A program made the position numbers and the translations under genes. The notes under the pieces were generated by a model, which ran no database searches, was not told the origin of the DNA, and saw nothing but the letters and a program-made list of their open reading frames with translations. A stretch of DNA of 64,000 nt. Origin: Deltaproteobacteria bacterium. GTDB lineage: Bacteria; Desulfobacterota; GWC2-55-46; JADFVP01. Within the stretch, counting starts at the first letter, position 1. Each line of letters starts with the position of its first letter. The DNA is taken from assembly GCA_029262515.1 (NCBI GenBank), contig JAJCZH010000005.1, positions 31,793-95,792 of the forward strand, given 5' to 3'. Positions 1 through 64,000 of this stretch are shown piece by piece.

Positions 1-648
1 TATATAGACGGCAAACCTACCACGGTCGATACCGTAGTAGTCTCGTCTCAGCATTCTCCCGACGTAACGCAGGCCCACCTCAAAGAGGGTATAATCGAAG
101 AGGTAGTGAAGAAGGTTATCCCGGCGGAGCTTATAACCGCCGATACCAAGTACCACATAAACCCGACCGGGCAGTTTATCGTCGGCGGCCCGCACGGCGA
201 TTGCGGCCTTACCGGACGCAAGATAATAGTCGATACCTACGGTGGGCACGGCAGCCACGGAGGCGGAGCATTCTCCGGTAAAGATCCTTCCAAGGTCGAC
301 CGTTCCGCGTCGTATCTCGCAAGGTATATGGCAAAGAATATCATAGCCGCAGGTCTGGCCGAAGAGGTCGAAGTACAGCTCGCCTATGCGATTGGTGTTG
401 CTGATCCTGTTTCCGTTATGGTAGATACCTTCGGTACCGGCCTGATTGATGATGAAAAGATCGAAGCGCTTCTGAAGGTTAACTTCCGGATGAAACCGCA
501 CGATCTTATCGAAGATCTAGACCTCTTGAGGCCTATCTACAGAAACACGGCTGCATACGGCCACTTCGGCAGGGCTTGTTCCGACTTCAAGTGGGAGTTG
601 ACCGACAAGGCCGAGGCGCTTAGAGAAGGCGCGGGCTTGAAGGCCTGA
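1..648 (+). CDS. metK: S-adenosylmethionine synthetase, C-terminal part (starts before the window)
   Basis: Frame is open from base 1 ([18 protein letters not shown]). Motifs [46 protein letters not shown] and TAAYGHFGR. Confidence 0.98.
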
Positions 649-669
649 GTCTAGAGCAAGAACTATTGA

Positions 670-2016
<1,347 letters not shown>

Positions 2017-2057
2017 TGTCATTGTTCTACTGGTTAGTTCTGGAAAGTTGATAACCG

Positions 2058-2100
2058 TTTAGGGTGTCCGGATGCTTTTCCGGACACCCTAAATTTATTT
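2058..2100 (+). terminator. intrinsic terminator after ahcY
   Basis: Inverted repeat tttagggtgtccgga / tccggacaccctaaa followed by a T-rich tail. Confidence 0.85.
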
Positions 2101-2404
2101 CAACGCATCCGTAGTTCAAGGCTCCTTCCTGTACGCCGCAATCCTTCAATACTCAAACAAGGTGTCCATTACTTCTGTAAACACTTAATCTACTTGACTC
2201 TAATAATCTGTTGATGTAATTTGCTTTGGACTCCATGTGTGCAGCTCAGTTGATTAATTATGGGTTGATAGCAGAGGTTCGCCGATTCATATAAGACGCC
2301 ATGATAAATACCCTAAGAAGTGCAAGTCGATAGTTTATAGTATTTTATCGCCTCAATCATCGTTGCACAAAAGGCATCTTATACGGACAGAATCTCTTGT
2401 TTCC

Positions 2405-2439
2405 GCGTCTTATGCGGATCCATATAAATATTGTTAGCT
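2405..2439 (+). mobile_element. right half of a degenerate attC-like site (cassette boundary GTTAGCT)
   Basis: gcgtcttatgcggatccatataaatatt-GTTAGCT (2433-2439). GTTAGCT is complementary to the AGCTAAC of the next attC. A partial complement, ataagacgc, lies near 2291. The left R'' box is not recognisable. Confidence 0.5.
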
Positions 2440-2515
2440 TCATGAAAGGCTTGATGATGTTACTGAAGCTGTGAGTTTTTTCAATTTTATTAGGCAGTTA
2501 ACCGTTGGAGTCTGA

Positions 2516-3181
2516 ATGCGACAACTGTTGATACATCGACGATTGACCTTTGTTCTCCAAGCAATATTGGTTGTGGAGGTCGTGGTTGCTACCTGGAATC
2601 AGCAGTGGCTTGCAGCTGTGGTCACATTTGGGATCATTGTAGTAACACTTTTCCCCCTCTTTCTGGGAAAGTTCTTTCGTGTCTTTATTCCTCCTGAGTT
2701 TGTATTACTTGCGATTGCATTCATCTTTGCATCGCTATTCCTTGGTGAAATCCGTGGATACTACACCCGTTTCTGGTGGTGGGACATAGCCCTTCACTCC
2801 TGCTCTGGATTTTTACTCGGGATTATTGGCTTCCTATTGGTGCATGTATTAAACGAAACAGAAGACATTGACGTACATATGAAATCTGGCTTTGTTGCCT
2901 TTTTTGCCTTCTTGTTCGCAGTTGGGCTAGGTGCTCTCTGGGAAATTTTTGAATTTAGTATGGATAGTTTTTTCAGCATGAACATGCAAAAAGAAATGTT
3001 CGGTGATCCTTCCGGGTTGACCGACACAATGTGGGATCTAATAGTCGATACTTTGGGAGCGTTGGTAATCACTGTGCTCGGCTACGGCTACGTCAAAACT
3101 GCCAGAAACGAATCATTTTTGGAACGGTTGATTCAAACATTCATTAAGAGCAATCCACGGCTTTTTAATCGTCACCAATAG
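2516..3181 (+). CDS. integral membrane protein (DUF2238/YjdF-like) carried as an integron gene cassette
   Basis: About 6 hydrophobic segments. Motifs WWWDIALH, GALWEIFEF and DTMWDL. AT-richer than its flanks and followed by an attC site. Confidence 0.75.
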   Translation: MRQLLIHRRLTFVLQAILVVEVVVATWNQQWLAAVVTFGIIVVTLFPLFLGKFFRVFIPPEFVLLAIAFIFASLFLGEIRGYYTRFWWWDIALHSCSGFLLGIIGFLLVHVLNETEDIDVHMKSGFVAFFAFLFAVGLGALWEIFEFSMDSFFSMNMQKEMFGDPSGLTDTMWDLIVDTLGALVITVLGYGYVKTARNESFLERLIQTFIKSNPRLFNRHQ

Positions 3182-3212
3182 ATTTTGCAAAGTTGATGGA
3201 ACAAATTCACCG

Positions 3213-3272
3213 AGCTAACAAGGCTAATTCAACCGACGCAAAAAGCTGCGCGTCTGATTAGCAACGTTAGCT
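3213..3272 (+). mobile_element. integron attC recombination site
   Basis: R'' AGCTAAC (3213-3219) and R' GTTAGCT (3266-3272) are perfectly complementary. Inner arms GCTAATTCA / TGATTAGC pair with one extrahelical base around a central gacgc/gcgtc stem. Length 60 bp, between two ORFs. Confidence 0.85.
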
Positions 3273-3283
3273 CTGGGAACAAT

Positions 3284-4378
3284 ATGTCAAAATGCACATA
3301 CAACCTGACCTTTGAGGTTTACGGTTACTCGAAAGAGCTGTCGGACCTCACAACATTGATCAAGAAAGCACTGTCAAAGTATTTGTCTCGCTGCTTAATT
3401 ATCGTTAAGAAGACTTTTAAAGAATGGCGCAAGTGTCACATTTCTGGGTCGATAGAAGATGTGGATGCATGCCATATGCTATTCAACAAGGATTGCTTGC
3501 CACATCTCCACGTTGTACGCAGTCTCGACGAAGCAGGAGACAATATCTGTTCTCGAGCCTACCCCATCTTGTCACGAGCTGAACAACTGCTTCGAGGGTT
3601 CATAAATGGGTGATGACGGATGTAGCGGGGGCCAACTGGTGAGGAAGTTGGTCGCCTTCTAACGTGGATGAAAAGGCAACTGTGCGCAAATCGTCGTGCG
3701 CGAATGACCACCAGATTGAGTTAGTAGACTTCACTGATCTTATGACTCTGTTATTTGCAGAGATTCAAGACTGGCTCGGCGATCATATCCTGTCTGCAAA
3801 AGATCTTGCAGATATTCTTTGTGGGACAGACGACCTTGGCGCGTGCAGGGCTCAAGTTGCCAAATGACTCACAAAACGGTCGGCGTGGAATGACACCTTC
3901 TTGCCGTATATTATGGATGCCGATGCATGGGGCAAGCTGAAGAATGAGCTTGTCGCCATCATAATACCGATCCGACGCAGAGTAATGCACCATCGACCAG
4001 TACACCTCTATCACCTTGCGAAGGTGATAGGACACACCTGTAGTTTGCGCGAGTACCTCGGACATAGCCGACAGGCTATTGATGAGAAACAGCGCAACGA
4101 ACTCCAAGATATAAACAAGGAGATTACGCAGGCTCTACAAAGCTCAGTACCGAGACTTTATAGTGACCTCTTCGGTTCAACCGAGTGGGTGCAATCTCTG
4201 GCTAAGCAACAAGAGGCTTTCCGAAAGAGCATTTCACCGTTTGCTGAGATACAGAAGGAATGGAAGAAGCAAATGAACCCTTGGCTCGAAATGGAGGAGC
4301 AGATGCGAAAGCAAACGTAACCATTCAGACGTCTTCAGGCCCAATGGAAGAAGGATGTTGAGAAGCTAACAAAATGAT
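3284..4378 (+). pseudogene. disrupted Swt1-like HEPN-domain gene cassette
   Basis: The fragments join into one protein: AYPILSRAEQLLRGFIN / frameshift / VMTDVAGANW*G / LVDFTDL / K*LTKRSAWNDTF / IPIRRRVMHHRP (Rx4H). One frameshift near 3610 and in-frame stops near 3640, 3865 and 4318. Confidence 0.65.
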
Positions 4379-4437
4379 TGAGATGGTTGCCTTATGGCGC
4401 TCCGCGCCAGCGACAACACCTCATCCAATCGTTACAG
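4364..4437 (+). mobile_element. integron attC recombination site
   Basis: R'' AGCTAAC (4364-4370). L''/L' GATTGAG / CTCATC pair with an extrahelical base, and there is a central TGGCGC-TCC-GCGCCA hairpin. R' is GTTACAG (4431-4437), which is imperfect. Confidence 0.75.
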
Positions 4438-4575
4438 CCTTTCCACCAATAATTCTCGTGTTCCACCCCACTAAAGGTTGCGGCTTTGTAGGTGAAGTAC
4501 GTACCATATCAGCACGAAAGATTGGCCTGTTTTTAAGGTGCGGGTAGTTGCGGTAAAGGGGCGGCGGTGAGTTCC

Positions 4576-5157
4576 TCAGGCCGTCTTTGCCGCTTTTTCG
4601 GGCTGCTCCGTTTTGATCCGCCTGGAAAGAGCGTCGGCGCCGCCTACGTACTCGCCGTCCACCCATATCTGCGGCACGGTAACAGGGGTCTTGGCATCGA
4701 TTAACGGTTTTACGCGAGCCATCATTTCGTAGAGCGCTCTCGGACTGCTGATTATATTGTGGTACCGGTACTCTATTTCAGCCTCTTGCAGTAACTCCTT
4801 GGCGCGCTTGCAGTGAGGGCAGCCCTCTTTACCGAACAGGTGCGTTCCGGTTACTCTGGAAGTTACGCAGTGACTCTTTATGACGGCCTCGGTAAAAACC
4901 CCTCGGTTTAACGCTACACCCTGAGAGAGCACGGAGCCGTCGACCATTACAATAGGGGCGTGCCAGCCCCCTTTTATAAGAGGTTTCCACCACTCGCTGA
5001 GCCACTCTCGCACCTCAAATTCGACAGGCACACCGGCAAGTTCGCTCTTCAGGGTATCTTGAATAACATCCTTTGTAATCGTGCACTCGCCGCACGGGAT
5101 CTTTATCTTGAAAGGCCCCCACGAACCGGCCCACTTAAAAAGCGTTATCTTTACCAT
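4576..5157 (-). CDS. two-domain thioredoxin-fold/glutaredoxin protein
   Basis: N-terminal domain has WAGSWGPFKIKIPCGEC. C-terminal glutaredoxin has CPHC and TVPQIWVDGEYVGGAD. Confidence 0.85.
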   Translation of the reverse strand: MVKITLFKWAGSWGPFKIKIPCGECTITKDVIQDTLKSELAGVPVEFEVREWLSEWWKPLIKGGWHAPIVMVDGSVLSQGVALNRGVFTEAVIKSHCVTSRVTGTHLFGKEGCPHCKRAKELLQEAEIEYRYHNIISSPRALYEMMARVKPLIDAKTPVTVPQIWVDGEYVGGADALSRRIKTEQPEKAAKTA

Positions 5158-5254
5158 CGGTCTGACCTTTGTCCATGCCCATGTTTTTATACCGGGCAGG
5201 TGACTTGAGCTTATATAAAAGAACCTGCCTGAACAGAGGAGTATCTCTTTGTTA

Positions 5255-5283
5255 AGTATACTTCTCTAACCGGTTTCCGTCAA
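5255..5283 (-). promoter_or_regulatory. sigma-70 promoter for the glutaredoxin gene
   Basis: Minus strand reads TTGACG-N17-TATACT. Confidence 0.7.
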
Positions 5284-5333
5284 GTGGATGGCCCGCTATA
5301 CGGGTTGCGTGCGCGGGTATAAGTTACTACATA

Positions 5334-5557
5334 AGGCCGGTATATAAAAAAGGCTGGTATATAAAAATCTCTATGGACGACAAGGAAAAATGGATTCCCG
5401 AGAAGCTTATCACGTAGAATTCGACCCGCGCTTTACAACCAAGCCGAAGGGTAGCGGCCCTATGTCTTGCCAGCTCATACTCGATTGCCAAGAAGCACGG
5501 AGGTTACATCGATGTAACCTCAAAGGTTGGCGTTGGAACTACATTCACGACATACTC
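5334..5557 (+). pseudogene. histidine kinase HATPase_c domain remnant
   Basis: Broken reading of ..ISMDDK..IPEKLI..FDP..FTTKPKGSG..LASSYSIAKKHGGYIDVTSKVGVGTTFT, with stops and frameshifts. Resembles the G-box region of the kinase at 19294. Confidence 0.7.
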
Positions 5558-5646
5558 AATGGGTAAGGTACCGTGCCACGGTTCTCCATACCTGCGCGCC
5601 AAGCGCTCTGTAACCACACCCCTATGCAGAAGATCCCGGCAGAAAT

Positions 5647-5692
5647 AAGCTGAAGCCCACAGGAATTATACCTGTGGGCTTCAGCAGTTTTA
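5647..5692. terminator. hairpin terminator downstream of the PEP-CTERM remnant
   Basis: Inverted repeat gctgaagcccacagg / cctgtgggcttcagc. Confidence 0.75.
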
Positions 5693-5705
5693 AGGTTCGG
5701 GGCTC

Positions 5706-5898
5706 TTACCTCTTGAGTTTTCTTCTCACATAACCAAGCCCTGCCTGCCCGCTTCCTATAAGCAGGAGAATGGAGGATTCGGGAACCGGGTTGGTAGGCG
5801 CGATACGGATCAGCGCCAGTGCCGGCGCTGATAGCTCCCTCGAACGTGTAGTGCAACGGAGCTGCCAATGCGCCACTCGACATGATAAAAATTACCAT
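5706..5898 (-). pseudogene. internally deleted PEP-CTERM protein gene
   Basis: Signal-peptide-like start (MVIFIMSSGALAAPLHYTFEG) joined out of frame to NPVPESSILLLIGSGQAGLGYVRRKLKR* (5706-5792). Confidence 0.75.
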
Positions 5899-6306
5899 TT
5901 AAACAATGGATACCGTCCTTTTTTATATTAATACTAGAAGTAACAATGATGTTGTGTAGTTATACGTACAATAATTACGCCAAACATGTATCAGAGCCGT
6001 AACTAGCCGATTTATTTAGATAAAATGGCTGCCTGCCAAAACAGGAGACAGCAGGATAGCTTAGAAAGTGTAAAAAAAGATCGATATATAGTGTGTTATA
6101 GTCCGAATTAAGTGTATTGGTCTCAATGTGTTGTAGGTGATGGTCAGTGTATGGATTCTTTACAGCATTTAATACTTTGCCACTTAAAGGAGCTGATTAA
6201 AGATACTCTTTTCTTACTTAAAACTCGTCTGCTCATATAAAATTTATTGTGTGCAGTTATTTTGCCGGATATATTGTTTATCATTAAATCGTATTCAACG
6301 CTCTTC

Positions 6307-6335
6307 TTGACACCTTCTGCCTACGGGTGTAAATT
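6307..6335 (+). promoter_or_regulatory. sigma-70 promoter
   Basis: TTGACA-N17-TAAATT upstream of the amidotransferase gene. Confidence 0.6.
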
Positions 6336-6455
6336 TAACGTATGGCAACAGGTGTGGTTATCGGATCAAAATAGTCACTTGTATGGTTTAGTGCTATAGC
6401 AGAGTTCTATTCAGGAGTAACCTGTTTTATTATAACCGGAAAAGGAGGTGCCGCT

Positions 6456-7325
6456 ATCTGCCGTTTTGTGCTCTACCTCGGAACCGAGATAACAATCAGC
6501 TCTCTGGTGACGGAACCGACCCATTCTATAATTCACCAGTCTTATAACAGCAAAGAGGGTGAGGAGCCGCTAAACGGCGATGGTTTCGGCCTTGCGTGGT
6601 ATGCTCCCCATCTGCCGGAAGAGCCGGCTCTTTTCAAGGCCGTTACTCCCGCATGGAACAACATGAACCTCTTAAGCCTCGCTCGCGTAACAAAGAGCAG
6701 CTGCATACTGGCGCATGTTCGCGCCGCGACTCCGGGGCTTCCCGTAATTCAGCTCAACTGTCACCCGTTTGTTCGCGGTTCAATTTCGTTTATGCATAAC
6801 GGCAAGGTGGGAGGTTTTGCGAAGATACGCAGACGTATTATAGAGCGCCTCTCGGACGCGGCATTCGAGTCGATCGAGGGCTCTACGGACTCCGAGTATG
6901 TCTTTGCGTTATTTCTCGACCAGTACTCGGCTCAGGACCAGGGACTTGCCAAGAGTGAGAGACTTGCCCGGGCCTTGGGCGCGACTATAAAAGAGGTGAA
7001 CTCCATAGTAGACGAGGCCGGAATAGAGGATGCGTCGTTTCTGAACCTTGCGGTCGCCGACGGCACTTCGGCAGTCGTCTGCCGCTACGTAAGTTGCGGG
7101 TCCAAGAGGGCAAATACCCTCTATATCCATACCGGTTCGAGTTTCTCCTGTGTAGACGGTCTCTACACAATGGCGGAGCCGGACAAGGGTACCCACGCCG
7201 TTGTGGTGGCCTCTGAGCCGCTGGGAAGCAATTCGGAATGGACGGTCGTTCCGGAGAGCAGCATGGTCGTGATAGAATCTGGCACAGGTGTCGTGATGCG
7301 CCCTATTCAGGCCCCGCCAGCCTAA
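6456..7325 (+). CDS. class II glutamine amidotransferase (EgtC/DUG3-like Ntn hydrolase); apparent ATC start codon
   Basis: Motifs NGDGFGLAWY, LAHVRAAT, NCHPF, FMHNG, GSTDSE and VASEPL. The N-terminal CRFVLYLG is preceded in frame by ATC at 6456, with AAGGAGG upstream. Confidence 0.85.
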   Translation: MCRFVLYLGTEITISSLVTEPTHSIIHQSYNSKEGEEPLNGDGFGLAWYAPHLPEEPALFKAVTPAWNNMNLLSLARVTKSSCILAHVRAATPGLPVIQLNCHPFVRGSISFMHNGKVGGFAKIRRRIIERLSDAAFESIEGSTDSEYVFALFLDQYSAQDQGLAKSERLARALGATIKEVNSIVDEAGIEDASFLNLAVADGTSAVVCRYVSCGSKRANTLYIHTGSSFSCVDGLYTMAEPDKGTHAVVVASEPLGSNSEWTVVPESSMVVIESGTGVVMRPIQAPPA

Positions 7326-7424
7326 GCTCTTCTGTCTATTCAGTTTTTTTTGTTGCACGTGATTATTAAAATCTGTAGAATAATAACTTAACCCCGGTAG
7401 AGAACCGTATAGCAAAGAGGAAAT

Positions 7425-7559
7425 ATGGAAGAGAATAACAAGAAGCGCTGGCAGTGCATTGAGTGCGGTTATATTCATGAAGGCCCGGAGCCTCCGGATC
7501 CCTGTCCCGAGTGTTATGCTCCGAAGGACGCCTTCTTCGAAGTCGGTGCCGGGCAGTAG
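7425..7559 (+). CDS. standalone rubredoxin-like domain protein (44 aa; not in the ORF track)
   Basis: MEENNKKRWQCIECGYIHEGPEPPDPCPECYAPKDAFFEVGAGQ. The CxxC-x12-CxxC spacing matches rubrerythrin-type rubredoxin domains. AGAGGA RBS. Confidence 0.85.
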   Translation: MEENNKKRWQCIECGYIHEGPEPPDPCPECYAPKDAFFEVGAGQ

Positions 7560-7624
7560 GCCGGAGAAACCCGGAAAAATCATGATAAGACTTAGTAACG
7601 GCAAGGGAATTACGGACGACAATA

Positions 7625-8806
7625 ATGAGTGGTGTCGATAGTCGCAAGAATAGAGGTATCAAAGAGCGGAGCATTGAGACCGAGGCCGGACCCTCTCCGG
7701 CAGAGTTGGAACTGATAGGCCGTATAGAGGCCGCGGGGCCTGTAAGCTTCGCTGATTTTATGGAGACCGCTCTTTACGCTGAGTCAGGCGGGTACTATAG
7801 CTCCAAGGAGGGGCGCTGGGGCAAAGAGGCCGACTACGTAACGTCTATAGATATAAGTCCCGCCTTCGCCAGAACGTTTGCGAAGCAGGTTTATGAGATG
7901 TGGCAGTTGATGCGCTGTCCGGGTACCTTCGGTCTGATAGAGGCGGGTGCGGGCAGGGGGTGGCTCGGTACCGGAATTCTGGATACTGTCGAGCAACTCT
8001 ATCCGGATCTCTTTAAGGTTCTCGATCTTACGCTCGTTGACAGGAGTCTGGCAGAGCTTTCCGGGAGTACGGAAGACGGACGGGTACGGCGCCTTAGCGG
8101 GCTTGAAGAGTTAGAGCCCGTACCCTTCGGCGTTATAATATCGAATGAGCTTATAGACAGCTTTCCGGTCCACAGGCTGCTCTTTGAAGATGGCGGGTTT
8201 AAAGAGGTCTTTGTCGATTACACGGATGGGGCCTTCAAGGAGGTTCTTAAAGAGCCCTCTGACGAGAGGCTGGTCGAGTACCTGAAACCTTTTGAGTTGA
8301 TTGAGAGCCAGAGGGTCGAGGTGAACCTCGAGGCGGCAAAGTGGCTTGAGAGAGCGGTCACTTGCATAGAGGCCGGTTTCGTAATAACAATCGATTACGG
8401 GCTTCCCGCCTCCGAGCTCTATGCCCCGGGCAGGCCCTCTACGCTTATGTGTCACAAACGCCATACGCTCAACGATAACCCGTATACGAATGTAGGGTTG
8501 CAGGATATTACGACTCATGTAGATTTTACCGGTATGGTCGAGGCCGGGCGCGGTCTGGGTCTTGAGTTGACCGGTTTTACCACGCAGAAGAACTTTCTCA
8601 TAGGCGCCGGGGTGCTCGAAGAGTTGAGGCAGGTTACCGGCCTTGAGTCCGATGAGGTCGATAAAGTAAAGCACAACCGCTCGATTCAAGAGTTGATAAT
8701 GCCGGGAGGCATGGGTGATACATTCAAGGTGCTGGTTCAGCACAAGGGGCTGGAGCGCCCGGAGCTAAAAGGCTTTGAGTTCAAGGAGATGAGCAAGTAC
8801 CTCTGA
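7625..8806 (+). CDS. SAM-dependent methyltransferase, MidA/NDUFAF7 family
   Basis: Motifs FADFMETALY..GGYY, DYVTS, EAGAGRG, SNELIDSFP, IDYG, QDITTHVDF and MGDTFKV. Confidence 0.92.
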   Translation: MSGVDSRKNRGIKERSIETEAGPSPAELELIGRIEAAGPVSFADFMETALYAESGGYYSSKEGRWGKEADYVTSIDISPAFARTFAKQVYEMWQLMRCPGTFGLIEAGAGRGWLGTGILDTVEQLYPDLFKVLDLTLVDRSLAELSGSTEDGRVRRLSGLEELEPVPFGVIISNELIDSFPVHRLLFEDGGFKEVFVDYTDGAFKEVLKEPSDERLVEYLKPFELIESQRVEVNLEAAKWLERAVTCIEAGFVITIDYGLPASELYAPGRPSTLMCHKRHTLNDNPYTNVGLQDITTHVDFTGMVEAGRGLGLELTGFTTQKNFLIGAGVLEELRQVTGLESDEVDKVKHNRSIQELIMPGGMGDTFKVLVQHKGLERPELKGFEFKEMSKYL

Positions 8807-8914
8807 AGCGGCCCGTGTCGTTAGCACGGCCCGAAGCGTTTCCGGGCCCGTATTTGAGAGTTGTGTGGCGTAATAACGCCTGAAGAGCATGCGGAAAGTT
8901 CTAATGGAGGCGGT

Positions 8915-9100
8915 ATGACTAAAGAGAATGAAGATAAGAAGCAAGTTGGTAAGAGCGAAGAGGGTAAAGAGAAGCCGCACGTCTGTTCTGTCTGCGCCCG
9001 TCCGTCTGAGACCGTGATCTGTCTCCATTGCGAGACAAAGATACGCGCTGAGGCTTATGAGCACAAGCATGATGTAGAGAAAGCCGGTAAAATCGATTGA
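8915..9100 (+). CDS. small CxxC-x7-CxxC (zinc-finger-like) protein
   Basis: CSVCARPSETVICLHCE. GGAGG RBS before ATG 8915. Confidence 0.7.
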   Translation: MTKENEDKKQVGKSEEGKEKPHVCSVCARPSETVICLHCETKIRAEAYEHKHDVEKAGKID

Positions 9101-9158
9101 CCGGGTAGGAAGTAAGACGTTTTAGGTGCTTTGAACCTCTATTGAAAGGTGGTTTATC

Positions 9159-9698
9159 ATGGTTGAAAATTCTAGTCGTATACTGGTAGAGCTTGAGACA
9201 GCTAGAAAGACAGAGATGACCGGTTACTTCTTCTACATGGTGGCGGCTGAGATGATTGAAGACAATAAAGGGCGTACGGTATTCGAGAGCCTCGCAGCAG
9301 ATGAGCTTCAACATATGGATGTTATCGCTACTATAGTCGACTCCGTCAAGGACGGTCTCGGCTGGATGACGTACGAAGAGGCTCTGGAGAAGAGCGATGG
9401 CAAGGCCGAGCCGCTTGCGATATTCAAGGACGAGAACGAGATGATAGACCGGCTCAACGAGAACCAGACCGACCTCAATGCCATTCATATCGGTATTGAG
9501 TCGGAAGAGGCGGCGATAAAATCGTATACCGCGCTGCTCAAAGAGGCCGAGACACCTGCTGAGAGGGTGGTTCTGACCAGTCTGCTGGAGATGGAGAAGC
9601 ATCATCTGAAGCTCTTGCGCTGGGAGGGCGAGTCTATAGCCAAAGACGGCTTCTGGTGCGGCAATATGGAGTTCAGTGTTGAACAGGAAAGGGATTGA
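9159..9698 (+). CDS. ferritin-like/rubrerythrin-family diiron protein lacking a rubredoxin domain
   Basis: Repeated E..FY / LAADELQH and E..SY / LLEMEKHH motifs. Confidence 0.85.
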   Translation: MVENSSRILVELETARKTEMTGYFFYMVAAEMIEDNKGRTVFESLAADELQHMDVIATIVDSVKDGLGWMTYEEALEKSDGKAEPLAIFKDENEMIDRLNENQTDLNAIHIGIESEEAAIKSYTALLKEAETPAERVVLTSLLEMEKHHLKLLRWEGESIAKDGFWCGNMEFSVEQERD

Positions 9699-9715
9699 AC
9701 AGGAAAGGGATCGAG

Positions 9716-10897
9716 ATGTATTCAGCTATAGTGATAGGGCTCGGCCCGGCCGGCTCAACTGCGGCGCATACACTTGCTAACGCCGGTTTAAAAGTAATAG
9801 CCTTCGAGAAGGAGACCTTCCCGAGGTATAAGTCGTGCGGCGGCTGCATCTCCACAAAGGTGGAGGGACTTTTTGATTTCGATATATCGGGTGTCGTGGA
9901 AAAGACGATCAAGGGTGGCCAGTTTACCTATAAGTCGGCGCGCCCAATGGATATCATTTCCGAGCGCACGGTCGGTTACAATGTTATGCGCGACAGGTTC
10001 GACCATCTTTTAGTAGAAGAGGCCGCCAGAGCCGGGGCCGAGATCGTAGAAGGGTGCAAGGTCAAGGCGGTAGCAGACAGGGGTACCCATGTTGAGGTGA
10101 CGGTGGATTCCGGTGAAACCTATTCGGCAAGTTTTGTTATCGGCGCCGACGGCGCCTCCGGTTTTACCGGCAGGGAGGTCTTCGGGCTCAACCCCAAAGA
10201 GTCGGCGGTCTCTATAACCGCCGAGGTGGAGTATGACGCTTCCGCTATAGTGGAGAATGTCGAGGAGAAGCTCTTTATCGATTTCGGAACGGTGCCATGG
10301 GGCTATGGCTGGGTCTTTCCGAAGGACAGGTACCTCTCCGTGGGAATGGCTGGGGAGATAAGGCATATGGGTTCGACCATCAAGCGGCACTTCGAAGAGT
10401 TTGTTACCTCGCACCCGCTTCTGAAGAGTTTTGAGATCACGGAGCGCGTCGGCTGGACGGTCCCGATCTTCTACGACGAGAAGAAGGAACTCTTTAAGGG
10501 AAGGGTGCTGCTTGCAGGCGATACCGGCCACCTGGTCGATCCCTTTTTAGGCGAGGGCATCTACTACGCGGTGCTTACGGGCAGGGCTGCGGCAAGGTCG
10601 GTGGCGGAGTGCATTGGCGCGGGGCATTCGGATCTCTCCGGATACCAGCGCTGGCTCAATACGGAACTGCTTCCAGAGTTCGTCTCAGCAGAGAAGATCG
10701 CTAATCTTATCTACAGGTACCCGCGCCTCTGGTTCTCTATACTTGAGAAGGATACCGATATAATGATGAGGTATTATGACGTCATACGGGGCGAAGAGTC
10801 GGCGGAGGTCTTCTATAACTGGGTATTCTCTAAAGTGAAGTCCAAGCCGTGGAAGATGTTAAAGAGGTGGGTGGACTCGAGGCTTATGCCTGCCTGA
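9716..10897 (+). CDS. geranylgeranyl reductase family FAD-dependent oxidoreductase
   Basis: Motifs GLGPAGS, FPRYKSCGG, RDRFDHLL, IGADG, GYGWVFPK and LAGD...DPFLGEGIYYA. Confidence 0.92.
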   Translation: MYSAIVIGLGPAGSTAAHTLANAGLKVIAFEKETFPRYKSCGGCISTKVEGLFDFDISGVVEKTIKGGQFTYKSARPMDIISERTVGYNVMRDRFDHLLVEEAARAGAEIVEGCKVKAVADRGTHVEVTVDSGETYSASFVIGADGASGFTGREVFGLNPKESAVSITAEVEYDASAIVENVEEKLFIDFGTVPWGYGWVFPKDRYLSVGMAGEIRHMGSTIKRHFEEFVTSHPLLKSFEITERVGWTVPIFYDEKKELFKGRVLLAGDTGHLVDPFLGEGIYYAVLTGRAAARSVAECIGAGHSDLSGYQRWLNTELLPEFVSAEKIANLIYRYPRLWFSILEKDTDIMMRYYDVIRGEESAEVFYNWVFSKVKSKPWKMLKRWVDSRLMPA

Positions 10898-10979
10898 ATA
10901 TTTGTGACCTTTATCTGTTTTTTATAATTTTTTTGTCCGGTTGTCTCCAGTTATTTATAAACGGTGTTCGGGTACTGAT

Positions 10980-11861
10980 ATGTCCCTACTTTTTAACAGG
11001 CGTTCTTCAAGGGCTCTGCTCTACCCTCTTTTATGCCTATTTCTGCTATCTCCTCTTTTTTCTGCTACCCTGTATGCAGAGGTAGAGGGCGCGGAGGTGA
11101 TAAGCACGGGTTCTGAGAGGTCGTGGTTAGGGCTTACGACCAGAGAACTCGATGAGTATACCGCCCGTATGCTTGCGATAGATCCGGGCGAGTTCAAGGG
11201 GCTTGTGGTGATAGACGTTATCAGGGGCGGCCCGGCGGACGAGTCCGGTATCGCCAGGGGCGACGTAATACTGAGCATAGACGATAAAGAGATACCGGGT
11301 TATGAAGACTTTAAGGTCTGGCTCAATGAACTCGATATAGGTTCGACGCTGAAGCTGCTTGTCGACAAAGGCGGCACCGTAAAGGATATTCTTGTAACAC
11401 TCGGAAGCATGCCTGCATGGCCTGAAGGGGCTGACTCCTTTGCTGTTGGAATGAAGGGTAATGGCACGTACTCCGATGAACTCCACGCCTACTACTGGAT
11501 GGGTGAGGCGCAGCAGTACGACTATTTCTACTCGGTCGCCATGGGCGGACTCGACCTTACCCCGAAGCAGCGAAGAGAGGCTCGCAGTATCATGAGCTCT
11601 TATGAAAAGAAGATGCTCAGGTACTCGGCCGACATCAATGTAGCCGAGGTGGAACTGAGAGAGAGACTCGAAGACGAACCGGTCAGACTTAAAGAGGTTC
11701 GTGAAAAGATCTCAGACATCGCCCGGAAAAGAACGGAGCTCAGGTACCTGAGGGTAAAGACACATGTCAGTTTTAAAAAACTTTTAACCGGCAAACAGCA
11801 GAGGCTTGTCGACGAGTTCATCTCCGTAAGGGGTGGTCGCAGGTACTCCATAAGCGATTGA
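10980..11861 (+). CDS. exported PDZ-domain protein fused to a Spy/CpxP-like helical domain
   Basis: Signal peptide. PDZ motifs WLGL...GGPADESGIARGDVILSID. C-terminal LDLTPKQ ... KLLTGKQ (LTxxQ motifs). Confidence 0.7.
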   Translation: MSLLFNRRSSRALLYPLLCLFLLSPLFSATLYAEVEGAEVISTGSERSWLGLTTRELDEYTARMLAIDPGEFKGLVVIDVIRGGPADESGIARGDVILSIDDKEIPGYEDFKVWLNELDIGSTLKLLVDKGGTVKDILVTLGSMPAWPEGADSFAVGMKGNGTYSDELHAYYWMGEAQQYDYFYSVAMGGLDLTPKQRREARSIMSSYEKKMLRYSADINVAEVELRERLEDEPVRLKEVREKISDIARKRTELRYLRVKTHVSFKKLLTGKQQRLVDEFISVRGGRRYSISD

Positions 11862-11945
11862 GCCTGTCTCGATTTATTATAATTTCTAATGTTGTCCGCC
11901 CTTGTTGTACTTATACGGCTTAAGAGCGGAATAAGGAGTTGTTAT

Positions 11946-12356
11946 ATGGCAATAGAGTGGAGTCCAAAGATATCTACCGGAATTGACTGGCAGGACCGGC
12001 AGCACAAAGAGCTGTTCCACAGGATCAACAGCCTTCTGGACGCCATGACCGTAGGGCTCGGCAAGGAAGAGGTGCAGAGGCTCTTCTCCTTCCTCGACGA
12101 ATATATAGTTATCCATTTCGATGCCGAGGAGCAAGCGATGCATAAGTACGATTATCCAGATATGCTCTCGCACCTTGAGGAGCATACGCACTTTATTGAT
12201 GACGTTGCCACGCTGAAAGAGGAGGCGAGGGAAGATTCGGTAACAACAACGCATATTATAAAGGTGCAGAGCCGCGTTGTGGACTGGTTGATGAACCACA
12301 TATGTACCGTGGACAAGAAGCTCGGAAAGTTCATCAAGGATCCTCAAAAGGTCTAG
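11946..12356 (+). CDS. bacteriohemerythrin
   Basis: Motifs IEWS..ISTG..QDRQHKEL, HFDAEE, HLEEH and WLMNHICTVD. Confidence 0.93.
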   Translation: MAIEWSPKISTGIDWQDRQHKELFHRINSLLDAMTVGLGKEEVQRLFSFLDEYIVIHFDAEEQAMHKYDYPDMLSHLEEHTHFIDDVATLKEEAREDSVTTTHIIKVQSRVVDWLMNHICTVDKKLGKFIKDPQKV

Positions 12357-12498
12357 GTTCGCGTAGCTTTTTCCAATGCTTATTACCCGGTAGTATCTCT
12401 ACTGCTATATTTTTATACAGATTGTTTTTGGGGGGCTTGCAGACTGCAAGTCCCCTCTTTTTTTTGCCCGACAGACCGATGCTTCCGTCCTGAACGAA

Positions 12499-12540
12499 CA
12501 GAGACCCCGCAGGCCATACTTCTTGCCTGCGGGGTCTCTG
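12499..12540 (-). terminator. terminator of the PEP-CTERM operon
   Basis: 16-bp inverted repeat cagagaccccgcaggc / gcctgcggggtctctg. Confidence 0.75.
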
Positions 12541-12566
12541 TCTAGCTCGGTTGTACAGAAGTGTTG

Positions 12567-13163
12567 TTACACGTTAAACCTTCTCCTCACAAACCCGAGG
12601 CCCCCTAACCCGACGAGACCGCTTCCGAGAAGCAGAAGCACTCCGGGTTCCGGTATCGGGGCGACTCCGTCGTTGCCGTTGGTGTCGTTCAGTGCCAGAG
12701 AGTTTGTGTTGAGAGTGTCGGGCAGAAACCACGTGATATTCACATTGTAGTAGTACGGTGAAGTCCAGTCCGCCGGCTGTTGAGGCGTACCCGTGGTAAC
12801 CTCATTGGCGAATGTCATCTCTACGCTATATGTGTTATCAGCAGCATCTCCGGATAACGTATACTCCCTTGTGCCGTCGTTCAATACAAAGTCTATTATA
12901 TCACCGCCCTGGAAATTCGTAAGACTGGAACTTCCAAGCGAGTAGACTGTTGTACCTCCATTTAAATAGTAACCGTAGGTATAACCAGTGGTGTAAGCGA
13001 CGCTCATAATGTTTACGTCTACCCCACCATCGGCGTCGCCGTCGATAGCTATTATTGAATCTCCACCCAGAGTAAGCGCCCCGGCCATTGCCGGCATCAT
13101 TAACAATGCGACAAAGAGCAGACAGCTTACTGTCAGAATGGATATTTTCCTCAGTTCGTACAT
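12567..13163 (-). CDS. PEP-CTERM sorting-domain surface protein (paralog of 56557-57153)
   Basis: Signal peptide and C-terminal IPEPGVLLLLGSGLVGLGGLGFVRRR. Confidence 0.92.
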   Translation of the reverse strand: MYELRKISILTVSCLLFVALLMMPAMAGALTLGGDSIIAIDGDADGGVDVNIMSVAYTTGYTYGYYLNGGTTVYSLGSSSLTNFQGGDIIDFVLNDGTREYTLSGDAADNTYSVEMTFANEVTTGTPQQPADWTSPYYYNVNITWFLPDTLNTNSLALNDTNGNDGVAPIPEPGVLLLLGSGLVGLGGLGFVRRRFNV

Positions 13164-13252
13164 TCCTTTTTATCCTGTCTTACGGTAGTAAGTAAGCACT
13201 CTAGTGTTACATACCGGTTGAGGTTCTTACTTACGGTTTAACTCCAGATACG

Positions 13253-13819
13253 CTACTTCTTGATCTTTCTTCTTATGAACCCTAGCCCTGCAAGACCGCT
13301 TCCGAGAAGAAGCAGAGTGGAAGGTTCCGGCACGGCAGAGACTCCATCGAGTTCAACGCCTGGGGTGCCTGTGGGTGGTCCGCCCAGTGAACTGGTAAGA
13401 ACCATATTGTCCAGAAGTCTTACGTTTACCGTATTACGCGCCACGTTGTCGGTGAACCTGAAACGCATCAGCCAGTCATCGTTGTCGAGGCTGATCGGGT
13501 CTACCACGTGCCTTACCGCAGTGTCAAATATAGCATTATCAACGGTAAAGGTAAAGCTCGCATACGGGTCTGGTGTAGCCTGGTCGAAACTGAGACCGAT
13601 CCAGAAGTGCGTAGTCGAAGCACCAATGTTAAATGACCAGTCATTTGCGCCAAGGCTGCCAGGTGTTGCGCTTTCCGGGTGAATCTGTGTAGGTGAGCCC
13701 TGCGCCAAATTGTCGGCCTCGAGCTGGCCAAGGCTGTAGGTCAGCGCGTGTACATTCGGTACGAGCGCAAACAACATAAACAGAACTACAGCTGACACTC
13801 CAGTCTTTGTTTTTGCCAT
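13253..13819 (-). CDS. PEP-CTERM sorting-domain surface protein
   Basis: AGGAGGAG RBS, signal peptide ending VHA, and C-terminal VPEPSTLLLLGSGLAGLGFIRRKIKK. Confidence 0.92.
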   Translation of the reverse strand: MAKTKTGVSAVVLFMLFALVPNVHALTYSLGQLEADNLAQGSPTQIHPESATPGSLGANDWSFNIGASTTHFWIGLSFDQATPDPYASFTFTVDNAIFDTAVRHVVDPISLDNDDWLMRFRFTDNVARNTVNVRLLDNMVLTSSLGGPPTGTPGVELDGVSAVPEPSTLLLLGSGLAGLGFIRRKIKK

Positions 13820-13988
13820 ATCTCCTCCTTTTACTCCTCCCTGATTGTTAGTGTTGCACACGTTAGTACCGGGTGGATGGTTAAAACAACAGTACCGGTA
13901 CCGTAAAAAAACTTTAAATATGCTCTTGATCCTGCTTGGCAGGATCAAAGGGGCAAAATATTAAAATTTCTTAATGCACAGAGTATTA

Positions 13989-14005
13989 ATGCACAAAGCA
14001 TGCCA
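13989..14005 (-). promoter_or_regulatory. sigma-54 (-24/-12) promoter of the PEP-CTERM operon
   Basis: Minus strand reads TGGCATGCTTTGTGCAT (GG-N10-GC). Confidence 0.8.
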
Positions 14006-14183
14006 TTACTACGTATGCGCCTTAAAGGTCTGTTTTGTCTTGCAAAAACATACAACACCTTGAGAAGTTTTATTTACATATATGTGAGAAGTGTAAAAAA
14101 TATAACTACATGCAGTGCTATAAAGGATGCTATGCTTCACGAAAAGCTTTTAGATTCAGTGTGTTACGGGGAATATTGAGATG

Positions 14184-14200
14184 TGTAAAAAAACTCAACA
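14184..14200. promoter_or_regulatory. TGT-N11-ACA enhancer-like box
   Basis: TGTAAAAAAACTCAACA. A weaker copy, TGTAAAAAATATAACT, lies at about 14092. Confidence 0.55.
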
Positions 14201-14399
14201 CCACTTTATAGATAGGTCACTAAAAAATCAAAACCGTTTTAATGCCTATCTCTGTAGGTTGTGTGAGAAAAGAGGTTACTTGTTATCGCCGTTATATATT
14301 TAATTTGAGACTTCGAGTACTCTGTTTTTGAGTGTTATTATAGGTAGGCCCGATACCCTGGAGTTTGGTAATGATAGAAGAAAGGGAGGTACCACGTGA

Positions 14400-14990
14400 A
14401 TGAGAGCAGTTGAGAAGGCGCCCTGAATTGAGTTGAGAGCAGTAGAGGCTGCAAGCTTTGATACAGCGACTCTGAAAGGAAGAGCGTATATGCTCTCTTT
14501 TTTCCGTTTTGCGGCCTGTCCGTTCTGTAACCTGCGTATACACGAACTCGTCAGCCGATATTCGGAGCTTGGCAGCGGTTTTACCGTAGTAGCGGTCTTC
14601 GACTCTCCGCTGGACAACCTTATAAGCCGTACAAAAAGGCATAAGGCGCCATGCCCTATATTCGCCGATGAAAACAACAGGTATTACAATGAGTACGGTA
14701 TAGAGCATTCGTTTTACGGCGTACTCAAAGGCATGTTGCGACGCATGCCTGCGCTCGTTAAAGGAATACTAAAGGGCTATGTGCCTATAACAATTAAAGG
14801 CAGTTTGACCACCATGCCGGCAGATTTTTTTATAAATTGGAACGGTACAATAGAGATAGCGCACTACGGTATTGACGATGGAGACCATCTGTTGTTTGAA
14901 GAGGTAAAGGCCTTCTCTTTAAAGTCGCAGTCAGAAGAGCTGGGCCGGCATCAAAGTCCGGGCACGAGGGTGCTGAGAGTGTTTAGCTGA
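14400..14990 (+). CDS. AhpC/TSA (peroxiredoxin-like) redoxin with a damaged N-terminus; possible pseudogene
   Basis: Motifs SFFRFAACPFCNLR and MPADFFI..G.IEIAHYG. In-frame TGA at 14424 (MRAVEKAP*IEL). Confidence 0.75.
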
Positions 14991-15088
14991 GGTACGTCAG
15001 CTCATGAATGCTTAGGTGACGCATTTGGTCTTTTTTTTATCTCTAAAAAAGTAGAACCTGATAATCCGTTTTATGTGAGGCAGGGTGA

Positions 15089-15117
15089 TTGACACCCGGC
15101 CTATTCAGAAGTAAGAT
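15089..15117 (+). promoter_or_regulatory. sigma-70 promoter of the cytochrome b561-yceI operon
   Basis: TTGACA-N17-TAAGAT. Confidence 0.65.
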
Positions 15118-15240
15118 TTAATATATACTCTTAGTAATAGCCTGTAGTGATCTACCTAGGCAGAGGCGATATTGTGAGGTTTTGATTTTTCTTTATCATC
15201 GGTAGTCCAATTACAGTGGTTGTCCAATTAGAGTTACCAA

Positions 15241-15810
15241 ATGGCGTTTGGCCTTAGAAATAGTAGACAAGAGTACGGCCTGGTCGCTATTGCGCTGCAC
15301 TGGGTTGTCGCTCTTATGGTTTTCGGGCTCTTTGGACTCGGGTTCTACATGACCGGGCTTGAGTATACGGATAGCTGGTACCGTAGAGCGCCGTGGCTCC
15401 ACAAGAGTTTCGGACTTCTGACCTTCGCTCTTGTCTCTTTTCGTCTTGTCTGGAGGCTTACGGGCGAGAAGCCTGTAATGGTGCCGATGCCTGGCTGGGA
15501 GCGGGTAGCTGCGTTGCTCGCCCACAGGGTATTATACCTGCTGCTCTTCTTGGTGCCAGTAAGCGGTTATCTTATCTCAACCGCCGACGGCAGGGGCATC
15601 GATTTTTTTAACTGGTTCGAGGTGCCGGCGCTCCTGTCCGGTTATGATCGTCAGGAGGATATGGCCGGTGCAGTCCATCTTTTTCTTGCTCTGGCTATTA
15701 TCGGCATGACCGGGCTTCATACTGCGGCTGCCCTGAAACATCACTTTATTGACAAGGACTCGACCCTGCTAAAGATATTCGGAGCAGGGAGAGGAGAGTC
15801 TGAAAATTAA
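15241..15810 (+). CDS. cytochrome b561 (YceJ-like)
   Basis: Four heme-ligand His contexts (LHW, HKSFG, AHRVLY, LHTAAALKHHF) and 4 transmembrane helices. Confidence 0.92.
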   Translation: MAFGLRNSRQEYGLVAIALHWVVALMVFGLFGLGFYMTGLEYTDSWYRRAPWLHKSFGLLTFALVSFRLVWRLTGEKPVMVPMPGWERVAALLAHRVLYLLLFLVPVSGYLISTADGRGIDFFNWFEVPALLSGYDRQEDMAGAVHLFLALAIIGMTGLHTAAALKHHFIDKDSTLLKIFGAGRGESEN

Positions 15811-15855
15811 TTTGGAAAGCATCTCAATCATTTTTCTATTTCTAAAGGAGGCACG

Positions 15856-16440
15856 ATGAAAAAGTTTCTGATACTTGTACTGCTGCTTACCGCTTTTGTC
15901 TCTGTGATGCCGAGTGGAGTTCGGGCCGAGCAGTATACGATAGATACAAAGAAGGCCCACGCCTTTATTCAGTTCAAGATTTCTCACCTCGGTTACTCCT
16001 GGCTGCTCGGGCGCTTCAACGACTTTGAGGGCACCTTCAGTTTTAATGAGGCGAGACCCGAGGCTTCGAAGGTGAAGGTCTCTGTAGACGTTGCCAGCGT
16101 CGATACCAACCATGCCGAGCGTGACAAGCATTTGAGGAGTAAGGACTTCTTCGAGGTTAAGAAGTACCCGGAGGCGACCTTCATATCCAGATCCTTTAAG
16201 GTCACGGGCAAGGGGGCGGCTGTAATGAAGGGGGATTTTACACTGCACGGAGTAACTAAAGAGATTGAGATAGAGGTGAAAGAGGTCGGCGCGGGCAAGG
16301 ACCCGTGGGGCGGATTCCGTCGCGGTTTCGAGGGCACCACTACCCTTGCGCTTAAAGATTATAATATTACCAAGAACCTCGGGCCTGCCTCGGCTACGGT
16401 TGATCTGTACCTCTCTATAGAGGGAATAAGGAATAAGTAA
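15856..16440 (+). CDS. yceI: YceI family periplasmic polyisoprenoid-binding protein
   Basis: Motifs HAFIQFKISHLGYS..GRF, RDKHLRSKDFF, TLHGVTK and DPWGG.R.GF. Confidence 0.93.
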   Translation: MKKFLILVLLLTAFVSVMPSGVRAEQYTIDTKKAHAFIQFKISHLGYSWLLGRFNDFEGTFSFNEARPEASKVKVSVDVASVDTNHAERDKHLRSKDFFEVKKYPEATFISRSFKVTGKGAAVMKGDFTLHGVTKEIEIEVKEVGAGKDPWGGFRRGFEGTTTLALKDYNITKNLGPASATVDLYLSIEGIRNK

Positions 16441-16570
16441 CTGACAGGGCAGGGTTGAGCCGGGCGGTATTAACCGTATAGGCTTCGGTTTACGGGCTGA
16501 GCGTTTTGCGACTAAATCCTTGCGGGCTTGTTGTGCCGTGCAGAGTTCGGGTTCAGATAAGGAGGCAGTT

Positions 16571-16948
16571 ATGAAGAGACATCTAAATTTACCGGCTGTA
16601 CTCTTTGCGCTTATCATTGTGATTGGTTACGGTTTTGCGGGTACGGCCTCAGCCGTAGACAAATCGAGCGTTAAGGCCGCAATGACCGAGTATATAGAGG
16701 CCAAGTCAATAGGCGGCTTTTATGGAATAGCCGGGGTGGTTGCTACGTTCGATTACATCCACACCGGAGTAGCCGAGAAGGACGGGCTCTACGTATCGTG
16801 CGCCGATTTCAAGGCCGACAAGAATACATACGATATCGACTACTACGTTAAAGAAGAGGGGGGCAAGTACGTGGTAGTCAAGGAGGTCTTCCATAAAAAG
16901 GACGGCAAGAAGGTGAACCGGGTGCTCTGGTCCGAGAAAGAGAAGTAG
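16571..16948 (+). CDS. hypothetical exported protein
   Basis: AAGGAGG RBS, signal peptide ending ASA, and motif YVSCADFK...YDIDYYV. Confidence 0.7.
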   Translation: MKRHLNLPAVLFALIIVIGYGFAGTASAVDKSSVKAAMTEYIEAKSIGGFYGIAGVVATFDYIHTGVAEKDGLYVSCADFKADKNTYDIDYYVKEEGGKYVVVKEVFHKKDGKKVNRVLWSEKEK

Positions 16949-16971
16949 GGTATCTGCACAAACAGGAGGTT

Positions 16972-17172
16972 ATGATGAATAGAAACGTCGGTACCGTTGA
17001 CAAGGCGGTACGTTTAATACTCGCTTTGATACTCTTCAGCCTCTACTTTATCCTCGCAGGAAATATCCGTTTTATTGCCGTTATTGGGTTTGTTCCTCTG
17101 CTTACGGCCCTTATCTCATGGTGCCCGATCTACCGTCTTATTGGCATTAAGTCCTGCAAGAGTTGCGATTGA
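16972..17172 (+). CDS. DUF2892/YgaP-like small membrane protein
   Basis: NVGTVDKAVRL ... WCPIYRLIGIKSC. Confidence 0.88.
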   Translation: MMNRNVGTVDKAVRLILALILFSLYFILAGNIRFIAVIGFVPLLTALISWCPIYRLIGIKSCKSCD

Positions 17173-17464
17173 AACACGGCTGGCTGCGTATAACCTGTGA
17201 TATCGGACCGCAGCAGGCTTTTGCTAAAGCATGATTAATCTCGCACTCCTTGTTAATACCTGCTATAATCTATACTTTAAAACTGGCCGGAATGGCAGTT
17301 TTGACAAGTTAATAAAGATAGAAGGCAGAGGTTGATGGCGGTCTTTGCACTCTTATATTGGTGACGGAGCCTCAAATGGTGTAGTTTATCCTGTTTGGGG
17401 TTTTTTTCCCGGTCGTCTCAAAATATTGTCACTATCTATTCTGCTTGAAAGGTACAAAGGCGGT

Positions 17465-18838
17465 ATGAAGAACTGTATTGGTCAAACAAAGACCGTTGTT
17501 TTAATCATGCTCTTGACGATCTCGTTAACTGCCTGCGGTTCCGGTGGTGGCACTGCCGGCAGAGCTGGAAGCAACTCACCCGGCAGTCCCGCAACCGCCG
17601 CTTTTCAGCAAGCGGTAGCCACATTCGATGCAGGAGATTATACAACTGCAATAGCCGAGTTCAACTCCGTACTGAACAGTTATCCCGGAGACGCCTTATC
17701 CGATAATGCGCAGCTCTATATAGGCATGTCGTATCACATGATGGAAGATTACCCGAATGCCCGCATAGAGTTGCAGAAGGTTATAGACTATTACCCCGAT
17801 GGCAGCAAAGCGGACAATGCCCGGTTCTGGATAGGAGTGACGTACTACGATAACAAAGAGTACGCTGCTGCCCTTACGGAGTTTAACAGAGTTCTGAGCG
17901 ACTACCTCTTTGCAAGCAAAGCCTCGGATGCACAGCTTTACATAGGTAGAACATACCTGCAACTCGGTGATTATACAAGGGCGCGAACAGAGCTGCAGGT
18001 AGTTCTTACGGACTATGCACTTTCAAATGATGTGGATTCCGCACAGTTTTATATCGGCCAGAGTTATCATTCAGAGGCGAACAGCGCCGCAGTGCCGGAT
18101 ACCGCACTTATGCAGACGGCGCGTATCGCTTATCAGTCGGTTGTAGACAACTATCCTGCAAGCTCAATGATCGACAATGCTCTCTTTGCAATAGGTGAAA
18201 CTTATTATGATGAAGGCAACTACAGTGCGGCTCAGGCCTCTTTTAATGTCGTATTGGCATTTTATCCGCTCTCCGGCAGTGCCGACTCCGCCCAGTACTA
18301 CATCGGCAAGACCTACCAGCGTCAGGCGAACAGTACCGCAGTGCCGGATGCCGCGCTCATGCAGGTGGCCCGCGACGCATACCAGCTGACGATAGATACC
18401 TATCAGACAAGCACCTTGGCGGATAACGCCGCTCACAGGATCGGCCTTACGTACTACGAAGAGGGCAACTATACTGCGGCCCATCCAGCCTTCAGCGCTG
18501 TTGTGGCCACGTACCCGTTGTCCAACAGGGCCGACTCGGCCCAGTACTACACCGGCAAGACCTACCATAAACAGGCGAACAGCACAGCAGTGCCGGACGC
18601 CGCGCTCATGCAGCTGGCCCGCGACGCATATCAGCTTACGATAGATACCTATCAGACAAGCACCTTGGCTGACAATGCTATGTACCGGATAGCCGAGACC
18701 TTCCATGATGAAGGCGATTACGCCACCGAGCTTGCGGCCATGACAGCTATGGTTGCCGCATATCCGTTAAGCACATGGGCTCCTGTTGCCCAGATTCATA
18801 TAGACGACCTCAATGGCTTGAGGATAGACCACCAATAG
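17465..18838 (+). CDS. TPR-repeat lipoprotein (BamD/YbgF-like repeats)
   Basis: Lipobox LTAC and repeated A..F..V...YP....DNA.Y.IG..Y units. Confidence 0.85.
   Translation: MKNCIGQTKTVVLIMLLTISLTACGSGGGTAGRAGSNSPGSPATAAFQQAVATFDAGDYTTAIAEFNSVLNSYPGDALSDNAQLYIGMSYHMMEDYPNARIELQKVIDYYPDGSKADNARFWIGVTYYDNKEYAAALTEFNRVLSDYLFASKASDAQLYIGRTYLQLGDYTRARTELQVVLTDYALSNDVDSAQFYIGQSYHSEANSAAVPDTALMQTARIAYQSVVDNYPASSMIDNALFAIGETYYDEGNYSAAQASFNVVLAFYPLSGSADSAQYYIGKTYQRQANSTAVPDAALMQVARDAYQLTIDTYQTSTLADNAAHRIGLTYYEEGNYTAAHPAFSAVVATYPLSNRADSAQYYTGKTYHKQANSTAVPDAALMQLARDAYQLTIDTYQTSTLADNAMYRIAETFHDEGDYATELAAMTAMVAAYPLSTWAPVAQIHIDDLNGLRIDHQ
18032..18730 (+). repeat. intragenic 249-bp (83-aa) tandem repeat, about 2.8 copies
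   Basis: Units start at 18032, 18281 and 18530 (xDSAQ(F/Y)Y..G). Copies 2 and 3 are near-identical over AVPDAALMQ.ARDAYQLTIDTYQTSTLADNA. Confidence 0.85.
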
Positions 18839-19180
18839 TAACCGGGGCTGGCGGGTTGTGTGTTGTACTTCTGACAGGTTGTTTTTTGTGTTCCATGTCA
18901 CCGCATGATGTCTACTCTGACAGCTACTACTCTAAAAGTTTTTTCCTCTTCTACATGTGCTTTGCTCCTGTTGTTCGCTTACCTGCTTGTTGGTACATAG
19001 AACCTGTAGAGTTGTGATTGAAGCGTTGATGCGGGAGAGATATGGTTTAGGGGCTTGCACTTTGCAAGCCCCTGTTTTTTTTAGAGTAATTTTCAGGGCA
19101 GGACCTTTCGTGACTGAACTTAAACGTGAGCTCGAACTTAAATAAAGAGTGCTTGCCTTACTCATTGGTGCAATTTTTAG

Positions 19181-19207
19181 TAAAAAAAAATACTTTTCTG
19201 CCGATAA
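19181..19207 (+). promoter_or_regulatory. sigma-28 (FliA) promoter
   Basis: TAAA-N15-GCCGATAA, an exact consensus match. Confidence 0.8.
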
Positions 19208-19293
19208 ACTATGTATATCAGAAGTCCATGGGTCGTTATGCTTTGAATACAGGACACGTTTATAATTGTGCGGAGAGGTAAGAGAGCAGATTG

Positions 19294-21507
19294 ATGAAGA
19301 ACAAAATAGAAACGAACAGAGGGCGTAACAGAAACCCGCTATACTTCTTCATAATCGCAGTGGTTCTGATCTTTACGGCAGAGGCTCTCGATATGCTCTT
19401 CCTGCATAGCTTCTTGAAGCATGGCAGCCTGCTGCTAGAAATACTGATAGACTCTTCGATACTGAGCATCATTACCATACCGATGCTCTACCTGTTGCTG
19501 GTCCGCCCGATGTTACTCTATATAAAGGAGCGTGACATAGCGGAGCAGGCGTTACAGGAGGCCCATGAAGTACTCGAAGCGCGGGTAGAGGAGAGGACCA
19601 GAGAACTGAGTCTGGAGGTAACCGAGCGCAAGCAGGCGGAGAGGGCGCTTAAGAAGAGCGAGTTAAACCTGACGAAGGCGCAGGAAGTTGCTCATATCGG
19701 GTCCTGGCACCTCGACTTACTTAATAATGAACTTTTCTGGACCGATGAAAATTACAGAATATTCGGAATCCCCATGGGTACTCCGATGACGTATGAAAAG
19801 TTTCTCGAAGTGGTTCACCCTGAAGACAGGCAGTATGTCGATAAAAAATGGAGCGCTGCAATAGGTGGCGAGCCGTACGATATAGAGCACAGGCTCCTGA
19901 TTGACAATAAAGTGAAGTGGGTGAGGGAGCAGGCGGAACTCACTTTTGACAACGAGGGAAATCCAACCGGTGGAGTCGGGATTACCAATGACATAAACGA
20001 GCTTAAATTCGCCGAGAGGGCGCTCAATGCCGAGAGGACGCGGTTATACAGCATTCTCGATCTCTTTCCTGGATTCGTCTGCCTTCAGGCTCAGGATTAT
20101 ACTATCCGCTTTGCCAACCGCCGTTTCATAGAGGAGTACGGCGATCCTATGGGGAGAGCGTGCTACAAGCACATACGGGGCTGTGATGACCCGTGCGAGC
20201 AGTGTCCGACTTCCATTGTTTTCGACACAAAGAAATCACATGTATGGATCTCTGATTATTCATCTCGCGACCGCGTGTACCAGGTATATGGTGAGCCGTT
20301 TATCGACAGCGACGGCTCGATGCTGGTTCTCGAGTTCAGTATAGACATTACTGCCCAGAAGATAGCGGAACAGGAGCTGCTCAAGGCCCAGAAACTTGAG
20401 TCTTTAGGCGTGCTGGCCGGCGGCATAGCCCACGACTTTAATAACCTCTTGACCGGCATTATCGGTAATACATCCCTGCTGGTTCATAAAGTGGAAAAAG
20501 ACGGAGTTATATCCAAGAGGCTCGGCGAGGTGGAGAAGGCGGCGATGCATGCGCAAGAACTGACACAGCAGCTCCTTACTTTTGCCAAGGGCGGAGAGCC
20601 GGTTAAGGAAGCGAGCCAGCTAGAGGAGATAATAGAGGAGTCGTGCAAGTTTTGTCTTTACGGCTCTAATGTTAAGTTCGACATTACTGTTGCCGAAGAC
20701 CTGTTGCCAGTGGAGGTCGACAGGGGGCAGATAAACCAGGTTATGAACAACATAATCATAAATGCCAAGCAGGCCATGCCCGACGGTGGTGTAATAGAGG
20801 TCTCTATAAGTAATTGTACTGTCTCGGCAGATGATGATACGGCTTTGAAGACAGGCAAGTACGTCTCTGTGTTGATAAACGATCATGGTGTAGGCATTGA
20901 CAAGGAGAACCTGCAGAAGGTCTTCGATCCGTACTTTACGACAAAGAAATCCGGCAGCGGTTTGGGCCTTGCCAGCGCATACTCCGTTATTCAGAAACAC
21001 GAGGGGCATATAGAAGTAACCTCCGAGCCCGGTGTCGGGACTACATTTAAAATGTTTATGCCTGTTTCGGAAAAGGGCGCTGTCATTCGTAAGGAAGCGC
21101 ATCCCGAGCTGCAAAGGCGCGCCGGGGGCAGGGTGCTTGTCATGGACGACGAAGAGATTATAAGGGATGTTACTACCGAGATACTGACAACTATCGGGTA
21201 CGACGTAGTCTCTACTACCGATGGCAAGCAGGCGGTAGCGGTCTATAAAGAGGCTAAAGAGGGCGGCAAGCCTTTTGATGCCGTAATAATGGACCTTACT
21301 ATTCCCGGCGGCATGGGAGGCAAGGAGGTTATCAAAATCCTTCAGGAGTACGATCCTGAGGTTAAGGCGATAGTCTCAAGCGGGTACTCAAGCGATACTG
21401 TAATGGCGGAATACGGCAAGTTCGGTTTTAGCGGAGTAATTACAAAACCGTATAAGGCGTCGGAGCTTGCGGCAAAGGTGCAAGACGTGATCGCGGCTGA
21501 GTTATAA
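19294..21507 (+). CDS. hybrid sensor histidine kinase/response regulator (TM-PAS-PAS-HisKA-HATPase-REC)
   Basis: Motifs LAGGIAHDFNNLL, NAKQAM, DHGVGI, FTTKKSGSGLGL and receiver VLVMDDE...MDL..KP. Confidence 0.95.
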   Translation: MKNKIETNRGRNRNPLYFFIIAVVLIFTAEALDMLFLHSFLKHGSLLLEILIDSSILSIITIPMLYLLLVRPMLLYIKERDIAEQALQEAHEVLEARVEERTRELSLEVTERKQAERALKKSELNLTKAQEVAHIGSWHLDLLNNELFWTDENYRIFGIPMGTPMTYEKFLEVVHPEDRQYVDKKWSAAIGGEPYDIEHRLLIDNKVKWVREQAELTFDNEGNPTGGVGITNDINELKFAERALNAERTRLYSILDLFPGFVCLQAQDYTIRFANRRFIEEYGDPMGRACYKHIRGCDDPCEQCPTSIVFDTKKSHVWISDYSSRDRVYQVYGEPFIDSDGSMLVLEFSIDITAQKIAEQELLKAQKLESLGVLAGGIAHDFNNLLTGIIGNTSLLVHKVEKDGVISKRLGEVEKAAMHAQELTQQLLTFAKGGEPVKEASQLEEIIEESCKFCLYGSNVKFDITVAEDLLPVEVDRGQINQVMNNIIINAKQAMPDGGVIEVSISNCTVSADDDTALKTGKYVSVLINDHGVGIDKENLQKVFDPYFTTKKSGSGLGLASAYSVIQKHEGHIEVTSEPGVGTTFKMFMPVSEKGAVIRKEAHPELQRRAGGRVLVMDDEEIIRDVTTEILTTIGYDVVSTTDGKQAVAVYKEAKEGGKPFDAVIMDLTIPGGMGGKEVIKILQEYDPEVKAIVSSGYSSDTVMAEYGKFGFSGVITKPYKASELAAKVQDVIAAEL

Positions 21508-21538
21508 CCATTATTCCCGGCTTGCGTTAGGCGCGGAC

Positions 21539-21577
21539 AAAAAAAACCCCCTGTCTTTTAAAGACAGGGGGTTTTTA
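21539..21577. terminator. bidirectional terminator
   Basis: aaaaaccccctgtcttt / aaagacagggggttttt between convergent genes. Confidence 0.88.
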
Positions 21578-21584
21578 GTTCTGT

Positions 21585-21785
21585 TTACTTAGGTTGTACG
21601 TGTGAATCCTGAGCGCCCTTGGGGCCCTGAGTTACTTCGAACTCTACAGTCTGGCCTTCGGCAAGAGTCTTGAAGCCGTCACCCTGAATCTCCGAGAAAT
21701 GGACAAAAACATCATCGCCTGAATCGCGCTCAATAAAACCGAAACCCTTCGACTCGTTGAACCATTTTACTTTTCCTGTTTCCAT
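21585..21785 (-). CDS. csp: cold-shock protein (CspA family)
   Basis: [36 protein letters not shown]. Promoter TTGACC-N17-TAATAT at 21894-21922 gives a long 5' UTR. Confidence 0.97.
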
Positions 21786-22169
21786 AACACATAACCTCCT
21801 ATTGAGAGTTTTACTGGTCCGAGAGGTTTTGTGCAAATTGTGGCAAAATTGACCCAAATGTACAAATAGTACTCTCTTCTTATTAATACTGGAATATTAC
21901 GCTAACTTACAAGGCTGGTCAACATTTTTTTTCATATAATCGATAAGTTTTCGGTATACGTGATTAGCCCGGTTATACCGGGCTGTGGTAAGGGCAGCAC
22001 AGAGCTTGCGGTTTACAAGCCTTTTTTGTAGAGCTAGAGGGTGATTAGTTGAAATGCCTGGTTGTGGTTTAGCCTCAAGTGTTGTATGTTTTTACTGTCT
22101 ATTTGCGGTCAGGCAGGTTTAAGTACCCGGCAAAAAATATCCGTGCGCATACACATGGGGGGGGGAAGC

Positions 22170-22511
22170 ATGAAGTTACCTTCAGAAGCGGAGGTATTAC
22201 GTATTTTTATAGGCGAGAGCGACAGGTACGACGGCAAGCTGCTTTACGAGGCGATAGTAACCGAGGCCCGCAAACGCGACATGGCCGGGGCAACGGTCTT
22301 TAAGGGGGCGCTCGGTTTCGGGGTCCATTCAAGAATCCATACCGCAAATATATTCGCACTCTCTGAAGACCTGCCGGTGGTTGTAGAGATAGTGGACAAC
22401 CCGGAGTCCATAGAGGCCTTTCTGCCGGACCTTGACAAGATGGTAGGCGAGGGGCTTATTACTATTGAGAAGGTGCGCGTGATCGCCTACAGGCACTCCG
22501 ACGAGGGGTAA
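22170..22511 (+). CDS. DUF190 family (PII-like) protein
   Basis: LRIFIGESDRYDGKLLYEAIV..AGATVFKG..GFG..LSEDLPVVVEIVD. Confidence 0.92.
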   Translation: MKLPSEAEVLRIFIGESDRYDGKLLYEAIVTEARKRDMAGATVFKGALGFGVHSRIHTANIFALSEDLPVVVEIVDNPESIEAFLPDLDKMVGEGLITIEKVRVIAYRHSDEG

Positions 22512-22725
22512 GGGGTGGTGTGATATAATAGGCAGTAGACGGGGCTTGGCTATTTGCCAAGTCTTTTTTTGTGTCGGTAGGCAGTGGGTGCTTTAATTCA
22601 CGGTTGTTAACACTTTTTAAAAAGTTTTATATTGATGGTGTTAATAGAGCTTGGTAGACTTGCGGCCTTCGGCCTCAGGTAGAAGAGCGTAGCACAGCCA
22701 AAACTAGCGAATATATAAAGTGTAT

Positions 22726-22935
22726 ATGAAAAGCATCTTGAAAGTATCATTAGGTTGTACCCTTCTACTGTTTTTAGCCTTTATGTCGGGCTGCTCGAGT
22801 AGGGCATGGTATGAAGGAATCCTGAATTATGAAAGAAGCAAATGCTTCGACCCTGCGACCTCTCAGCAGGCAGAATGTCTTGGCCAAACAGACATGAATT
22901 ATGACGAATATGAGATGGAAAGGAGAAAGCCTTAA
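22726..22935 (+). CDS. small hypothetical lipoprotein
   Basis: Lipobox-like MSGC, then SSRAWYEG..C...C...MNYDEY. Confidence 0.65.
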   Translation: MKSILKVSLGCTLLLFLAFMSGCSSRAWYEGILNYERSKCFDPATSQQAECLGQTDMNYDEYEMERRKP

Positions 22936-23339
22936 CAGGTTTAAGAGTTTCTTCGGCGGGGGAGAGGAATAACCGAGCCGGTTGACAGGTTAATAAAGCG
23001 GGGCTTGGCAAACTGCCAAGCCCCGCTTTATCTTTGGTGGCAGGAAGGTGGTAGATTTTCTGCGGTAAGCTAACTACAAGTTCAAGAGTACTTCCAGTAA
23101 TCAACGGTTTTCGACCTGATATCCACATACGATATTTATACCTGAAATAAACAAAAAAACACTGGTTATAAACCTGTAACCAATCACCCGCGTCTATAAA
23201 AAGTTGAATTAATGTTGGATTGCTAATACTATTTATTCAGGATAAATGGAGATACTCCGATATAATTATATAAACCGATAGATAGATGCATCTATGGTGG
23301 TGTGCATAGGTAGACTGTAGGAAAGGTCCAAAGTGTGCT

Positions 23340-25007
23340 TTGAGTTGCATTAATATTAAAAAAAGTCTCAGGGTGAAACTTACCCTGTTCTTTCTGCTCG
23401 GTGGTCTTGCGCCTATCATCATCGGAAGTACCTTCTTGTATCACACCACAAAGAAAGCCCTCTTCGAGAATGTCTTCAATGAACTCCAGTGGACGACAGA
23501 CAAGTTAGGGGCCGCTGTCGAAGCTGGTATCAACGAGGCCCGTGCAGACCTCCTCTTAGCCTCTACCAACCCTGCCTTCAGGCTCTACTACAGTCAACCT
23601 GATAGAAGAGATTACTGGCTTAATGAACAACATAAGGTAATTCGGCACATAAGAAAGCTCTATATATACCTCGATGAAAGTTGCTTTATCGAAAAATCCG
23701 GCAAAGAGGTCTGCCGTATAGTCTATGATGAACTGGCAAACGAAGACGAACTCGACCTTGACGAATCCGGACGCACCTTCTTTGATAAGACCTTCGCGCT
23801 TGAAGAGGGGGAAGTCTTCACGGGAAGACCGGAGGTGTCCGGAGATACCGACAAATGGGTTCTGCCCTATGCTACTCCGATAACGGTTAACGGCAGCCAT
23901 GTTGCTCTCTTGCACTTTGAGCTTACACTTAACTATTTACAAGATACTTTGAAAGAGCTTGTAGACCCCGAGAGACTTACAGTCTTTATCATTAACGAAG
24001 ACGGAGAGTACCTGGCTCATACGGGTATGGAGGTCAGTATTACCGAGCCGCTGCCGAAGGCGATAACAGCTCAGACGTCATCCTCTTTCAAGGAAATTGT
24101 TGATAATATGGTCTCACGGGGCAGCAGCGGGCTGAATGACTTCAGCCAGGACGGAGAGCTGTATTATATTCATCACCGTCCCGTGGTTTTCGATGGAGAA
24201 AATAATGAAAACAGATGGACTATAGGCGTTGTAATTTCCGCGCAGAAGGTTTACGTAGAGGCAAGGTCTTTAAGGTATATGGGCCTCGTGATCGGTTTTG
24301 TCGTACTGGTCGTTATTTTGTTTGCCTACCTGATAGGCAAGTGGGTAACCTACCCGATTACGTCTCTGGTATCTGTCGTAAGGAGTATCGCCTCCGGGAG
24401 TTTTTCCGGAGATGTCGCAGTTACTACTAATGATGAAATCGGAGAATTGGCAAGTTCCTTCAACATGATGGTAGGAGCAGTAAAGGAGCGGAACGCAAAG
24501 TTAAAGGAACTTGCAACGACCGACGGACTAACCGGACTTTACAATCACAGCCACTTCAAAGAAGAGCTGAAGAGGGAACTGCAACGGGCTAACCGTTATG
24601 ATCACCACCTCTCCCTGATCATGACCGATATTGATTATTTTAAGAATTACAATGATACCCACGGACACCCTGGAGGAGATGAGGTATTGAAGGTGTTTTC
24701 AGAGTTATTCAGTAAAGATATAAGGGAGACGGATATAGCGGCACGTTACGGCGGAGAGGAGTTTATCATAATCCTTCCCGAAACTGATGCCGCGAGTGCC
24801 TCTGTAATTGCCGAGAGGATACGCAGGGATATAGAAGAGCATCCATTTCCACAACAGGAGACCCAGCCGGGAGGAAACCTTACCGCAAGCTTTGGCGTCT
24901 CCACCTTTCCCGAAGACGGTAGTACCCAGGCATCTCTTCTGGCTACTGTAGACAAGCGGCTATATAGGGCGAAAGCAGAGGGGAAGAACAGAGTCTGCAA
25001 GAGATAG
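23340..25007 (+). CDS. diguanylate cyclase (TM-Cache-TM-HAMP-GGDEF)
   Basis: Motifs TDGLTGLYN, DIDYFKNYND.HGH..GD, RETD I-site and RYGGEEF. Sigma-28-like TCAG-N15-TCCGATAT at 23237-23263. Confidence 0.93.
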   Translation: MSCINIKKSLRVKLTLFFLLGGLAPIIIGSTFLYHTTKKALFENVFNELQWTTDKLGAAVEAGINEARADLLLASTNPAFRLYYSQPDRRDYWLNEQHKVIRHIRKLYIYLDESCFIEKSGKEVCRIVYDELANEDELDLDESGRTFFDKTFALEEGEVFTGRPEVSGDTDKWVLPYATPITVNGSHVALLHFELTLNYLQDTLKELVDPERLTVFIINEDGEYLAHTGMEVSITEPLPKAITAQTSSSFKEIVDNMVSRGSSGLNDFSQDGELYYIHHRPVVFDGENNENRWTIGVVISAQKVYVEARSLRYMGLVIGFVVLVVILFAYLIGKWVTYPITSLVSVVRSIASGSFSGDVAVTTNDEIGELASSFNMMVGAVKERNAKLKELATTDGLTGLYNHSHFKEELKRELQRANRYDHHLSLIMTDIDYFKNYNDTHGHPGGDEVLKVFSELFSKDIRETDIAARYGGEEFIIILPETDAASASVIAERIRRDIEEHPFPQQETQPGGNLTASFGVSTFPEDGSTQASLLATVDKRLYRAKAEGKNRVCKR

Positions 25008-25062
25008 TACCGTCTGTTGGGTTTAAGATATCGGACTGATTAGTACCAACAGTAATAGCCGT

Positions 25063-25182
25063 GTAGGTTGGGTTTTGCGAAGCAAAACCCAACCTGTTTT
25101 TAGGTATGCAACCTGTTGACTACATGTTTTTACTCTTCAACCCAATAAATACTGTTGGATTTCGTACCTCTACCCAACCTAC
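25063..25182. repeat. inverted pair of GTAG-type REP-like elements
   Basis: gtaggttgggttttgcgaagcaaaacccaacc (25063-25094) and the inverted copy tgttggatttcgtacctctacccaacctac (25153-25182). Confidence 0.7.
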
Positions 25183-25269
25183 AAAAACTGTATTCTAAAA
25201 TTCAAGAGGGCGTGTTTGTAATTAAGGCGAATAGCGATATAGTAACGTTATTCTTATTAAAGGAGCAAA

Positions 25270-25722
25270 ATGAAGGGTACTATTTTCTCCATATTATCGG
25301 CATTATTAATTGCAATTCCGGCTGTGGCAGCAGACGGGGTGGTTAATGTCCAAAGTAACTTTAATGTAGAAGAAACCGCTGATCGAATGGAGAGTATATT
25401 GAATGAAAAAGGAATGACGGTATTCAAACGAATAAAGCATTCCGAGGGTGCTGGCAAGGTCGGTATCGAACTCCGAGAGACAGAACTGATAATATTTGGT
25501 AATCCAAAAGTTGGAAGCCCCCTTATGAAATGTCAGCAAACTGTCGCTATTGATTTACCTCAAAAAGCATTAATTTGGGAAGATGATAAGGCTAAGGTCT
25601 GGATATCATATAATGATCCTAGGTATTTAGAACAAAGGCATAATATCTCCGGTTGTGAAGAAGTTGTATTGAAGATAGAAAAGGCACTGTCTGCCATAAC
25701 AAAATCAGCAACAGCGAAGTAA
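25270..25722 (+). CDS. DUF302 family exported protein
   Basis: IKHSEGAGKVGIELRETELIIFGNPKVGSPLM..IDLPQKALIWED. AT-rich relative to its neighbours. Confidence 0.92.
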   Translation: MKGTIFSILSALLIAIPAVAADGVVNVQSNFNVEETADRMESILNEKGMTVFKRIKHSEGAGKVGIELRETELIIFGNPKVGSPLMKCQQTVAIDLPQKALIWEDDKAKVWISYNDPRYLEQRHNISGCEEVVLKIEKALSAITKSATAK

Positions 25723-25726
25723 GGTG

Positions 25727-25952
25727 GTTAGGTTGGGTAGCGCAGCATAACCCAACAGCCTTCTGTCATGCTGAACTTGATTCAGCATCTGGTTTTGAAA
25801 AGAATAGACCCTGAATCGAGTTCAGGGTGACATAGTAGTTAAGTAAGGCCAGACCCTGAATCGAGCTCAGGGTGACAAGCAAACCGTCTTTGCGAGCAGA
25901 GCGAAGCAATCTAATAAAAGATTGCTTTGTCACTTCGTTCCCCGCAATGACG
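25727..25952. repeat. cluster of three families of short palindromic (REP/MITE-like) repeats
   Basis: taggttgggtagcgcagcataacccaac; tgtcatgctgaacttgattcagcatct with two agaccctgaatcgag(t/c)tcagggtgaca copies; and the pair gtctttgcgagcagagcgaagcaatct / agattgctttgtcacttcgttccccgcaatgac. Confidence 0.75.
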
Positions 25953-25962
25953 CGTACCCCTC

Positions 25963-26865
25963 TCACCCCTTCTCCTTACTCCTCGTAATAAGATAGACGC
26001 CGAGTATCAGTATGACCATGCCGACTAGTTTGGCGGTGCCGAGTTCTTCCCCTAAAAATATACGGGCTATTATCGCGGTCGAGACCGGCCCGATGAAGCT
26101 GATCATTGCGGTGCGTGACGCGCCTATTCTTTTTATCGCCAGAACTATCGTTAGTATCGGCACGAAGGTTGCGAACGTACCGATCAGTATCAGCAGCGCC
26201 CACGCCTCTGCGCTACTCGGCAGGCTTTGACTTAAGCTGCCCTCTGCGCTCTTTATAAAGAACGTCGTTATAAAGGCGGCTGCGGCTGCCGTGGTGGTGA
26301 GGGCCGATATCTTTACGGAGCTGACCCGCTTGCCGAGCGACTCGGTAATGACAAGCGAGAGAGCGAAGAGCAGGGCCGCGATAAGGACAAGAACCGTGCC
26401 TAGCCCTGTTGACCCGCCGAGGCCCCCGCTAAAGGCCTCTAGCGCGATTGCAAGGCCCGTGTAGGTGATGACAAGGGGCACGATTATGGAGCGCGAGAGG
26501 CGGTGTTTAAAGAAGAGGCTAGAGAGCAGCAGCACGATTACCGGGTAGGTGTATACGATGAGCCGCTCCAGTGAGGCCTCTAGGTACATGAGGCCGTAGA
26601 AGTCTGCATAACCGGCTAGGTAGATACCCAAGAGGCCGCTGAGCGCGAGGATTAAGATATCATGTGCTCGGACCCTCTCTGACGGGAAGATAAAGAGCAT
26701 GGCTATAAAGAAGGGCGTGGCTATCGCGTACCTGAGGGCGAGCAGGCCCACGGGCTCCATGCCGTGGGCGTAGAGCAGCTTTGCTATCACCCCCTTGGTA
26801 GAGAAGGAGAGGGCGGAGATAATCGAGAGGGTATAACCCCAGATGTAGGCGCTTCTTCTGTTCAT
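25963..26865 (-). CDS. DMT/EamA family transporter
   Basis: About 10 transmembrane helices in two EamA repeats. Motifs STKGVIAK, LALRY, LERLIVYTYP and AIKRIGASR..GPV..FLGE. Confidence 0.92.
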   Translation of the reverse strand: MNRRSAYIWGYTLSIISALSFSTKGVIAKLLYAHGMEPVGLLALRYAIATPFFIAMLFIFPSERVRAHDILILALSGLLGIYLAGYADFYGLMYLEASLERLIVYTYPVIVLLLSSLFFKHRLSRSIIVPLVITYTGLAIALEAFSGGLGGSTGLGTVLVLIAALLFALSLVITESLGKRVSSVKISALTTTAAAAAFITTFFIKSAEGSLSQSLPSSAEAWALLILIGTFATFVPILTIVLAIKRIGASRTAMISFIGPVSTAIIARIFLGEELGTAKLVGMVILILGVYLITRSKEKG

Positions 26866-27423
26866 TACAGTATCTTTTATTAGTACTTCGAGTTTGTTTC
26901 GGAGTTGCAAGAGGTTGCTGTGCGCAGGTACGTACAGTCCGTTCATTGTGCGTGTAAGTGTACCATGTCAGACCTCTCAATTTTTATATATCTTTATAAA
27001 ACCGGAAGCCGAATAGAAACAAAGAGTAAATAATGAACTCTAATCTTCCTTTAATAGTTTATCTGTATAATAGAAACTGTAAAAAGTATAAAAGACCTCC
27101 CCTGCTTTGGGATTGTATAGAGCAGTTGTAACACTCCCCACAAGAGGTGGCGTCCAGCCACTGTATCAAAGTAGTAAAATCAACAAATCTACAATATGTA
27201 CTCTAAGCAGTATCCTGCCGTAAGCGGAGGGGCCAAAAGCCCCTCCGTCCTCCTATTTCCCTCTTCTGTTTTTGACTTCGTTTTTTGTTCTAAATACTTC
27301 CTCGAAATGTCTCTCGTACTCTTTAATCGGCGCGGTTAATCGTTCTGATTCGTCGTAATTCGTCAATTTCCGGGGCTGTTTTGGGGGCTGAAAAGGCTCC
27401 GAAGGCGGTGCGGCTCTCTCTTC

Positions 27424-27452
27424 TTGACATATATTAGTGTTTGTAATATTCT
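27424..27452 (+). promoter_or_regulatory. sigma-70 promoter of the two-component operon
   Basis: TTGACA-N17-TATTCT. Confidence 0.6.
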
Positions 27453-27555
27453 AATTTATATGGCTTTTTTGCCATTTAGCACGTATGACCGTTGCTATGA
27501 AAGATTCAAGCGGCACGGCCATTCCCTTGAAACAGTATATAAAACAAGGACTTAG

Positions 27556-29868
27556 ATGAATATCGGCAGAAAACTGATGCTTTCGTTCCTGCTTGTAACC
27601 CTTGTTCCTACAATACTGCTCGCCATTCTAACTACCTATATTATAAGCAAAAATATGAAAGAGGATGCTCAGCTTACGGTGAGTAACAGCCTGAAGGCCG
27701 CCAGGGTACAGTACTATGCGCGGGCTCACCAGATGAAGTACGGTATGCTTCAAGCATCAACGGAATCGTATATAAAACAGGCTATTAGCTCGAGCGATAC
27801 GGTTTTTTTACGCGACCTGTTGAAGTCATGGAAGAAGTATCGGCCACATGTTGATCTCTGGAGTATTGTTGATAAAAACGCTATGACTATTGCATCACTC
27901 AACTCGCGTGTTACCGGTGTCAAAGTAACCATAAACGGGTTGGTTGAGCGTGCTCTGGCCGAAGGAAAGCCTCTTATATCGACCGAACTTATCAGTCAGG
28001 GCATGATAGATAAGGAGAGCCTGACCGAGCAGGGAAGAGTTCGTATTGTAAGCACGGGTGAAGAACAAGTACAGCCTGAAAATGGTGTTCTTAGCGGTGG
28101 TATGCTGTTGGTGGTCGTAACTCCGGTAATTGATAGCGACGGAGGGACTCTAGGTGCCATTATCACCGGGGACCTTACAAACAATGACACTTTTGTGCCT
28201 GACTCATTTGCCGAGATTATTCCGGGCTCTCTGGTCTCTATCTCAATGAAGGGAGTTAAAATAGCTACCAATGTAAGGAATGAGGACGGCGAGAGGGCGC
28301 TTGGGCACCTCTATCCTGCTGAGGTGCTTGATGAAATTCGTTCAAACAAGGGCTTCGGGGGGGAGACCACTGTGGCCGGAAGCGCCTACATGGCGGCGTT
28401 CGATCCCATTACAAACCATCGTGGGGAAGTAATCGGGTCACTCTTTGTGGGTGTTCCCAAACAGCGTTTCGCCGAACTGCAGAATGAAAACGTCAAGGCT
28501 GTTATCGTCATCTCCACGATTGCGCTCTTTCTTGCCACCGGTGTTGCATCGTTAATAACACTCAGGATCATACGCCCCATAAAGGCGCTCAATACCAAGG
28601 CCGAACTTATCAGTATGGGGGATTTGAATATAGGGTTCGGTTACCCTACCGATGGTAATGACGAGATTGCCGACCTTGCCAAGACCTTTAAGCAGATGGT
28701 CAGGAACTTGAGAGAGAACGAGGAGCGGATAAGCATAAGTCAGGAGAACCTTAGTCACCAGAAGAACCTTGTGGAATCTATAATTAATTCTCTGCCGTAC
28801 TGTCTTTATGTTATAGAGAAGGACCTGAAGATAGTCGACTGGAACAGGCATGGGCTCGAGTCGTGTCCGGTCTGCAAGTGTGTACCGGGTATGGACTGCT
28901 GCGGCAAGGATTTTGTTGAGCATCTCGGCGACTTTGAGTTGCGCGACGGCTTGAAGGAGGTAATAGAGAGCGTCTTCAAGAGCGGTAAGCCTGTAAGTCT
29001 TGAGCGCAGGGTGTCGCACAAGATGCCCGGGACTAGGGATCTTCGCGTTCAGAGCAGCATATTTCCTATCTACTCTTTAGAACATCCAAGCAGACAGAGT
29101 TTGGTTAAGTATGTTATCTGGATGGCCGAGGATGTGACCGACAGGAGGGAGATGGAGGCACGCGTTACATCGAGTGAGAAGCTCGCGGCAGTCGGGCAGC
29201 TTGCCGCAGGCGTGGCCCACGAGGTCAACAACCCGCTTGGCGGTGTGTTAAACTGCATATACAACTTCAAGAACCGAAACCTTACGGATGAAAGAAAGGC
29301 GGAGTACATAGGTTTTATAGAGGACGGAATAACCCGGGCTCAGAACATCGTGCGCCAGTTGCTCGACTTCTCTCAGCAGCACGACCCGGAACTCGGGCGT
29401 CTCAATATAAACTCGCTTGTAGAGTCGGTCTTGCCGTTGATACATCATACTATCAAGGATAGTGACATCAAGATCGTTACGCGTTTCGGTACCGATCTGC
29501 CTGATGTGCTTGCGGACAGGCATCAGATAGAGCAGGTGCTGGTCAACCTGTTGCTCAACGCCGTTCAGTCCGTGGAACAGCAGGGCAGGATAGAGGTGAC
29601 GACCAGCTCAATGGGAGGATGGTACTCCATAACCGTAGGGGACGACGGTTGCGGTATTGAGCCTGAAAGCCTTACAAAGATTTTCGACCCGTTCTTTACT
29701 ACAAAGGGTGTCGGCAGCGGAACCGGTTTGGGCCTGTCGGTAAGCCGTGGTATAATCGAAAGGCATAAGGGCAGGATAGAGGTTGAGAGCGAGTCGGGTG
29801 TCGGCACTATTTTTAAATTATATCTGCCTGTTCTGCTTCCGGAACCGGTGAGTGCGGTAAAAGCCTGA
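27556..29868 (+). CDS. sensor histidine kinase (Cache-HAMP-PAS-HisKA-HATPase; NtrB/AtoS-like)
   Basis: Motifs EKLAAVGQLAAGVAHEVNNPL, NLLLNAVQ, DDGCGI and FFTTKGVGSGTGLGL. Confidence 0.95.
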   Translation: MNIGRKLMLSFLLVTLVPTILLAILTTYIISKNMKEDAQLTVSNSLKAARVQYYARAHQMKYGMLQASTESYIKQAISSSDTVFLRDLLKSWKKYRPHVDLWSIVDKNAMTIASLNSRVTGVKVTINGLVERALAEGKPLISTELISQGMIDKESLTEQGRVRIVSTGEEQVQPENGVLSGGMLLVVVTPVIDSDGGTLGAIITGDLTNNDTFVPDSFAEIIPGSLVSISMKGVKIATNVRNEDGERALGHLYPAEVLDEIRSNKGFGGETTVAGSAYMAAFDPITNHRGEVIGSLFVGVPKQRFAELQNENVKAVIVISTIALFLATGVASLITLRIIRPIKALNTKAELISMGDLNIGFGYPTDGNDEIADLAKTFKQMVRNLRENEERISISQENLSHQKNLVESIINSLPYCLYVIEKDLKIVDWNRHGLESCPVCKCVPGMDCCGKDFVEHLGDFELRDGLKEVIESVFKSGKPVSLERRVSHKMPGTRDLRVQSSIFPIYSLEHPSRQSLVKYVIWMAEDVTDRREMEARVTSSEKLAAVGQLAAGVAHEVNNPLGGVLNCIYNFKNRNLTDERKAEYIGFIEDGITRAQNIVRQLLDFSQQHDPELGRLNINSLVESVLPLIHHTIKDSDIKIVTRFGTDLPDVLADRHQIEQVLVNLLLNAVQSVEQQGRIEVTTSSMGGWYSITVGDDGCGIEPESLTKIFDPFFTTKGVGSGTGLGLSVSRGIIERHKGRIEVESESGVGTIFKLYLPVLLPEPVSAVKA

Positions 29869-29896
29869 ACAGCTTAACCAGATAAAGGGGTATTAT

Positions 29897-31261
29897 TTGA
29901 AGAAGGTACTCATAGTAGATGACGAGCCGTTGATGCGGATATCCATTAGCGATGCGCTTAAGGAGGAGGGTTTTACGGTTGTTGAGACCGGCCTCGGTCT
30001 CGAAGGGATAAGGCTGATAAAAGAAGGGCTCTTCGACCTCGTGATAACCGACCTCAGGCTGCCGGACAGCGATGGTATAGAGGTGCTTCGCTCCTGCAAG
30101 CAATACTCGCCTGAGTCAAAGGTGATACTGATTACAGCTTACGGTTCGGTAGATACCGCCGTTGAGGCGATGAAGATGGGGGCCTACGATTATATAACAA
30201 AACCGTTTCCGATGGACAAGCTCTTGCTGATGATAGAGCGCGTAATACGGTTCCAGGAACTCGAAGAGGAGAACCTCATACTCAAGGAGCAGGTCGAGGA
30301 GAGGTATAACTTCGACGGTATGGTCTACAAGAGCGAGTTGATGCGGGAGGTGGTTGAGTCCGTGAAGATAGTCGCTGCTACTGATTCCACCGTTTTGGTG
30401 CTCGGCGAGTCTGGCACCGGCAAAGAACTGATCGCCAATGCGATTCATTATAACAGCCTCCGCAAAGACGGTCCTTTCGTCAAGTTAAGCTCTGCCGCTT
30501 TGCCAGAGACTCTGCTTGAGGCGGAACTCTTCGGGTACGAAAAGGGCGCATTTACCGGGGCGGTAAAAGCGAAGAAAGGCAAGTTCGAGCTTGCCGACGG
30601 CGGTTCGATCTTTCTGGATGAAATAGGCGAGTTGACTCCGGCTATTCAGGTCAAGTTGTTGAGAGTCTTGCAGGAGAAGGAGTTCGACAGGCTCGGAGGT
30701 ACGCAGACTATTAGTGTGGATGTGCGGATAATCTGCGCCACGCAGAGGGATCTAAAGGAGGAGGTCGCTAACGGCAACTTTCGTGAGGACCTTTACTACA
30801 GGCTCAATGTCGTACCGGTTACTCTGCCGCCGCTCAGAGAGCGCAAGAGTGACGTGCTGCTGCTCGCCGACCACTTCTTAAAAAGATTCGCGACCCAGAA
30901 CGGCAAGAGCCTGAAGGGATTTACGACAGACGTCCAGGAGGCGCTCTTGAAGTACCACTATCCCGGTAATATCAGGGAGCTTGTGAATATTGTAGAGAGG
31001 GCGGTGGTACTTGCCAGGGGAGCGGAGATAGAGTGCTGTGATCTTTCCGATGATATCAACCCCGGTGTGGAGCAGCTAATAGGCGTGTCCGGGCCGTGCA
31101 GCGGAAACCTTTCCAAGGCAGTAAAAGAGTTTGAACGGCAGTTTATCGTAAAGGTTCTTTCAGAAGCCGGCGGAAACAAGAGCCTTGCGGCGAAGCTGCT
31201 CGGTATGTCGAGAAAGACGTTGTGGGAGAAGTGCAAGGCGTTTGAGATAGTAACAACCTGA
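29897..31261 (+). CDS. sigma-54-dependent response regulator (NtrC/AtoC family)
   Basis: Receiver domain, then GESGTGKE, ELFGYEKGAFTGA, FLDEIGE, FREDLYYRL and a Fis-type HTH. TTG start. Confidence 0.96.
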   Translation: MKKVLIVDDEPLMRISISDALKEEGFTVVETGLGLEGIRLIKEGLFDLVITDLRLPDSDGIEVLRSCKQYSPESKVILITAYGSVDTAVEAMKMGAYDYITKPFPMDKLLLMIERVIRFQELEEENLILKEQVEERYNFDGMVYKSELMREVVESVKIVAATDSTVLVLGESGTGKELIANAIHYNSLRKDGPFVKLSSAALPETLLEAELFGYEKGAFTGAVKAKKGKFELADGGSIFLDEIGELTPAIQVKLLRVLQEKEFDRLGGTQTISVDVRIICATQRDLKEEVANGNFREDLYYRLNVVPVTLPPLRERKSDVLLLADHFLKRFATQNGKSLKGFTTDVQEALLKYHYPGNIRELVNIVERAVVLARGAEIECCDLSDDINPGVEQLIGVSGPCSGNLSKAVKEFERQFIVKVLSEAGGNKSLAAKLLGMSRKTLWEKCKAFEIVTT

Positions 31262-31289
31262 TCTACCTTACGACTTACCCAGCCCCTCC

Positions 31290-32174
31290 TTACCCGGCGA
31301 TTGCTACGACCATCCGTTCTATACCGCTCAAATCCTTCTTTATCGTAAAGTCTGCAAATCGATCTATGCTTTTTAGTAGTGCGGTTACGCTATCAGACTG
31401 GTCGTAACCTATCTCCATTATCAGCCTACCTCCCGGTTTCAGGTAGCAGGGAGCCTCAGTTATGATCCTTCTGATAAAGTCGAGCCCGTCTGTTCCGCCG
31501 TTGAGTGCGGTTACGGGTTCGTGTTCCACGACTTCATTTTGAAGCCCCGTCAATTCATCCGTAACGATATAGGGAGGGTTCGAGAGTATGAAGTCAAAGC
31601 CCTCCGGCGGACGCTTTTTGCCGAGGGCAGTAAAGAGGTCGCCTCTTAGCAGCTCTATTCTTTTGCTGACGTTATTGCTCTCAGCGTTCTCTTTGGCTAC
31701 CACCAACGCTTCTTGTGAGATATCAGTGGCGATAATACGAGAGCCTGGCAGTTGTACGGCTATAGCTACGGCAATACAGCCGCTTCCCGTACATAGATCG
31801 AGAATGCAAGGCCTGTACGGAACGGCATGATGAGACTCCTGTTCGGATATTTTGAGCACCTCTTCTACGATCAACTCCGTCTCTGGCCGGGGGATCAGGG
31901 TGGAGGCGTTTACCTTTATAGGCAGGCCCATAAATTCGGTCATACCGGTTATATACTGGCTCGGCTCTTTTGTCCTGCGCCTGGCGATATGGGACCTGAA
32001 GAGCTCACTCTGCTCTTCAGTCAGGAGTCTGTCAGGGTTGAGGAAGAGTTCATGCCGTTTTATATCGAGCAGGTAGGTGAGCAGAAACTCGGTTTCCAGC
32101 TCCGGTGCCTCTATTCCGGCCTCTTTAAGGGTCGCTGTTCCACTTATAAGAGTCTCTTTAACAGTTTCGGTCAT
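31290..32174 (-). CDS. prmC: release factor glutamine N5-methyltransferase
   Basis: Motifs RRRTKEPSQYITG, LIPRPETE, LDLCTGSGCIA, SNPPYI and EIGYDQ. Confidence 0.96.
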   Translation of the reverse strand: MTETVKETLISGTATLKEAGIEAPELETEFLLTYLLDIKRHELFLNPDRLLTEEQSELFRSHIARRRTKEPSQYITGMTEFMGLPIKVNASTLIPRPETELIVEEVLKISEQESHHAVPYRPCILDLCTGSGCIAVAIAVQLPGSRIIATDISQEALVVAKENAESNNVSKRIELLRGDLFTALGKKRPPEGFDFILSNPPYIVTDELTGLQNEVVEHEPVTALNGGTDGLDFIRRIITEAPCYLKPGGRLIMEIGYDQSDSVTALLKSIDRFADFTIKKDLSGIERMVVAIAG

Positions 32175-32277
32175 ATTCCTTTTCCGTACTAAGTTCCAAT
32201 ACTCTGTTTATTCCTCTGATCCGTTTTTACTTCTTTTTTCTGCTCGGGTCAAGTCTGTTTTATTGCGATTTTATTGC

Positions 32278-32333
32278 AAAAAAAGAGAGAGGGGGCGGCT
32301 CTGTCTAAACGATGCCGCCCCCTCTCTCTTTTT
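32278..32333. terminator. strong intrinsic terminator
   Basis: aaaaagagagagggggcggc / gccgccccctctctcttttt. Confidence 0.85.
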
Positions 32334-32450
32334 CGGTTTCAGCGGAGGATGAAACCAAAACCGTTCTTCTACCATTAAGAGAAGAACTTTAGATAGTTCC
32401 GAAGGTTACAGAGTTGTATTTCAATATCATGCGGAGACCGTAACCTACAT
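32278..32450 (-). ncRNA. candidate sigma-28-dependent small RNA
   Basis: Minus-strand promoter TAAA-N15-ACCGATAA (32458-32484), three hairpins and a strong terminator (32278-32333). No RBS-bearing ORF inside. Confidence 0.45.
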
Positions 32451-32683
32451 AAATTATTTATCGGTATTATTATGTTTTTCTTTAAGGTTATAAATAACAA
32501 AATCTTAAAGAGCTATTTGAATAGGGGTTGTGGCTGGTTGATGGTACGAAGGTTTAAGTTTTATAGTCTTTTGGACGATACAGTAAGTATAAGGAGGTAT
32601 ACGTTGTATGTATAACCATGTATACCTGTCGGCTTTTTTGATGGTAAACAGTCATGTAATCGTTTTTATTTAATCCGGGCATT

Positions 32684-35260
32684 ATGAAAATTATCACAAA
32701 ACTAATTTTAGGTTTTACAGTTGTTATTCTGCTGATACTACTGCTTGGGTACCTCTCCGTTCAGATAAGCCAGAATGCGTTAAGAAATGCTATAGGTGAA
32801 AAAAATGTTCATGTCACCGAGCAGCTCCTGCACAAGATAGAGATGCGTGTCTATAAACATATTGATGTATTTAAGGAGTTTAGCGCCGACCCTACGCTCC
32901 ATGCAGGATTACGTAAAGCGAATGTCGAGTTTGCTTCTCTGCCAGACATAACCACAGTGCTGGATAACCGTGATATCGCCTGGTCCGACTCTTCCGAGTA
33001 CCCCACTCCTGTTGCGTCAACAATCCTTTCTAACACTGTTTCATTGAAGTTAAGAGACAAGATCCTCTTTTATTATCAGGGAGATGAGGAGAAAAGAATT
33101 TATGGCGAGGTATTTATTACGAACCGCTATGGCGCCATATTCGCAATGAGCGGAAAGACTACGGATTATCGTCAGGATGATGAAGAGTGGTGGCAAGAGG
33201 CAGTTAGTGACGGGTATAGCATCGGAAAAATCGGTTATGATGAAAGTGCGGAGCTTAACTCGTTGGCAGTGGCCCTCAGAATAGATGGAGACGACGGCGA
33301 GTTCCTCGGTGTACTGAAGATTGTAATGAATATAGATTTTGTTGTCGGCCTTATTAAAGAGTTTGAGCAGCAGGATGTTAACCGCGATGTTGATATTAAG
33401 CTCTTGACTGGTTACGGAAGAATTGTCTACTCGACCAAGGTTGACAGCCATTTTAACGATATTGATGAAGGAAGCCTTTTTTCAACGATGACAGCAAATA
33501 GTGGCTACATTACCGCGGTAACTGCTTCAACAGATGGCAGCGAGGCAGGTGAAGAGCTCTTTATTTATACGCATTCGGCCGGTTTTGAAGACTCTCCCGG
33601 GCTCGGGTGGGTCATGATCATAGAGTATGACAGCAAGGACGCATTTGCCGCTGTGGCCTCGCTAAAAGAGTGGTTGATTATAATAATCTCAATCGTAACA
33701 ATACTTGCGCTCTTGATGAGTTCCTATATATCGAGCGCTATATCAAGACCTCTGGTGAAACTCAAGGCTGCGTCATCTGAACTTGGACAGTGCGATTTCA
33801 GCACAAGGATAGAGGTTGACAGTAATGACGAGATGTGTGAGATAGCGAGCAACTTTAATGATATGGCCGAGAGGCTCGAAACTGTAATGGCTGAGCGAGA
33901 CAAAGAGGTGCTTGGGCGCAAGAGTTCCGAAGAGACCGTATCTCAGCTGGCTTACTACGATCAGCTGACGGGGCTTCCTAACAGGAACCTCTTTATCGAC
34001 AGGATAGATCATATGATAGAGAGGGATCTTTGGAGAAAGCGGCTTGCTGCGCTCTTCTTTCTCGACCTCGACCGTTTTAAGGTGGTTAACGATACCCTGG
34101 GCCGTGCCGACGGAGATAAACTTATACAGGCCGTGGCCGAGAGGCTCAAGTTCTCTCTTAGAGACGGAGACGTTGTTGCACGGCTTGGTGGAGACGAGTT
34201 TGGTATATTGCTTCAGGATCTAGCCCGCGCTGAAGATCTGCCCATGGTGGTAGAGAAGGTCTTCGATTCGTTTAGAGACCCGCTTGTACTTAGCGACGAA
34301 GAGGTGAACGTAAGCGGTTGTATAGGTATCAGTATCTTTCCGCACGACGGTGACAGTGCGGCTATTCTTTTGAAGAACGCCGAGATTGCGATGTATCGCG
34401 CAAAGGGAGATGGTAAGAACATGTACCGGCTCTTTTCACCGAGCATGGCATTGAAGTCGAGAGAGGTCTTGAGGATTGAGAGCGTGCTCGACACTGCCGT
34501 TGAGCGCGACCAACTTGTGCTGCACTATCAGCCCCAGTTGAGTCTGGAGACCGGCAAGATTACCGGTACCGAGTCCCTTGTACGACTCAAAGATCCGGAC
34601 GGCGGCCTGATTCCGCCCGGTAAGTTTATAGATCTCGCCGAAGAGACGGGGCTTATAGTCAAGATCAGCAGGTGGGTTCTTAACAAGGCATGTTCGCAGG
34701 GTAAAGAGTGGCATGACGAAGGCATTGAAAAATTTAATGTCTCGGTAAATATCTCCGCCCGTATGTTCAACCAGGCTGATCTTATAGATACTATTGCCAG
34801 TGCGCTCTCGAAATCCGGTTTTCCTCCGGAGTACCTTGACCTTGAGATTACCGAGTCCGTAGTTATGGCCGATGCCGATGAGGCGATCAAGAAGATGCAC
34901 AAGCTGAAGGAGCTTGGCGTGAAGTTTTCCGTGGACGATTTCGGCACAGGTTACTCCTCTTTGAGTTATATGAAGCACATGCCAATAGATATGCTCAAGA
35001 TCGACCGGTCTTTCGTAATCGATATAATGAAAAATGAGACGGACATGGCGATAATGAAGGCGATTATCAGTATGGCCCACAGTCTCGGTATTGAGGTAAT
35101 TGCAGAGGGTGTTGAGGAGCGTGACCAGCTCGATCTGCTTATAGCTCTCGGGTGTGACAAAATCCAAGGGTATTACTTCTCAAAACCTGTGGCAGCCTCG
35201 GAGCATACGGTTATGCTTTTGGACGGGTCCGGACTCGATATGAAAAAGAAGGTGGTGTAG
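32684..35260 (+). CDS. Cache-HAMP-GGDEF-EAL c-di-GMP cyclase/phosphodiesterase
   Basis: Motifs DQLTGLPNR, RLGGDEF, HYQPQ, ESLVR (EAL variant), DDFGTGYSSL, KIDRSF and IAEGVE. Sigma-28-like TAAG-N15-GACGATAC at 32555-32581. Confidence 0.95.
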   Translation: MKIITKLILGFTVVILLILLLGYLSVQISQNALRNAIGEKNVHVTEQLLHKIEMRVYKHIDVFKEFSADPTLHAGLRKANVEFASLPDITTVLDNRDIAWSDSSEYPTPVASTILSNTVSLKLRDKILFYYQGDEEKRIYGEVFITNRYGAIFAMSGKTTDYRQDDEEWWQEAVSDGYSIGKIGYDESAELNSLAVALRIDGDDGEFLGVLKIVMNIDFVVGLIKEFEQQDVNRDVDIKLLTGYGRIVYSTKVDSHFNDIDEGSLFSTMTANSGYITAVTASTDGSEAGEELFIYTHSAGFEDSPGLGWVMIIEYDSKDAFAAVASLKEWLIIIISIVTILALLMSSYISSAISRPLVKLKAASSELGQCDFSTRIEVDSNDEMCEIASNFNDMAERLETVMAERDKEVLGRKSSEETVSQLAYYDQLTGLPNRNLFIDRIDHMIERDLWRKRLAALFFLDLDRFKVVNDTLGRADGDKLIQAVAERLKFSLRDGDVVARLGGDEFGILLQDLARAEDLPMVVEKVFDSFRDPLVLSDEEVNVSGCIGISIFPHDGDSAAILLKNAEIAMYRAKGDGKNMYRLFSPSMALKSREVLRIESVLDTAVERDQLVLHYQPQLSLETGKITGTESLVRLKDPDGGLIPPGKFIDLAEETGLIVKISRWVLNKACSQGKEWHDEGIEKFNVSVNISARMFNQADLIDTIASALSKSGFPPEYLDLEITESVVMADADEAIKKMHKLKELGVKFSVDDFGTGYSSLSYMKHMPIDMLKIDRSFVIDIMKNETDMAIMKAIISMAHSLGIEVIAEGVEERDQLDLLIALGCDKIQGYYFSKPVAASEHTVMLLDGSGLDMKKKVV

Positions 35261-35312
35261 AGTTTTACAGGTGCGCTGTTAGAAGAGAATTTGAAAATAT
35301 GTCGAAAGGCTT

Positions 35313-35353
35313 AAAAAAGACCCCGTGGTTCATTTGAACCATGGGGTCTTTTT
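35313..35353. terminator. bidirectional terminator
   Basis: aaaaagaccccgtggttca / tgaaccatggggtcttttt. Confidence 0.85.
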
Positions 35354-35372
35354 ATATTTATTACTACTGTTA

Positions 35373-35450
35373 CTAAGCTATTGCGATAGTGCCTACGATT
35401 GCTACCATAAATGCCGTGTATGCAATGAGGTCGATTTTGAAAGTATTCAT
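35373..35450 (-). CDS. 25-aa single-helix membrane peptide (not in the ORF track)
   Basis: MNTFKIDLIAYTAFMVAIVGTIAIA*. Strong AAGGAG RBS and a terminator immediately downstream. Confidence 0.6.
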   Translation of the reverse strand: MNTFKIDLIAYTAFMVAIVGTIAIA

Positions 35451-35500
35451 CTTATATCTCCTTTTGATTGTTTTTGTATTTTACAACGGTTATGTGCCGT

Positions 35501-35674
35501 TTAAGCGTTGAACTCTACCTCTTTATCTTTTCCAGCGCATTCATGCGCGTCGGTGAAGATCTTTCTAAGGTCTATTCTTTTGAGCAGTTCGAGCTCTCGT
35601 GCCCTTTTCTGTTCATACCCCTGTTCTTCTATTACGTTATTGAGTATCTGCGAACTCTCATCCTTTCTAGCCAT
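35501..35674 (-). CDS. 57-aa charged hypothetical protein
   Basis: GGAGG RBS before MARKDESSQILNNVIEEQGYEQKRARELELLKRIDLRKIF... Confidence 0.6.
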   Translation of the reverse strand: MARKDESSQILNNVIEEQGYEQKRARELELLKRIDLRKIFTDAHECAGKDKEVEFNA

Positions 35675-35857
35675 CTTTATCCTCCGATCCCTTACGGTGT
35701 GAATTCGGATTTGATCTTGATTACGATACAATTATACCAACTGAAGATTAAGAGAGAGTTAAGAGTAAGGGATCTAATCAAACTTTAATTTTAAAAAAGT
35801 TCTTTGCTTGTATGGTTCTAATTTCACTCAATCAGCCAACATCGTAAAAAAGAGCTA

Positions 35858-35886
35858 TTGACTTTAATTCAAACATCTGTTTTAAT
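35858..35886 (+). promoter_or_regulatory. sigma-70 promoter with embedded TetR operator
   Basis: TTGACT-N17-TTTAAT. Palindrome AAACA-TC-TGTTT lies in the spacer, and the ATG is 7 nt after the -10 box (leaderless). Confidence 0.65.
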
Positions 35887-35893
35887 CGTATGT

Positions 35894-36592
35894 ATGAATA
35901 GGATAGGTACACAGAAGAAGATACTCGATGCAGCGGAGCTGCTCTTTGCCGAGAACGGTTATCACGGTACATCGCTGAGAGCTATTACCGCTAAGGCCGG
36001 CGTAAATGTGGCGGCGGTAAATTACCACTTCGGCTCGAAGAAAGCCCTTTTGGATAACGTTTTTGAGCGCAGATTAATTCCTTTAAACAGGATACGGATG
36101 GAAAAACTCGAATCCGTGCGCGCCGCAGCCAGAGAACTCGGCGTCAGGCCTTCGGTAAGGGACCTTATGTATGCCTTTGTCGCCCCGACGATCACCTTCA
36201 GAGATTCAGGTAAGGGGGCAAGAAACTTTATAGCCTTAATCGGTCGTTCAGTAGGCGAGTCGTCGAGCACGGTACGTAGCAGCTTTTTTCAGTTTATGGA
36301 GCCTTTTGTAAGGTTTATGGTCGAGTCTCTTGTGGAAGCCCTGCCGGGACTTTCCGGTGAGGTTCTGCTGAGGAAATTTCAGTTTTCTGTCGGCGCGCTG
36401 TTTCACACCCTTCGGTTAAGCGACGAGTCGTATATGCCGGAACAGGCAAAAGTTTTTGCCTCTGCTGTAAAGAGCCTGGGCAAGGGCAAAGTTATTAAAT
36501 CGGCCGGTAAAGGCGTTTCAGGTAATAAAGTTTCGAGTGAGCAGCTAGTAGAAGAATTAGTAAATTTTATTACAGCAGGTATGGAGGCGTAA
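35894..36592 (+). CDS. TetR/AcrR family transcriptional regulator
   Basis: ILDAAELLFAENGYHGTSLRAITAKAGVNVAAVNYHFGSK. Confidence 0.95.
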   Translation: MNRIGTQKKILDAAELLFAENGYHGTSLRAITAKAGVNVAAVNYHFGSKKALLDNVFERRLIPLNRIRMEKLESVRAAARELGVRPSVRDLMYAFVAPTITFRDSGKGARNFIALIGRSVGESSSTVRSSFFQFMEPFVRFMVESLVEALPGLSGEVLLRKFQFSVGALFHTLRLSDESYMPEQAKVFASAVKSLGKGKVIKSAGKGVSGNKVSSEQLVEELVNFITAGMEA

Positions 36593-38082
36593 TGGCCAGG
36601 CTCTTCAATACTTATACGATAGCTCTTTTACTGCTCTTTCTGGTCACAGCATGTGGCTCAAACAGACCGCGCCCGGATTCAGCTTCGATTGAAGTGCCGG
36701 AGTCCTTCTCAGCCGATGGAGAGATCATGGGCTCTGCCGCGTTTTCAGGTTTATCAGTTTTATCCAAAGAAACTGGCGAGTGGTGGAGAGGTTTTGGAGA
36801 CCCGAGGCTCAATGAGCTGATGGATCAGCTTTTTGAAGGCAACCTCAATATTGCGATGGCGTACGAGAGGTTAAACAAGGCCCGCGCCCTTATGTTTATT
36901 GAGAACGGGGCAGAGGGTCCGAACCTGACGCTTGGCGCCAATGGAGGCAGAAGCCGGACAGTAGCAGGCACGGCTGATACGTACAGGGCCTCGGCTGCGG
37001 CAAGTTACGAGATAGACCTCTGGGGCAGGTTTGCTGCTAAGAGCAAGGCAACCCGCAAAGAGATGGAAGCTACGGCCGGGGACTTAAAGGCGATCTATAT
37101 AACCCTCTCAGCTGAGCTTGTTGAATTGTACTATCTCGGTGTAGAGCGGAGCCTGCAGCACGGGGTTGCTACCCGTATGGTTGAAGTCGCCGGAGAGAAA
37201 CTTTCGCTAAGCGAGCAGAGGTACCGGGAAGGCCTTGTCTCGGCCAGAGAACTCTACGTCGCGAGAGAGGGGTTGGCAACGGCAAAAGCGAGACGCCCCT
37301 CTATAGAGTCGGAGATTGCGGGAGCCGGACACTCGGTTTCGGTTCTCACGGGCCGGGTGCCGAAAGCCGGAGCTTCAAACCTTTTTACCGGTTCGAACCA
37401 CCTGCCGCTGCCGCCCCGGATACCGGTTCTGCTTCCGAGCCAACTTGTAAACCGCAGGCCAGATCTCAGTGCCTCGCTCTTGCGTGTCGAGTCTAACGAC
37501 CACAGGGTTGCCGTTGCGATTGCCGACCGTTTTCCCTCTTTCAGTCTTACCGGTGAATACGGCGGTGCGAGTTCCAGCCTCAGCAGCCTGCTCGATTCTC
37601 CTAACATACTCTGGAATTTGCTCGTTCAGGCAACGGCGCCTGTTTTAGACGGCGGAAGGCGAAGGGCCGAGGTGAAAAGAACAGAGGCGCTCTTCAATGA
37701 GTCGTTACTGCAGTACCGTCAAAACCTGTTGGTTGCGTTAAAGGAGGTTGAGGATGCCCTCAACACTAATCGCGCCGCTATAGTTGGTTTGCCGCTTTCA
37801 GTGGCGAAAAGGGAGGCTGCAGATGGCGCGCTCAATGTGACTGTGCAGAGGTACCGTAACGGTGTTGGTGATTATATGGACGTCTTGACCGAAAGACAGA
37901 GGCTCTACGAAGCGCAGAGTGGTGAGTTGAGCGCAGAGCGCGCTCTGATCTCCGCACGTCTCTCTTTGATCCGTTCTCTCGGAGGAGACTTTATGGAGGC
38001 GGCTGTTCAGAAAAGGGTCGATGAGAACCGCAGCGCGGCCACCCGCATGCGAGAGACGTTTCAAATAGAGGAGATAAACTAA
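36592..38082 (+). CDS. RND efflux outer membrane lipoprotein (NodT/OprM family)
   Basis: Lipobox VTAC and motifs WWRGFGDPRL, SYEIDLWG and LPSQLVNRRPD. Confidence 0.93.
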   Translation: MARLFNTYTIALLLLFLVTACGSNRPRPDSASIEVPESFSADGEIMGSAAFSGLSVLSKETGEWWRGFGDPRLNELMDQLFEGNLNIAMAYERLNKARALMFIENGAEGPNLTLGANGGRSRTVAGTADTYRASAAASYEIDLWGRFAAKSKATRKEMEATAGDLKAIYITLSAELVELYYLGVERSLQHGVATRMVEVAGEKLSLSEQRYREGLVSARELYVAREGLATAKARRPSIESEIAGAGHSVSVLTGRVPKAGASNLFTGSNHLPLPPRIPVLLPSQLVNRRPDLSASLLRVESNDHRVAVAIADRFPSFSLTGEYGGASSSLSSLLDSPNILWNLLVQATAPVLDGGRRRAEVKRTEALFNESLLQYRQNLLVALKEVEDALNTNRAAIVGLPLSVAKREAADGALNVTVQRYRNGVGDYMDVLTERQRLYEAQSGELSAERALISARLSLIRSLGGDFMEAAVQKRVDENRSAATRMRETFQIEEIN

Positions 38083-39327
38083 ATGGGTTCCGGGAAAAAA
38101 ATTCTGAAGGTACTCTTGCCGGTTATTTTATTGCTGGTCGGCTTAAGCGTTTTGGTGGGGCTGGTATCTAGCCGTAAGGCGCCGCGCAAGGCCGAAAAGA
38201 GAGAAACTGGCGCTCTTGTAAGGGTAATGGAGGCTAAGAGGGTTTCGCACAGAATTATACTGAGCGCAACCGGTACCGCAAGACCGTCTCGTTCGGTAAC
38301 GGTTATCCCGGAGGTGAGCGGAAGGCTTAAGTTCGTCTCGGACTCGCTTGTTCAAGGCGGGCTCTTTCCAGAGGGCAAGGTGCTTGTTAAGGTAGAGGAC
38401 GTAGATTACAGGCTTAATATAGAACGGGCCGGTGCCGCTATGGCGACTGCCGAGTTTGAGCTTGCAAAGATAGAGAGCGAGGCGCGCGTAGCGCGCAACG
38501 TCTGGAGCGCTTCCGGAGTCAAGAGCACTGACAAAGAGAATCCGAATCCTTTGGTCGTTTATACCCCGCAGTTAAAGAATGCACGTGCAGGACTCGCCTC
38601 TGCCAGGGCGGCTTATATCCAGGAGCAGGTTAATCTTGAGAGGACTGTGCTTCGCGCCCCCTTTAACTCTATCGTCAGGTCCGAGAGCGTGGAACTCGGC
38701 CAGTACGTCAGGTCGGGTACAGAAGTAGCGACGCTTATCGGTACGGACGATATCGAGATAGTTGTGCCTCTTAAGGTCGATGACCTGAGGTGGATTGTGA
38801 TTCCAGAAGCCGGCAGTGATACCAAGGGTTCGAGAGCTACGGTAAGTATGGAGACCGGCGGCCAGAGCTATATATGGAAGGGACGCGTAGTCCGTTCTCT
38901 GGCAGAGGTCGATCCTGGCGGACGGATGATGCGCGTTGTGGTGAGGGTAGAAGACCCGTACGGGTTAAAGTCCAAAAAGAGACTGAGAAATAAGAGCAAA
39001 CCTCCCCTTGCAGTTGGAAGTTTTGTGGGCGTTGAGATAGAGGGCGGTAAAATGGACGGGGTTTTTGTGGTATCGAGAAGCGCGCTTCGCGATAACTCAA
39101 CCGTCTGGACCGTAGGCGAAGATAGTAACCTGAAGATACGGAGCGTGACTCCGGTCAGGATAGAGTCTGAGACTGTCATAATTAAAGAGGGGCTCTCGGA
39201 CGGTATTTTTGTTGTCACGACGGACCTTAGCGGTGCTGCCGACGGCATGAAGCTGAGAACGCTTTTAGGTGGTGACGCCGGCACGAAGAGTCAGGAAATG
39301 AAGAGCATAAAAGAGGTAGCGAAGTGA
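38083..39327 (+). CDS. RND efflux periplasmic adaptor (membrane fusion protein)
   Basis: Motifs PEVSGR, LERTVLRAPF and VELGQYV. N-terminal anchor. Confidence 0.93.
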   Translation: MGSGKKILKVLLPVILLLVGLSVLVGLVSSRKAPRKAEKRETGALVRVMEAKRVSHRIILSATGTARPSRSVTVIPEVSGRLKFVSDSLVQGGLFPEGKVLVKVEDVDYRLNIERAGAAMATAEFELAKIESEARVARNVWSASGVKSTDKENPNPLVVYTPQLKNARAGLASARAAYIQEQVNLERTVLRAPFNSIVRSESVELGQYVRSGTEVATLIGTDDIEIVVPLKVDDLRWIVIPEAGSDTKGSRATVSMETGGQSYIWKGRVVRSLAEVDPGGRMMRVVVRVEDPYGLKSKKRLRNKSKPPLAVGSFVGVEIEGGKMDGVFVVSRSALRDNSTVWTVGEDSNLKIRSVTPVRIESETVIIKEGLSDGIFVVTTDLSGAADGMKLRTLLGGDAGTKSQEMKSIKEVAK

Positions 39328-42300
39328 AGGCTGCAATAAGATGGATGGCCAGAAACCATGTGGCCGCCAATCTGCTGATGCTGATTCTGATCTTCGGCGG
39401 CATAATGATGGCCATGTCGATCAAGCAGGAGATCTTTCCCGAGATAGCTATGGACAGGGTCAGTGTCTCCGTGGCCTATCCCGGAGCCGGCCCCGAAGAG
39501 GTTGAAGAGGGTGTGGTTCTAAAGATAGAGGAGAGCCTGAGCGGGGTGACGGGTATAAAGAAGGTGACCTCCGTGGCCTCGGAAGGCAGTGGATCTGTTA
39601 TTGCCGAGGCGATAACCGGTACCGATATAGACCTCTTGACACAGGAGATCAAGTCTGAGGTAGACCGAATAACCACGTTGCCGGAAGATGCGGAGAAACC
39701 GGTGGTCTCGAAACTGTTGAGGCGTACTCAGGTTATTTATGTGGTGGTCTACGGTGATATTCCGGAGCGGAGCCTGCGTGAGTATGCCGAGGGCATAAGC
39801 GATGACCTTAGGTTCTTGCCGGTCATTACCCAGACGGAGCTGGCCGGAGTGCGCCCTTATGAAATATCTATTGAGTTGACGGAAGAGAAGTTAAGAAGTT
39901 ACGGCCTTACGCTCGAGGGTGTCGCCGCCAGGGTTAAGAAGGCGTCTATCGACCTGCCTGCCGGAACACTTAAGTCGAGCGGCGGCGAGGTGATGATACG
40001 CACGAAGGAGAAACGGTACAACGGAGCCGGTTACTCCGATATAGCCGTCATAGACAGGCCAGACGGAACCACCGTACGGCTCGGAGATATTGCGGACGTG
40101 CGAGATACCTTCAGGGATACCGATCAGTTCCTGAGCTTTGACGGTAAACCGGCGGCCATGGTAGCGGTCTTCAGGGTCGGTGAACAGAAACCGATAGAGA
40201 TCTCGCGTGCGGTAAAGTCGTACATAGAGGAGAAGCAGAATAGCCTGCCCGACTCCGTAACACTTGCCACATTCGACGACAAGAGCGAGCTTCTAAAAAG
40301 CAGGATGAACCTGCTGATAAAGAACGCGCTCCTGGGGCTCGTTCTCGTCTTTATCGTTCTCGGACTATTTTTACAGATGCGCCTTGCCAGCTGGGTAATG
40401 CTCGGTATACCGATCTCCTTTCTAGGTGCGCTCCTGTTGATGCCTGGACTTGATGTTTCGATTAATATGCTCTCCCTCTTCGCCTTTATACTCGCCCTCG
40501 GTATTGTCGTCGATGATGCCATCGTCGTCGGCGAGAATATATTTGAACACCGTAAAAGAGGTGAGGGGCATCTGAGTGCGGCGGTAGACGGGGCTATTGA
40601 GGTGTCCGGCCCGGTAATATTCTCGATCCTTACGACGATTGTCGCTTTCATGCCGCTGCTCTTTATTGATGGCATGATAGGCAAGTTCATAAGGACGATT
40701 CCGCTTGTGGTGGTGCCTATTCTGGCTGTCTCGCTCGTTGAGTCGCTCTTTATACTTCCGTCACACCTCGGGCATAGTACGGAGGAGAAAGCGCGAAAGG
40801 GCAAACCGTGGATATTGACTCGTATACGGCTCGGTTTTGCCCGCGTTCTTGATAGCTTTGTAAACGGGCCGTACCTCTCTCTTTTAAGGCTCGCTCTTGC
40901 TAACCGATATGCAACCGTTGCTGCGGCCATAGCGATATTCCTGATTGCTCTCGGCATAGTAGGCGGAGGAGTTGTAAAGTTCCATTTTATGCCAAAGGTA
41001 GACGGCGATTTTGTTATGGCGACGGTAAAGATGCCGATAGGCACGCCTGTCGAAGAGACCAGAAAGGTGCAGGAGCTGCTTGTGATTAAAGCGCAAGAGC
41101 TGCAGGGTGAATTCGATGCAACCCGGACCGACGGCAGGTCAATTTTGAGGAATATCTACTCGATGGTCGGAGGCAGTATTGCGAGCGGTGCCTTCTCCGG
41201 AGCCGAGGGCGGCCATATTGCCGAGGCTGCCCTTATTCTTACTCCGAGCGAGGTCCGTAAAGTTTCGGCCTCCAAGATAGCAAACAGATGGCGAGCGCTC
41301 GTGGGCGAGGTGCCAGGCGTAGACAGCCTTACTTTCAGCTCTAACATCGTGCATTTCGGCGCCAACATAGACGTTCAACTCGCCCATGACGATTCCGAGG
41401 TACTCGTAAGAGCTTCGGAGCGGGTAAAGAGCGTGCTTGCGGAGTATCCGGGCGTGGGTGATATAGCCGACAATTATACCCGGGGCAAGAGGGAGATGAC
41501 GCTCAAGCTGAAACCGGATGCGCGTACACTAGGGATAACCGAGGAGGAACTTGCGCGCCAGGTGCGCTCGGCCTTCTTCGGCGCCGAGGCGCTCAGGTTT
41601 CAGAGAGGAAGAAATGAACTGAGGGTAATGGTCCGCTATCCGGAGAGCGAGCGCGTGAGCATAGGTAACCTTGAGAATATGCGTATAAGGACGCCGGATG
41701 GCGCAGAGATACCGTTTGCGCGCGCAGCTTACGTTGAGTCCGGCAGGGGGTATAGCAAGATAAACAGGAGCGAGAGGAAGAAGGTGATAAATGTTACGGC
41801 AAGCGTGGAGAGCAGTGTCGCAAATGCCGAGGAGATAATTACAGAGCTAAAGGATACGTTATTCAAGGAACTGGCCCTCGATTACCCCGGTCTCTCCTTC
41901 GACCTCGAAGGAGAGGACAAGGAGCGTAGTGACTCGATGGATAGTATGAAGAGCGGTTTTCTTATGGCGCTTTTCGTTATCTATGTCTTGCTGGCGGTGC
42001 CGTTCAAGAGTTATACGCAGCCGTTGATAATAATGGCTGCAATCCCGTTCGGCCTCGTAGGCGCTGTGCTCGGTCACCTGATCATGGGGTATAACCTCAG
42101 CATACTCAGCATGTTCGGCCTCGTTGCGCTCTCCGGCGTCTTGATCAATGACGCGTTGCTCCTGATCGATTATATCAACAGAAAGCGCAAAGCCGGGTTA
42201 GATACCCAGTCGTCGATTATAGAGGCGGGCCGCCGCCGTTTCAGACCGATTATACTGACTTCACTGACCACTTCACTCGGCCTGACGCCGATGATCCTGG

Positions 42301-42509
42301 AAACTAGCGTGCAGGCGCAGTTTTTGATACCTATGGCTATAAGCCTCGGTTTCGGCATTCTCTTTGCTACCGGCATTACGCTTCTTCTGATACCGTCGCT
42401 CTACCTTGTGCTAGAAGATATAAGGGGGCTGCTCGGACTTAACATGAGTGGTGCAGAGTCCTCAGAAAAGGTCGTTATAAGTACGCAGGAGTCGGGCTCA
42501 GAGGGGTAA
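39324..42509 (+). CDS. RND efflux permease (AcrB/AcrD/AcrF family)
   Basis: Motifs NHVAANLLM, LGIVVDDAIVVGENI and RRFRPIILTSLTT. 1061 aa. Confidence 0.96.
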   Translation: MKAAIRWMARNHVAANLLMLILIFGGIMMAMSIKQEIFPEIAMDRVSVSVAYPGAGPEEVEEGVVLKIEESLSGVTGIKKVTSVASEGSGSVIAEAITGTDIDLLTQEIKSEVDRITTLPEDAEKPVVSKLLRRTQVIYVVVYGDIPERSLREYAEGISDDLRFLPVITQTELAGVRPYEISIELTEEKLRSYGLTLEGVAARVKKASIDLPAGTLKSSGGEVMIRTKEKRYNGAGYSDIAVIDRPDGTTVRLGDIADVRDTFRDTDQFLSFDGKPAAMVAVFRVGEQKPIEISRAVKSYIEEKQNSLPDSVTLATFDDKSELLKSRMNLLIKNALLGLVLVFIVLGLFLQMRLASWVMLGIPISFLGALLLMPGLDVSINMLSLFAFILALGIVVDDAIVVGENIFEHRKRGEGHLSAAVDGAIEVSGPVIFSILTTIVAFMPLLFIDGMIGKFIRTIPLVVVPILAVSLVESLFILPSHLGHSTEEKARKGKPWILTRIRLGFARVLDSFVNGPYLSLLRLALANRYATVAAAIAIFLIALGIVGGGVVKFHFMPKVDGDFVMATVKMPIGTPVEETRKVQELLVIKAQELQGEFDATRTDGRSILRNIYSMVGGSIASGAFSGAEGGHIAEAALILTPSEVRKVSASKIANRWRALVGEVPGVDSLTFSSNIVHFGANIDVQLAHDDSEVLVRASERVKSVLAEYPGVGDIADNYTRGKREMTLKLKPDARTLGITEEELARQVRSAFFGAEALRFQRGRNELRVMVRYPESERVSIGNLENMRIRTPDGAEIPFARAAYVESGRGYSKINRSERKKVINVTASVESSVANAEEIITELKDTLFKELALDYPGLSFDLEGEDKERSDSMDSMKSGFLMALFVIYVLLAVPFKSYTQPLIIMAAIPFGLVGAVLGHLIMGYNLSILSMFGLVALSGVLINDALLLIDYINRKRKAGLDTQSSIIEAGRRRFRPIILTSLTTSLGLTPMILETSVQAQFLIPMAISLGFGILFATGITLLLIPSLYLVLEDIRGLLGLNMSGAESSEKVVISTQESGSEG

Positions 42510-42570
42510 GTTGCTCTTCTTTAGTGATAAAGGGCCGGAGTTGCGGTCGTTACTACTATTATATCCTCAT

Positions 42571-42610
42571 AAAGAACCCCGTATTGCGAGTACGCAATAC
42601 GGGGTTCTTT
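42571..42610. terminator. bidirectional terminator
   Basis: aaagaaccccgtattgcg / cgcaatacggggttcttt. Confidence 0.85.
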
Positions 42611-42640
42611 AATGCCTGCAACGCTAGAGTGTAGAAGGCA

Positions 42641-42817
42641 TTAGCCGCCCATCTCTTCCTTCTTGATCTTGTCCATCAACTCAGCCGTCACTTTCGTCTC
42701 TCCGAGCGCAATAGCCGCCTTCTCTATCTTTCCCTTTGCCATGCCTCTGACAAAAGAGGGTATTTTCTCAAGTCTCTGCAGGGCGTCGTCATCCCAGTCG
42801 AGTCCGTTATCCGCCAT
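42641..42817 (-). CDS. standalone PCP_red-domain small protein
   Basis: WDDDALQRLEKIPSFVRGMAKGKIEKAA..G.TKVT.E. Confidence 0.85.
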   Translation of the reverse strand: MADNGLDWDDDALQRLEKIPSFVRGMAKGKIEKAAIALGETKVTAELMDKIKKEEMGG

Positions 42818-43118
42818 TTCATATGCTCCCTTCTCATTATTTACGTCCATGCCTTTGGGCAGAACGTATGGTATACGAACGTCTGATCATCTGCGAATTG
42901 GAGCGATTATTTTACAACCGCTTCAACTATATTGCAAGCTAATAGCTCGGTACTATCTTATTTGTAAATATGGTCGGATATAAGATTTAACATGGGGCAG
43001 GCGAGAAAGAATTCGGTTTTGTTTTTGCGATTTAGGCCGATATAGAGTACCATGTTCGTATGGTCCGGTTGGACTCTAATAGACTCTAATTCGGGTCTTA
43101 ACTTTAAGGAGATGAATA

Positions 43119-43814
43119 ATGGTATCTTACAAATCATTCTGCTCGTTTGCTGTGGCAATACTTCTTATGCTCGCCTCGTCATCGGCATTTGCCGGAGGAG
43201 TACACAACGGCGTGGTGCTCGAAACGATAGCCGGCGGCGGTTACACCTATATGGAGATCAATGAGAGCGGAAACAAGTTCTGGATCGCCGGGCCGCAAAG
43301 TTCAATAAAAAAGGGAACTAAGGTCAATTTCTCTGAACAGGTCTGGATGAATAATTTTGAGAGCAAGGCGTTAAACCGCACATTCGACAAGCTGCTCTTT
43401 GTCGATAGCGTCCGTACCGGAGTGGCTGCGGATGTTCCGGCGGCTCCGTCCTCTTTAAGAATGAATGCTTCTTCGGCTCCGCCTACAAAGCCCGCTTCGG
43501 TCTTTTCCGACAAACCGGCCAAGAAGTATACGGTAGAGGAAATTTTTACGAAAAAGACCGAACTGAATGGTCAGATTATAAAGATAGTCGGCAAGGTAGT
43601 GAAGGTGTCGAAGGGTATCATGGGCAGAAACTGGGTGCATGTTGAGGATGGCACCGGTTTTCCAGGCAGCAACAAGGTCGTCTTCAGGTCTGTGAGTGGT
43701 ATAGCAGACGTTGGCGACTCTGTAACAGCAACGGGAAGGCTCGAAATAGATAAGGACTTCGGAATGGGGTACTTCTACCCGGTAATAGTAGAAGATTCTA
43801 CATTTATGAAGTAG
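43119..43814 (+). CDS. exported NrfJ-like/OB-fold protein
   Basis: Signal peptide, then GVVLET..GGYTY.E....FWIA, MNNFESKALNRTFD and IMGRNWVH.EDG...DKDFG.GY.Y. Confidence 0.75.
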   Translation: MVSYKSFCSFAVAILLMLASSSAFAGGVHNGVVLETIAGGGYTYMEINESGNKFWIAGPQSSIKKGTKVNFSEQVWMNNFESKALNRTFDKLLFVDSVRTGVAADVPAAPSSLRMNASSAPPTKPASVFSDKPAKKYTVEEIFTKKTELNGQIIKIVGKVVKVSKGIMGRNWVHVEDGTGFPGSNKVVFRSVSGIADVGDSVTATGRLEIDKDFGMGYFYPVIVEDSTFMK

Positions 43815-43898
43815 GGTTTTTTTAAAAAATTTGAGCCGGAACGGATGGAACCGAAACAGAGGTTTTATCTGCTCCGGCTCTTTCTTTTTTAACCTGCA

Positions 43899-44519
43899 TT
43901 ACATTATCTCAAGCATGTACTTTTTTACCCTTTCACGCGTTTCAGGCTCGTTATTGATAAACCGAATGCCGATGCGGTCTTTGTCTGTTGTCCAGACCAC
44001 CTCACCGTGCAGGTAGATAGTACCTATGGTATCTATGTTATCTATAATTAGAATGACGAAAGTCCCTTTTTGTAACTCGCCTGCCTTACTGGTTGACTCA
44101 ATGCAGACACCCGAAGTGCTTATATTGATGAGTCTGCCCTGTTGAGGCAGACTATCAGTGGAGTAACTTATGACTTTTTCTTTAACGGTAACCCTGAACT
44201 TGTCTCTGCACCCGGCCATAAGTTCCTCGAGGCCGGAGACGAAGAGGTCGAGAGTTGCAACCGAGAGGGCATCTGCCAATTTTCCGTTTTTAGGATATTT
44301 ATACTTTGTTAGTTCGGTTTTGGTCTTTTTGAGAAGCTCGGTATATTTGTGTTCTTTTTCTAGTAGGGATTTGCGGTGGATGCTGAACGGCCCGGCAGTG
44401 ACATAGAGACCGTCAACTGGAAATCGTGACCCGCAGTCAGGACAGGATGTCTCTTTTAATTCGGTCAAAAGTGGAGAAGAGACCCACTGTTGACACTCTG
44501 GACACTCGGTCTTTAGCAT
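43899..44519 (-). CDS. zinc-ribbon + PilZ domain protein
   Basis: N-terminal CPEC...CPDC. PilZ motifs RDKFR (RxxxR), NISTSG and GEVVW...IGIRF. Confidence 0.8.
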   Translation of the reverse strand: MLKTECPECQQWVSSPLLTELKETSCPDCGSRFPVDGLYVTAGPFSIHRKSLLEKEHKYTELLKKTKTELTKYKYPKNGKLADALSVATLDLFVSGLEELMAGCRDKFRVTVKEKVISYSTDSLPQQGRLINISTSGVCIESTSKAGELQKGTFVILIIDNIDTIGTIYLHGEVVWTTDKDRIGIRFINNEPETRERVKKYMLEIM

Positions 44520-44766
44520 AATTACATCCTTAAAATTTTCAAAATCCTCATAATGATACAATACATTAACATTTACTCACATAATCTGCAAGTACTTCTT
44601 TATTTTAATACAATTATACAGCGAAATACTCTTTTTATTCTCCATAACGCTACTTCCGCAGGTAGTCGTGTCTGTAGGCGTTTTCTTCTTTGGTTGACTG
44701 ACTGTTATAGCAGAGGTAGAATGTTATATGCTTCTTTATTCCACGTCTAATGCTATATGAGGTCTT

Positions 44767-46569
44767 ATGTTTCTGCCAACGACTAAAGCTGAACTCGAAG
44801 TTCTTGGTTGGCATACTTTGGATATAGTGCTCGTAACCGGAGACAGTTATATAGACTCTCCCTTTTCCGGGGTTGCCGTAATAGGCCACGTTCTTCTAGA
44901 TGCCGGATACAGGGTCGGTATTATAGGCCAGCCTGCTCTCGATACTCCGCAAGATATAAACCGTCTCGGTACTCCGGCTCTTTTCTGGGGCGTCACCGGC
45001 GGCTGTATAGACTCTATGGTCGCAAACCGTACGGCATCTGGCCGCAAACGGAAGCGGGACGACTATACGCCGGGCGGCGAGAATACTCTTCGGCCCGATC
45101 GTGCAACCATTCAGTATACGAACCTTATAAGAAGGTATAACAAAGAGGCCGTCCGTCCTATCGTGCTCGGCGGTATAGAGGCGAGTCTGCGACGAATGGC
45201 CCATTACGACGCATGGACCGATTCCATACGCCGTTCGGTTCTCTTTGATGCGAAGGCCGACTACCTGCTTTACGGCATGGCCGAGCGAAGCGTCGTCGAA
45301 CTTGCCGACTCTATTAAAGAAGGTAGAGAACCGAAGGACGTGCGCGGGCTCTGTTACATCTCCAAAGAGCTGCCAAAGGATTCAGTTGAGCTGCCGCCGT
45401 ACGCCGAATGCGCCGAGCGGTCGGCAGATGGGTTTAGGGCCTTTAGAGATGCATTTAAACTCTTTTACGGCAGTAACGACCCGGCCACAGCCCGAAGGCT
45501 TGCACAGCTCCACGACACCCGTTACCTTATCCAGAACCCTCCGGCGCGTTACTTAACCGAAACCGAGCTCGACTCTGTCTACGCCCTTGCCTACGAGCGA
45601 GATCTCCATCCGTACTATTTAAAGTTTGGAAGCGTTAAGGCCCTTGAGACCATCCGCTTCTCTATCTCTACTCACCGGGGCTGTTATGGAGAGTGCGGTT
45701 TTTGCGCCATTGCCGTGCACGAAGGGCGCCGGGTCAGGAGTAGAAGCAGGGCCTCTATAGTGGCCGAGGCGGTCAAGATATCCGAACACCCGCTCTTCAA
45801 GGGCAGGATCCCCGATGTCGGCGGCCCCACGGCCAATATGTACGCAAGCGGATGCGAGAGGATGGAGAAGAAGGGTTGCTGTCCTTCCAAGAGCTGCCTG
45901 ACGCCGAAGGTCTGTCCTGTTCTCAAGTTCGGCCACGCTGAGCAGGTTCAATTATTGCGGGAGCTTCGTGAGCTCAAAGGTATTAAGAAGGTGGTTGTTG
46001 CGTCCGGGCTTCGTCACGATATGATACTTGCGGATAAGAGTGCGGGAAGGCAGTATTTGAAGGAGCTGGTTACGTTCCATGTCTCCGGGCAGTTGAAGAT
46101 AGCCCCTGAGCACTCGGAGCCGAACGTGCTTAAGGTTATGGGTAAGGATGGATGCGATCGCGCCGCGTTACTTAAGTTTAAAGAGCTTTTTTACAAGTTT
46201 ACCAAAGAGGCGGGCCTCAAGCAGTTTCTCTCTTACTATCTTATGGCTGCTCATCCGGGTTCCACTCTTGAAGATATGATTCGATTGAGGAAGTTCGCAC
46301 TTGCTGAGCTGGACACCCTGCCCGAACAGGTTCAGCTCTTTACCCCTACACCTTCGACGATCTCCACCCTCGTATACTGGACAGGGTTCGACCCTGTCAC
46401 GGCTACTCCCTGTTTCGTGGAGAAGAGTCCAAAGGGCAGGGAGGCGCAGAAAGAGGCCGTGACAGGCGCCGATAAGACTCTGAAGCAGAATATGGGTTAT
46501 ACGCGCAAAAGGAGTGGAGTTAAGGTCCGTAAGGGTAACACAGGTGCTTACAAGGGAGGAAGAAGGTAA
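44767..46569 (+). CDS. ygiQ: YgiQ/UPF0313 family radical SAM protein
   Basis: Motifs MFLPTT..LVTGDSYID.P, GGIEASLRR.AHYD, HRGCYGECGFC, GGPTANMY and LKIAPEH. Confidence 0.93.
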   Translation: MFLPTTKAELEVLGWHTLDIVLVTGDSYIDSPFSGVAVIGHVLLDAGYRVGIIGQPALDTPQDINRLGTPALFWGVTGGCIDSMVANRTASGRKRKRDDYTPGGENTLRPDRATIQYTNLIRRYNKEAVRPIVLGGIEASLRRMAHYDAWTDSIRRSVLFDAKADYLLYGMAERSVVELADSIKEGREPKDVRGLCYISKELPKDSVELPPYAECAERSADGFRAFRDAFKLFYGSNDPATARRLAQLHDTRYLIQNPPARYLTETELDSVYALAYERDLHPYYLKFGSVKALETIRFSISTHRGCYGECGFCAIAVHEGRRVRSRSRASIVAEAVKISEHPLFKGRIPDVGGPTANMYASGCERMEKKGCCPSKSCLTPKVCPVLKFGHAEQVQLLRELRELKGIKKVVVASGLRHDMILADKSAGRQYLKELVTFHVSGQLKIAPEHSEPNVLKVMGKDGCDRAALLKFKELFYKFTKEAGLKQFLSYYLMAAHPGSTLEDMIRLRKFALAELDTLPEQVQLFTPTPSTISTLVYWTGFDPVTATPCFVEKSPKGREAQKEAVTGADKTLKQNMGYTRKRSGVKVRKGNTGAYKGGRR

Positions 46570-46588
46570 GAGTAATTCGGTGTCAGCG

Positions 46589-48850
46589 TCAAGAAGCCTT
46601 GTCGTTCAATTTCGTCTTGCTGTCGATACTCTCTACCTTTTTTAGATCCGGTATGTCGGTATTTGTCGTGTAACCATCTACCGTAAGCAGAGAGGTAACC
46701 GAGACCCTGTTTCTGCCGGTAGTCTTTGAACGGTAGAGGGCTATATCGACCTGCCGCATAAGTTCGTCTTTATCAACGCCGTCTTCAGGGTACGTAGAGA
46801 CACCGAGGCTTACCGTTGTGCGCTCCTTTACGCCGTTCATGTTGGTAGCGGTATCGGTTTCTACAATGCTGCGAATCTTCTCGGCCAGGGCGTGGGCGCC
46901 GTTTTTGTCGGTATTGGGCAGAATAACAACAAACTCCTCTCCGCCGTACCTTGCAACTATGTCAGACTCCCTTACGGTCTTCAGGAAGAGGTCCGAGACC
47001 TTCTGCATAATGTTATCGCCCTGTTTATGGCCGTAGAGGTCGTTAAAGCGTTTAAAGTGATCGATATCGATCATTATGATGCTCAAAGGCTGGGTAAAGC
47101 GCGTGGCAAAAGCGAACTGTGTTGGCAGGGCCTCTTCAAGGAAACGGCGGTTGTAGAGTCCCGTTAACTGGTCCCGTATCGCCATTGTACGGTGGGCCTT
47201 TACCAGGCGCATGCTCGATATGGCAGGGGCAACGGTACTGATGTAGGAGTTGATCATAAAGTTGCACTCGGTCGTGAAGAAGTTTTTCTGCAGGCTTACC
47301 AGGTGTATCCATCCGACCGTAGAGCCGCCGGTGGAGATCGGCGCGCACATATAACTTCCGTGCTCCTGAGCAACCTCCTGGTTCGGGCACCGGTACTCGG
47401 TCTCGACATCGTTTACAATAAAATCCTGCCCCGACCTGACCGCCCTGCACTGACGGTTGCTATGTATAGACTTCATATCGCGGCATGACGGAGTGGATAA
47501 CGTGGCTTCACCCTCGTCGCTGCCGTATGTCGCAATCACTTCTGCCAGATCCTCGCTGTTATTGAGGCTGATCACGACAATCTTGTCTATATTGAAACTT
47601 TTGGAGAGGTACCTGATAAGTATGGAGTAGCACTCCGCCTCGGAGATTTCGCCTCCTACCAGCTTTCCGAACTTCACAAGGTCCTGAAGGCGTTGAAGTT
47701 CAATGTCCAGTTCCTCTTGTACCATGTGCAGTTTTCTCGACATCATTATGAAGGAGCGGGAGAGGTCTCCGAGTTCGTCCTTTTCCTTAATCGCCAGGGC
47801 TTCTATTTTCTCTTGTGCCTCTTTATTGGTAATGTTCGAGCCGTCGGTGTACTCCTGGCTGATCCGTGCCATTGCATTTGAGAAGACCTGCAGGCGTGTC
47901 ACGATCATCTTCCTCGTTACTATGACGATGACGACTCCGAGCGGTATTGAGCTTAGAAAGAGCAGCAGCGCAACCCTGTTGAGCAGAGTCATGGTATCGG
48001 CCATCAACACTGCCTTGCTTGTGCTGAGCATGTACCGTACGCCTAATGGCGCATGCGTGCTGTAAGAGATAACCTCACCGTCATTGTTATCGACAACGAC
48101 CCCTGTCTCCCCGCCTATTAATGCACCGAAGACCTCGCCATGCTCTTTGGCCGTATCTGTCAGCACCGTGTTCGAGTCCCTGGTATTGAACAGGACCGTA
48201 CCCTCCCAGGTAGTAACGTAGGCATCGTCAACAATACCCTTTATCAGCAGCGAGTTGAAAATATGGTTCAGTACGTCCGGGTTGAGGGTCATGGTCAGAA
48301 CCCCGAGAGTCCTCTGTTCGTACGATACCGCCATACCCCAGTCCATGGCGAGATAATTTTCTCCTTTTCTGAAAGTGGGCTGGCTCAGTTTAAAGGCCGG
48401 GGCCTTGATTACCTCGGAGTAGTAAGCCCTGTTATTGTGGTCCTTATACTCTTTACGTATCTCCTGGTTTTTAATAAGTACCTCTTCGATACCGTTATTA
48501 TCGATAAACCTTATGTACTCGATTAGTTCGGGACGGGAGACGGATGATGTCAGGAAGAGTTCTTCGAGGGCCGCCTTCTTCTGAGGTTCTGCCTTTAACC
48601 GGCCAGAGGCCTTGGCTTCGAGGTATTCGATAAAGACCCTGTGCTTGTGAAGGTATGTTAAGATCGACGACCATTCCTTAACCAGCTGGTCGAGCTGGGA
48701 AGAGACTACTTTGCTGAGTTGGATATTTGCCTCTTTAGCCTCTTTTATCGTCACATTCCTCTGAATGTAGTAGTATGCGACAAGCGTTATCGTGGAGACG
48801 ATAAAGAGGGTGCCAAATATCGTGATGAGAATCTTGCTCTGTAGCTTCAC
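46589..48850 (-). CDS. diguanylate cyclase (Cache-HAMP-GAF-GGDEF)
   Basis: Motifs RDQLTGLYNRR, DIDHFKRFND.YGH..GD, RESD and RYGGEEF. Sigma-28-like TCAG-N15-CCCGATAT at 48930-48956. Confidence 0.93.
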   Translation of the reverse strand: MKLQSKILITIFGTLFIVSTITLVAYYYIQRNVTIKEAKEANIQLSKVVSSQLDQLVKEWSSILTYLHKHRVFIEYLEAKASGRLKAEPQKKAALEELFLTSSVSRPELIEYIRFIDNNGIEEVLIKNQEIRKEYKDHNNRAYYSEVIKAPAFKLSQPTFRKGENYLAMDWGMAVSYEQRTLGVLTMTLNPDVLNHIFNSLLIKGIVDDAYVTTWEGTVLFNTRDSNTVLTDTAKEHGEVFGALIGGETGVVVDNNDGEVISYSTHAPLGVRYMLSTSKAVLMADTMTLLNRVALLLFLSSIPLGVVIVIVTRKMIVTRLQVFSNAMARISQEYTDGSNITNKEAQEKIEALAIKEKDELGDLSRSFIMMSRKLHMVQEELDIELQRLQDLVKFGKLVGGEISEAECYSILIRYLSKSFNIDKIVVISLNNSEDLAEVIATYGSDEGEATLSTPSCRDMKSIHSNRQCRAVRSGQDFIVNDVETEYRCPNQEVAQEHGSYMCAPISTGGSTVGWIHLVSLQKNFFTTECNFMINSYISTVAPAISSMRLVKAHRTMAIRDQLTGLYNRRFLEEALPTQFAFATRFTQPLSIIMIDIDHFKRFNDLYGHKQGDNIMQKVSDLFLKTVRESDIVARYGGEEFVVILPNTDKNGAHALAEKIRSIVETDTATNMNGVKERTTVSLGVSTYPEDGVDKDELMRQVDIALYRSKTTGRNRVSVTSLLTVDGYTTNTDIPDLKKVESIDSKTKLNDKAS

Positions 48851-49032
48851 ATAATTGTCCTACAGCAGAGGTTTGTAGAGAACTGCTACGGTTGTATAAA
48901 GGCATAAAAAAATATTGGTTATGTCTTATATATCGGGTAATTATGGAAAAAACTGAAGGTACCTGTTCCCGCTTCTATGTAATACGGTAAATCTTAATTA
49001 TTCATCATTTGAGTGCTGTACTTGAGGGTGTT

Positions 49033-49067
49033 AAAAACCCCACCGGCCTATCAGGCGGGTGGGGTTT
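49033..49067 (-). terminator. terminator after the methyltransferase gene
   Basis: aaaaaccccacc.gcc / ggcgggtggggttt. Confidence 0.75.
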
Positions 49068-49102
49068 GTGCAGAGTTAGAGGTCGCTTATGAGATTGATC
49101 TG

Positions 49103-50050
49103 TTAACAGCACTTTCCGGGTGTTGGTTGTGAGGACTTCTGAGGTCCGCCTTCCGCGTCTATTACCGTGAAGAGACCAGAATATGGAGGCCTGTTGAGTT
49201 TTTCGGCTGTTTCCGAGCTGATCTCAACCGGTATTCCGGCCTCATACAACTGCCCGTCGTCGTCCGATACCGATTGAAACGGCCCGTTATAGATTGCATA
49301 TTGGCCTGAATAAGCCGGTACGCTCTCTTTTTGAAATTTATAACCGTTTAAGGTAATTGAATAGAAGCGGATGCCTTCCAATTCTCTGTACAGGGACCTC
49401 GATACTATAAGCAGGCCGTAAAAACCTGCCTCTCTGGCGGCGCCTATGAACTGCTCTTCTCTCAAAGCCCCGGCAAGGCATTCGCCCCATAATTGTTTGT
49501 CGTTATAGATCTTCTCCGGAAGCTCCCTATCTGATACAACATCTGAAATACAGAACCTTCCTGTCGGTTTGAGAACCCGGTAGATCTCTTTAAAGACCGC
49601 CTTTTTATCTGCCGAGAGATTTATAACGCAGTTTGAAGTCACAAGGTCTGCGGTTCCGTTCTCCAGGAAAATTTCCTCAAGGAAGCCCTTTTTAAATTCG
49701 ACGACATCGTAACCGAGGTTCCCGGCCACGTCCGAGGCCGCCTCGTTTGCTATACCGATCATCTTATCTGTCATATCAATACCTATGACCCGTCCGGTTC
49801 GCCCCACTGAGCGTGCCGCTATGAAGCAATCTATGCCGCCGCCGGAACCGAGGTCCACAACTGTCTCTCCCGCACTTATCCCGGCCATCGTCACCGGGCT
49901 TCCGCAGCCGTAGGAGACCTCTAGCACGCTCTTTGGTATGTGCGAAATCGTCTCCTCCGGGTACTTTGCCGCGCAGCAGAGTGATGCAATCGGCTCATGG
50001 GCCGCAGCGGCATAGAACCTGTTTACCGACTCGCGAACTTTGTTATCCAT
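49103..50050 (-). CDS. arsenite S-adenosylmethyltransferase-like (ArsM family) protein
   Basis: Motifs LCC, SYGCGSP, VDLGSGGGIDC, GIDMT, TSNCVINL, WGECLAGA and C-terminal KCC. Confidence 0.82.
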   Translation of the reverse strand: MDNKVRESVNRFYAAAAHEPIASLCCAAKYPEETISHIPKSVLEVSYGCGSPVTMAGISAGETVVDLGSGGGIDCFIAARSVGRTGRVIGIDMTDKMIGIANEAASDVAGNLGYDVVEFKKGFLEEIFLENGTADLVTSNCVINLSADKKAVFKEIYRVLKPTGRFCISDVVSDRELPEKIYNDKQLWGECLAGALREEQFIGAAREAGFYGLLIVSRSLYRELEGIRFYSITLNGYKFQKESVPAYSGQYAIYNGPFQSVSDDDGQLYEAGIPVEISSETAEKLNRPPYSGLFTVIDAEGGPQKSSQPTPGKCC

Positions 50051-50117
50051 CAAACGCCTCCTTGCTGTTCTATAGTTCAGTCTTTCCCTCGTTATTCTTA
50101 CCTTACTACAGAAAAGG

Positions 50118-51257
50118 TCAAGAACCGAGGCCGTTGATACAGATTAAATATACTATTGCGGAGATGCCCGCTGCAACAGGAAATGTTACTGCCCAGGCAG
50201 TAAGCATCTCGTAGATAATACGCCTGTTAATTCCTATGGCATTGCGTTTGAGTCCTATACCTATAATAGAGCTGCTGCTGACATGCGTTGTAGAGACCGG
50301 CATTCCCAATCTGGAGGCGAAGACTACTAGTAGAGCCGTGCAGAGGTTGGCTATAACGGAGTCATTTCTGTCCATATCCGTTATCTTTTCCGACAACGTC
50401 TCTGTTACTCTTGTTCCGTAAAGGTATCCGCCAAGCCCCATCGCTACAATGACCATAAGAAAGAGCAACCGCCTGTCGATGTCGGTAAAGGCGGCTGATG
50501 CGAACATTATCGCCACGATCTTTGGGGTATCGTTCATCCCGCGGGCAAAGGAGATCAGCCCGCTTGAGAACCAATGGGTAATGTCATTGAAGTCGAGCCT
50601 TGTTGGCGAATCGAGTCTCTCGTCACACTCCGATATCTCAGCCGCCTGAACCGCAAGGGTTTCGGCTTTGAAGGATGTTATAGCGGTAGTTCCAACTGCC
50701 GGCCCACATCTCAGAACTTTTGTCGGCCCGAAGCAGAGGCAGTATTCAGAAAGCCTCGAAAGAATGGCGTAACCGGTTCTATAGACAAACAGTGTTAAGA
50801 GCAGAGCAAGAAAGGGACTTAGCAAGAGCGGGGCCATTATCTTGTAGCCGAGTGTTCCCCATACTATCTTATCAGGTCCCATGGTCAGCAGTACCGGGCC
50901 GCAGACGGCACCGACAATAGAGTGCGTGGTTGAGACCGGCATGCCGTAACGTGTGGCGAACAAGACCCATAAAAAGACACCGGAGCCGACGGCTATGGAG
51001 AAACTGGTTGTCAGTTCTACATCGCTTGCAATTAGTCCTGCGCTGAAAACCTTCAATAAAGCGGATGCGACGAAGAAGGAGAGCAAACCTCCGGCAACTG
51101 TCCATACCGTTCCCCAAAGGAGCGCTACCCGGTACTTGCAGAGGCCGCTGCCGACAAGAGTGGCCACGCCCTTTGATATGTCATTGGTGCCGTTAAAGAA
51201 GGCGACCAGCACTACTACCAATATTAAAAGGTATTCAATCACAGTAGGCGGCTCCAA
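50118..51257 (-). CDS. PiT family inorganic anion transporter with a Cys-containing central loop
   Basis: Motifs NGTNDISKGVATL, MPVSTTH (twice) and FARGMNDTPK. Loop YCLC..LRCG..SEC. Confidence 0.9.
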   Translation of the reverse strand: MEPPTVIEYLLILVVVLVAFFNGTNDISKGVATLVGSGLCKYRVALLWGTVWTVAGGLLSFFVASALLKVFSAGLIASDVELTTSFSIAVGSGVFLWVLFATRYGMPVSTTHSIVGAVCGPVLLTMGPDKIVWGTLGYKIMAPLLLSPFLALLLTLFVYRTGYAILSRLSEYCLCFGPTKVLRCGPAVGTTAITSFKAETLAVQAAEISECDERLDSPTRLDFNDITHWFSSGLISFARGMNDTPKIVAIMFASAAFTDIDRRLLFLMVIVAMGLGGYLYGTRVTETLSEKITDMDRNDSVIANLCTALLVVFASRLGMPVSTTHVSSSSIIGIGLKRNAIGINRRIIYEMLTAWAVTFPVAAGISAIVYLICINGLGS

Positions 51258-51483
51258 AACCTGAATTTATGTACCATATGAAATCAGCTATATGATAGTG
51301 AAACAAAAACTTAGAAAACTTGAACCTGTTCTTCTTTTCTGCGGCCTGCCCCTGAAGTAACCGGTAGGTAAAGATATCCGTCTATACACTGAACCCTTCC
51401 CCCCTCCCCCGGGTGTTGCAGGGGAGAGGTGCTGCAAGACGTGGTATTTGTTCTGTTATGATACAGAGGTTAAGTAGCTATCT

Positions 51484-52140
51484 TTAACGGTTACCGCACG
51501 GATTTTTGGTGCTGCACGGATTTTTTACTGCACACGGGTTATTGGTGCTGCATGGATTATTTATCGCACACGGGTTTTTGGTGCCGCATGGGTTTGCAAC
51601 ACCGGTGGAGTTGTTGCTTACATATGCGGCAAGCGAGGTCATCTTTTGAGAGTTCCAGCCAAGTGGTTTGCCTTTCATTGGGTTGACCATGCAGAAGTTG
51701 ATCATCTGGTCGAGAGTAAGTACGTCGTCAGCCATCTTTATGTACTTGGGATACGGCTTGGAGTTGAGGTTGGAGGTTTTGCCCTTTGGGTGGCATGTTG
51801 AGCAAGACAGGCCGCTTTTACCGAGCGTGCTATCTACCCAGAGGCGCTCACCACGGTCTACGACTTTACCGTAGTCCTTCAGGGGATAATTTCTTATCGG
51901 TTTGTTCTTCATCTTTGCGCTGCACGGGTTGCTCATACCGCAGGGGTTACTCATCTTGGCTCCGCACGGGTTGATTATGCCACAGGGGTTGCTACTCTTG
52001 GTACTACAGGGATTCATGCCGCATGGATTCATCTTCTGTCCGGCAGTTGCGTCCTGAACGCTTGCAACCGTTAACGTCAACGCAATAGTTAACAGCATTG
52101 CAGCGGCCAGAGAGAACCCGGCTTTTGTTAAAACCCTCAT
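51484..52140 (-). CDS. secreted monoheme c-type cytochrome (SoxA/TsdA-like domain) flanked by 12 Asn-Pro-Cys repeats
   Basis: Signal peptide, CSTCH, and YPKY...TLDQMINFCMVNPMKGKPL...MTSLAAY. Six NPC units on each side. AAGGAGG RBS. Confidence 0.85.
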   Translation of the reverse strand: MRVLTKAGFSLAAAMLLTIALTLTVASVQDATAGQKMNPCGMNPCSTKSSNPCGIINPCGAKMSNPCGMSNPCSAKMKNKPIRNYPLKDYGKVVDRGERLWVDSTLGKSGLSCSTCHPKGKTSNLNSKPYPKYIKMADDVLTLDQMINFCMVNPMKGKPLGWNSQKMTSLAAYVSNNSTGVANPCGTKNPCAINNPCSTNNPCAVKNPCSTKNPCGNR

Positions 52141-52236
52141 TATATCCTCCTTACATTAGTGTTAAAGACTCGATCGGTTATACTTCTATTATTCTAAATA
52201 AGCGCAAAGGCCAGGAACGTGGCCCTTGTTTACAGC

Positions 52237-52602
52237 CTATAGCGTGATTATCTGATAACCTTCACCCACCAGAGCGGCGATACTGGGGTGTCCCATATAC
52301 TCGTCAGTAACCGGTAGTCCGGCGGCCTTAACCTCTTCTGCGTTACCTTCAAATGCACATATACAGTATTGGCAGACTCCTGAGATTGCCCCGGACTCTT
52401 TTACTTCTGCGAAGATATGACCGAGCGGATGGCCGGGTTTGGATAACACTTCCACCCATTTTGTGCCGCCACCGTCGAAGAAGAGTTTGGCAATATGTCC
52501 CGCTTCGATGAGTTCTTTTGTGTAGAGCAGCGAGTGAAGGGCTCTGCCCATTGCGTCATGCGTTCCGGGTGCCGCATGCAGTATGATGGCAATCTTTTGC
52601 AT
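52237..52602 (-). CDS. DsrE/DsrF-like protein
   Basis: KIAIIL..GRALHSLLY..L..G..AKLFFDGGG..GVCQYC..GHPSIAALVGEGYQIITL. The ORF is open upstream to 52743/52812, so the start is uncertain. Confidence 0.8.
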   Translation of the reverse strand: MQKIAIILHAAPGTHDAMGRALHSLLYTKELIEAGHIAKLFFDGGGTKWVEVLSKPGHPLGHIFAEVKESGAISGVCQYCICAFEGNAEEVKAAGLPVTDEYMGHPSIAALVGEGYQIITL

Positions 52603-52818
52603 TATTCTCTTTCCATGACTCTCTTGTTCATTTCCAGACCTATTTCTGTTTGAGGTTAAGCCTGTGTCCTCTCTTGAATTACTGTTCCTGGCGGAATAGT
52701 TTGTGTCGATTGAGCGGAAGATTTCTCCTTTTCTTATTCTCATGCAGAATCCCTCCATAGACGAAAGGAGTCCGGTGCGCCATGGCGAACCTTTGTCTAT
52801 GCCTTTGATCATGAGTTC

Positions 52819-52861
52819 AGTTTACTGTTTTAGCGGGTTGAAAGATGTAAGGAGGCTTACA
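52819..52861 (-). promoter_or_regulatory. Crp/Fnr-type operator with class II promoter geometry
   Basis: Palindrome TGTAAG-GAGG-CTTACA (52846-52861) and -10 TAAACT (52819-52824). The site centre falls at -41.5. Confidence 0.7.
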
Positions 52862-52873
52862 CTTGAGAGAATA

Positions 52874-53545
52874 TTATGAAAAAACTTTTTCCGTCAGGGT
52901 ATAGTTGCGGCCGTCGACCTGCAGGCTGCCCTCTTTCTTTAATTTGTTGATTTCAAGCGTCACTGTCTCGCGCGAAGAGCCGATCAGGTTTGCGATATCC
53001 TGGTGCGTCAGTTTCAGCTTGATCCTGAGACCTTCTTGAGACTGCTGCCCGTACTTGGCAGCAAGGTCGCTGAAGAGCATCTGCAGGCGCGAGCGTACGT
53101 CGCGAAAGATCAGGTTCTCAAGGCGGCTTTCGATACGACGGAGCCTGAAACCGATAAAGCGCGTTATGGCGAGAGAGAATCCGGGGTTCTTGCCGATAAA
53201 GTCTTCAAACTCCTGCCTGTTAATCGCGCAGATCATGGAGTCCTCAATGGCCTCGGCGCTCGTCTCCCTCTCTTCTTCCCCGGCAATGGAGAGTTCTCCG
53301 AAGATATCACCCGGTTCTAGCAACTCTACCGTAAGTTCCCTGCCGTCGTCACTCAGGCGCGAGAGTTTCACCATACCTTCTTTTAACATATAGATCTTGT
53401 CGGATTTGTCTCCGGCCGTATAGACTCTGTTCTTCTTCTTTATTTCGTCCGTACGCATTATAGAGGCCATTACCTTCATTTCTTTTTCCGGCAGGCCCAT
53501 AAAGAGACTGTTCGTGCTGATATACCAGAGTTTCGTCTTCTGCAT
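52874..53545 (-). CDS. Crp/Fnr family transcriptional regulator
   Basis: Motifs G.VKL...DGRE, PGDIFGE and HTH LTHQDIANLIGSSRETVT. Lacks the FNR Cys cluster. Confidence 0.95.
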   Translation of the reverse strand: MQKTKLWYISTNSLFMGLPEKEMKVMASIMRTDEIKKKNRVYTAGDKSDKIYMLKEGMVKLSRLSDDGRELTVELLEPGDIFGELSIAGEEERETSAEAIEDSMICAINRQEFEDFIGKNPGFSLAITRFIGFRLRRIESRLENLIFRDVRSRLQMLFSDLAAKYGQQSQEGLRIKLKLTHQDIANLIGSSRETVTLEINKLKKEGSLQVDGRNYTLTEKVFS

Positions 53546-53611
53546 CTAGCATCCTTTACTACTTACTCCTTGAGACATTGTGACGTATGAGATCGGTGAT
53601 CGGGCAGACTC

Positions 53612-54454
53612 TTACAGCTCTATCTGTTTTGGGGCCCTCTCGGCCATCGCCTCTATCTGCTCAACGTCTATCTCCGGTGTTGCGGTCAGGAGCTTATTTT
53701 TTGTGAACTCTATATCGAAAAAGTCGTTATCTTTGTGCAGCTCGAACTCTGCTTTGCATGAGTGGCAGTGCACCGTATCTCCGGCCTCTTTATGCCTCGG
53801 TACGGTTATAATAGGACCGCAAGCCGGGCAGCTGAGCATCGGCCTCGACTCGTCGCTGTGGCCGATTACTCCGTTTAGTTTATCAGTATCAAAGAGCCCG
53901 ACCAGAACATCTACAAATCTTTCATCGAACTGAGAGCTGCGATTCTTTTGCAGTATATAAATAGCCTTGGCTGCTTCCATTCCTGCGCGGTACGGTCTTG
54001 TGCTCGTCATCGCATCAAAAGCGTCAGCAATCGAGACTATTAGGGCCGGCATTGATAGGTTCGCTTCAGGGATTTTTTCCGGATAGCCGTGTCCGTCTAC
54101 TCGTTCGTGGTGGTGACCGATGGCGTCGAGTACAAGGGGCGCCAAAGGGTGAGAGATAAGAATCTTACGCCCGGTAACCGGGTGTGCGCGCATTATCTCA
54201 TACTCATCGTCGGTAAGCTTGCCGGGCTTATTGAGTATACTGTCGGGTACCGCGACTTTACCTATGTCATGGATAAGCCCGCCGAGAAAAGCCTTGAAGA
54301 CTTGCTGCTCGCTCAACCCGGAACTCTTTGCGATACGCTCCGCGTACTGGGCTACCCGCCAGACATGGCCGCCTGTGTATGCATCTCTGGCCTCTATTAT
54401 CGCTCCGAAGATCAGTAAGGATTTTAACAGGCCTTTGTCTAGATCTACTTTCAT
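53612..54454 (-). CDS. HD-GYP phosphodiesterase with a C-terminal zinc ribbon
   Basis: Motifs EARDAYTGGH, HDIGK, HHERVDGHGYP, ADAFDAMTSTRPYR and CPACG...CHSC. Confidence 0.92.
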   Translation of the reverse strand: MKVDLDKGLLKSLLIFGAIIEARDAYTGGHVWRVAQYAERIAKSSGLSEQQVFKAFLGGLIHDIGKVAVPDSILNKPGKLTDDEYEIMRAHPVTGRKILISHPLAPLVLDAIGHHHERVDGHGYPEKIPEANLSMPALIVSIADAFDAMTSTRPYRAGMEAAKAIYILQKNRSSQFDERFVDVLVGLFDTDKLNGVIGHSDESRPMLSCPACGPIITVPRHKEAGDTVHCHSCKAEFELHKDNDFFDIEFTKNKLLTATPEIDVEQIEAMAERAPKQIEL

Positions 54455-54646
54455 AAAAGTTCCTCTGGTAGATGTGAGCGGCAGGTACGCTGAATCAATT
54501 GTACTCCCGAAATAAGCTCCGCGTCAACTATCTCGTTATGACGCTGTTAGCCGGGTGTAGTATTGTCGGTTCTTAAAAGTATGAAAGTTTCTTCTTATCT
54601 TGGTGTTGTTTCTACAGTTGTGGCTGGCAGGTTGTCAGGCAATTGC

Positions 54647-55731
54647 TCAGCTCTTTTCGGTCAGGGTAAATGTACCGCTTGCCAGTTCCTTCCCGTTCAC
54701 TATGATGGCAAGCCCATGAGCCCCGGAGTAGTATTTCCGAGTTGTGATACTCTTGAACGAGTGTTGTCTGGTTACTTTTTTTACCTGTTCCAGAGAGTCG
54801 GACTCCGAGATCTTGAAGGTTTTTCTGGAGAGTCTCCCGTTTTTTTTCATGAAATCAAGTCCGTACTCGATACGTACCTTCCCGAGTTCTCTATCTTCGG
54901 ACTTTAAGGTGAATGAGAAGTCGAGCCGTTCCTCGCGTTTAACCGACTCTTGCAGCGAGAACTCTTCGATGCTTATGTGCCCTGGATCAGAAAAGCCGAA
55001 GAGTAAAAGGACCTCTGGTATGCCCTGTTTTAGAAGTGAACGGCAAGCATGTTTGATAAGCCGGTCTGTATTAGTGCTACGCCCTAGCCACCTGTTGGCG
55101 ATGCCTATAAGAATGTGCGGGTTATCTTTCGATATGTCATTTAGGTTATTTGCGACACTTCGCCGTACGAACTCGCTTTCGTCATCTTTGAGTTTTTCAA
55201 GAACCTTCAGTACAGGTCTCGGGTCTTTCTTGAAATCAGGCAGAGCCATTGCCCACGGCAGGCGAGGGCGGCACCCTTCGGATGCGAGTCTGCGTATGTG
55301 GTAGTTTTTTGATTCGGCCCACTCTTCCATCTGAGCCATCATCTCACCTTTGTACTTTTTTATAAAGGGGCGTACCGCAAGCTCGGAACTTGAGTTCTCG
55401 GTAAAGTGTTCGAGGGCCGCTACAGACTCTTTATACTCGTTCAGACCGTACAGCTCTACATAACCCGGAAAGAACATGTACTCGAAGCCGTTAAAGCGGG
55501 GCGAGATTAATTTCAGTATACCGATAGCTTCTTTGTAATTATCCGTAAGAGACCTGTGCAACATCTCTGCAATATGAGTCATTCTGGCTTTGAGTTCTTT
55601 TCGGGTCCAATCATCACAAAAAATATTTTTCCGGAACTCTACAGGGTCGAAGCCGGTGTAAACGGACTTTAGCTCCTTCGACAGCGAGTCTATAAGTTCT
55701 CTCGTGTAGACTCTTTAAATGGTTCGGGCAT
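54647..55731 (-). pseudogene. HEAT-repeat DNA alkylation repair protein (AlkC/AlkD-like), frameshifted near the 5' end
   Basis: Motifs SSELAVRPFI, RRLASEGCRPRLPW and YV/FVRRSVANNLNDISKD. MPEPFKE at 55731 is out of frame with the downstream YTRELIDSLS...ELKARMTHIA by 1 nt near 55710. Confidence 0.8.
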
Positions 55732-55865
55732 GTTACGGACTCGTATGGTTTAGGCGTTTAATGGCCTTTACAGGTTGTGGTGAGTATGCGGAGCAAGAGG
55801 CCAACCGGGTTATTATTGTATAAGAGTTGGGCTCGGATCAGTTATTTAATTAGTTTCTATTCCCG

Positions 55866-56327
55866 TTATTCGACTATCAGCGGGTAGTTTGGCGTGGGGT
55901 TAAGCGGGCAGCTGTATAGGTACTGACCGGGGGTAAGGTTTACGACATAGTCGATTGTTTTGCCGACAGTAAGCCCGCCTCCTGATGCCGATGGAAGAGT
56001 TAGCCGACCGACTCCCTTTCCCCTGATCCAGAATCCGAGCGGGTAGGGTACGTCTTTGTTGGTGACGCGGAAGATTGTTTTACCGGGTTTCAGTCTAAGT
56101 ACCTTGAACTCCCGTTCGCCTGCGGTCTCCCGGTTTATGCGCTTGCAATCTTCTGCCGTGTTAGATATGTACGTATTGGGCTTTACTTCAGCCTCTACAA
56201 TGGTACACGGCGTCTGCGATAGCTCCACAACCACGGCCTCTTCGGCATGCGGCTTAGAAGAGAGGGAAAGGAGTGATAAAGCGAGTATGGTTATGGTAAT
56301 AACGTACGGAACACTCTTCAAACCCAT
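55866..56327 (-). CDS. exported cupredoxin-fold protein
   Basis: Signal peptide, then LKPGKTIFRVTN.DVPY.LGFW and LTPGQYLYSCPLNPTP.Y. Confidence 0.75.
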   Translation of the reverse strand: MGLKSVPYVITITILALSLLSLSSKPHAEEAVVVELSQTPCTIVEAEVKPNTYISNTAEDCKRINRETAGEREFKVLRLKPGKTIFRVTNKDVPYPLGFWIRGKGVGRLTLPSASGGGLTVGKTIDYVVNLTPGQYLYSCPLNPTPNYPLIVE

Positions 56328-56498
56328 ATCAACCTCCTTGCGGTTAAAAATATATCTTGTATAAACGATAGCAGAGATTCGATATATGTCAATCGCCCCG
56401 GATGTCTCTGTTACTTGCGAAAAGATGAGGAACAGTTTTCAGAGGTAGTTCATTACCTTTTCTGTTTGGAGCGCCTATCTGGAGCGTTTACGAGGTAT

Positions 56499-56535
56499 AA
56501 AAAAAGCCCACCACTCTAACTGAGTGGTGGGCTTT
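56499..56535 (-). terminator. terminator after the PEP-CTERM gene
   Basis: aaagcccaccactc / gagtggtgggcttt with an A-run (U-tail on the minus strand). Confidence 0.85.
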
Positions 56536-56556
56536 GGGATCTGCTTTTAGCGGGTG

Positions 56557-57153
56557 TTAACTCTGGAGCTTTCTCCTAACGAAACCGAGGGCCCCTATTC
56601 CGAAGATACCACTGCCGAGAAGCAGAAGCGTTCCGGGCTCCGGTACCGGGGCAAGCCCGTCATTACCGTTGCTGTCGTTCAATACAAGCTCGTTCGTATT
56701 GAGTGTGTCGGCCAGGTTCCAAGTGATATTCACATTGAAGTAGTACGGTGAGGTCCAGTCGGCCGGTTGCTGTGGTGAGCCGGTAGTAACCTGGTTGGCG
56801 AAGGTCATAATGACGCTGTATGAGCTGTCAGCGGCATCCCCGGAGAGAGAATAGTCCCTTGTGCCGTCATTGAGTACAAAATCAATGACATCTCCGCCCT
56901 GAAAAACAGTCTGGCTCACACTGCCCAGACTGTTGAGTGTTGTGCCGCCGTTGAGGTAGTAACCGTAGGTATAACCAGTGGTGAATGCAACGTTGGAGAT
57001 AGTGACATCTACCCCGGAGTCGCCGTTTCCGTCAATTGCGATTATTCTGTTTCCACCGGTTGTAAGTGCCCGGGCCATTGTCGGCGCCATTAGCAGTGCG
57101 ATAAAGAGCAAGCAGCTTACCGCCAGTATCTGTCTCTTTCCAAATATATGCAT
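56557..57153 (-). CDS. PEP-CTERM sorting-domain surface protein (paralog of 12567-13163)
   Basis: Signal peptide and VPEPGTLLLLGSGIFGIGALGFVRRK. Confidence 0.92.
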   Translation of the reverse strand: MHIFGKRQILAVSCLLFIALLMAPTMARALTTGGNRIIAIDGNGDSGVDVTISNVAFTTGYTYGYYLNGGTTLNSLGSVSQTVFQGGDVIDFVLNDGTRDYSLSGDAADSSYSVIMTFANQVTTGSPQQPADWTSPYYFNVNITWNLADTLNTNELVLNDSNGNDGLAPVPEPGTLLLLGSGIFGIGALGFVRRKLQS

Positions 57154-57271
57154 TCCGTTACCTCTGTTATTAAACAACACTATTTTAAAGTATGCCGCCG
57201 TCTATTGATGTAGCGTATGTTCTTACACGTAGACATATACAACTCATATCTACCTACTGGTCAGTAAGTAG

Positions 57272-57380
57272 TTGCAAACAGCGTGCCAACACTTTCAAAA
57301 TTCTTAACATACTGATTTTATTAGTTTCTTCTTCAAACTCGTTGTTCGGTTTATCTCTGCAACTGTAAAGTTCTTTTACA
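57272..57380 (-). promoter_or_regulatory. sigma-54 promoter plus TGT-N11-ACA enhancer box
   Basis: TTGGCACGCTGTTTGCAA (57272-57289, near-perfect) and TGTAAAGTTCTTTTACA (57364-57380). Confidence 0.82.
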
Positions 57381-57652
57381 CTCCGGTTGTTACTTATTCC
57401 TATGACAAGAGTTTGGTTTGAAAAAACCAATATAAATTGGTTACTTAATGCTTCGAGGAAGTATTAAGTAATTTTACACGTGGTGAAAAACATAATAAGT
57501 ACAATACCGTAGAGGAGTTTTCTTGATAGTGTGGTCCAGTTTTTCGGTATATAGGCATACTCTTTTTCTCTTATTTTGATCTGTATTTTTAGGGTAGCGC
57601 TCTTTTGTGATATGTTATAAAAAAAGATGTTATGAACAGTAAAGGGAGTGAT

Positions 57653-58939
57653 ATGGAAAAGGGTGGAAAAGGCGGCCATTGGGAGGTCATAGAGTTACGG
57701 GGTCATATCATCGACTCGCTTACGCTCTCGAAGCTTTTTGACGAGATTATCTTACGAGGCGGAAACTACGTCTCCGAAGAGATCTCAATCGGTACGAGCA
57801 AACTCGATCCGAGTTATGCAAGGATAAGGGTTGAGGCTACTCAAAAGAGCCTGCTCGATAATATTCTGGTTCGTCTCTCTGAACTCGGCGCAGTACCGGT
57901 AGAGAGCCGTGAGGTTCAACTGGTTGAGTCTCCCGGGGATGGGGTCTTTCCTGAAGGTTTTTACTCAACAACAAACCTGGAGACCGAAGTACTCGTCGGA
58001 GGCGACTGGATCGGTGTTGAAGATATTGCAATGGATAGCGCAATAGCGGTCTATAAGTTGAACGAGTCCGATAGTGGCGGAGCAGGGAGGTACGAAGCCC
58101 GTGCAATAAAGATGAAGGATGTTAAGAAGGGAGAGAGATGTGTTGTCGGTTCCTCCGGTGTCAGGGTGAATATGCAAGAGAGGCGGGCCGTGAGCGGGAC
58201 CTTTGAGTTTATGTCGAGCGGCGTATCTTCTGAAAAACCGATGAGTACCCTGATAGGTGGAATAGCCGACGAGATTAAAGCCTTTAAAGAGAGCGCAAGA
58301 GCCACCGAAGCGCAAGAGCCTGCCAAGATACTCTTTGTCTGCGGGCCGGCAATAGTGCATACCGGCTCAAGAGATGCGCTCTGCTGCCTCATAGAGAAAG
58401 GTTATGTCGATATACTCTTTGCAGGTAATGCCCTTGCCACGCACGATATAGAGGTCTCGCTCTACGGTACCTCTTTAGGCGTATCTATGGCCGAGGGCGT
58501 AAATGTTTATGAGGGGCATAATCATCATTTGAGGGCTATTAATACCGTAAGAAGAGTTGGCGGCATTAAGGAGGCGATAGAGCAGGGGATAATAAAAGAC
58601 GGTATTATGTACTCTTGTATAAAGAACAATGTCGATTTTTTACTCGCCGGCTCCATACGTGACGACGGCCCGCTGCCGGAAGTGGTTACCGATGTGCTCG
58701 AAGCGCAGGACCTTATGCGAGAGAAACTCAAGGGCGTGAAGTTTGCGGTTATGATCTCAACCATGCTCCACTCAATCGCGGTCGGCAACCTGCTGCCCGC
58801 AAGCGTCAGGACAATCTGTGTAGATATAGACCAGTCGACAATTACAAAGCTCTCGGATCGCGGTACGCATCAGGTGACAGGGCTGGTGCTCGATGCAGGA
58901 ACATTTTTAAAAGAGCTCTGCGCCAGGTTATCACGATGA
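57653..58939 (+). CDS. TIGR00300 family protein (ArgZ/AgrE C-terminal, ornithine cyclodeaminase-type)
   Basis: Motifs LRGHIIDS, DGVFPEGFYSTTN, FEFMSSGVSSEKP, GPAIVHTG, GNALATHDIE, LAGSIRDDGPLP and TMLHSIAVGN. Confidence 0.9.
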   Translation: MEKGGKGGHWEVIELRGHIIDSLTLSKLFDEIILRGGNYVSEEISIGTSKLDPSYARIRVEATQKSLLDNILVRLSELGAVPVESREVQLVESPGDGVFPEGFYSTTNLETEVLVGGDWIGVEDIAMDSAIAVYKLNESDSGGAGRYEARAIKMKDVKKGERCVVGSSGVRVNMQERRAVSGTFEFMSSGVSSEKPMSTLIGGIADEIKAFKESARATEAQEPAKILFVCGPAIVHTGSRDALCCLIEKGYVDILFAGNALATHDIEVSLYGTSLGVSMAEGVNVYEGHNHHLRAINTVRRVGGIKEAIEQGIIKDGIMYSCIKNNVDFLLAGSIRDDGPLPEVVTDVLEAQDLMREKLKGVKFAVMISTMLHSIAVGNLLPASVRTICVDIDQSTITKLSDRGTHQVTGLVLDAGTFLKELCARLSR

Positions 58940-59745
58940 GAGTTCTGATGTGTCGCCCCGATTACTACACTGTAGATTATGAAATCAACCCCTGGATGCA
59001 TGTAAGGGAGAAACCTGACCAGGCTCTCGCTACTGTACAGTGGCAGGCGCTCCACGATACCTTTACCGGACTCGGCATCGACGTTGAACTGATTGAGCCT
59101 GTAAAGGGCCTGCCGGACATGGTCTTTACCGCAAACGGCGGACTTGTAAGCGGCAATAGATTTATCTTGAGCCTGTTTCGCCATGAAGAGCGGCAGGGTG
59201 AGGCCGCGTACTTTGAGGCGTGGGCGAACAGATCCGGTTTCGAGACCGTAAGACTTTCAGGGGACTTTTTTTTCGAGGGCGAGGGCGATGTTTTAAGACT
59301 TCCTTTTGTTACTTCTTCCGTGGGCGAAACTCTTGTAGCCGGTTACCGTTATCGCTCGGAGATTCGGTCGCACAACCAGATAAGCGAACTGCTAGGCGTG
59401 CGGGTTGTCTCAATAGAACTAGCCTCAGAGCATTTTTATCACCTTGATACCTGCTTCTGTCCACTGAACGAAAAGGCCGCTCTTTACTACCCCGGAGCGT
59501 TTGACGACTATGGCAAGAAAGTTCTGTCGAATATATTCGAGAGTTTGATAGCGATTGGCGAGCAGGACGCAAAGTCTTTCTGCGCAAATGCCGTTGTGCG
59601 GGGAAAGGACGTAGTTATGAACCCGTGCAGCGCGGCTTTGAAGGAGCAACTTAAGGCTCTCGGTTTTAATACCCACGAAGTAGAGTTGAGCGAATTTATA
59701 AAGGCCGGCGGCAGCGCCAAGTGCCTGGTGCTGAAGCTCGACTGA
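58936..59745 (+). CDS. guanidino-modifying (pentein) hydrolase; arginine dihydrolase-like, matching the ArgZ/AgrE N-terminal domain
   Basis: Motifs MCRPDYYTVDYEINPWM, LPDMVFTANGG, FEGEGD, FYHLDTCFCPL and EFIKAGGSAKCL. ATGA overlap with the upstream gene. Confidence 0.87.
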   Translation: MRVLMCRPDYYTVDYEINPWMHVREKPDQALATVQWQALHDTFTGLGIDVELIEPVKGLPDMVFTANGGLVSGNRFILSLFRHEERQGEAAYFEAWANRSGFETVRLSGDFFFEGEGDVLRLPFVTSSVGETLVAGYRYRSEIRSHNQISELLGVRVVSIELASEHFYHLDTCFCPLNEKAALYYPGAFDDYGKKVLSNIFESLIAIGEQDAKSFCANAVVRGKDVVMNPCSAALKEQLKALGFNTHEVELSEFIKAGGSAKCLVLKLD

Positions 59746-59803
59746 TCTGTTTAGGTGATAGACCGCCTGGTTCATTCTTTAAAACGTTCGTTCTTTAAAA
59801 TAT

Positions 59804-62800
59804 TTACACCTCGGGCGCAAAACCTCTGCGCAGAGTGTTCTCGGTAATTGTGCGCTGGAAGAGGAAGTTTTTCAGATACTCTGTTCCTCCGGCTTTGGAG
59901 CCGAGCCCCGACATCTTGAAACCTCCGAAAGGCTGGCGCTCCACCAGCGCTCCGGTTATCTTGCGGTTTATATAGATGTTGCCGACGAGCAGCCGCTCTC
60001 TTACCTTCTGTATGCTGCCGGGGCTCCTTGAGTAGATGCCACCGGTTAAGGCAAAACGAGTTGAGTCGCTTATGTCGATAGCTTCGTCTATGTTCGTTGC
60101 ATCTATAATCGAGAGCACAGGTCCGAATATCTCTTCCTGCGCGATCCTCGCTTCTGGCGAGACATCCGTAAAGATCGCCGGGCCGATGAAGAATCCGTTT
60201 GATGGAAGAGTCTCATACCTGTAATGGAGTGTTGCCTCTTTCTCTCCGATCTCTATATACTTCTCAATCTTTTCAAGAGCCGCACGGTCGATAACAGGGC
60301 CCAGTATGTTGGAACTCTCTTTAGGGTGTCCCATCGTGAGGTTTGCTACGGCATCGGTCAGGCGTGAAACAAAGGTCTCTTTAAGACCGCCTGCTCCACC
60401 TGCCTTGTCTACAATGATAACCCTGGAACAGGCCGAGCACTTTTGCCCCTGGAAGCCGGTAAATGAGCCGACAACCCCCTTGACCGCTTCATCAAGGTCG
60501 GCGCTGGAGTCTATTATGATCGCGTTCTTTCCGCCCATCTCGGCAACCACCTTCTTTATATTAACCTGGCCGGGCGTTGTTGAGCCTGCCGCTTTTACGA
60601 TTCCGAGTCCTACGTCCATTGAGCCGGTAAATGCCACGGCGTCTACGCCTGCATTGCTGACAAGTCCGGCCCCGACGACAGAACCTGACCCTGGCAGAAA
60701 TTGAAGGATACCGTCCGGCAGGCCTGTTTCACGAAAGGCCTTTACAATGTAATAAGCCGTAAGTGGCGAGAGGCTCGACGGTTTGAGTATAACGGTATTG
60801 CCTGTTACGAGTGCGGCTGAGGTCATGCCCATTGCAATGGCAAGCGGAAAGTTCCACGGTGAAATTACCGCTACTACCCCGCGGGCGATATACTCTATCC
60901 GGTTAAGTTCTCCTGGAAGGGTGCCGAGCCGCTTGGGCTCGGCCAGATCTATTATCTTCGAAGCGTAGAATCTGAGAAAGTCGATCGCTTCTGCAACGTC
61001 GGCATCGGCCTCGCTCCACGATTTTCCTACTTCGAAGACTTGAGTGGCAGCTACCTCGGTGCGTCTTTCTTCTATCCACTCTGCGGCCTTTAAGAGGTAC
61101 CCGGCTCTGCTACCGGCATCTTCCTGTGACCATTCCTTGAAACTCTTTCGGGAGTTACAGACCGCTCTGTCTACGTCGCCCGAGGTGGCCGATGAGACTA
61201 CTGCCACTATCCTTTCAGGCTCTGAAGGGTCGGTTGAAACAAATGTTTCGTTTGTAAAGAGTTCGTCTCCACCTAAAATAAGCGGAATTTTCACGGGAGT
61301 CGATACTTCCTTTTTTACTTTCTTTAGACCATCTTCAAAGTCCAGGACATTTGCTTTACTGGAGAAATCTATCAGGGGCGTATTTTTAAATTCTTCCATT
61401 CTGTCCGCCTCTCTTCCTTCGGTATTTGCACTCTGTTTCTGGTCTATTCCGTGGTCCGTTTCTTTCGGCTCGGCTGGAGGTTTTGCCGGAGTCCCGGTCG
61501 GTTCGGCCATCAGTTCGTCGAAGTTGAGTCTGTCGATAAAGGATAACTTTAAAAAAGATTCGTTGGAGGTGTTCTCTAAAAGCCTTCTTACCAGGTAGGC
61601 CATACCGGGAAGGAACTCTCCGACCGGCACATAGTCGCGCACCCGGTACCCTCTGGTGGCTACTACCCGTTTGATCGGTTCTGCCATGCCATACAGGGTC
61701 TGGAACTCAAAAGTCTTTTTCTCAAGCCTCAACTCTTCTGCTACGGCCATTGCATTGGCTATACTGCGTATATTGTGGCTGGCTATGGCGGGCCGTATAA
61801 TGTCGCTGTTCTCTAGCAGAAGCCTCGTGAGCCGCTCGAAGTTGGCATCGGTCTGCGCTTTATCAAGGAAGACCGGAACCGGCCATCCCTCAAGAGTGTT
61901 CGTAATCCGTTCATAGTCCAAATAGGCCCCCTTGACGAGCCTTACGCCTATACGCCTCTTTGACTTCCGGGCCCACTCTATCAGTTCTCTTAAATCCTCT
62001 TCGCTCTCTTTGAGGTAGGCCTGTACAGCTATAGCCGGAAAGCGGATATCCGGAGACTCGTTCAGCAGACTCTTGAAAATTTCAAAGGTCAGGTCCTTCA
62101 GGTGATACTGCTCCATGTCGAAAGTGACCGAGAGTGAAGCGTTGTTGGCACCTCTGATTATCTTTTGAAGCGGTACTTTTATCATCTCTATCGAGTTCGC
62201 GCGGTTAACGGGGTCGAGGCGCGAAAAGAATGAAGAGACCTTGAACGAAATATCGCCACTTGGAATGTGCCCTTCATGATTGAAGTCGAGAAGCTCGGAG
62301 GGCTCAAGTCCCTCTACAAAATTTTTAAGAGTGTCGATAAGTTCAAGGTATCGATTTTCAAACTCCTTGGCCTCTTTCTCGCTCAATACTGCCTCGCCGA
62401 GCAAGTCTATGCTGAAGGCCCTTCCTTCGTTTCTGATTCTGGTAATCTCTTTTAACGCCTTGGCCGGGTTTTTTCCGGCGATAAACTGCTTTGCCAGTGA
62501 GGTTACGTTGGCCTTGATCAGTTTTCCTGCGATATAGGCGCTTACCCCGCTATGCGGTATCCACCTTTTAAGCGCTTTAGGCAGAAGTGGGCTCTCGGAG
62601 TAGAAGTACTCTGAAAAGAGTTCTAGCAGCTCATGTTCGGTTTTGAGAGAGGGTATGGCATCGACGAAACGGAAGAGCTGGACCTTGAAGGTCTCATCTT
62701 GCATGGCCCAATCCATAATTCGCCCTTTCCAACGGGTGCTGTCAAAGAAACCTGGTACCTGACCTTCGAGGCCCTCAAAGAGTTCTTTGGCTATATCAAG

Positions 62801-62821
62801 CGTTCGAGCTCTGGTAGTCAT
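59804..62821 (-). CDS. putA: bifunctional proline dehydrogenase / P5C dehydrogenase (short PutA without RHH domain)
   Basis: PRODH motifs DLLGE, VRLVKGAY and YLVRRLLEN. ALDH motifs ISPWNFP, FTGS, EMGGKN, QGQKCSAC and EEIFGP. Confidence 0.96.
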   Translation of the reverse strand: MTTRARTLDIAKELFEGLEGQVPGFFDSTRWKGRIMDWAMQDETFKVQLFRFVDAIPSLKTEHELLELFSEYFYSESPLLPKALKRWIPHSGVSAYIAGKLIKANVTSLAKQFIAGKNPAKALKEITRIRNEGRAFSIDLLGEAVLSEKEAKEFENRYLELIDTLKNFVEGLEPSELLDFNHEGHIPSGDISFKVSSFFSRLDPVNRANSIEMIKVPLQKIIRGANNASLSVTFDMEQYHLKDLTFEIFKSLLNESPDIRFPAIAVQAYLKESEEDLRELIEWARKSKRRIGVRLVKGAYLDYERITNTLEGWPVPVFLDKAQTDANFERLTRLLLENSDIIRPAIASHNIRSIANAMAVAEELRLEKKTFEFQTLYGMAEPIKRVVATRGYRVRDYVPVGEFLPGMAYLVRRLLENTSNESFLKLSFIDRLNFDELMAEPTGTPAKPPAEPKETDHGIDQKQSANTEGREADRMEEFKNTPLIDFSSKANVLDFEDGLKKVKKEVSTPVKIPLILGGDELFTNETFVSTDPSEPERIVAVVSSATSGDVDRAVCNSRKSFKEWSQEDAGSRAGYLLKAAEWIEERRTEVAATQVFEVGKSWSEADADVAEAIDFLRFYASKIIDLAEPKRLGTLPGELNRIEYIARGVVAVISPWNFPLAIAMGMTSAALVTGNTVILKPSSLSPLTAYYIVKAFRETGLPDGILQFLPGSGSVVGAGLVSNAGVDAVAFTGSMDVGLGIVKAAGSTTPGQVNIKKVVAEMGGKNAIIIDSSADLDEAVKGVVGSFTGFQGQKCSACSRVIIVDKAGGAGGLKETFVSRLTDAVANLTMGHPKESSNILGPVIDRAALEKIEKYIEIGEKEATLHYRYETLPSNGFFIGPAIFTDVSPEARIAQEEIFGPVLSIIDATNIDEAIDISDSTRFALTGGIYSRSPGSIQKVRERLLVGNIYINRKITGALVERQPFGGFKMSGLGSKAGGTEYLKNFLFQRTITENTLRRGFAPEV

Positions 62822-63177
62822 GGGCTTAATCGCTTTCTGAGCAAAACCGGCAGGTGAAGTCCGGCCTGTTTAGGTGTAAGGTTAGCTCCGATGCGGCTCT
62901 GTGGTAATAATAGCAGGAAAAGCGTAAGCAGTCAGGTTGTTTGTAAGGTTGAGCAGAGTAAGTAGATGGTATTTTATTTTTTCCCCGACTTGACGATATA
63001 ATATACTACGTAGGAAGGGAAAAAGTGATGGTATTATTTATTGTATTAAAGTATTAAAAGCCGGGTATTAAGACATAAAGAACTGGCTATGTAAACCTCG
63101 ATTTATTATTATGATTTTTATTGATTCTTGCCAATAGGCTTAAAAGAAACGACTCATATAAGTATAAAAAGATTACA

Positions 63178-64000
63178 ATGCAAGTAAAGAACATAGCGCT
63201 ACTGATAGGAACGCGACCCGAGGCTATTAAGCTGATGCCGGTTATGCGTGCTCTAAAGCAGGCCGGCCTTAAGGTTGATATCTTCGTGACCGGACAGCAT
63301 CGTGAACTTCTGGAGCCGATTCTTACGGAACTCGATATAGAGGTGACCGAGAACCTGAACTTGATGCAGGCAGACCAGACCTTGACAGACCTTTCAGCCG
63401 GAGTCTTAAAAGGCATGAAGGAGATTCTACAGCGTCATGAAACAGACCTTCTTATGGTACAGGGTGATACCACCTCGGCGGCGATGGCCGCTTTGGCCTG
63501 TTTTTATGAGAATATAAGAGTTGCACACGTAGAGGCAGGCTTGCGGACTTACTCCCGGCGAAATCCTTTTCCGGAGGAGATGAACCGTAAACTGATAGGA
63601 TGCCTTGCGGACATCCATTTTCCACCGACTGTACCGGCTCTGGAGAATCTCTTGAAAGAGAGTGTCGATGCCGAGAGTATCCATATGGTAGGCAATACGG
63701 TTATAGATACGCTCTTCTACGCACGCGACCATCTGGTAAAGAAGCTGGGGCCAAATCCCGATATCGATAGAGCGATTAAGCAGGGGCGTAAGATAGTGCT
63801 GGTGACGGGCCATCGCAGGGAGAGCTTCGGAGACGACCTGGCTTCGATATGCGAAGGGCTTCGTGAAATCGCGGAGGCCTTTGCCGACACCGTTGAGATT
63901 GTATACCCGGTGCACTTAAACCCAAATGTCCAGTCGGGGGTTAGACCGGCTCTCTCATCCGTACCCAATATCAGGCTTATTGAACCGCTCTCCTACTTGA
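63178..64000 (+). CDS. wecB: UDP-N-acetylglucosamine 2-epimerase (non-hydrolysing); runs off the window
   Basis: Motifs IGTRPEAIKL, TGQHRE, VQGDTT, HVEAGLRT, PFPEEMNR, GNTVID, LVTGHRRE and YPVHLNP. Confidence 0.96.
   Translation, partial: MQVKNIALLIGTRPEAIKLMPVMRALKQAGLKVDIFVTGQHRELLEPILTELDIEVTENLNLMQADQTLTDLSAGVLKGMKEILQRHETDLLMVQGDTTSAAMAALACFYENIRVAHVEAGLRTYSRRNPFPEEMNRKLIGCLADIHFPPTVPALENLLKESVDAESIHMVGNTVIDTLFYARDHLVKKLGPNPDIDRAIKQGRKIVLVTGHRRESFGDDLASICEGLREIAEAFADTVEIVYPVHLNPNVQSGVRPALSSVPNIRLIEPLSYL

Follow-up and report, generated by a model that had tools for sequence, protein, structure and literature searches.

A Crp-linked, cysteine-rich gene cluster built from two separately conserved modules and its possible role in handling a thiophilic metalloid

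Results

Five neighboring open reading frames, encoding a Crp/Fnr-family regulator, a DsrE-like protein, a cytochrome c with NPC repeats, a PiT-family permease, and an ArsM-type methyltransferase, lie on the minus strand at 49103-53545 of the window, the 64,000-nt stretch of DNA analysed here, as stated in a preliminary description of the locus. The five gene identities given there all held in ORF coordinates, Pfam and NCBIfam profiles, alignments to solved structures, and a fold match for the DsrE-like protein; in the profile searches, DsrE and ArsM scored under cut-offs. The cysteine theme of that description also held. Cysteine makes up 6.9% of the cytochrome, 2.8% of ArsM, 2.5% of DsrE, and 2.1% of PiT, compared to a background of 1.0% over 1255 long ORFs (95th percentile, 2.79%).

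The regulator (52874..53545; 223 amino acids) matches the Pfam models cNMP_binding (77.3 bits) and HTH_Crp_2 (47.8 bits), and its nearest solved structures are mycobacterial and corynebacterial CRP (3h3u, 3d0s, 4byy; ~2e-29). It contains a single Cys, and the FNR-type Cys cluster is absent. Homologues with 52-56% identity are located directly 5' of NPC-cytochrome genes at eight other loci (L002, L003, L007, L014, G120, G162, G379, and G049). The palindromic operator TGTAAGcctcCTTACA, of pattern TGTAA-N6-TTACA, lies 13 nt past the crp stop codon; the palindrome located at 52846-52861 is TGTAAGGAGGCTTACA. Exact matches to this pattern number 3 in the 2.5-Mb genome versus 2.3 expected, and the weight of the operator therefore lies in its conservation rather than in counts; the two remaining copies sit inside ORFs, which makes 52846-52861 the sole intergenic exact copy. 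The exact operator recurs at nine other loci (L002, L003, L007, L014, L065/L068, L066, L076, L078, and L074), at eight of which it stands right behind a crp homologue, and this conservation bears out the earlier placement of an operator between the regulator and dsrE. A TATAAT or TATAGT box follows the operator by ~22 nt in L002, L003, L007, and L014; the window has TAAACT at equal spacing, with an ATG 6 nt beyond this -10-like box. We propose that the operator serves class-II activation by Crp/Fnr and has its centre near -41.5, with a presumed promoter role.

The second gene (52237..52812, minus strand) encodes a 121-amino acid core from the ATG at 52602, preceded by an in-frame 70-codon extension from the ATG at 52812. 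The start at 52602 is the more probable one, and a length of 118-122 amino acids is shared by 26 of the 30 homologues listed; the extension is possibly translated, and its motif C-[IM]-x-[IF]-[KR]-[KA]-G-E is common to P0067, P0070, L003, and L007. Residues C77 and C80 form a CxxC motif that is invariant across 25 sequences. The match to PF02635 reached only 19.8 bits (Pfam cut-off, 22.7). However, an AF2 model (pLDDT 91.6) found DsrE/DsrF-like, YchN, DsrEFH, or TusBCD proteins in 7 of its 8 top Foldseek matches (TM 0.58-0.64), and this predicted structure confirms a DsrE/YchN fold. Thus, the earlier label "DsrE-like" stands as to fold, whereas the CxxC redox-type subfamily had gone unnoticed. 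Of 401 genomes, 78 have broader homologues, with identity up to 43%, and cluster-type neighbours are absent from all 29 other loci examined; close homologues are cluster-linked only in the window, the groundwater MAG L003, and L007, where a remnant is left.

The third gene (51484..52140, minus strand) encodes a secreted monohaem cytochrome c of 218 amino acids that matches PF21342 (SoxA-TsdA_cyt-c) with 62.6 bits. Besides a signal peptide and a CSTCH haem site, it carries NPC[GSA] repeats at both ends, six per end, and the Cys of QMINFC is a putative distal haem ligand. Its alignment to Rhodovulum SoxA (1h31; 9.8e-8) covers the first haem domain of the latter and matches CxxCH and the MINxC cysteine. 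Out of 1.84 billion, 30 representative clusters fall in the family at E<=1e-30, and relaxing the threshold to <=1e-10 raises this to 171; the number of NPC repeats differs among homologues and is zero in one, and no Pfam or NCBIfam model for the repeats exists. Neighbours at other cytochrome loci include rhodanese, CcdA-like, and redoxin genes, which resemble Sox accessory genes.

At 15 of 16 loci elsewhere, a gene for a c552/ExtKL-like pentahaem cytochrome lies 3' of the NPC-cytochrome gene, in the place of the spacer at 51258..51483 in the window. The preliminary description had overlooked this normal partner, for which the window has no gene: with 16 pentahaem proteins as tblastn queries, the best E in the spacer was 0.14, and the pentahaem cytochrome of the source genome is encoded on contig C2. 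The partner combines five CxxCH sites with an Ig-like domain at its C-terminus. It contains no cysteines besides those of the five CxxCH motifs, which implies that the NPC-cytochrome would provide a His/Cys haem in trans.

The PiT permease (50118..51257, minus strand) matches PHO4 over its full length (218.9 bits) and probably starts at the GTG at 51242, which has GGAG upstream, rather than at 51257. It belongs to a rare subfamily, matched (E<=1e-40) in 5 of 401 genomes of the phylum. Its best NCBIfam matches, sulfate permease CysP (78 bits) and PitA (67 bits), are both far below cut-off (400 for CysP). The N-D pairs are invariant in both halves, and a central-loop CxC (C173, C175) and C211 are invariant in 6 of 6 relatives with 37-58% identity. 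The final gene (49103..50053, minus strand) encodes an ArsM-type As(III) SAM methyltransferase of 316 amino acids that aligns to the solved ArsM structures 5evj (2.2e-42) and 4fr0 (7.2e-39). Its SLCC, YGCGSP, SNCVINL, and GECLAGA motifs line up with the full set of four cysteine motifs that bind As(III), and its C-terminus (...GKCC) ends in a CC pair also present in L003, L024, and L030. It scored 231 bits against PRK11873, below the NCBIfam arsenite-methyltransferase cut-off of 263, and 153 against the arsenosugar ArsM model (cut-off, 400).

An ArsM-like gene lies at most 2 genes from the gene for PiT with the CxC loop (PiT-CxC) at 5 of 6 other loci (L003, L024, G162, G291, and G076). The G162 ArsM carries a fused ArsS domain (TIGR04167, 370 bits; cut-off, 300), and in G291 an ArsS gene (DUF3641, 185 bits) lies between arsM and PiT. 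That PiT and ArsM keep company at other loci with ArsS, with a disulfide reductase, and with DedA was also overlooked earlier. Acr3, ArsB, Grx-type ArsC, and ArsR were not found in the 98%-complete genome, and ArsC of the LMW-PTP type was present at sub-threshold level only, which implies that imported arsenate would meet no recognised reductase and that arsenic handling would not be classical.

The sole canonical terminator of the cluster follows arsM (49045..49078, minus strand) and consists of a GC stem and UUUUU (-24.7 kcal/mol; z -4.79; 0 of 200 shuffles as stable); a pattern scan and spacer folds found no canonical terminator ahead of arsM. The pattern scan marked a terminator-like hairpin at the dsrE/cytochrome junction (52205..52228, minus strand), a possible attenuator; folded whole, this spacer is no better than shuffles (z -0.4). 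The 226-nt cytochrome-PiT spacer contains a GC-rich hairpin at ~51400-51430 (-29.3 kcal/mol; z -2.2; equalled in stability by 5 of 200 shuffles) with no U-tract, and no operator-like site was found in it at <=3 mismatches. We infer that the five genes are co-transcribed, and the long spacer with its stable hairpin and no operator suggests that PiT-arsM may have a promoter of its own. The earlier idea of PiT-arsM as a potentially separable unit is upheld.

The cluster is a mosaic of two separately conserved modules. Module A consists of Crp, the operator, and the NPC-cytochrome, and Module B of PiT with the invariant CxC...C loop and ArsM ending in CC, joined elsewhere by the ArsS radical-SAM protein, a glutathione-reductase-like flavoprotein, and DedA. 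The modules adjoin only in the window and in L003, whose order is crp, a SEC-C ORF, cytochrome, pentahaem cytochrome, PiT, ArsM, flavoprotein, and DedA, with dsrE 1 kb upstream. Proteins of the two loci are only 54-63% identical, and all five families occur together only in the window and, with additional genes, in L003. Among the 401 genomes of the phylum, 14 have the cytochrome, 5 have PiT-CxC, and 3 have both versus 0.17 expected (hypergeometric P = 3e-4, or 6e-3 without the query genome, both inflated by kinship); these 3 of the 5 PiT-positive genomes also have Crp with the NPC-cytochrome. By contrast, 11 of the 14 cytochrome-positive genomes, including 5 of the 10 same-family or same-order relatives sampled, lack PiT-CxC (E<=1e-40). 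In G162, 14 kb with housekeeping genes, among them GTPase, transketolase, and glucoamylase genes, separates the modules; G076 has PiT-ArsM without the NPC-cytochrome; and the PiT, ArsM, ArsS, and flavoprotein operons of G291, G076, and L024 contain no cytochrome gene. L024 has an operator-like site, TCTAAGGCGGCTTACA, 50 nt ahead of the PiT start, and in G291 the gene for a secreted, NPC-only peptide lies at a distance of 7 kb from the ArsM-ArsS-PiT operon. Thus, the preliminary view of one coordinated five-gene pathway is weakened by the restriction of the full set to two loci and the frequent separation of the modules, and is supported in part by their co-occurrence, the L024 site, and the G291 peptide. 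No paper describing this Crp/DsrE/NPC-cytochrome/PiT/ArsM combination turned up in the literature.

Discussion

What is observed comprises gene identities, conservation of the cysteines and of the operator, and modules that recur both by themselves and as a pair; from these we infer a substrate, a redox direction, and each hand-over between proteins. We tentatively propose that the five genes form a mosaic operon that deals with a thiophilic metalloid, arsenic under sulfidic conditions being the most probable case. The evidence agrees best with arsenic (possibly thio-arsenic) as the substrate, with selenium and sulfane sulfur as other candidates. Module B points to arsenic through its four As(III) Cys motifs, the position of ArsM near PiT, and the ArsS fusion or neighbour, while the SoxA-type ligand Cys, the c552/MccSep-like partner, and the rhodanese, CcdA-like, and redoxin neighbours support a sulfur-type periplasmic chemistry. 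The local Crp-family activator would bind TGTAA-N6-TTACA in the stead of a -35 box, and the activated promoter would read into the cytoplasmic CxxC DsrE-fold protein and the secreted SoxA/TsdA-type His/Cys haem protein. In the periplasm, the flexible ends of the cytochrome may catch the substrate, or sulfur bound to it, by their twelve NPC cysteines, and the low-potential His/Cys haem would form or cleave a Cys-S-X bond, with electrons passing to or from the pentahaem cytochrome of contig C2. The oxyanion would enter through PiT and be relayed, as a thiol-bound species, by the CxC...C loop of PiT, the CxxC of DsrE, and the CC tail of ArsM; ArsM would use SAM to methylate it. A deoxyadenosyl group could next be attached by the ArsS homologue encoded on contig C7, as in arsenosugar synthesis. 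On this reading, organo-arsenic or metalloid handling would here take a variant form that includes two hitherto uncharacterised cysteine-based components. Against this proposal stand the separation of the modules in most genomes, G162 and G076 among them, the absence of the pentahaem partner from the window, the sub-cut-off ArsM score and missing Acr3, ArsB, and Grx-type ArsC, the operator-free spacer with its stable hairpin, and the linkage of close DsrE homologues to the cluster in so few loci.

Alternatively, two unrelated units may lie side by side by chance, with no common substrate or regulation. The Crp/DsrE-like/NPC-cytochrome genes, with the pentahaem cytochrome, would then perform periplasmic sulfur, polysulfide, or thiosulfate redox chemistry, and PiT/ArsM would be an independent arsenic methylation or organo-arsenic unit. 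This reading, which we consider rather unlikely, accounts for the separation of the modules in 11 of 14 cytochrome-positive genomes, for same-family and same-order relatives with the cytochrome-pentahaem pair and no PiT-CxC, for the 14 kb in G162, for the cytochrome-free operons, and for the 226-nt spacer. It does not account for the repeated adjacency and order in so diverged a locus as L003, the excess of genomes with both modules, the operator-like site 5' of PiT in L024, the NPC-only peptide near the G291 operon, or the lack of a canonical terminator ahead of arsM.

A selenium or tellurium pathway is improbable. The cytochrome and its pentahaem partner would reduce selenite, PiT (with DedA in relatives) would import it, the DsrE-like CxxC and the relatives' flavoprotein disulfide reductase would process Se-thiol adducts, and the ArsM-like enzyme would methylate selenide for volatilisation or supply. 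DedA, which is linked to selenite uptake, flanks the cluster in L003, G162, and G291, and the SelD gene of the genome carries an in-frame TGA, which implies that the organism probably uses selenocysteine. Consistent with this pathway, MccSep, a relative of the partner cytochrome, is described as reducing selenite and polysulfide (bioRxiv 10.1101/2025.11.18.688581), and selenoprotein forms are listed for the DsrE-like (predicted, with UxxC), ArsM, ArsS, rhodanese, and ExtKL families in a review (PMC13188914). However, the methyltransferase retains the full four-cysteine As(III) site, its relatives are fused to or beside ArsS, whose known chemistry is that of arsenic, no selenoprotein is encoded in the window, and the partner family lacks both MccSep catalytic residues. 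Pure sulfur metabolism, with PiT as a CysP-like sulfate or thiosulfate permease, thiosulfate oxidation by the cytochrome as in TsdA/SoxA, sulfane sulfur borne by DsrE, and methylation of sulfide or persulfide, is very improbable: CysP as best NCBIfam match, the SoxA/TsdA-type domain, the DsrE fold, and the Sox-like neighbours agree with it, but the CysP score is far under cut-off, the ArsM Cys tetrad and ArsS partners are arsenic-specific, and in our reading of the alignment the DsrE-like CxxC is a redox motif and not the single-cysteine signature of sulfur relay.

The components resemble known systems in part. The regulator shares the domain architecture of class-II CRP/FNR activators (E. coli CRP, M. 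tuberculosis CRP, and NtcA) and, like them, has a 5-6-5 palindrome in place of a -35 box, ~22 nt ahead of a -10 box; unlike them, it apparently has a single local target, its TGTAA half-site differs from the TGTGA of CRP and the TTGAT of FNR, and the FNR cysteine cluster is missing. The DsrE-like protein matches the folds of the DsrE/TusD/YchN superfamily (3mc3, 2qs7, 1jx7, 2hy5, and 2d1p) but lacks DsrF/H or TusB/C partners, and its CxxC corresponds to the UxxC of predicted DsrE-like selenoproteins given in PMC13188914.

The cytochrome shares the domain type, CxxCH, and conserved distal cysteine of the thiosulfate-oxidising SoxA (SoxAX) and TsdA. Unlike these, it consists of a single domain, and the SoxA haem domain to which it aligns is the first, non-catalytic one; it also carries 12 flanking NPC cysteine repeats, scores 59 against the NCBIfam SoxA equivalog (cut-off, 110), and has no adjoining SoxX, SoxYZ, or SoxB gene. 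The pentahaem partner matches T. tepidum c552 (5ze8; Z 13.2 over 233 aligned residues; profile, 3.7e-15) and the ExtKL/MccSep polysulfide and selenite reductase (MccSep, 1.6e-13), but has N-T in place of the haem-ligating Cys239 of MccSep. PiT shares the PHO4 match and N-D pairs with the phosphate/arsenate transporter PitA and B. subtilis CysP, and differs from them in its rarity, its central-loop CxC...C, and its synteny with ArsM, ArsS, and the flavoprotein. ArsM shares the SAM-binding fold and four As(III)-binding Cys motifs with CmArsM (4fr0) and CrArsM (5evj), and differs in its conserved extra C-terminal CC tail, its scores under NCBIfam cut-offs, and its pairing with a PiT permease instead of Acr3, ArsB, ArsC, or ArsR. 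Finally, the ArsM relatives fused to or beside ArsS, together with the ArsS homologue on contig C7 of the source genome, recall the ArsM-ArsS arsenosugar pathway.

Gene content and surroundings of the cluster

The five-gene cluster delimited by ORF calling runs from 53545 to 49103 on the minus strand, and its Pfam and NCBIfam assignments agree with the identities proposed in the preliminary description, namely a Crp/Fnr regulator, a DsrE-like protein, a SoxA/TsdA-type cytochrome c, a PHO4/PiT permease, and an ArsM-like methyltransferase. A strong intrinsic terminator after arsM (fold -24.7 kcal/mol, z -4.8, U-tract) marks the end of the cluster. On both sides the cluster borders on unrelated signalling genes that share its strand, encoding an HD-domain protein with a zinc ribbon upstream (53612-54454) and a Cache-GAF-GGDEF protein downstream (46589-48850). 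The cluster is thus surrounded by c-di-GMP signalling genes, with a PEP-CTERM protein nearby (56557-57180); the HD-zinc-ribbon and Cache-GAF-GGDEF proteins each have many paralogues in this genome.

A literature search, in which most subscription journals were beyond reach, returned no published account of this gene combination, of the cytochrome family with NPC repeats, or of the PiT subfamily with a CxC...C loop (PiT-CxC); the preliminary description had likewise not recognised the combination as a described pathway. Sequencing runs listed as containing this stretch are two DNA runs from a single study, and no RNA run is among them.

Crp-type regulator and conserved operator

The palindromic operator noted earlier between crp and dsrE was found at 52846-52861 (TGTAAGcctcCTTACA), 13 nt past the crp stop codon, and is conserved at other loci. 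A genome-wide scan for exact TGTAA-N6-TTACA found 3 copies compared to 2.3 expected, the two others being intragenic, so the weight of the palindrome comes from its conservation and not from its rarity. It lies directly 3' of the crp homologue at loci L002, L003 (a groundwater MAG), L007, and L014, and likewise in genomes G162, G120, G379, and G049 of the phylum sample. In G280 (L074), it lies upstream of the cytochrome gene, with no crp match within the 635 nt available. A TATAAT/TATAGT box follows the palindrome by about 22 nt in L002, L003, L007, and L014 (TAAACT in the window), so that the palindrome is centred near -41.5, as in a class-II Crp/Fnr activator site.

The regulator consists of an N-terminal cNMP-binding-type domain and a C-terminal HTH_Crp domain (Pfam), and 66 solved structures are related to it at E<=1e-8, the closest being actinobacterial CRPs and NtcA. 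Unlike FNR, which carries an N-terminal [4Fe-4S] cysteine cluster, the regulator lacks such a cluster and contains a single cysteine, implying that it is not an FNR-type oxygen sensor.

DsrE-like protein

The ATG at 52602 is the likely dsrE start, because a length of 118-122 aa is shared by 26 of the 30 homologues listed. An in-frame 5' extension of dsrE stays open in three sequences (the window, P0067, and P0070). In the window it comprises 70 codons (52603-52812), and its first ATG, 6 nt beyond the putative -10 box, suggests a leaderless start. The extension has a motif, C-[IM]-x-[IF]-[KR]-[KA]-G-E, that is common to relatives and occurs in a separate small ORF in L003 and L007; it could be a leader peptide, the true N-terminus, or a conserved RNA. 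P0067 and P0002, each reported on a contig of 4770 nt, may share one contig and would then be the nearest relative of the dsrE-cytochrome pair.

The AF2 model of the DsrE-like protein (pLDDT 91.6) has the three-layer alpha/beta DsrE fold. Foldseek matched it to 3mc3 at E 5.8e-4 and then to 2qs7, 1jx7, 2hy5, 2fb6, 2pd2, and 2d1p (TM 0.58-0.64), the top PDB matches being DsrE/DsrF-like proteins, YchN, DsrEFH, and TusBCD. By sequence, a PDB search gave nothing meaningful (best E 1.1), and the protein falls short of the PF02635 gathering score (19.8 vs 22.7 bits), a match to which is precomputed for 20 of the 30 listed homologues. A CxxC motif is invariant in 25 aligned sequences, and C77 is located at a strand-to-helix junction of the model; the active-site cysteine of DsrE/TusD is Cys78. 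Among the families in a selenoproteome review from 2026 is a "DsrE-like protein" with a UxxC motif (PMC13188914), of which the cluster protein looks like the cysteine form. Distant DsrE-like homologues occur in 78 of the 401 phylum genomes, and 29 other loci (1.5 kb of flank each) contained none of the other cluster genes save one weak flavoprotein match; these loci are uninformative for the subfamily found here.

NPC-repeat cytochrome and its pentahaem partner

After its signal peptide, the cytochrome has six NPC[GSA] units ahead of a core of about 100 residues and another six NPC units behind it. Compared with Rhodovulum SoxA (1h31), this core matches the first haem domain at E 9.8e-8, with CSTCH and QMINFC aligned to CADCH and QMINAC, and PF21342 (SoxA/TsdA-type) scores 62.6 against a cut-off of 27, with both the haem site and the distal cysteine present. 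Conservation of CxxCH and of the MINxC cysteine therefore supports His/Cys haem ligation, which we infer for this protein from its sequence. A second haem motif was not found in the ORF. Homologue cores are nearly invariant, and the number of NPC repeats is free to vary, one homologue having none. At E<=1e-30 this small family comprises 30 representative clusters out of 1.84 billion, and its members carry no annotation beyond "hypothetical" or "cytochrome c". A PF25052 "defensin-like" match on two homologues was rejected as cysteine-rich noise.

Directly after the NPC-cytochrome, 15 of the 16 genome-contig loci (all but L013) encode a second cytochrome, about 390 aa long and with five CxxCH motifs. 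Of 14 further cytochrome loci in the phylum sample, 11 show this arrangement and three do not: G162, L077 (where the locus ends just past the cytochrome), and L080 (a weak match with stop codons). The partner matches T. tepidum pentahaem c552 with a VIA Z of 13.2 over 233 residues (next best 6.8), and profile comparison relates it to 5ze8 (3.7e-15) and to the MccSep/ExtKL multihaem selenoprotein (1.6e-13). Its AF2 model is unreliable around the haems (mean pLDDT 56), and we restricted its use to the Ig-like C-terminal part and to the match with 5ze8 as a whole.

Where relatives carry the pentahaem gene, the window has a 226-nt spacer. Searches of this spacer for a pentahaem remnant with 16 pentahaem proteins (tblastn, best E 0.14) and against L003, L017, and L024 (blastn) returned only noise, and no deletion scar was demonstrable by either method. 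Elsewhere in the same genome, a canonical pair is encoded at C2:104359-106292 (L017 1498-3431), with an NPC-cytochrome of 233 aa and a c552-like pentahaem protein of 426 aa; crp, dsrE, PiT, and arsM are all absent nearby.

Other neighbours of the cytochrome include a cysteine-rich SEC-C peptide of about 52 aa (8 loci), a rhodanese (3), a CcdA-like membrane protein (2), and a redoxin (3), a set reminiscent of the Sox accessory proteins, which maintain SoxY in its reduced form. The SEC-C ORF, which has two SEC-C motifs (Pfam 43.8 bits) and looks metallothionein-like, sits between the operator and the NPC-cytochrome in L014 (about 6640-7100) and at the same place in L002, L003, L007, L009, L068, L070, and L076; it is absent from the window. 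Also upstream of the cytochrome in L014 (about 6650-7090) is a periplasmic rhodanese ORF with an in-frame TGA right after "TYCT", at the expected active-site loop; this TGA may encode selenocysteine. The pentahaem partner of a Chromatiales MAG (L016 2052-3833) is extended at its C-terminus by a thioredoxin-like segment containing WCPTC.

PiT permease and ArsM-like methyltransferase

PHO4 matches the permease over its full length (218.9 bits, positions 1-350 of 350), and the duplicated N-D signatures of the PiT family (N25-D26 and N242-D243) are invariant. Equivalog scores are far from PitA (67 vs 800) and CysP (78 vs 400), and no equivalog was assigned. C173, C175, and C211 of the central loop are invariant in all six relatives, at identities down to 37%. 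This PiT-CxC subfamily is rare, occurring in 5 of 401 phylum genomes at E<=1e-40, one of which (G120) has PiT alone on a 7.7-kb contig. One close metagenome relative was found, and an ESM Atlas search returned generic phosphate-transporter clusters only.

The methyltransferase has a class-I SAM fold with GxGxG (Methyltransf_31, 107 bits), its DLGSGGG aligning with solved ArsMs. SLCC aligns with SAC of 5evj, and YGCGSP, SNCVINL, and GECLAGA align with the same motifs in 5evj and 4kw7, the match to 4kw7 covering the same range as that to 4fr0. All four As(III)-binding cysteine motifs (Cys44/72/174/224 in CmArsM numbering) are thus kept. The protein misses the curated NCBIfam cut-off of PRK11873 (231.4 vs 263) and scores low on the models for arsenosugar (153 vs 400) and arsinothricin (222 vs 500) ArsMs. 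ArsM ends in CC in the window, L003, L024, and G162.

An ArsM-like gene lies within two genes of PiT in 5 of the 6 other PiT-CxC loci. G162 encodes an ArsS-ArsM fusion (TIGR04167, 370 bits vs 300), L024 a radical-SAM-ArsM fusion, and G291 the order ArsM, ArsS, PiT, flavoprotein, DedA. In L003, G162, and G291, PiT occurs together with a class-I pyridine-nucleotide disulfide reductase that lacks the C-terminal cysteine pair of MerA. ArsS is described as catalysing radical C-adenosyl transfer in arsenosugar synthesis (bioRxiv 10.1101/2024.02.01.577332).

In the genome that contains the window, a stand-alone ArsS-like radical SAM/DUF3641 gene (172 bits) is located far from arsM at C7:78525-78926 (L034 1492-2784, minus), and Acr3, ArsB, and Grx-type ArsC were not found. 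A SelD homologue (355 bits) at C8:239042-239965 (L082) contains one in-frame TGA, implying that the organism probably makes selenoproteins.

One system or two modules

The gene content and operator described at the outset are confirmed as observations; the interpretation of a single coordinated system is partly supported. Most likely, if tentatively, the five genes form a Crp-activated operon that handles a metalloid through thiols. Nearly as likely, and itself doubtful, is a chance juxtaposition of a sulfur-redox module with an organo-arsenic module. Adjacency in the same order recurs in L003 (protein identity 54-63%), and Crp with the NPC-cytochrome is found in 3 of the 5 PiT-positive genomes compared to 14 of 401 overall (P 3e-4, or 6e-3 without the query genome, both inflated by kinship). 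A single system is also favoured by the operator with one mismatch 50 nt ahead of PiT in L024 (estimated chance about 0.01 in a 350-nt stretch), by the lack of a canonical terminator ahead of arsM in scans and folds of the cluster, and by an NPC-only secreted peptide near the G291 operon. This peptide (about 90 aa, NPCA repeats only; L031, G291:C31, about 13004-13333, minus) lies 7 kb from the ArsM-ArsS-PiT-flavoprotein-DedA genes.

By contrast, the modules are apart in most cytochrome-positive genomes, which lack PiT, including 5 of 10 sampled relatives of the same family or order. In G162, 14 kb of housekeeping genes separate the modules, and the NPC-cytochrome was not found in G076. The cytochrome-PiT spacer contains a stable hairpin, and no operator-like site with up to three mismatches occurs in it or in the pentahaem-PiT spacer of L003. 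The association so far comprises two adjacent cases and one on the same contig.

In a single operon, a metalloid would be captured and undergo redox chemistry in the periplasm on the His/Cys cytochrome with its cysteine arms, and would then be imported through the cysteine-loop PiT and methylated by ArsM. Arsenic, possibly thio-arsenic, is the best-supported candidate substrate, in view of the cysteine tetrad of ArsM and its ArsS partners; selenium or sulfur alone are less likely candidates.

A dedicated pathway that acquires and organifies thio-arsenic, from cytochrome capture through PiT import to ArsM/ArsS under Crp-type control, is a more specific proposal and an improbable one. The cytochrome would act as "SoxA and SoxY in one", combining a His/Cys haem with built-in NPC carrier arms, and with the pentahaem wire it would capture thioarsenate or arsenite-sulfide and strip or rearrange its sulfur. 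The cysteine-loop PiT would import the arsenic species for thiol-to-thiol hand-over to the CC tail of ArsM (with ArsS), the cell would make organo-arsenicals deliberately, and a Crp-type ligand sensor would control the process. If true, the cytochrome would be the first to contain carrier cysteines of its own, and the permease the first PiT gated by thiols.

Significance and comparison with known systems

Microbial arsenic methylation in anoxic, sulfidic settings is poorly understood, including the route by which As(III) or thioarsenic reaches ArsM and the presence of ArsM in many anaerobes without classical ars genes. The locus links ArsM, and in relatives also ArsS, with a rare PiT subfamily carrying a conserved cysteine trio, and in a few genomes with an uncharacterised, regulator-controlled His/Cys cytochrome ending in NPC arrays. 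These proteins are specific candidates for capturing a thiophilic metalloid in the periplasm and for taking it up. The Crp regulator, operator, SEC-C peptide, NPC-cytochrome, and c552-like pentahaem protein are by themselves a conserved, unstudied unit.

The NPC-cytochrome differs from two-domain SoxA with its SoxX partner and from dihaem TsdA in having one domain of about 90 residues, and it scores 59 on the SoxA model TIGR04484 compared to a cut-off of 110. The recently described MccSep is a periplasmic polysulfide and selenite reductase with an active site formed by a His/Cys haem (C239) and Sec325 (bioRxiv 10.1101/2025.11.18.688581). Aligned with that protein, the pentahaem partner family has N-T in place of C239-C240, and its invariant cysteines are the five CxxCH pairs, with none outside the haem motifs. 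The C2 partner likewise lacks the MccSep/ExtKL combination of haem-ligating Cys239 and catalytic Sec/Cys325 (NF040886, 57 vs 250). Because the partner has neither the C-C pair nor an extra cysteine, we infer from these alignments that the NPC-cytochrome provides, in trans, the His/Cys haem as well as the nucleophilic cysteines. The unit would thus be akin to MccSep in architecture and differ from it in carrying the catalytic His/Cys haem on a separate subunit.

Follow-up and report, generated by a model that had tools for sequence, protein, structure and literature searches.

An exported monohaem cytochrome c of SoxA/TsdA type with Asn-Pro-Cys repeat tails, and its possible role in periplasmic thiol chemistry

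The cytochrome gene, its neighbours and its family

The window, that is the whole stretch of 64,000 nucleotides analysed here, carries on its minus strand a gene for a small c-type cytochrome, termed P0001. Its features and those of the adjoining genes are as follows.

51484..52140, minus strand: gene of the NPC-tailed monohaem cytochrome c (P0001), 218 aa (ORF, Pfam PF21342 and relatives)
52146..52150, minus strand: ribosome-binding site GGAGG, 6 nt 5' of the ATG (read from the sequence)
52042..52140, minus strand: signal-peptide-like N-terminus, approximately residues 1-33, without lipobox (sequence; helix 7-26 in the model; the cleavage site is an estimate)
51922..52029, minus strand: N-terminal array of six NPC units, residues 38-73, irregularly spaced (sequence; 42-nt repeat; pLDDT about 48-52)
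51601..51894, minus strand: SoxA/TsdA-type cytochrome c core, residues 83-180 (Pfam residues 96-181; pLDDT 83-96; Foldseek)
51790..51804, minus strand: CSTCH haem-binding motif, residues 113-117 (C113, C116 and H117 invariant)
51691..51693, minus strand: Cys150 (INFC), probable distal haem ligand (invariant; aligned with the SoxA haem-1 Cys and TsdA Cys123)
51490..51597, minus strand: C-terminal array of six xNPCxx hexapeptides, residues 182-217 (sequence; repeat finder; pLDDT 44-51)
52237..52602, minus strand: DsrE-like gene directly upstream of the cytochrome (Pfam DsrE, 19.8 bits, below the cut-off of 22.7)
52874..53545, minus strand: Crp/Fnr-family regulator (Pfam; recurrent neighbour of the family)
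50118..51257, minus strand: PHO4/PiT-family anion transporter directly downstream of the cytochrome (Pfam PHO4, 218.9 bits; same position in L003 and L072)
49103..50053, minus strand: ArsM-like SAM methyltransferase (NF008823 arsenite methyltransferase, 231.4 bits; cut-off 263)

The reading frame of P0001 begins with ATG and contains a single CxxCH motif in its 218 aa; Cys150 lies C-terminal of CSTCH within the segment TLDQMINFCMVNPMKGKPL. The layout given in the initial annotation, namely six NPC units, a SoxA/TsdA-type domain with one CxxCH motif and six NPC hexapeptides, was confirmed on this ORF. P0001 is a real gene, encoding an exported monohaem c-type cytochrome with a SoxA/TsdA fold and disordered Asn-Pro-Cys repeats on both sides, and we regard this identity and architecture as nearly certain.

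The genes are ordered Crp regulator, DsrE-like gene, cytochrome, PiT transporter and ArsM-like gene, and a YgiQ-family radical SAM gene is found 2.5 kb beyond the latter. A terminator-like hairpin (52205-52228) is present between the DsrE-like gene and the cytochrome, which makes a co-transcription of the cytochrome with the upstream genes uncertain. The DsrE-like ORF extends to 52812, and a start at Met71 yields the 121-aa form that is also seen at the locus L003. Its nearest clusters in the ESM Atlas belong to the DsrE family, and homologues are encoded in L003 (61% identical) and in L072.

Neighbourhoods of the family were compared in 59 genome loci and 55 metagenome groups; three of the former (L013, L041 and L064), for which ORF calling gave no haem-bearing family ORF, were kept among the 59. 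Homologues of the Crp/Fnr regulator occur in nine of the 59 loci, in L065 and in five of the 55 metagenome groups. A crude scan for exact half-sites found no shared Crp/Fnr-type palindrome upstream of the nine loci.

A search with P0001 returned 218 relatives at E≤1e-3, and the family comprises 318 cluster representatives at E≤1e-10. The carriers are groundwater and sediment lineages: metagenome-assembled genomes of Thermodesulfobacteriota and "Deltaproteobacteria", Nitrospinota, Nitrospirota, Tectomicrobia and iron-oxidising Zetaproteobacteria. Family members are annotated merely as "cytochrome c (peroxidase)" or "hypothetical". A search for publications on NPC or Asn-Pro-Cys repeats, or on SoxA- or TsdA-like monohaem Cys-rich proteins, in a body of literature lying mostly outside the subscription journals, returned only aquaporin-11 and unrelated work. 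The family is thus widespread and, within the literature searched, undescribed.

The same genome encodes a paralogue of P0001 (74-76% identical), located on contig C2 upstream of a gene for a pentahaem cytochrome. Neither this pentahaem gene nor a remnant of it is present in the window, and the gap downstream of P0001 (51258-51483, 226 bp) gave noise only. The window's cytochrome is therefore a solo paralogue, while the other copy of the genome keeps its pentahaem partner. In a tree of 42 core domains the closest entries to P0001 are L001 and the paralogue from the same genome (76% identity), and none of the starred clades includes P0001. P0001 may have arisen as a duplicate within the genome or may be an orthologue of the gene in the L003/L072 clusters; the tree fits either.

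Haem domain, cysteine tails and pentahaem partner

The haem domain of P0001 matches PF21342 with 62.6 bits (cut-off 27, E 3.4e-17), residues 96-181 covering positions 1-86 of the 88 of the model. SoxA (1h31) is the best sequence match in the PDB, with 9.8e-8 for the single sequence and 2.9e-14 for the profile, and TsdA was matched as well. Structure prediction followed by Foldseek, the check proposed in the initial annotation, bears out a SoxA/TsdA-type domain: SoxA (1h31_A/2c1d_A) is ranked first, followed by TsdA (4wq7), with a probability of 1.00, and the superposition of the model on 1h31_A has an E-value of 3.3e-4 and an rmsd of 1.9 Å over 94 columns.

Within this domain C113, C116, H117 and Cys150 are invariant in two alignments of 40 and 41 sequences. 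Cys150 aligns with the cysteine of the "MINAC" motif of SoxA haem 1 and with Cys123 of the "RIGDC" motif of TsdA, which upholds the earlier placement of the INFC cysteine at the haem-ligand position. To our knowledge, the haems of the SoxA family are the only well-studied case of a haem-ligating cysteine performing covalent sulfur chemistry. In TsdA, Cys123 is a haem ligand which forms the catalytic adduct, and thiosulfate is bound by Arg109, Arg119 and Ser127; in SoxAX, the reactive ligand cysteine hands its sulfur-containing adduct on to the cysteine of a flexible carrier arm (PMC4423706). By alignment, Cys150 is the probable distal haem ligand of P0001. Four methionines near it (Met136, Met146, Met151 and Met155) are invariant or near-invariant, so that the haem may instead be His/Met-ligated, with the cysteine free. 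The three TsdA substrate residues are replaced by Met136, Met146 and Pro154, of which Met136 and Pro154 are invariant across the family alignment and Met146 is conserved in at least 90%. This indicates that P0001 is not a thiosulfate enzyme; thiosulfate, for which the initial annotation had proposed an oxidation assay, is not supported as its substrate.

The tails are modelled as disordered (pLDDT 44-52 compared to 83-96 for the core). The N-terminal NPC cysteines are residues 40, 45, 53, 59, 67 and 73, with uneven intervals. Those of the C-terminal hexapeptides (ANPCGT, KNPCAI, NNPCST, NNPCAV, KNPCST and KNPCGN) are residues 185, 191, 197, 203, 209 and 215, with an interval of exactly six. 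On the DNA level, Tandem Repeats Finder reports for the C-terminal array (51494-51595) an 18-nt period with 5.7 copies and 61% matches, and a 36-nt unit with 2.8 copies and 84%, which fits better; for the N-terminal array (51909-52001) it reports a 42-nt unit with 2.2 copies. Across all six-frame ORFs of this genome with a length of 150 aa or more, NPC is found 66 times in 935,952 residues. P0001 and its paralogue account for 29 of these, and the other 37 are isolated single occurrences. Since the genome predicts approximately 0.009 NPC per 218 aa, the arrays of P0001 are far beyond chance.

Among the 120 best relatives 1008 NPC units were counted, with modes of the Cys spacing at 5 and 6. The motif itself is retained, and its total varies from 0 to 24 per protein (0-21 on the N-terminal and 0-18 on the C-terminal side). 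Both sides have equal counts in only 21 of these 120 (Spearman 0.17, p 0.06); the symmetric six-plus-six arrangement, which the initial annotation had pointed out, is accidental and not a design feature. With a profile of the core alone, holding no NPC, 84 of the 150 best cluster representatives still contain at least two NPC units. Furthermore, haem-less ORFs consisting of NPC repeats only adjoin the cytochrome in 16 of the 59 loci. The NPC tails of the family are rapidly evolving. The sequencing runs listed for this sequence are DNA from one biofilm-metagenome study, with no RNA run among them. In the contigs of this study, which break in the N-terminal repeat, no repeat-number variants of the arrays were detected.

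Also regular in the family is a protein with five CxxCH motifs, encoded directly downstream of the cytochrome in 42 of the 59 loci (36 meeting the criterion of the script, five with overlapping ORF calls and one with a haem-less NPC ORF in between). The gene is also present in 36 of the 55 metagenome groups and in all seven other genomes with a strong match to the cytochrome. Its relatives include MccSep (9wt9, profile E 1.2e-17) and c552 of T. tepidum (5ze8, Foldseek 4e-14). The membership tests were run on the representative L022:8360-9640, which displays five CxxCH motifs and, as MccSep, a C-terminal Ig-like domain (beta strands 266-372). Against the ExtKL model NF040886 it reaches 57.6 bits at a cut-off of 250, and 49 bits were obtained in the genome search. 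MccSep (ExtKL) is described as a pentahaem selenoprotein from Geobacter acting as polysulfide/selenite reductase (PDB 9wt8/9wt9), with a haem-ligating Cys239 and a conserved Sec/Cys325 (PMC13510729). In the partner, Cys239 falls into an insertion without counterpart and Sec325 aligns with an invariant Tyr299. Five extra conserved histidines suggest that all of its haems are bis-His-ligated, and the lack of the two MccSep residues makes it plausible that a catalytic His/Cys haem is supplied in trans. By sequence, the partner belongs with the ExtKL/MccSep/c552 (PHC) pentahaem cytochromes, at some distance from MccSep. For the core of P0001 and the genome's pentahaem protein, the predicted complex has a score of 0.00, which speaks neither for nor against binding. 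The regular pentahaem partner and the solo status of the window's copy were both missed by the initial annotation, which is otherwise supported in part.

Arsenic setting and possible function of the arms

Arsenic-binding proteins of the Ars type bind As(III) via cysteine triads. The ArsM-like protein of the window has cysteines at positions 26/27, 50, 142 and 192, which we take to be spaced like the four catalytic cysteines of ArsM. Its homologue in L003 reaches 247.1 bits on NF008823 (cut-off 263), and further homologues are present in L061, L051 and L072. The metagenome contig L072 contains Crp, DsrE-like gene, cytochrome, pentahaem gene, PiT, ArsM and ArsS, in the order of the window, and L003 holds the core set of the window with the DsrE-like gene preceding Crp. 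In L061 an ArsM-like gene, the cytochrome, an arsenosugar-associated peroxidase-like protein (196 bits, cut-off 120) and ArsS (348 bits, cut-off 300) are found together. L051 has an ArsC-like protein of the LMW-phosphatase type, an ArsM fragment, an ArsP permease and ArsR, and in L024 ArsR is located near the cytochrome. The window's own genome encodes ArsS above cut-off, and the ArsM-like gene is its only strong match to NF008823; neither Acr3 nor ArsB was found in this genome, which is 98.45% complete.

Overall, ars-type genes are present in five of the 59 genome loci (the window, L003, L024, L051 and L061), a raw count given without a background rate. As the clusters of the window, L003, L024 and L072 are related, only about three lineages with ars-type genes are independent. 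Two further candidates were not counted: the c8 member of L048 is a generic methyltransferase, and the "ArsM" of L120 is a weak match (68 bits). Most loci point away from arsenic, with a rhodanese in six, a ResA/TlpA-like redoxin in five and an ECF sigma factor in four of the 59. The sub-threshold score of the window's ArsM-like protein and the lack of Acr3 and ArsB in the genome also weigh against an arsenic function.

The operon-like setting of Crp, DsrE-like gene, cytochrome, PiT and ArsM-like gene makes arsenic the likeliest substrate of the window's copy; by itself, the assignment of arsenic or a metalloid to this copy is doubtful. That the family possesses haem-wired thiol arms of some kind appears slightly favored on balance. 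By analogy to SoxA, the best explanation of the data, which we put forward tentatively, would be haem-wired thiol arms carrying a thiophilic substrate, here probably arsenic. In such a mechanism the 12 tail thiolates would act as tethered carrier arms binding the substrate. The arms would swap the substrate, or a disulfide, with the reactive haem-ligating Cys150, in the way known for SoxA and the arm of SoxY, and a low-potential His/Cys haem could couple the two-electron thiol chemistry to one-electron transfer. The pentahaem partner, for which this genome has a gene only at the locus of the other paralogue, would accept or donate the electrons. For the window's copy, As(III), thio-arsenic species or a related metalloid might be caught or reduced while still periplasmic, to be taken up and methylated afterwards. 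The initial annotation had proposed both a metal(loid) sponge and a swinging carrier arm; both remain in consideration, and the ars-type genes, the rhodanese, the DsrE-like protein and the MccSep-like partner lend them support from the context.

Among the other readings, the one that survives best takes the arms as an in-cis analogue of SoxY which holds sulfane sulfur as persulfide or polysulfide, to be oxidised or reduced by the His/Cys haem and the pentahaem protein, with the arsenic genes as mere neighbours. The SoxA/TsdA fold with its aligned ligand cysteine would fit, as would the DsrE-like gene adjoining the window's copy and the rhodanese encoded directly after the pentahaem gene in six of the 59 loci and in eight of the 55 metagenome groups. 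MccSep, the closest characterised relative of the partner, is a polysulfide reductase (PMC13510729), and the Geobacter ext cluster, linked to selenite and tellurite reduction, includes the rhodanese-like ExtH (PMC5877670; references of PMC13510729). The Met/Met/Pro replacement at the thiosulfate residues, the loss of the MccSep Cys239 and Sec325 in the partner, the score of the DsrE-like protein below the Pfam cut-off and the absence of DsrA and ExtKL above cut-offs in the window's own genome argue against it, and we consider a sulfur carrier rather unlikely.

A periplasmic thiol buffer, in which sacrificial tail thiols defend against oxidants and electrophiles and are re-reduced via the haems or a CcdA/ResA-type reductant line, draws on genes found elsewhere in the family. 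These are the ECF sigma factors near members in four loci, accompanied in two of them by a DUF3379 anti-sigma partner, the ResA/TlpA-like redoxins (five loci) and DsbD_TM proteins (two loci), universal stress and AhpD-like proteins near members, an FAD disulfide reductase resembling MerA/RclA (three of the 59 loci, seven of the 55 metagenome groups) and the thioredoxin-like domain fused to the pentahaem protein of L016. None of these supporting genes is present in the cluster of the window, however, and the strict pentahaem pairing as well as the PiT/ArsM/ArsS setting would be left unexplained, so that this function is clearly improbable. The FAD disulfide reductase of L003 and L024 lacks the C-terminal Cys pair of MerA, for which the name MerA was rejected.

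Metallothioneins are small cytosolic proteins with clustered CxC, CC and CxxC motifs. A passive role, in which the tails chelate soft metals (Cu(I), Hg, Cd or Zn, for example) in a comparable way, or link the cytochrome by disulfides to the envelope or a mineral while the haem is an ordinary electron carrier, would match the dense cysteines of the disordered tails, the Met-rich pocket around Cys150 and the occurrence of the family in iron-oxidising Zetaproteobacteria. In L065, genes for zf_CopZ and HMA proteins are found at a distance of 4-5 kb from its solo copy, and MerR regulators are encoded in L003, L067 and L100, which points in the same direction. An invariant cysteine where SoxA has its haem ligand, together with a conserved redox partner, speaks for haem chemistry instead, metallothioneins differ in having CxC or CC clusters rather than cysteines set 5-6 residues apart, and the haem-less NPC-only ORFs fit shuttles equally well; a mere sponge or scaffold is thus very unlikely. 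Finally, NPC units as RiPP-like substrates of enzymatic Cys modification, likewise raised in the initial annotation, can practically be dismissed: the repeats are short, regular and variable, and the YgiQ gene beyond the ArsM-like gene has a counterpart adjoining the pair in L048, but YgiQ recurs in only these two loci, no recurrent peptide maturase, protease or exporter adjoins the gene in the 59 loci, and what lies between the two sets of repeats is a folded cytochrome that is exported, while maturases of the cytoplasm work on a substrate that has yet to leave it.

Returning to haem-wired thiol arms, a SoxA-type haem module is joined in this family to as many as two dozen thiols resembling carriers, and its partner is a pared-down relative of MccSep, the recently described polysulfide/selenite reductase. 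Should the cargo of the arms be arsenic, selenium or sulfane sulfur, they would represent an undescribed periplasmic step in the aquifer cycling of these elements and a natural redox-wired poly-thiol usable for metalloid capture. Here, arsenic is a concrete candidate substrate, given that the solo paralogue adjoins PiT and ArsM and that L061 has an ArsM-cytochrome-ArsS cassette. The arsenic-type neighbours provide hints of a new way of handling thiol-loving elements beyond the cell membrane.

Taken furthest, this reading would make the NPC-tailed cytochromes periplasmic proteins of a new class, termed "haem-regenerated poly-thiol" proteins. With their arms they would capture and reduce arsenic (perhaps also selenium, antimony or thio-arsenic) by an ArsC-like thiol cascade, the His/Cys haem and the pentahaem partner would re-reduce the arms from the respiratory chain, and the product would be passed to PiT and ArsM/ArsS for the formation of organoarsenicals. 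We regard this as unlikely; if true, poly-thiol arsenic reduction would be a route unrelated to Ars, Arr or Aio.

Comparison with known systems

SoxA and TsdA share with P0001 the Pfam domain, the fold and a CxxCH haem with a cysteine at the distal-ligand position. TsdA has a second haem domain in its chain, whereas P0001 has one only, and this lone domain is by sequence closest to the N-terminal (haem 1) domain of SoxA. On the SoxA equivalog model TIGR04484, P0001 reaches 59.1 bits, below the cut-off of 110, and covers positions 5-94 of 212. The fold of SoxY and SoxZ carries a single C-terminal carrier cysteine motif, in place of which the arms described here use NPC. In contrast to SoxYZ, P0001 has no SoxY or SoxZ Pfam match, and its arms are disordered repeats fused in cis, with 0-24 units in the family. 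Also the partner differs, being a pentahaem cytochrome and not SoxX or TsdB as for SoxAX and TsdA.

This partner resembles MccSep/ExtKL and the PHC family in its five CxxCH motifs, in the haem cap at its N-terminus and the beta-sandwich at its C-terminus, and in a GH..P..TP motif. Metallothioneins and the periplasmic copper-storage proteins resemble P0001 in that they are small and rich in cysteine. However, the tails of P0001 are exported, disordered, built of regular NPC units and fused to a haem domain, with neither CxC/CC clusters nor a helical bundle, and no metallothionein Pfam matches P0001. The Ars systems (ArsR, ArsC, ArsM, ArsP and ArsS) are represented next to family genes in the window, L003, L072, L051, L024 and L061, but none of the Ars proteins is known to be a cytochrome or to bear NPC repeats. 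Within the literature searched, no description of a periplasmic haem-linked arsenic-binding protein was found, and the known system with which P0001 shares most by sequence is the haem 1 domain of SoxA.

The NPC-tailed cytochrome and its haem domain

The cytochrome P0001 is encoded by a real, conserved gene. Among the Cys-ligated cytochromes of the SoxA family it is a new variant, in which no part beyond the haem fold is ordinary.

Layout of gene and protein
51484..52140, minus strand: NPC-tailed cytochrome gene, ATG start, 218 aa, GGAGG 6 nt upstream
N-terminal NPC array: six units, Cys at residues 40, 45, 53, 59, 67 and 73
Residues 113-117: haem motif CSTCH, single copy
TLDQMINFCMVNPMKGKPL: segment between CSTCH and the C-terminal array, holds Cys150
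C-terminal array: ANPCGT KNPCAI NNPCST NNPCAV KNPCST KNPCGN, six exact hexapeptides, Cys each 6 residues from 185 to 215

A hydrophobic, signal-like N-terminus precedes the first Asn-Pro-Cys (NPC) units, and reading of the ORF confirmed that NPC arrays flank one haem motif, as described in the initial annotation. When the host genome (G000) is translated in six frames and ORFs from 150 aa upwards are kept, NPC occurs 66 times in 935,952 residues, 29 times in P0001 and one paralogue and 37 times as singletons. NPC is rare in this organism and the array in P0001 is not a product of chance. The 18-bp period ascribed to the C-terminal array stands with respect to the exact six-residue Cys spacing and a fit of 18 nt x 5.7 (51494-51595, 61% matches, Tandem Repeats Finder), but 36 nt x 2.8 (84%) describes the same DNA better; for the N-terminal array, the same program reports 42 nt x 2.2.

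Residues 96-181 match the SoxA/TsdA cytochrome c domain of Pfam (PF21342) with 62.6 bits at a gathering score of 27. The SoxA equivalog of NCBIfam is matched with 59.1 bits, below its cut-off of 110 and over the first 94 model positions alone. By sequence, the closest solved structure is 1h31, the SoxA of Rhodovulum, which the single sequence finds at E 9.8e-8 and a core profile at 2.9e-14, followed by SoxA of Paracoccus and then TsdA. With 40 relatives as input, AlphaFold gave a model that displays a pLDDT of 83-96 in the core (residues 85-180) and of 44-52 in the tails. Here, Foldseek placed SoxA 1h31_A first (rmsd 1.9 Å over 94 columns), then 2c1d_A and then TsdA entries, all with a probability of 1.00. 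Structure prediction, Foldseek and the Pfam match together bear out the SoxA/TsdA-like domain suspected from the sequence.

Seven residues, namely C113, C116, H117, P131, M136, C150 and P154, do not vary across 40 family members, nor do they in the 41-sequence core alignment. HMMER aligns Cys150 with the cysteine of 'MINAC' in SoxA and of 'RIGDC' in TsdA, the latter being Cys123 by chain count, with Arg119 at -4, Arg109 at -14 and Ser127 at +4. According to Grabarczyk et al. (PMC4423706), Cys123 of TsdA is a haem ligand and the other three residues constitute the thiosulfate-binding site. By this alignment, Cys150 occupies the haem-ligand position as far as homology can show, in agreement with the His/Cys haem initially proposed; given the conserved methionines, His/Met ligation is also possible. 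In contrast, Arg119, Arg109 and Ser127 of TsdA are replaced by Met146, Met136 and Pro154 in P0001, and this lack of conservation in the anion site makes thiosulfate an unlikely substrate.

Family size and variation of the tails

Of the 899 candidates from a word-indexed search, 218 are relatives at E<=1e-3, annotated at their source as 'cytochrome c', 'cytochrome c peroxidase' or 'hypothetical' and nothing else. Among the 120 listed of these 218, 119 contain at least one NPC and 117 at least two. Since such a search can be biased towards NPC words, a core-only, NPC-free profile of 96 positions (A2) was built and searched against 1.84 billion cluster representatives. Its matches number 1011 with a threshold of E<=1e-3, fall to 318 with E<=1e-10 and to 33 with E<=1e-30. 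At least two NPC are present in 84 of the best 150 matches (25/33, 27/47 and 32/70 by rank band), so that the tails are frequent, not obligatory, in this branch of the SoxA superfamily.

Within the 120 listed relatives, 0-21 units precede the haem domain and 0-18 follow it, the unit has the consensus K-N-P-C-A/G and the NPC spacing has its modes at 5 and 6 residues. N- and C-terminal counts are equal in 21 of the 120 and show hardly any correlation (Spearman 0.17, p 0.06); the symmetric 6+6 design read into P0001 is incidental. Neighbourhoods were compared in 59 loci, of which 57 are public and the other two are the window and the second copy of the host genome; a haem-less, NPC-only ORF adjoins the cytochrome in 16 of the 59. 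At L015, one family member is called as an ORF of 531 aa (5296-6891) with 35 NPC units, and a second paralogue there (3385-4374) is nearly tail-less with 2 NPC. The host genome also encodes a third small exported protein, which contains three xNPC units, has a tail rich in Lys and His and lacks a haem motif (contig C7:53348-53752, minus strand).

In 201 genomes sampled evenly from the phylum of the window, a match at E<=1e-10 was obtained in 17 and a strong match in 9, and the window's genome alone possesses two family copies. A full-text literature search found no paper on NPC-repeat cytochromes.

The pentahaem partner and the solo copy

In 42 of the 59 loci, a 370-440-aa protein with five CxxCH is encoded directly 3' of the cytochrome gene. 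The automated scan recognised 36 of these, five have overlapping ORF calls (L023, L025, L033, L039, L044), and L004, which is counted here, has a haem-less NPC ORF between the two genes. The partner lies 3 kb from the cytochrome in L050 and is missing from nine loci whose downstream sequence extends for 1 kb or more (L034, L035, L038, L049, L052, L058, L061, L062 and the window). Another four loci are truncated, and ORF calling yielded no haem-bearing family ORF in L013, L041 and L064. The metagenome loci, 73 in number and often short, form 55 non-redundant groups, 36 of which hold the pentahaem gene. This gene is also present (E<=1e-123) in each of the seven other sampled genomes of the phylum whose cytochrome match is strong; it was not found in the two tested genomes with weaker matches.

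The partner matches the MtrC-domain and c554 models of Pfam, and its sole NCBIfam match is the ExtKL model (57.6 bits versus a cut-off of 250). A profile of 37 partners aligns with MccSep (9wt9, E 1.2e-17) across all five haems into the beta-sandwich, and with c552 (5ze8, E 3.9e-15), to which the AlphaFold model of the partner (pLDDT 80) is nearest (Foldseek E 4e-14, TM 0.52/0.57). PMC13510729 and its preprint describe MccSep as ExtKL, a pentahaem selenoprotein of Geobacter that reduces polysulfide and selenite and whose activity requires the haem-2 ligand Cys239 and Sec325; ExtKL, c552 and relatives are grouped as the 'PHC' family in PMC11976967. In contrast, Cys239 lies inside an insertion without counterpart in the partner family, Sec325 corresponds to the invariant Tyr299 within a GH..P..TP motif common to both, and the five extra conserved histidines are accompanied by zero extra cysteines. 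This makes the partner look like an MccSep-type scaffold minus MccSep's own catalytic residues, so that it is plausible that the NPC cytochrome would supply a His/Cys haem and thiols in trans. The partner encoded in one Chromatiales MAG (L016:2052-3833) carries a thioredoxin-like domain (Thioredoxin_7) as a fusion at its C-terminus.

The pentahaem gene is absent from the window, and the 226-bp gap to the next gene contains no remnant. The canonical form of the pair is present elsewhere in the host genome (2.50 Mb, 38 contigs, 98.45% complete).

The canonical pair on contig C2
C2:105591-106346, minus strand (L022:9592-10293): P0003, second NPC cytochrome, 233 aa, 9+8 NPC
C2:104362-105549, minus strand (L022:8360-9640): pentahaem PHC-family cytochrome, directly 3' of P0003

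The identity of P0003 to P0001 is 74% across the aligned stretch and 76% for the core alone. In a tree of 42 cores, P0001 lies nearest to P0003 and L001, with no supported clade that holds it. A second true solo copy is that of G162 (L065), with the pentahaem gene there on a different contig. A more distant pentahaem paralogue (C2:89964-90908, minus strand; L018; E 1.1e-20 to the L003 partner) is located 14 kb from the canonical pair.

Arsenic-type setting and possible function

The window cluster around the cytochrome gene
52874-53545, minus strand, as the cytochrome: Crp/Fnr-family regulator
52237-52602, minus strand: DsrE-like gene, below Pfam cut-off (first-ATG ORF to 52812, 191 aa)
50118-51257, minus strand: PHO4/PiT transporter
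49103-50053, minus strand: ArsM-like methyltransferase, NF008823 231.4 bits versus a cut-off of 263

The DsrE-like gene probably starts at 52602, since its 122-aa homologue in L003 aligns from Met71. A terminator-like hairpin (52205-52228) lies between its stop and the cytochrome gene and may separate two transcription units. The cluster is flanked by an HD-GYP-type phosphodiesterase that ends in a zinc ribbon (53612-54454, minus strand), homologues of which immediately precede the cytochrome gene in L027 and L044, and by a Cache-GAF-GGDEF cyclase (46589-48850, minus strand). Nearby is a YgiQ-family radical SAM gene (44767-46569, plus strand; TIGR03904, 728 bits); such a gene also directly follows the pair in a Nitrospirae locus (L048:3270-5153, minus strand), giving 2 of 59 loci from different phyla.

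The gene order of the window recurs in two loci. L072, a 1.55-Mb metagenome contig, carries Crp, DsrE-like, cytochrome, pentahaem, PiT, ArsM, ArsS, FAD disulfide reductase and DedA, and L003 carries Crp, cytochrome, pentahaem, PiT, ArsM, reductase and DedA, with DsrE-like and MerR genes upstream. Three arrangements are independent of this order. In L061 (4829-8089, Nitrospirae MAG), a cytochrome with 22 NPC and without a pentahaem neighbour stands between an ArsM-like gene on one side and, on the other, the genes for a protein resembling the arsenosugar-associated peroxidase (TIGR04169, 196 bits versus 120) and for ArsS (TIGR04167, 348 bits versus 300). In L051 (same record as L067), an LMW-phosphatase-type ArsC-like protein, an ArsM fragment, an ArsP permease and ArsR precede the pair, with MerR beyond, and in L024 ArsR precedes it. 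Within the host genome, the only strong ArsM-like gene is the cytochrome's neighbour, ArsS is above cut-off and encoded elsewhere than in the window cluster, and no match to Acr3 or ArsB was found at 98.45% completeness. An in-frame TGA in SelD (contig C8:239042-239965, minus strand) indicates that the organism uses selenocysteine, SelD itself being a selenoprotein. The FAD disulfide reductase followed by a DedA/VTT membrane protein recurs downstream of the pair (L003:10178-12292, L024:8226-10340, L072:11880-14000); the name MerA was rejected for this reductase, which scores near the MerA/RclA models but is devoid of MerA's C-terminal Cys pair.

P0001 is exported and consists of a monohaem domain of the SoxA fold, in which the Cys at the ligand position is conserved, and of disordered NPC tails that vary in number; the pentahaem neighbour is conserved in the family, and the window copy stands solo in an ars-type setting. 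The tail thiolates would bind a thiophilic substrate, and this substrate, or a disulfide, would be exchanged between the tails and the reactive haem-ligand Cys, by analogy to SoxA with the SoxY arm. The haem would then exchange electrons, in either direction, with the pentahaem protein.

For the window copy, arsenic or a related metalloid would be the first-ranked substrate. However, the majority of the 59 loci carry non-ars neighbours (among all neighbours: sensor kinases 10, Crp 9, EB_dh/dihaem cytochrome 6, DedA 4, FAD disulfide reductase 3), and the ars link of the family is a lead from about three independent lineages, not a statistic. Ranked second, the arms of the window copy may carry sulfane sulfur, which is favored by the rhodanese found after the pentahaem gene in 6/59 loci, the DsrE-like gene and the partner's kinship to MccSep. 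A thiol buffer against oxidants, ranked third, would fit the sigma/anti-sigma contexts (ECF sigma in 4/59 loci, DUF3379 anti-sigma in 2 of those 4) as well as the ResA and CcdA contexts (ResA/TlpA-like redoxins in 5 loci, DsbD_TM in 2). A passive sponge or scaffold comes fourth, and the RiPP precursor of the initial annotation, with its Cys modification, is ranked last because no maturase recurs beside the family genes of the 59 loci.

Four points are new here: the missing TsdA substrate site, the partner's kinship to MccSep without the catalytic residues of the latter, the solo paralogue, and the recurrent arsenic-type setting, including the cassette of ArsM, cytochrome and ArsS.
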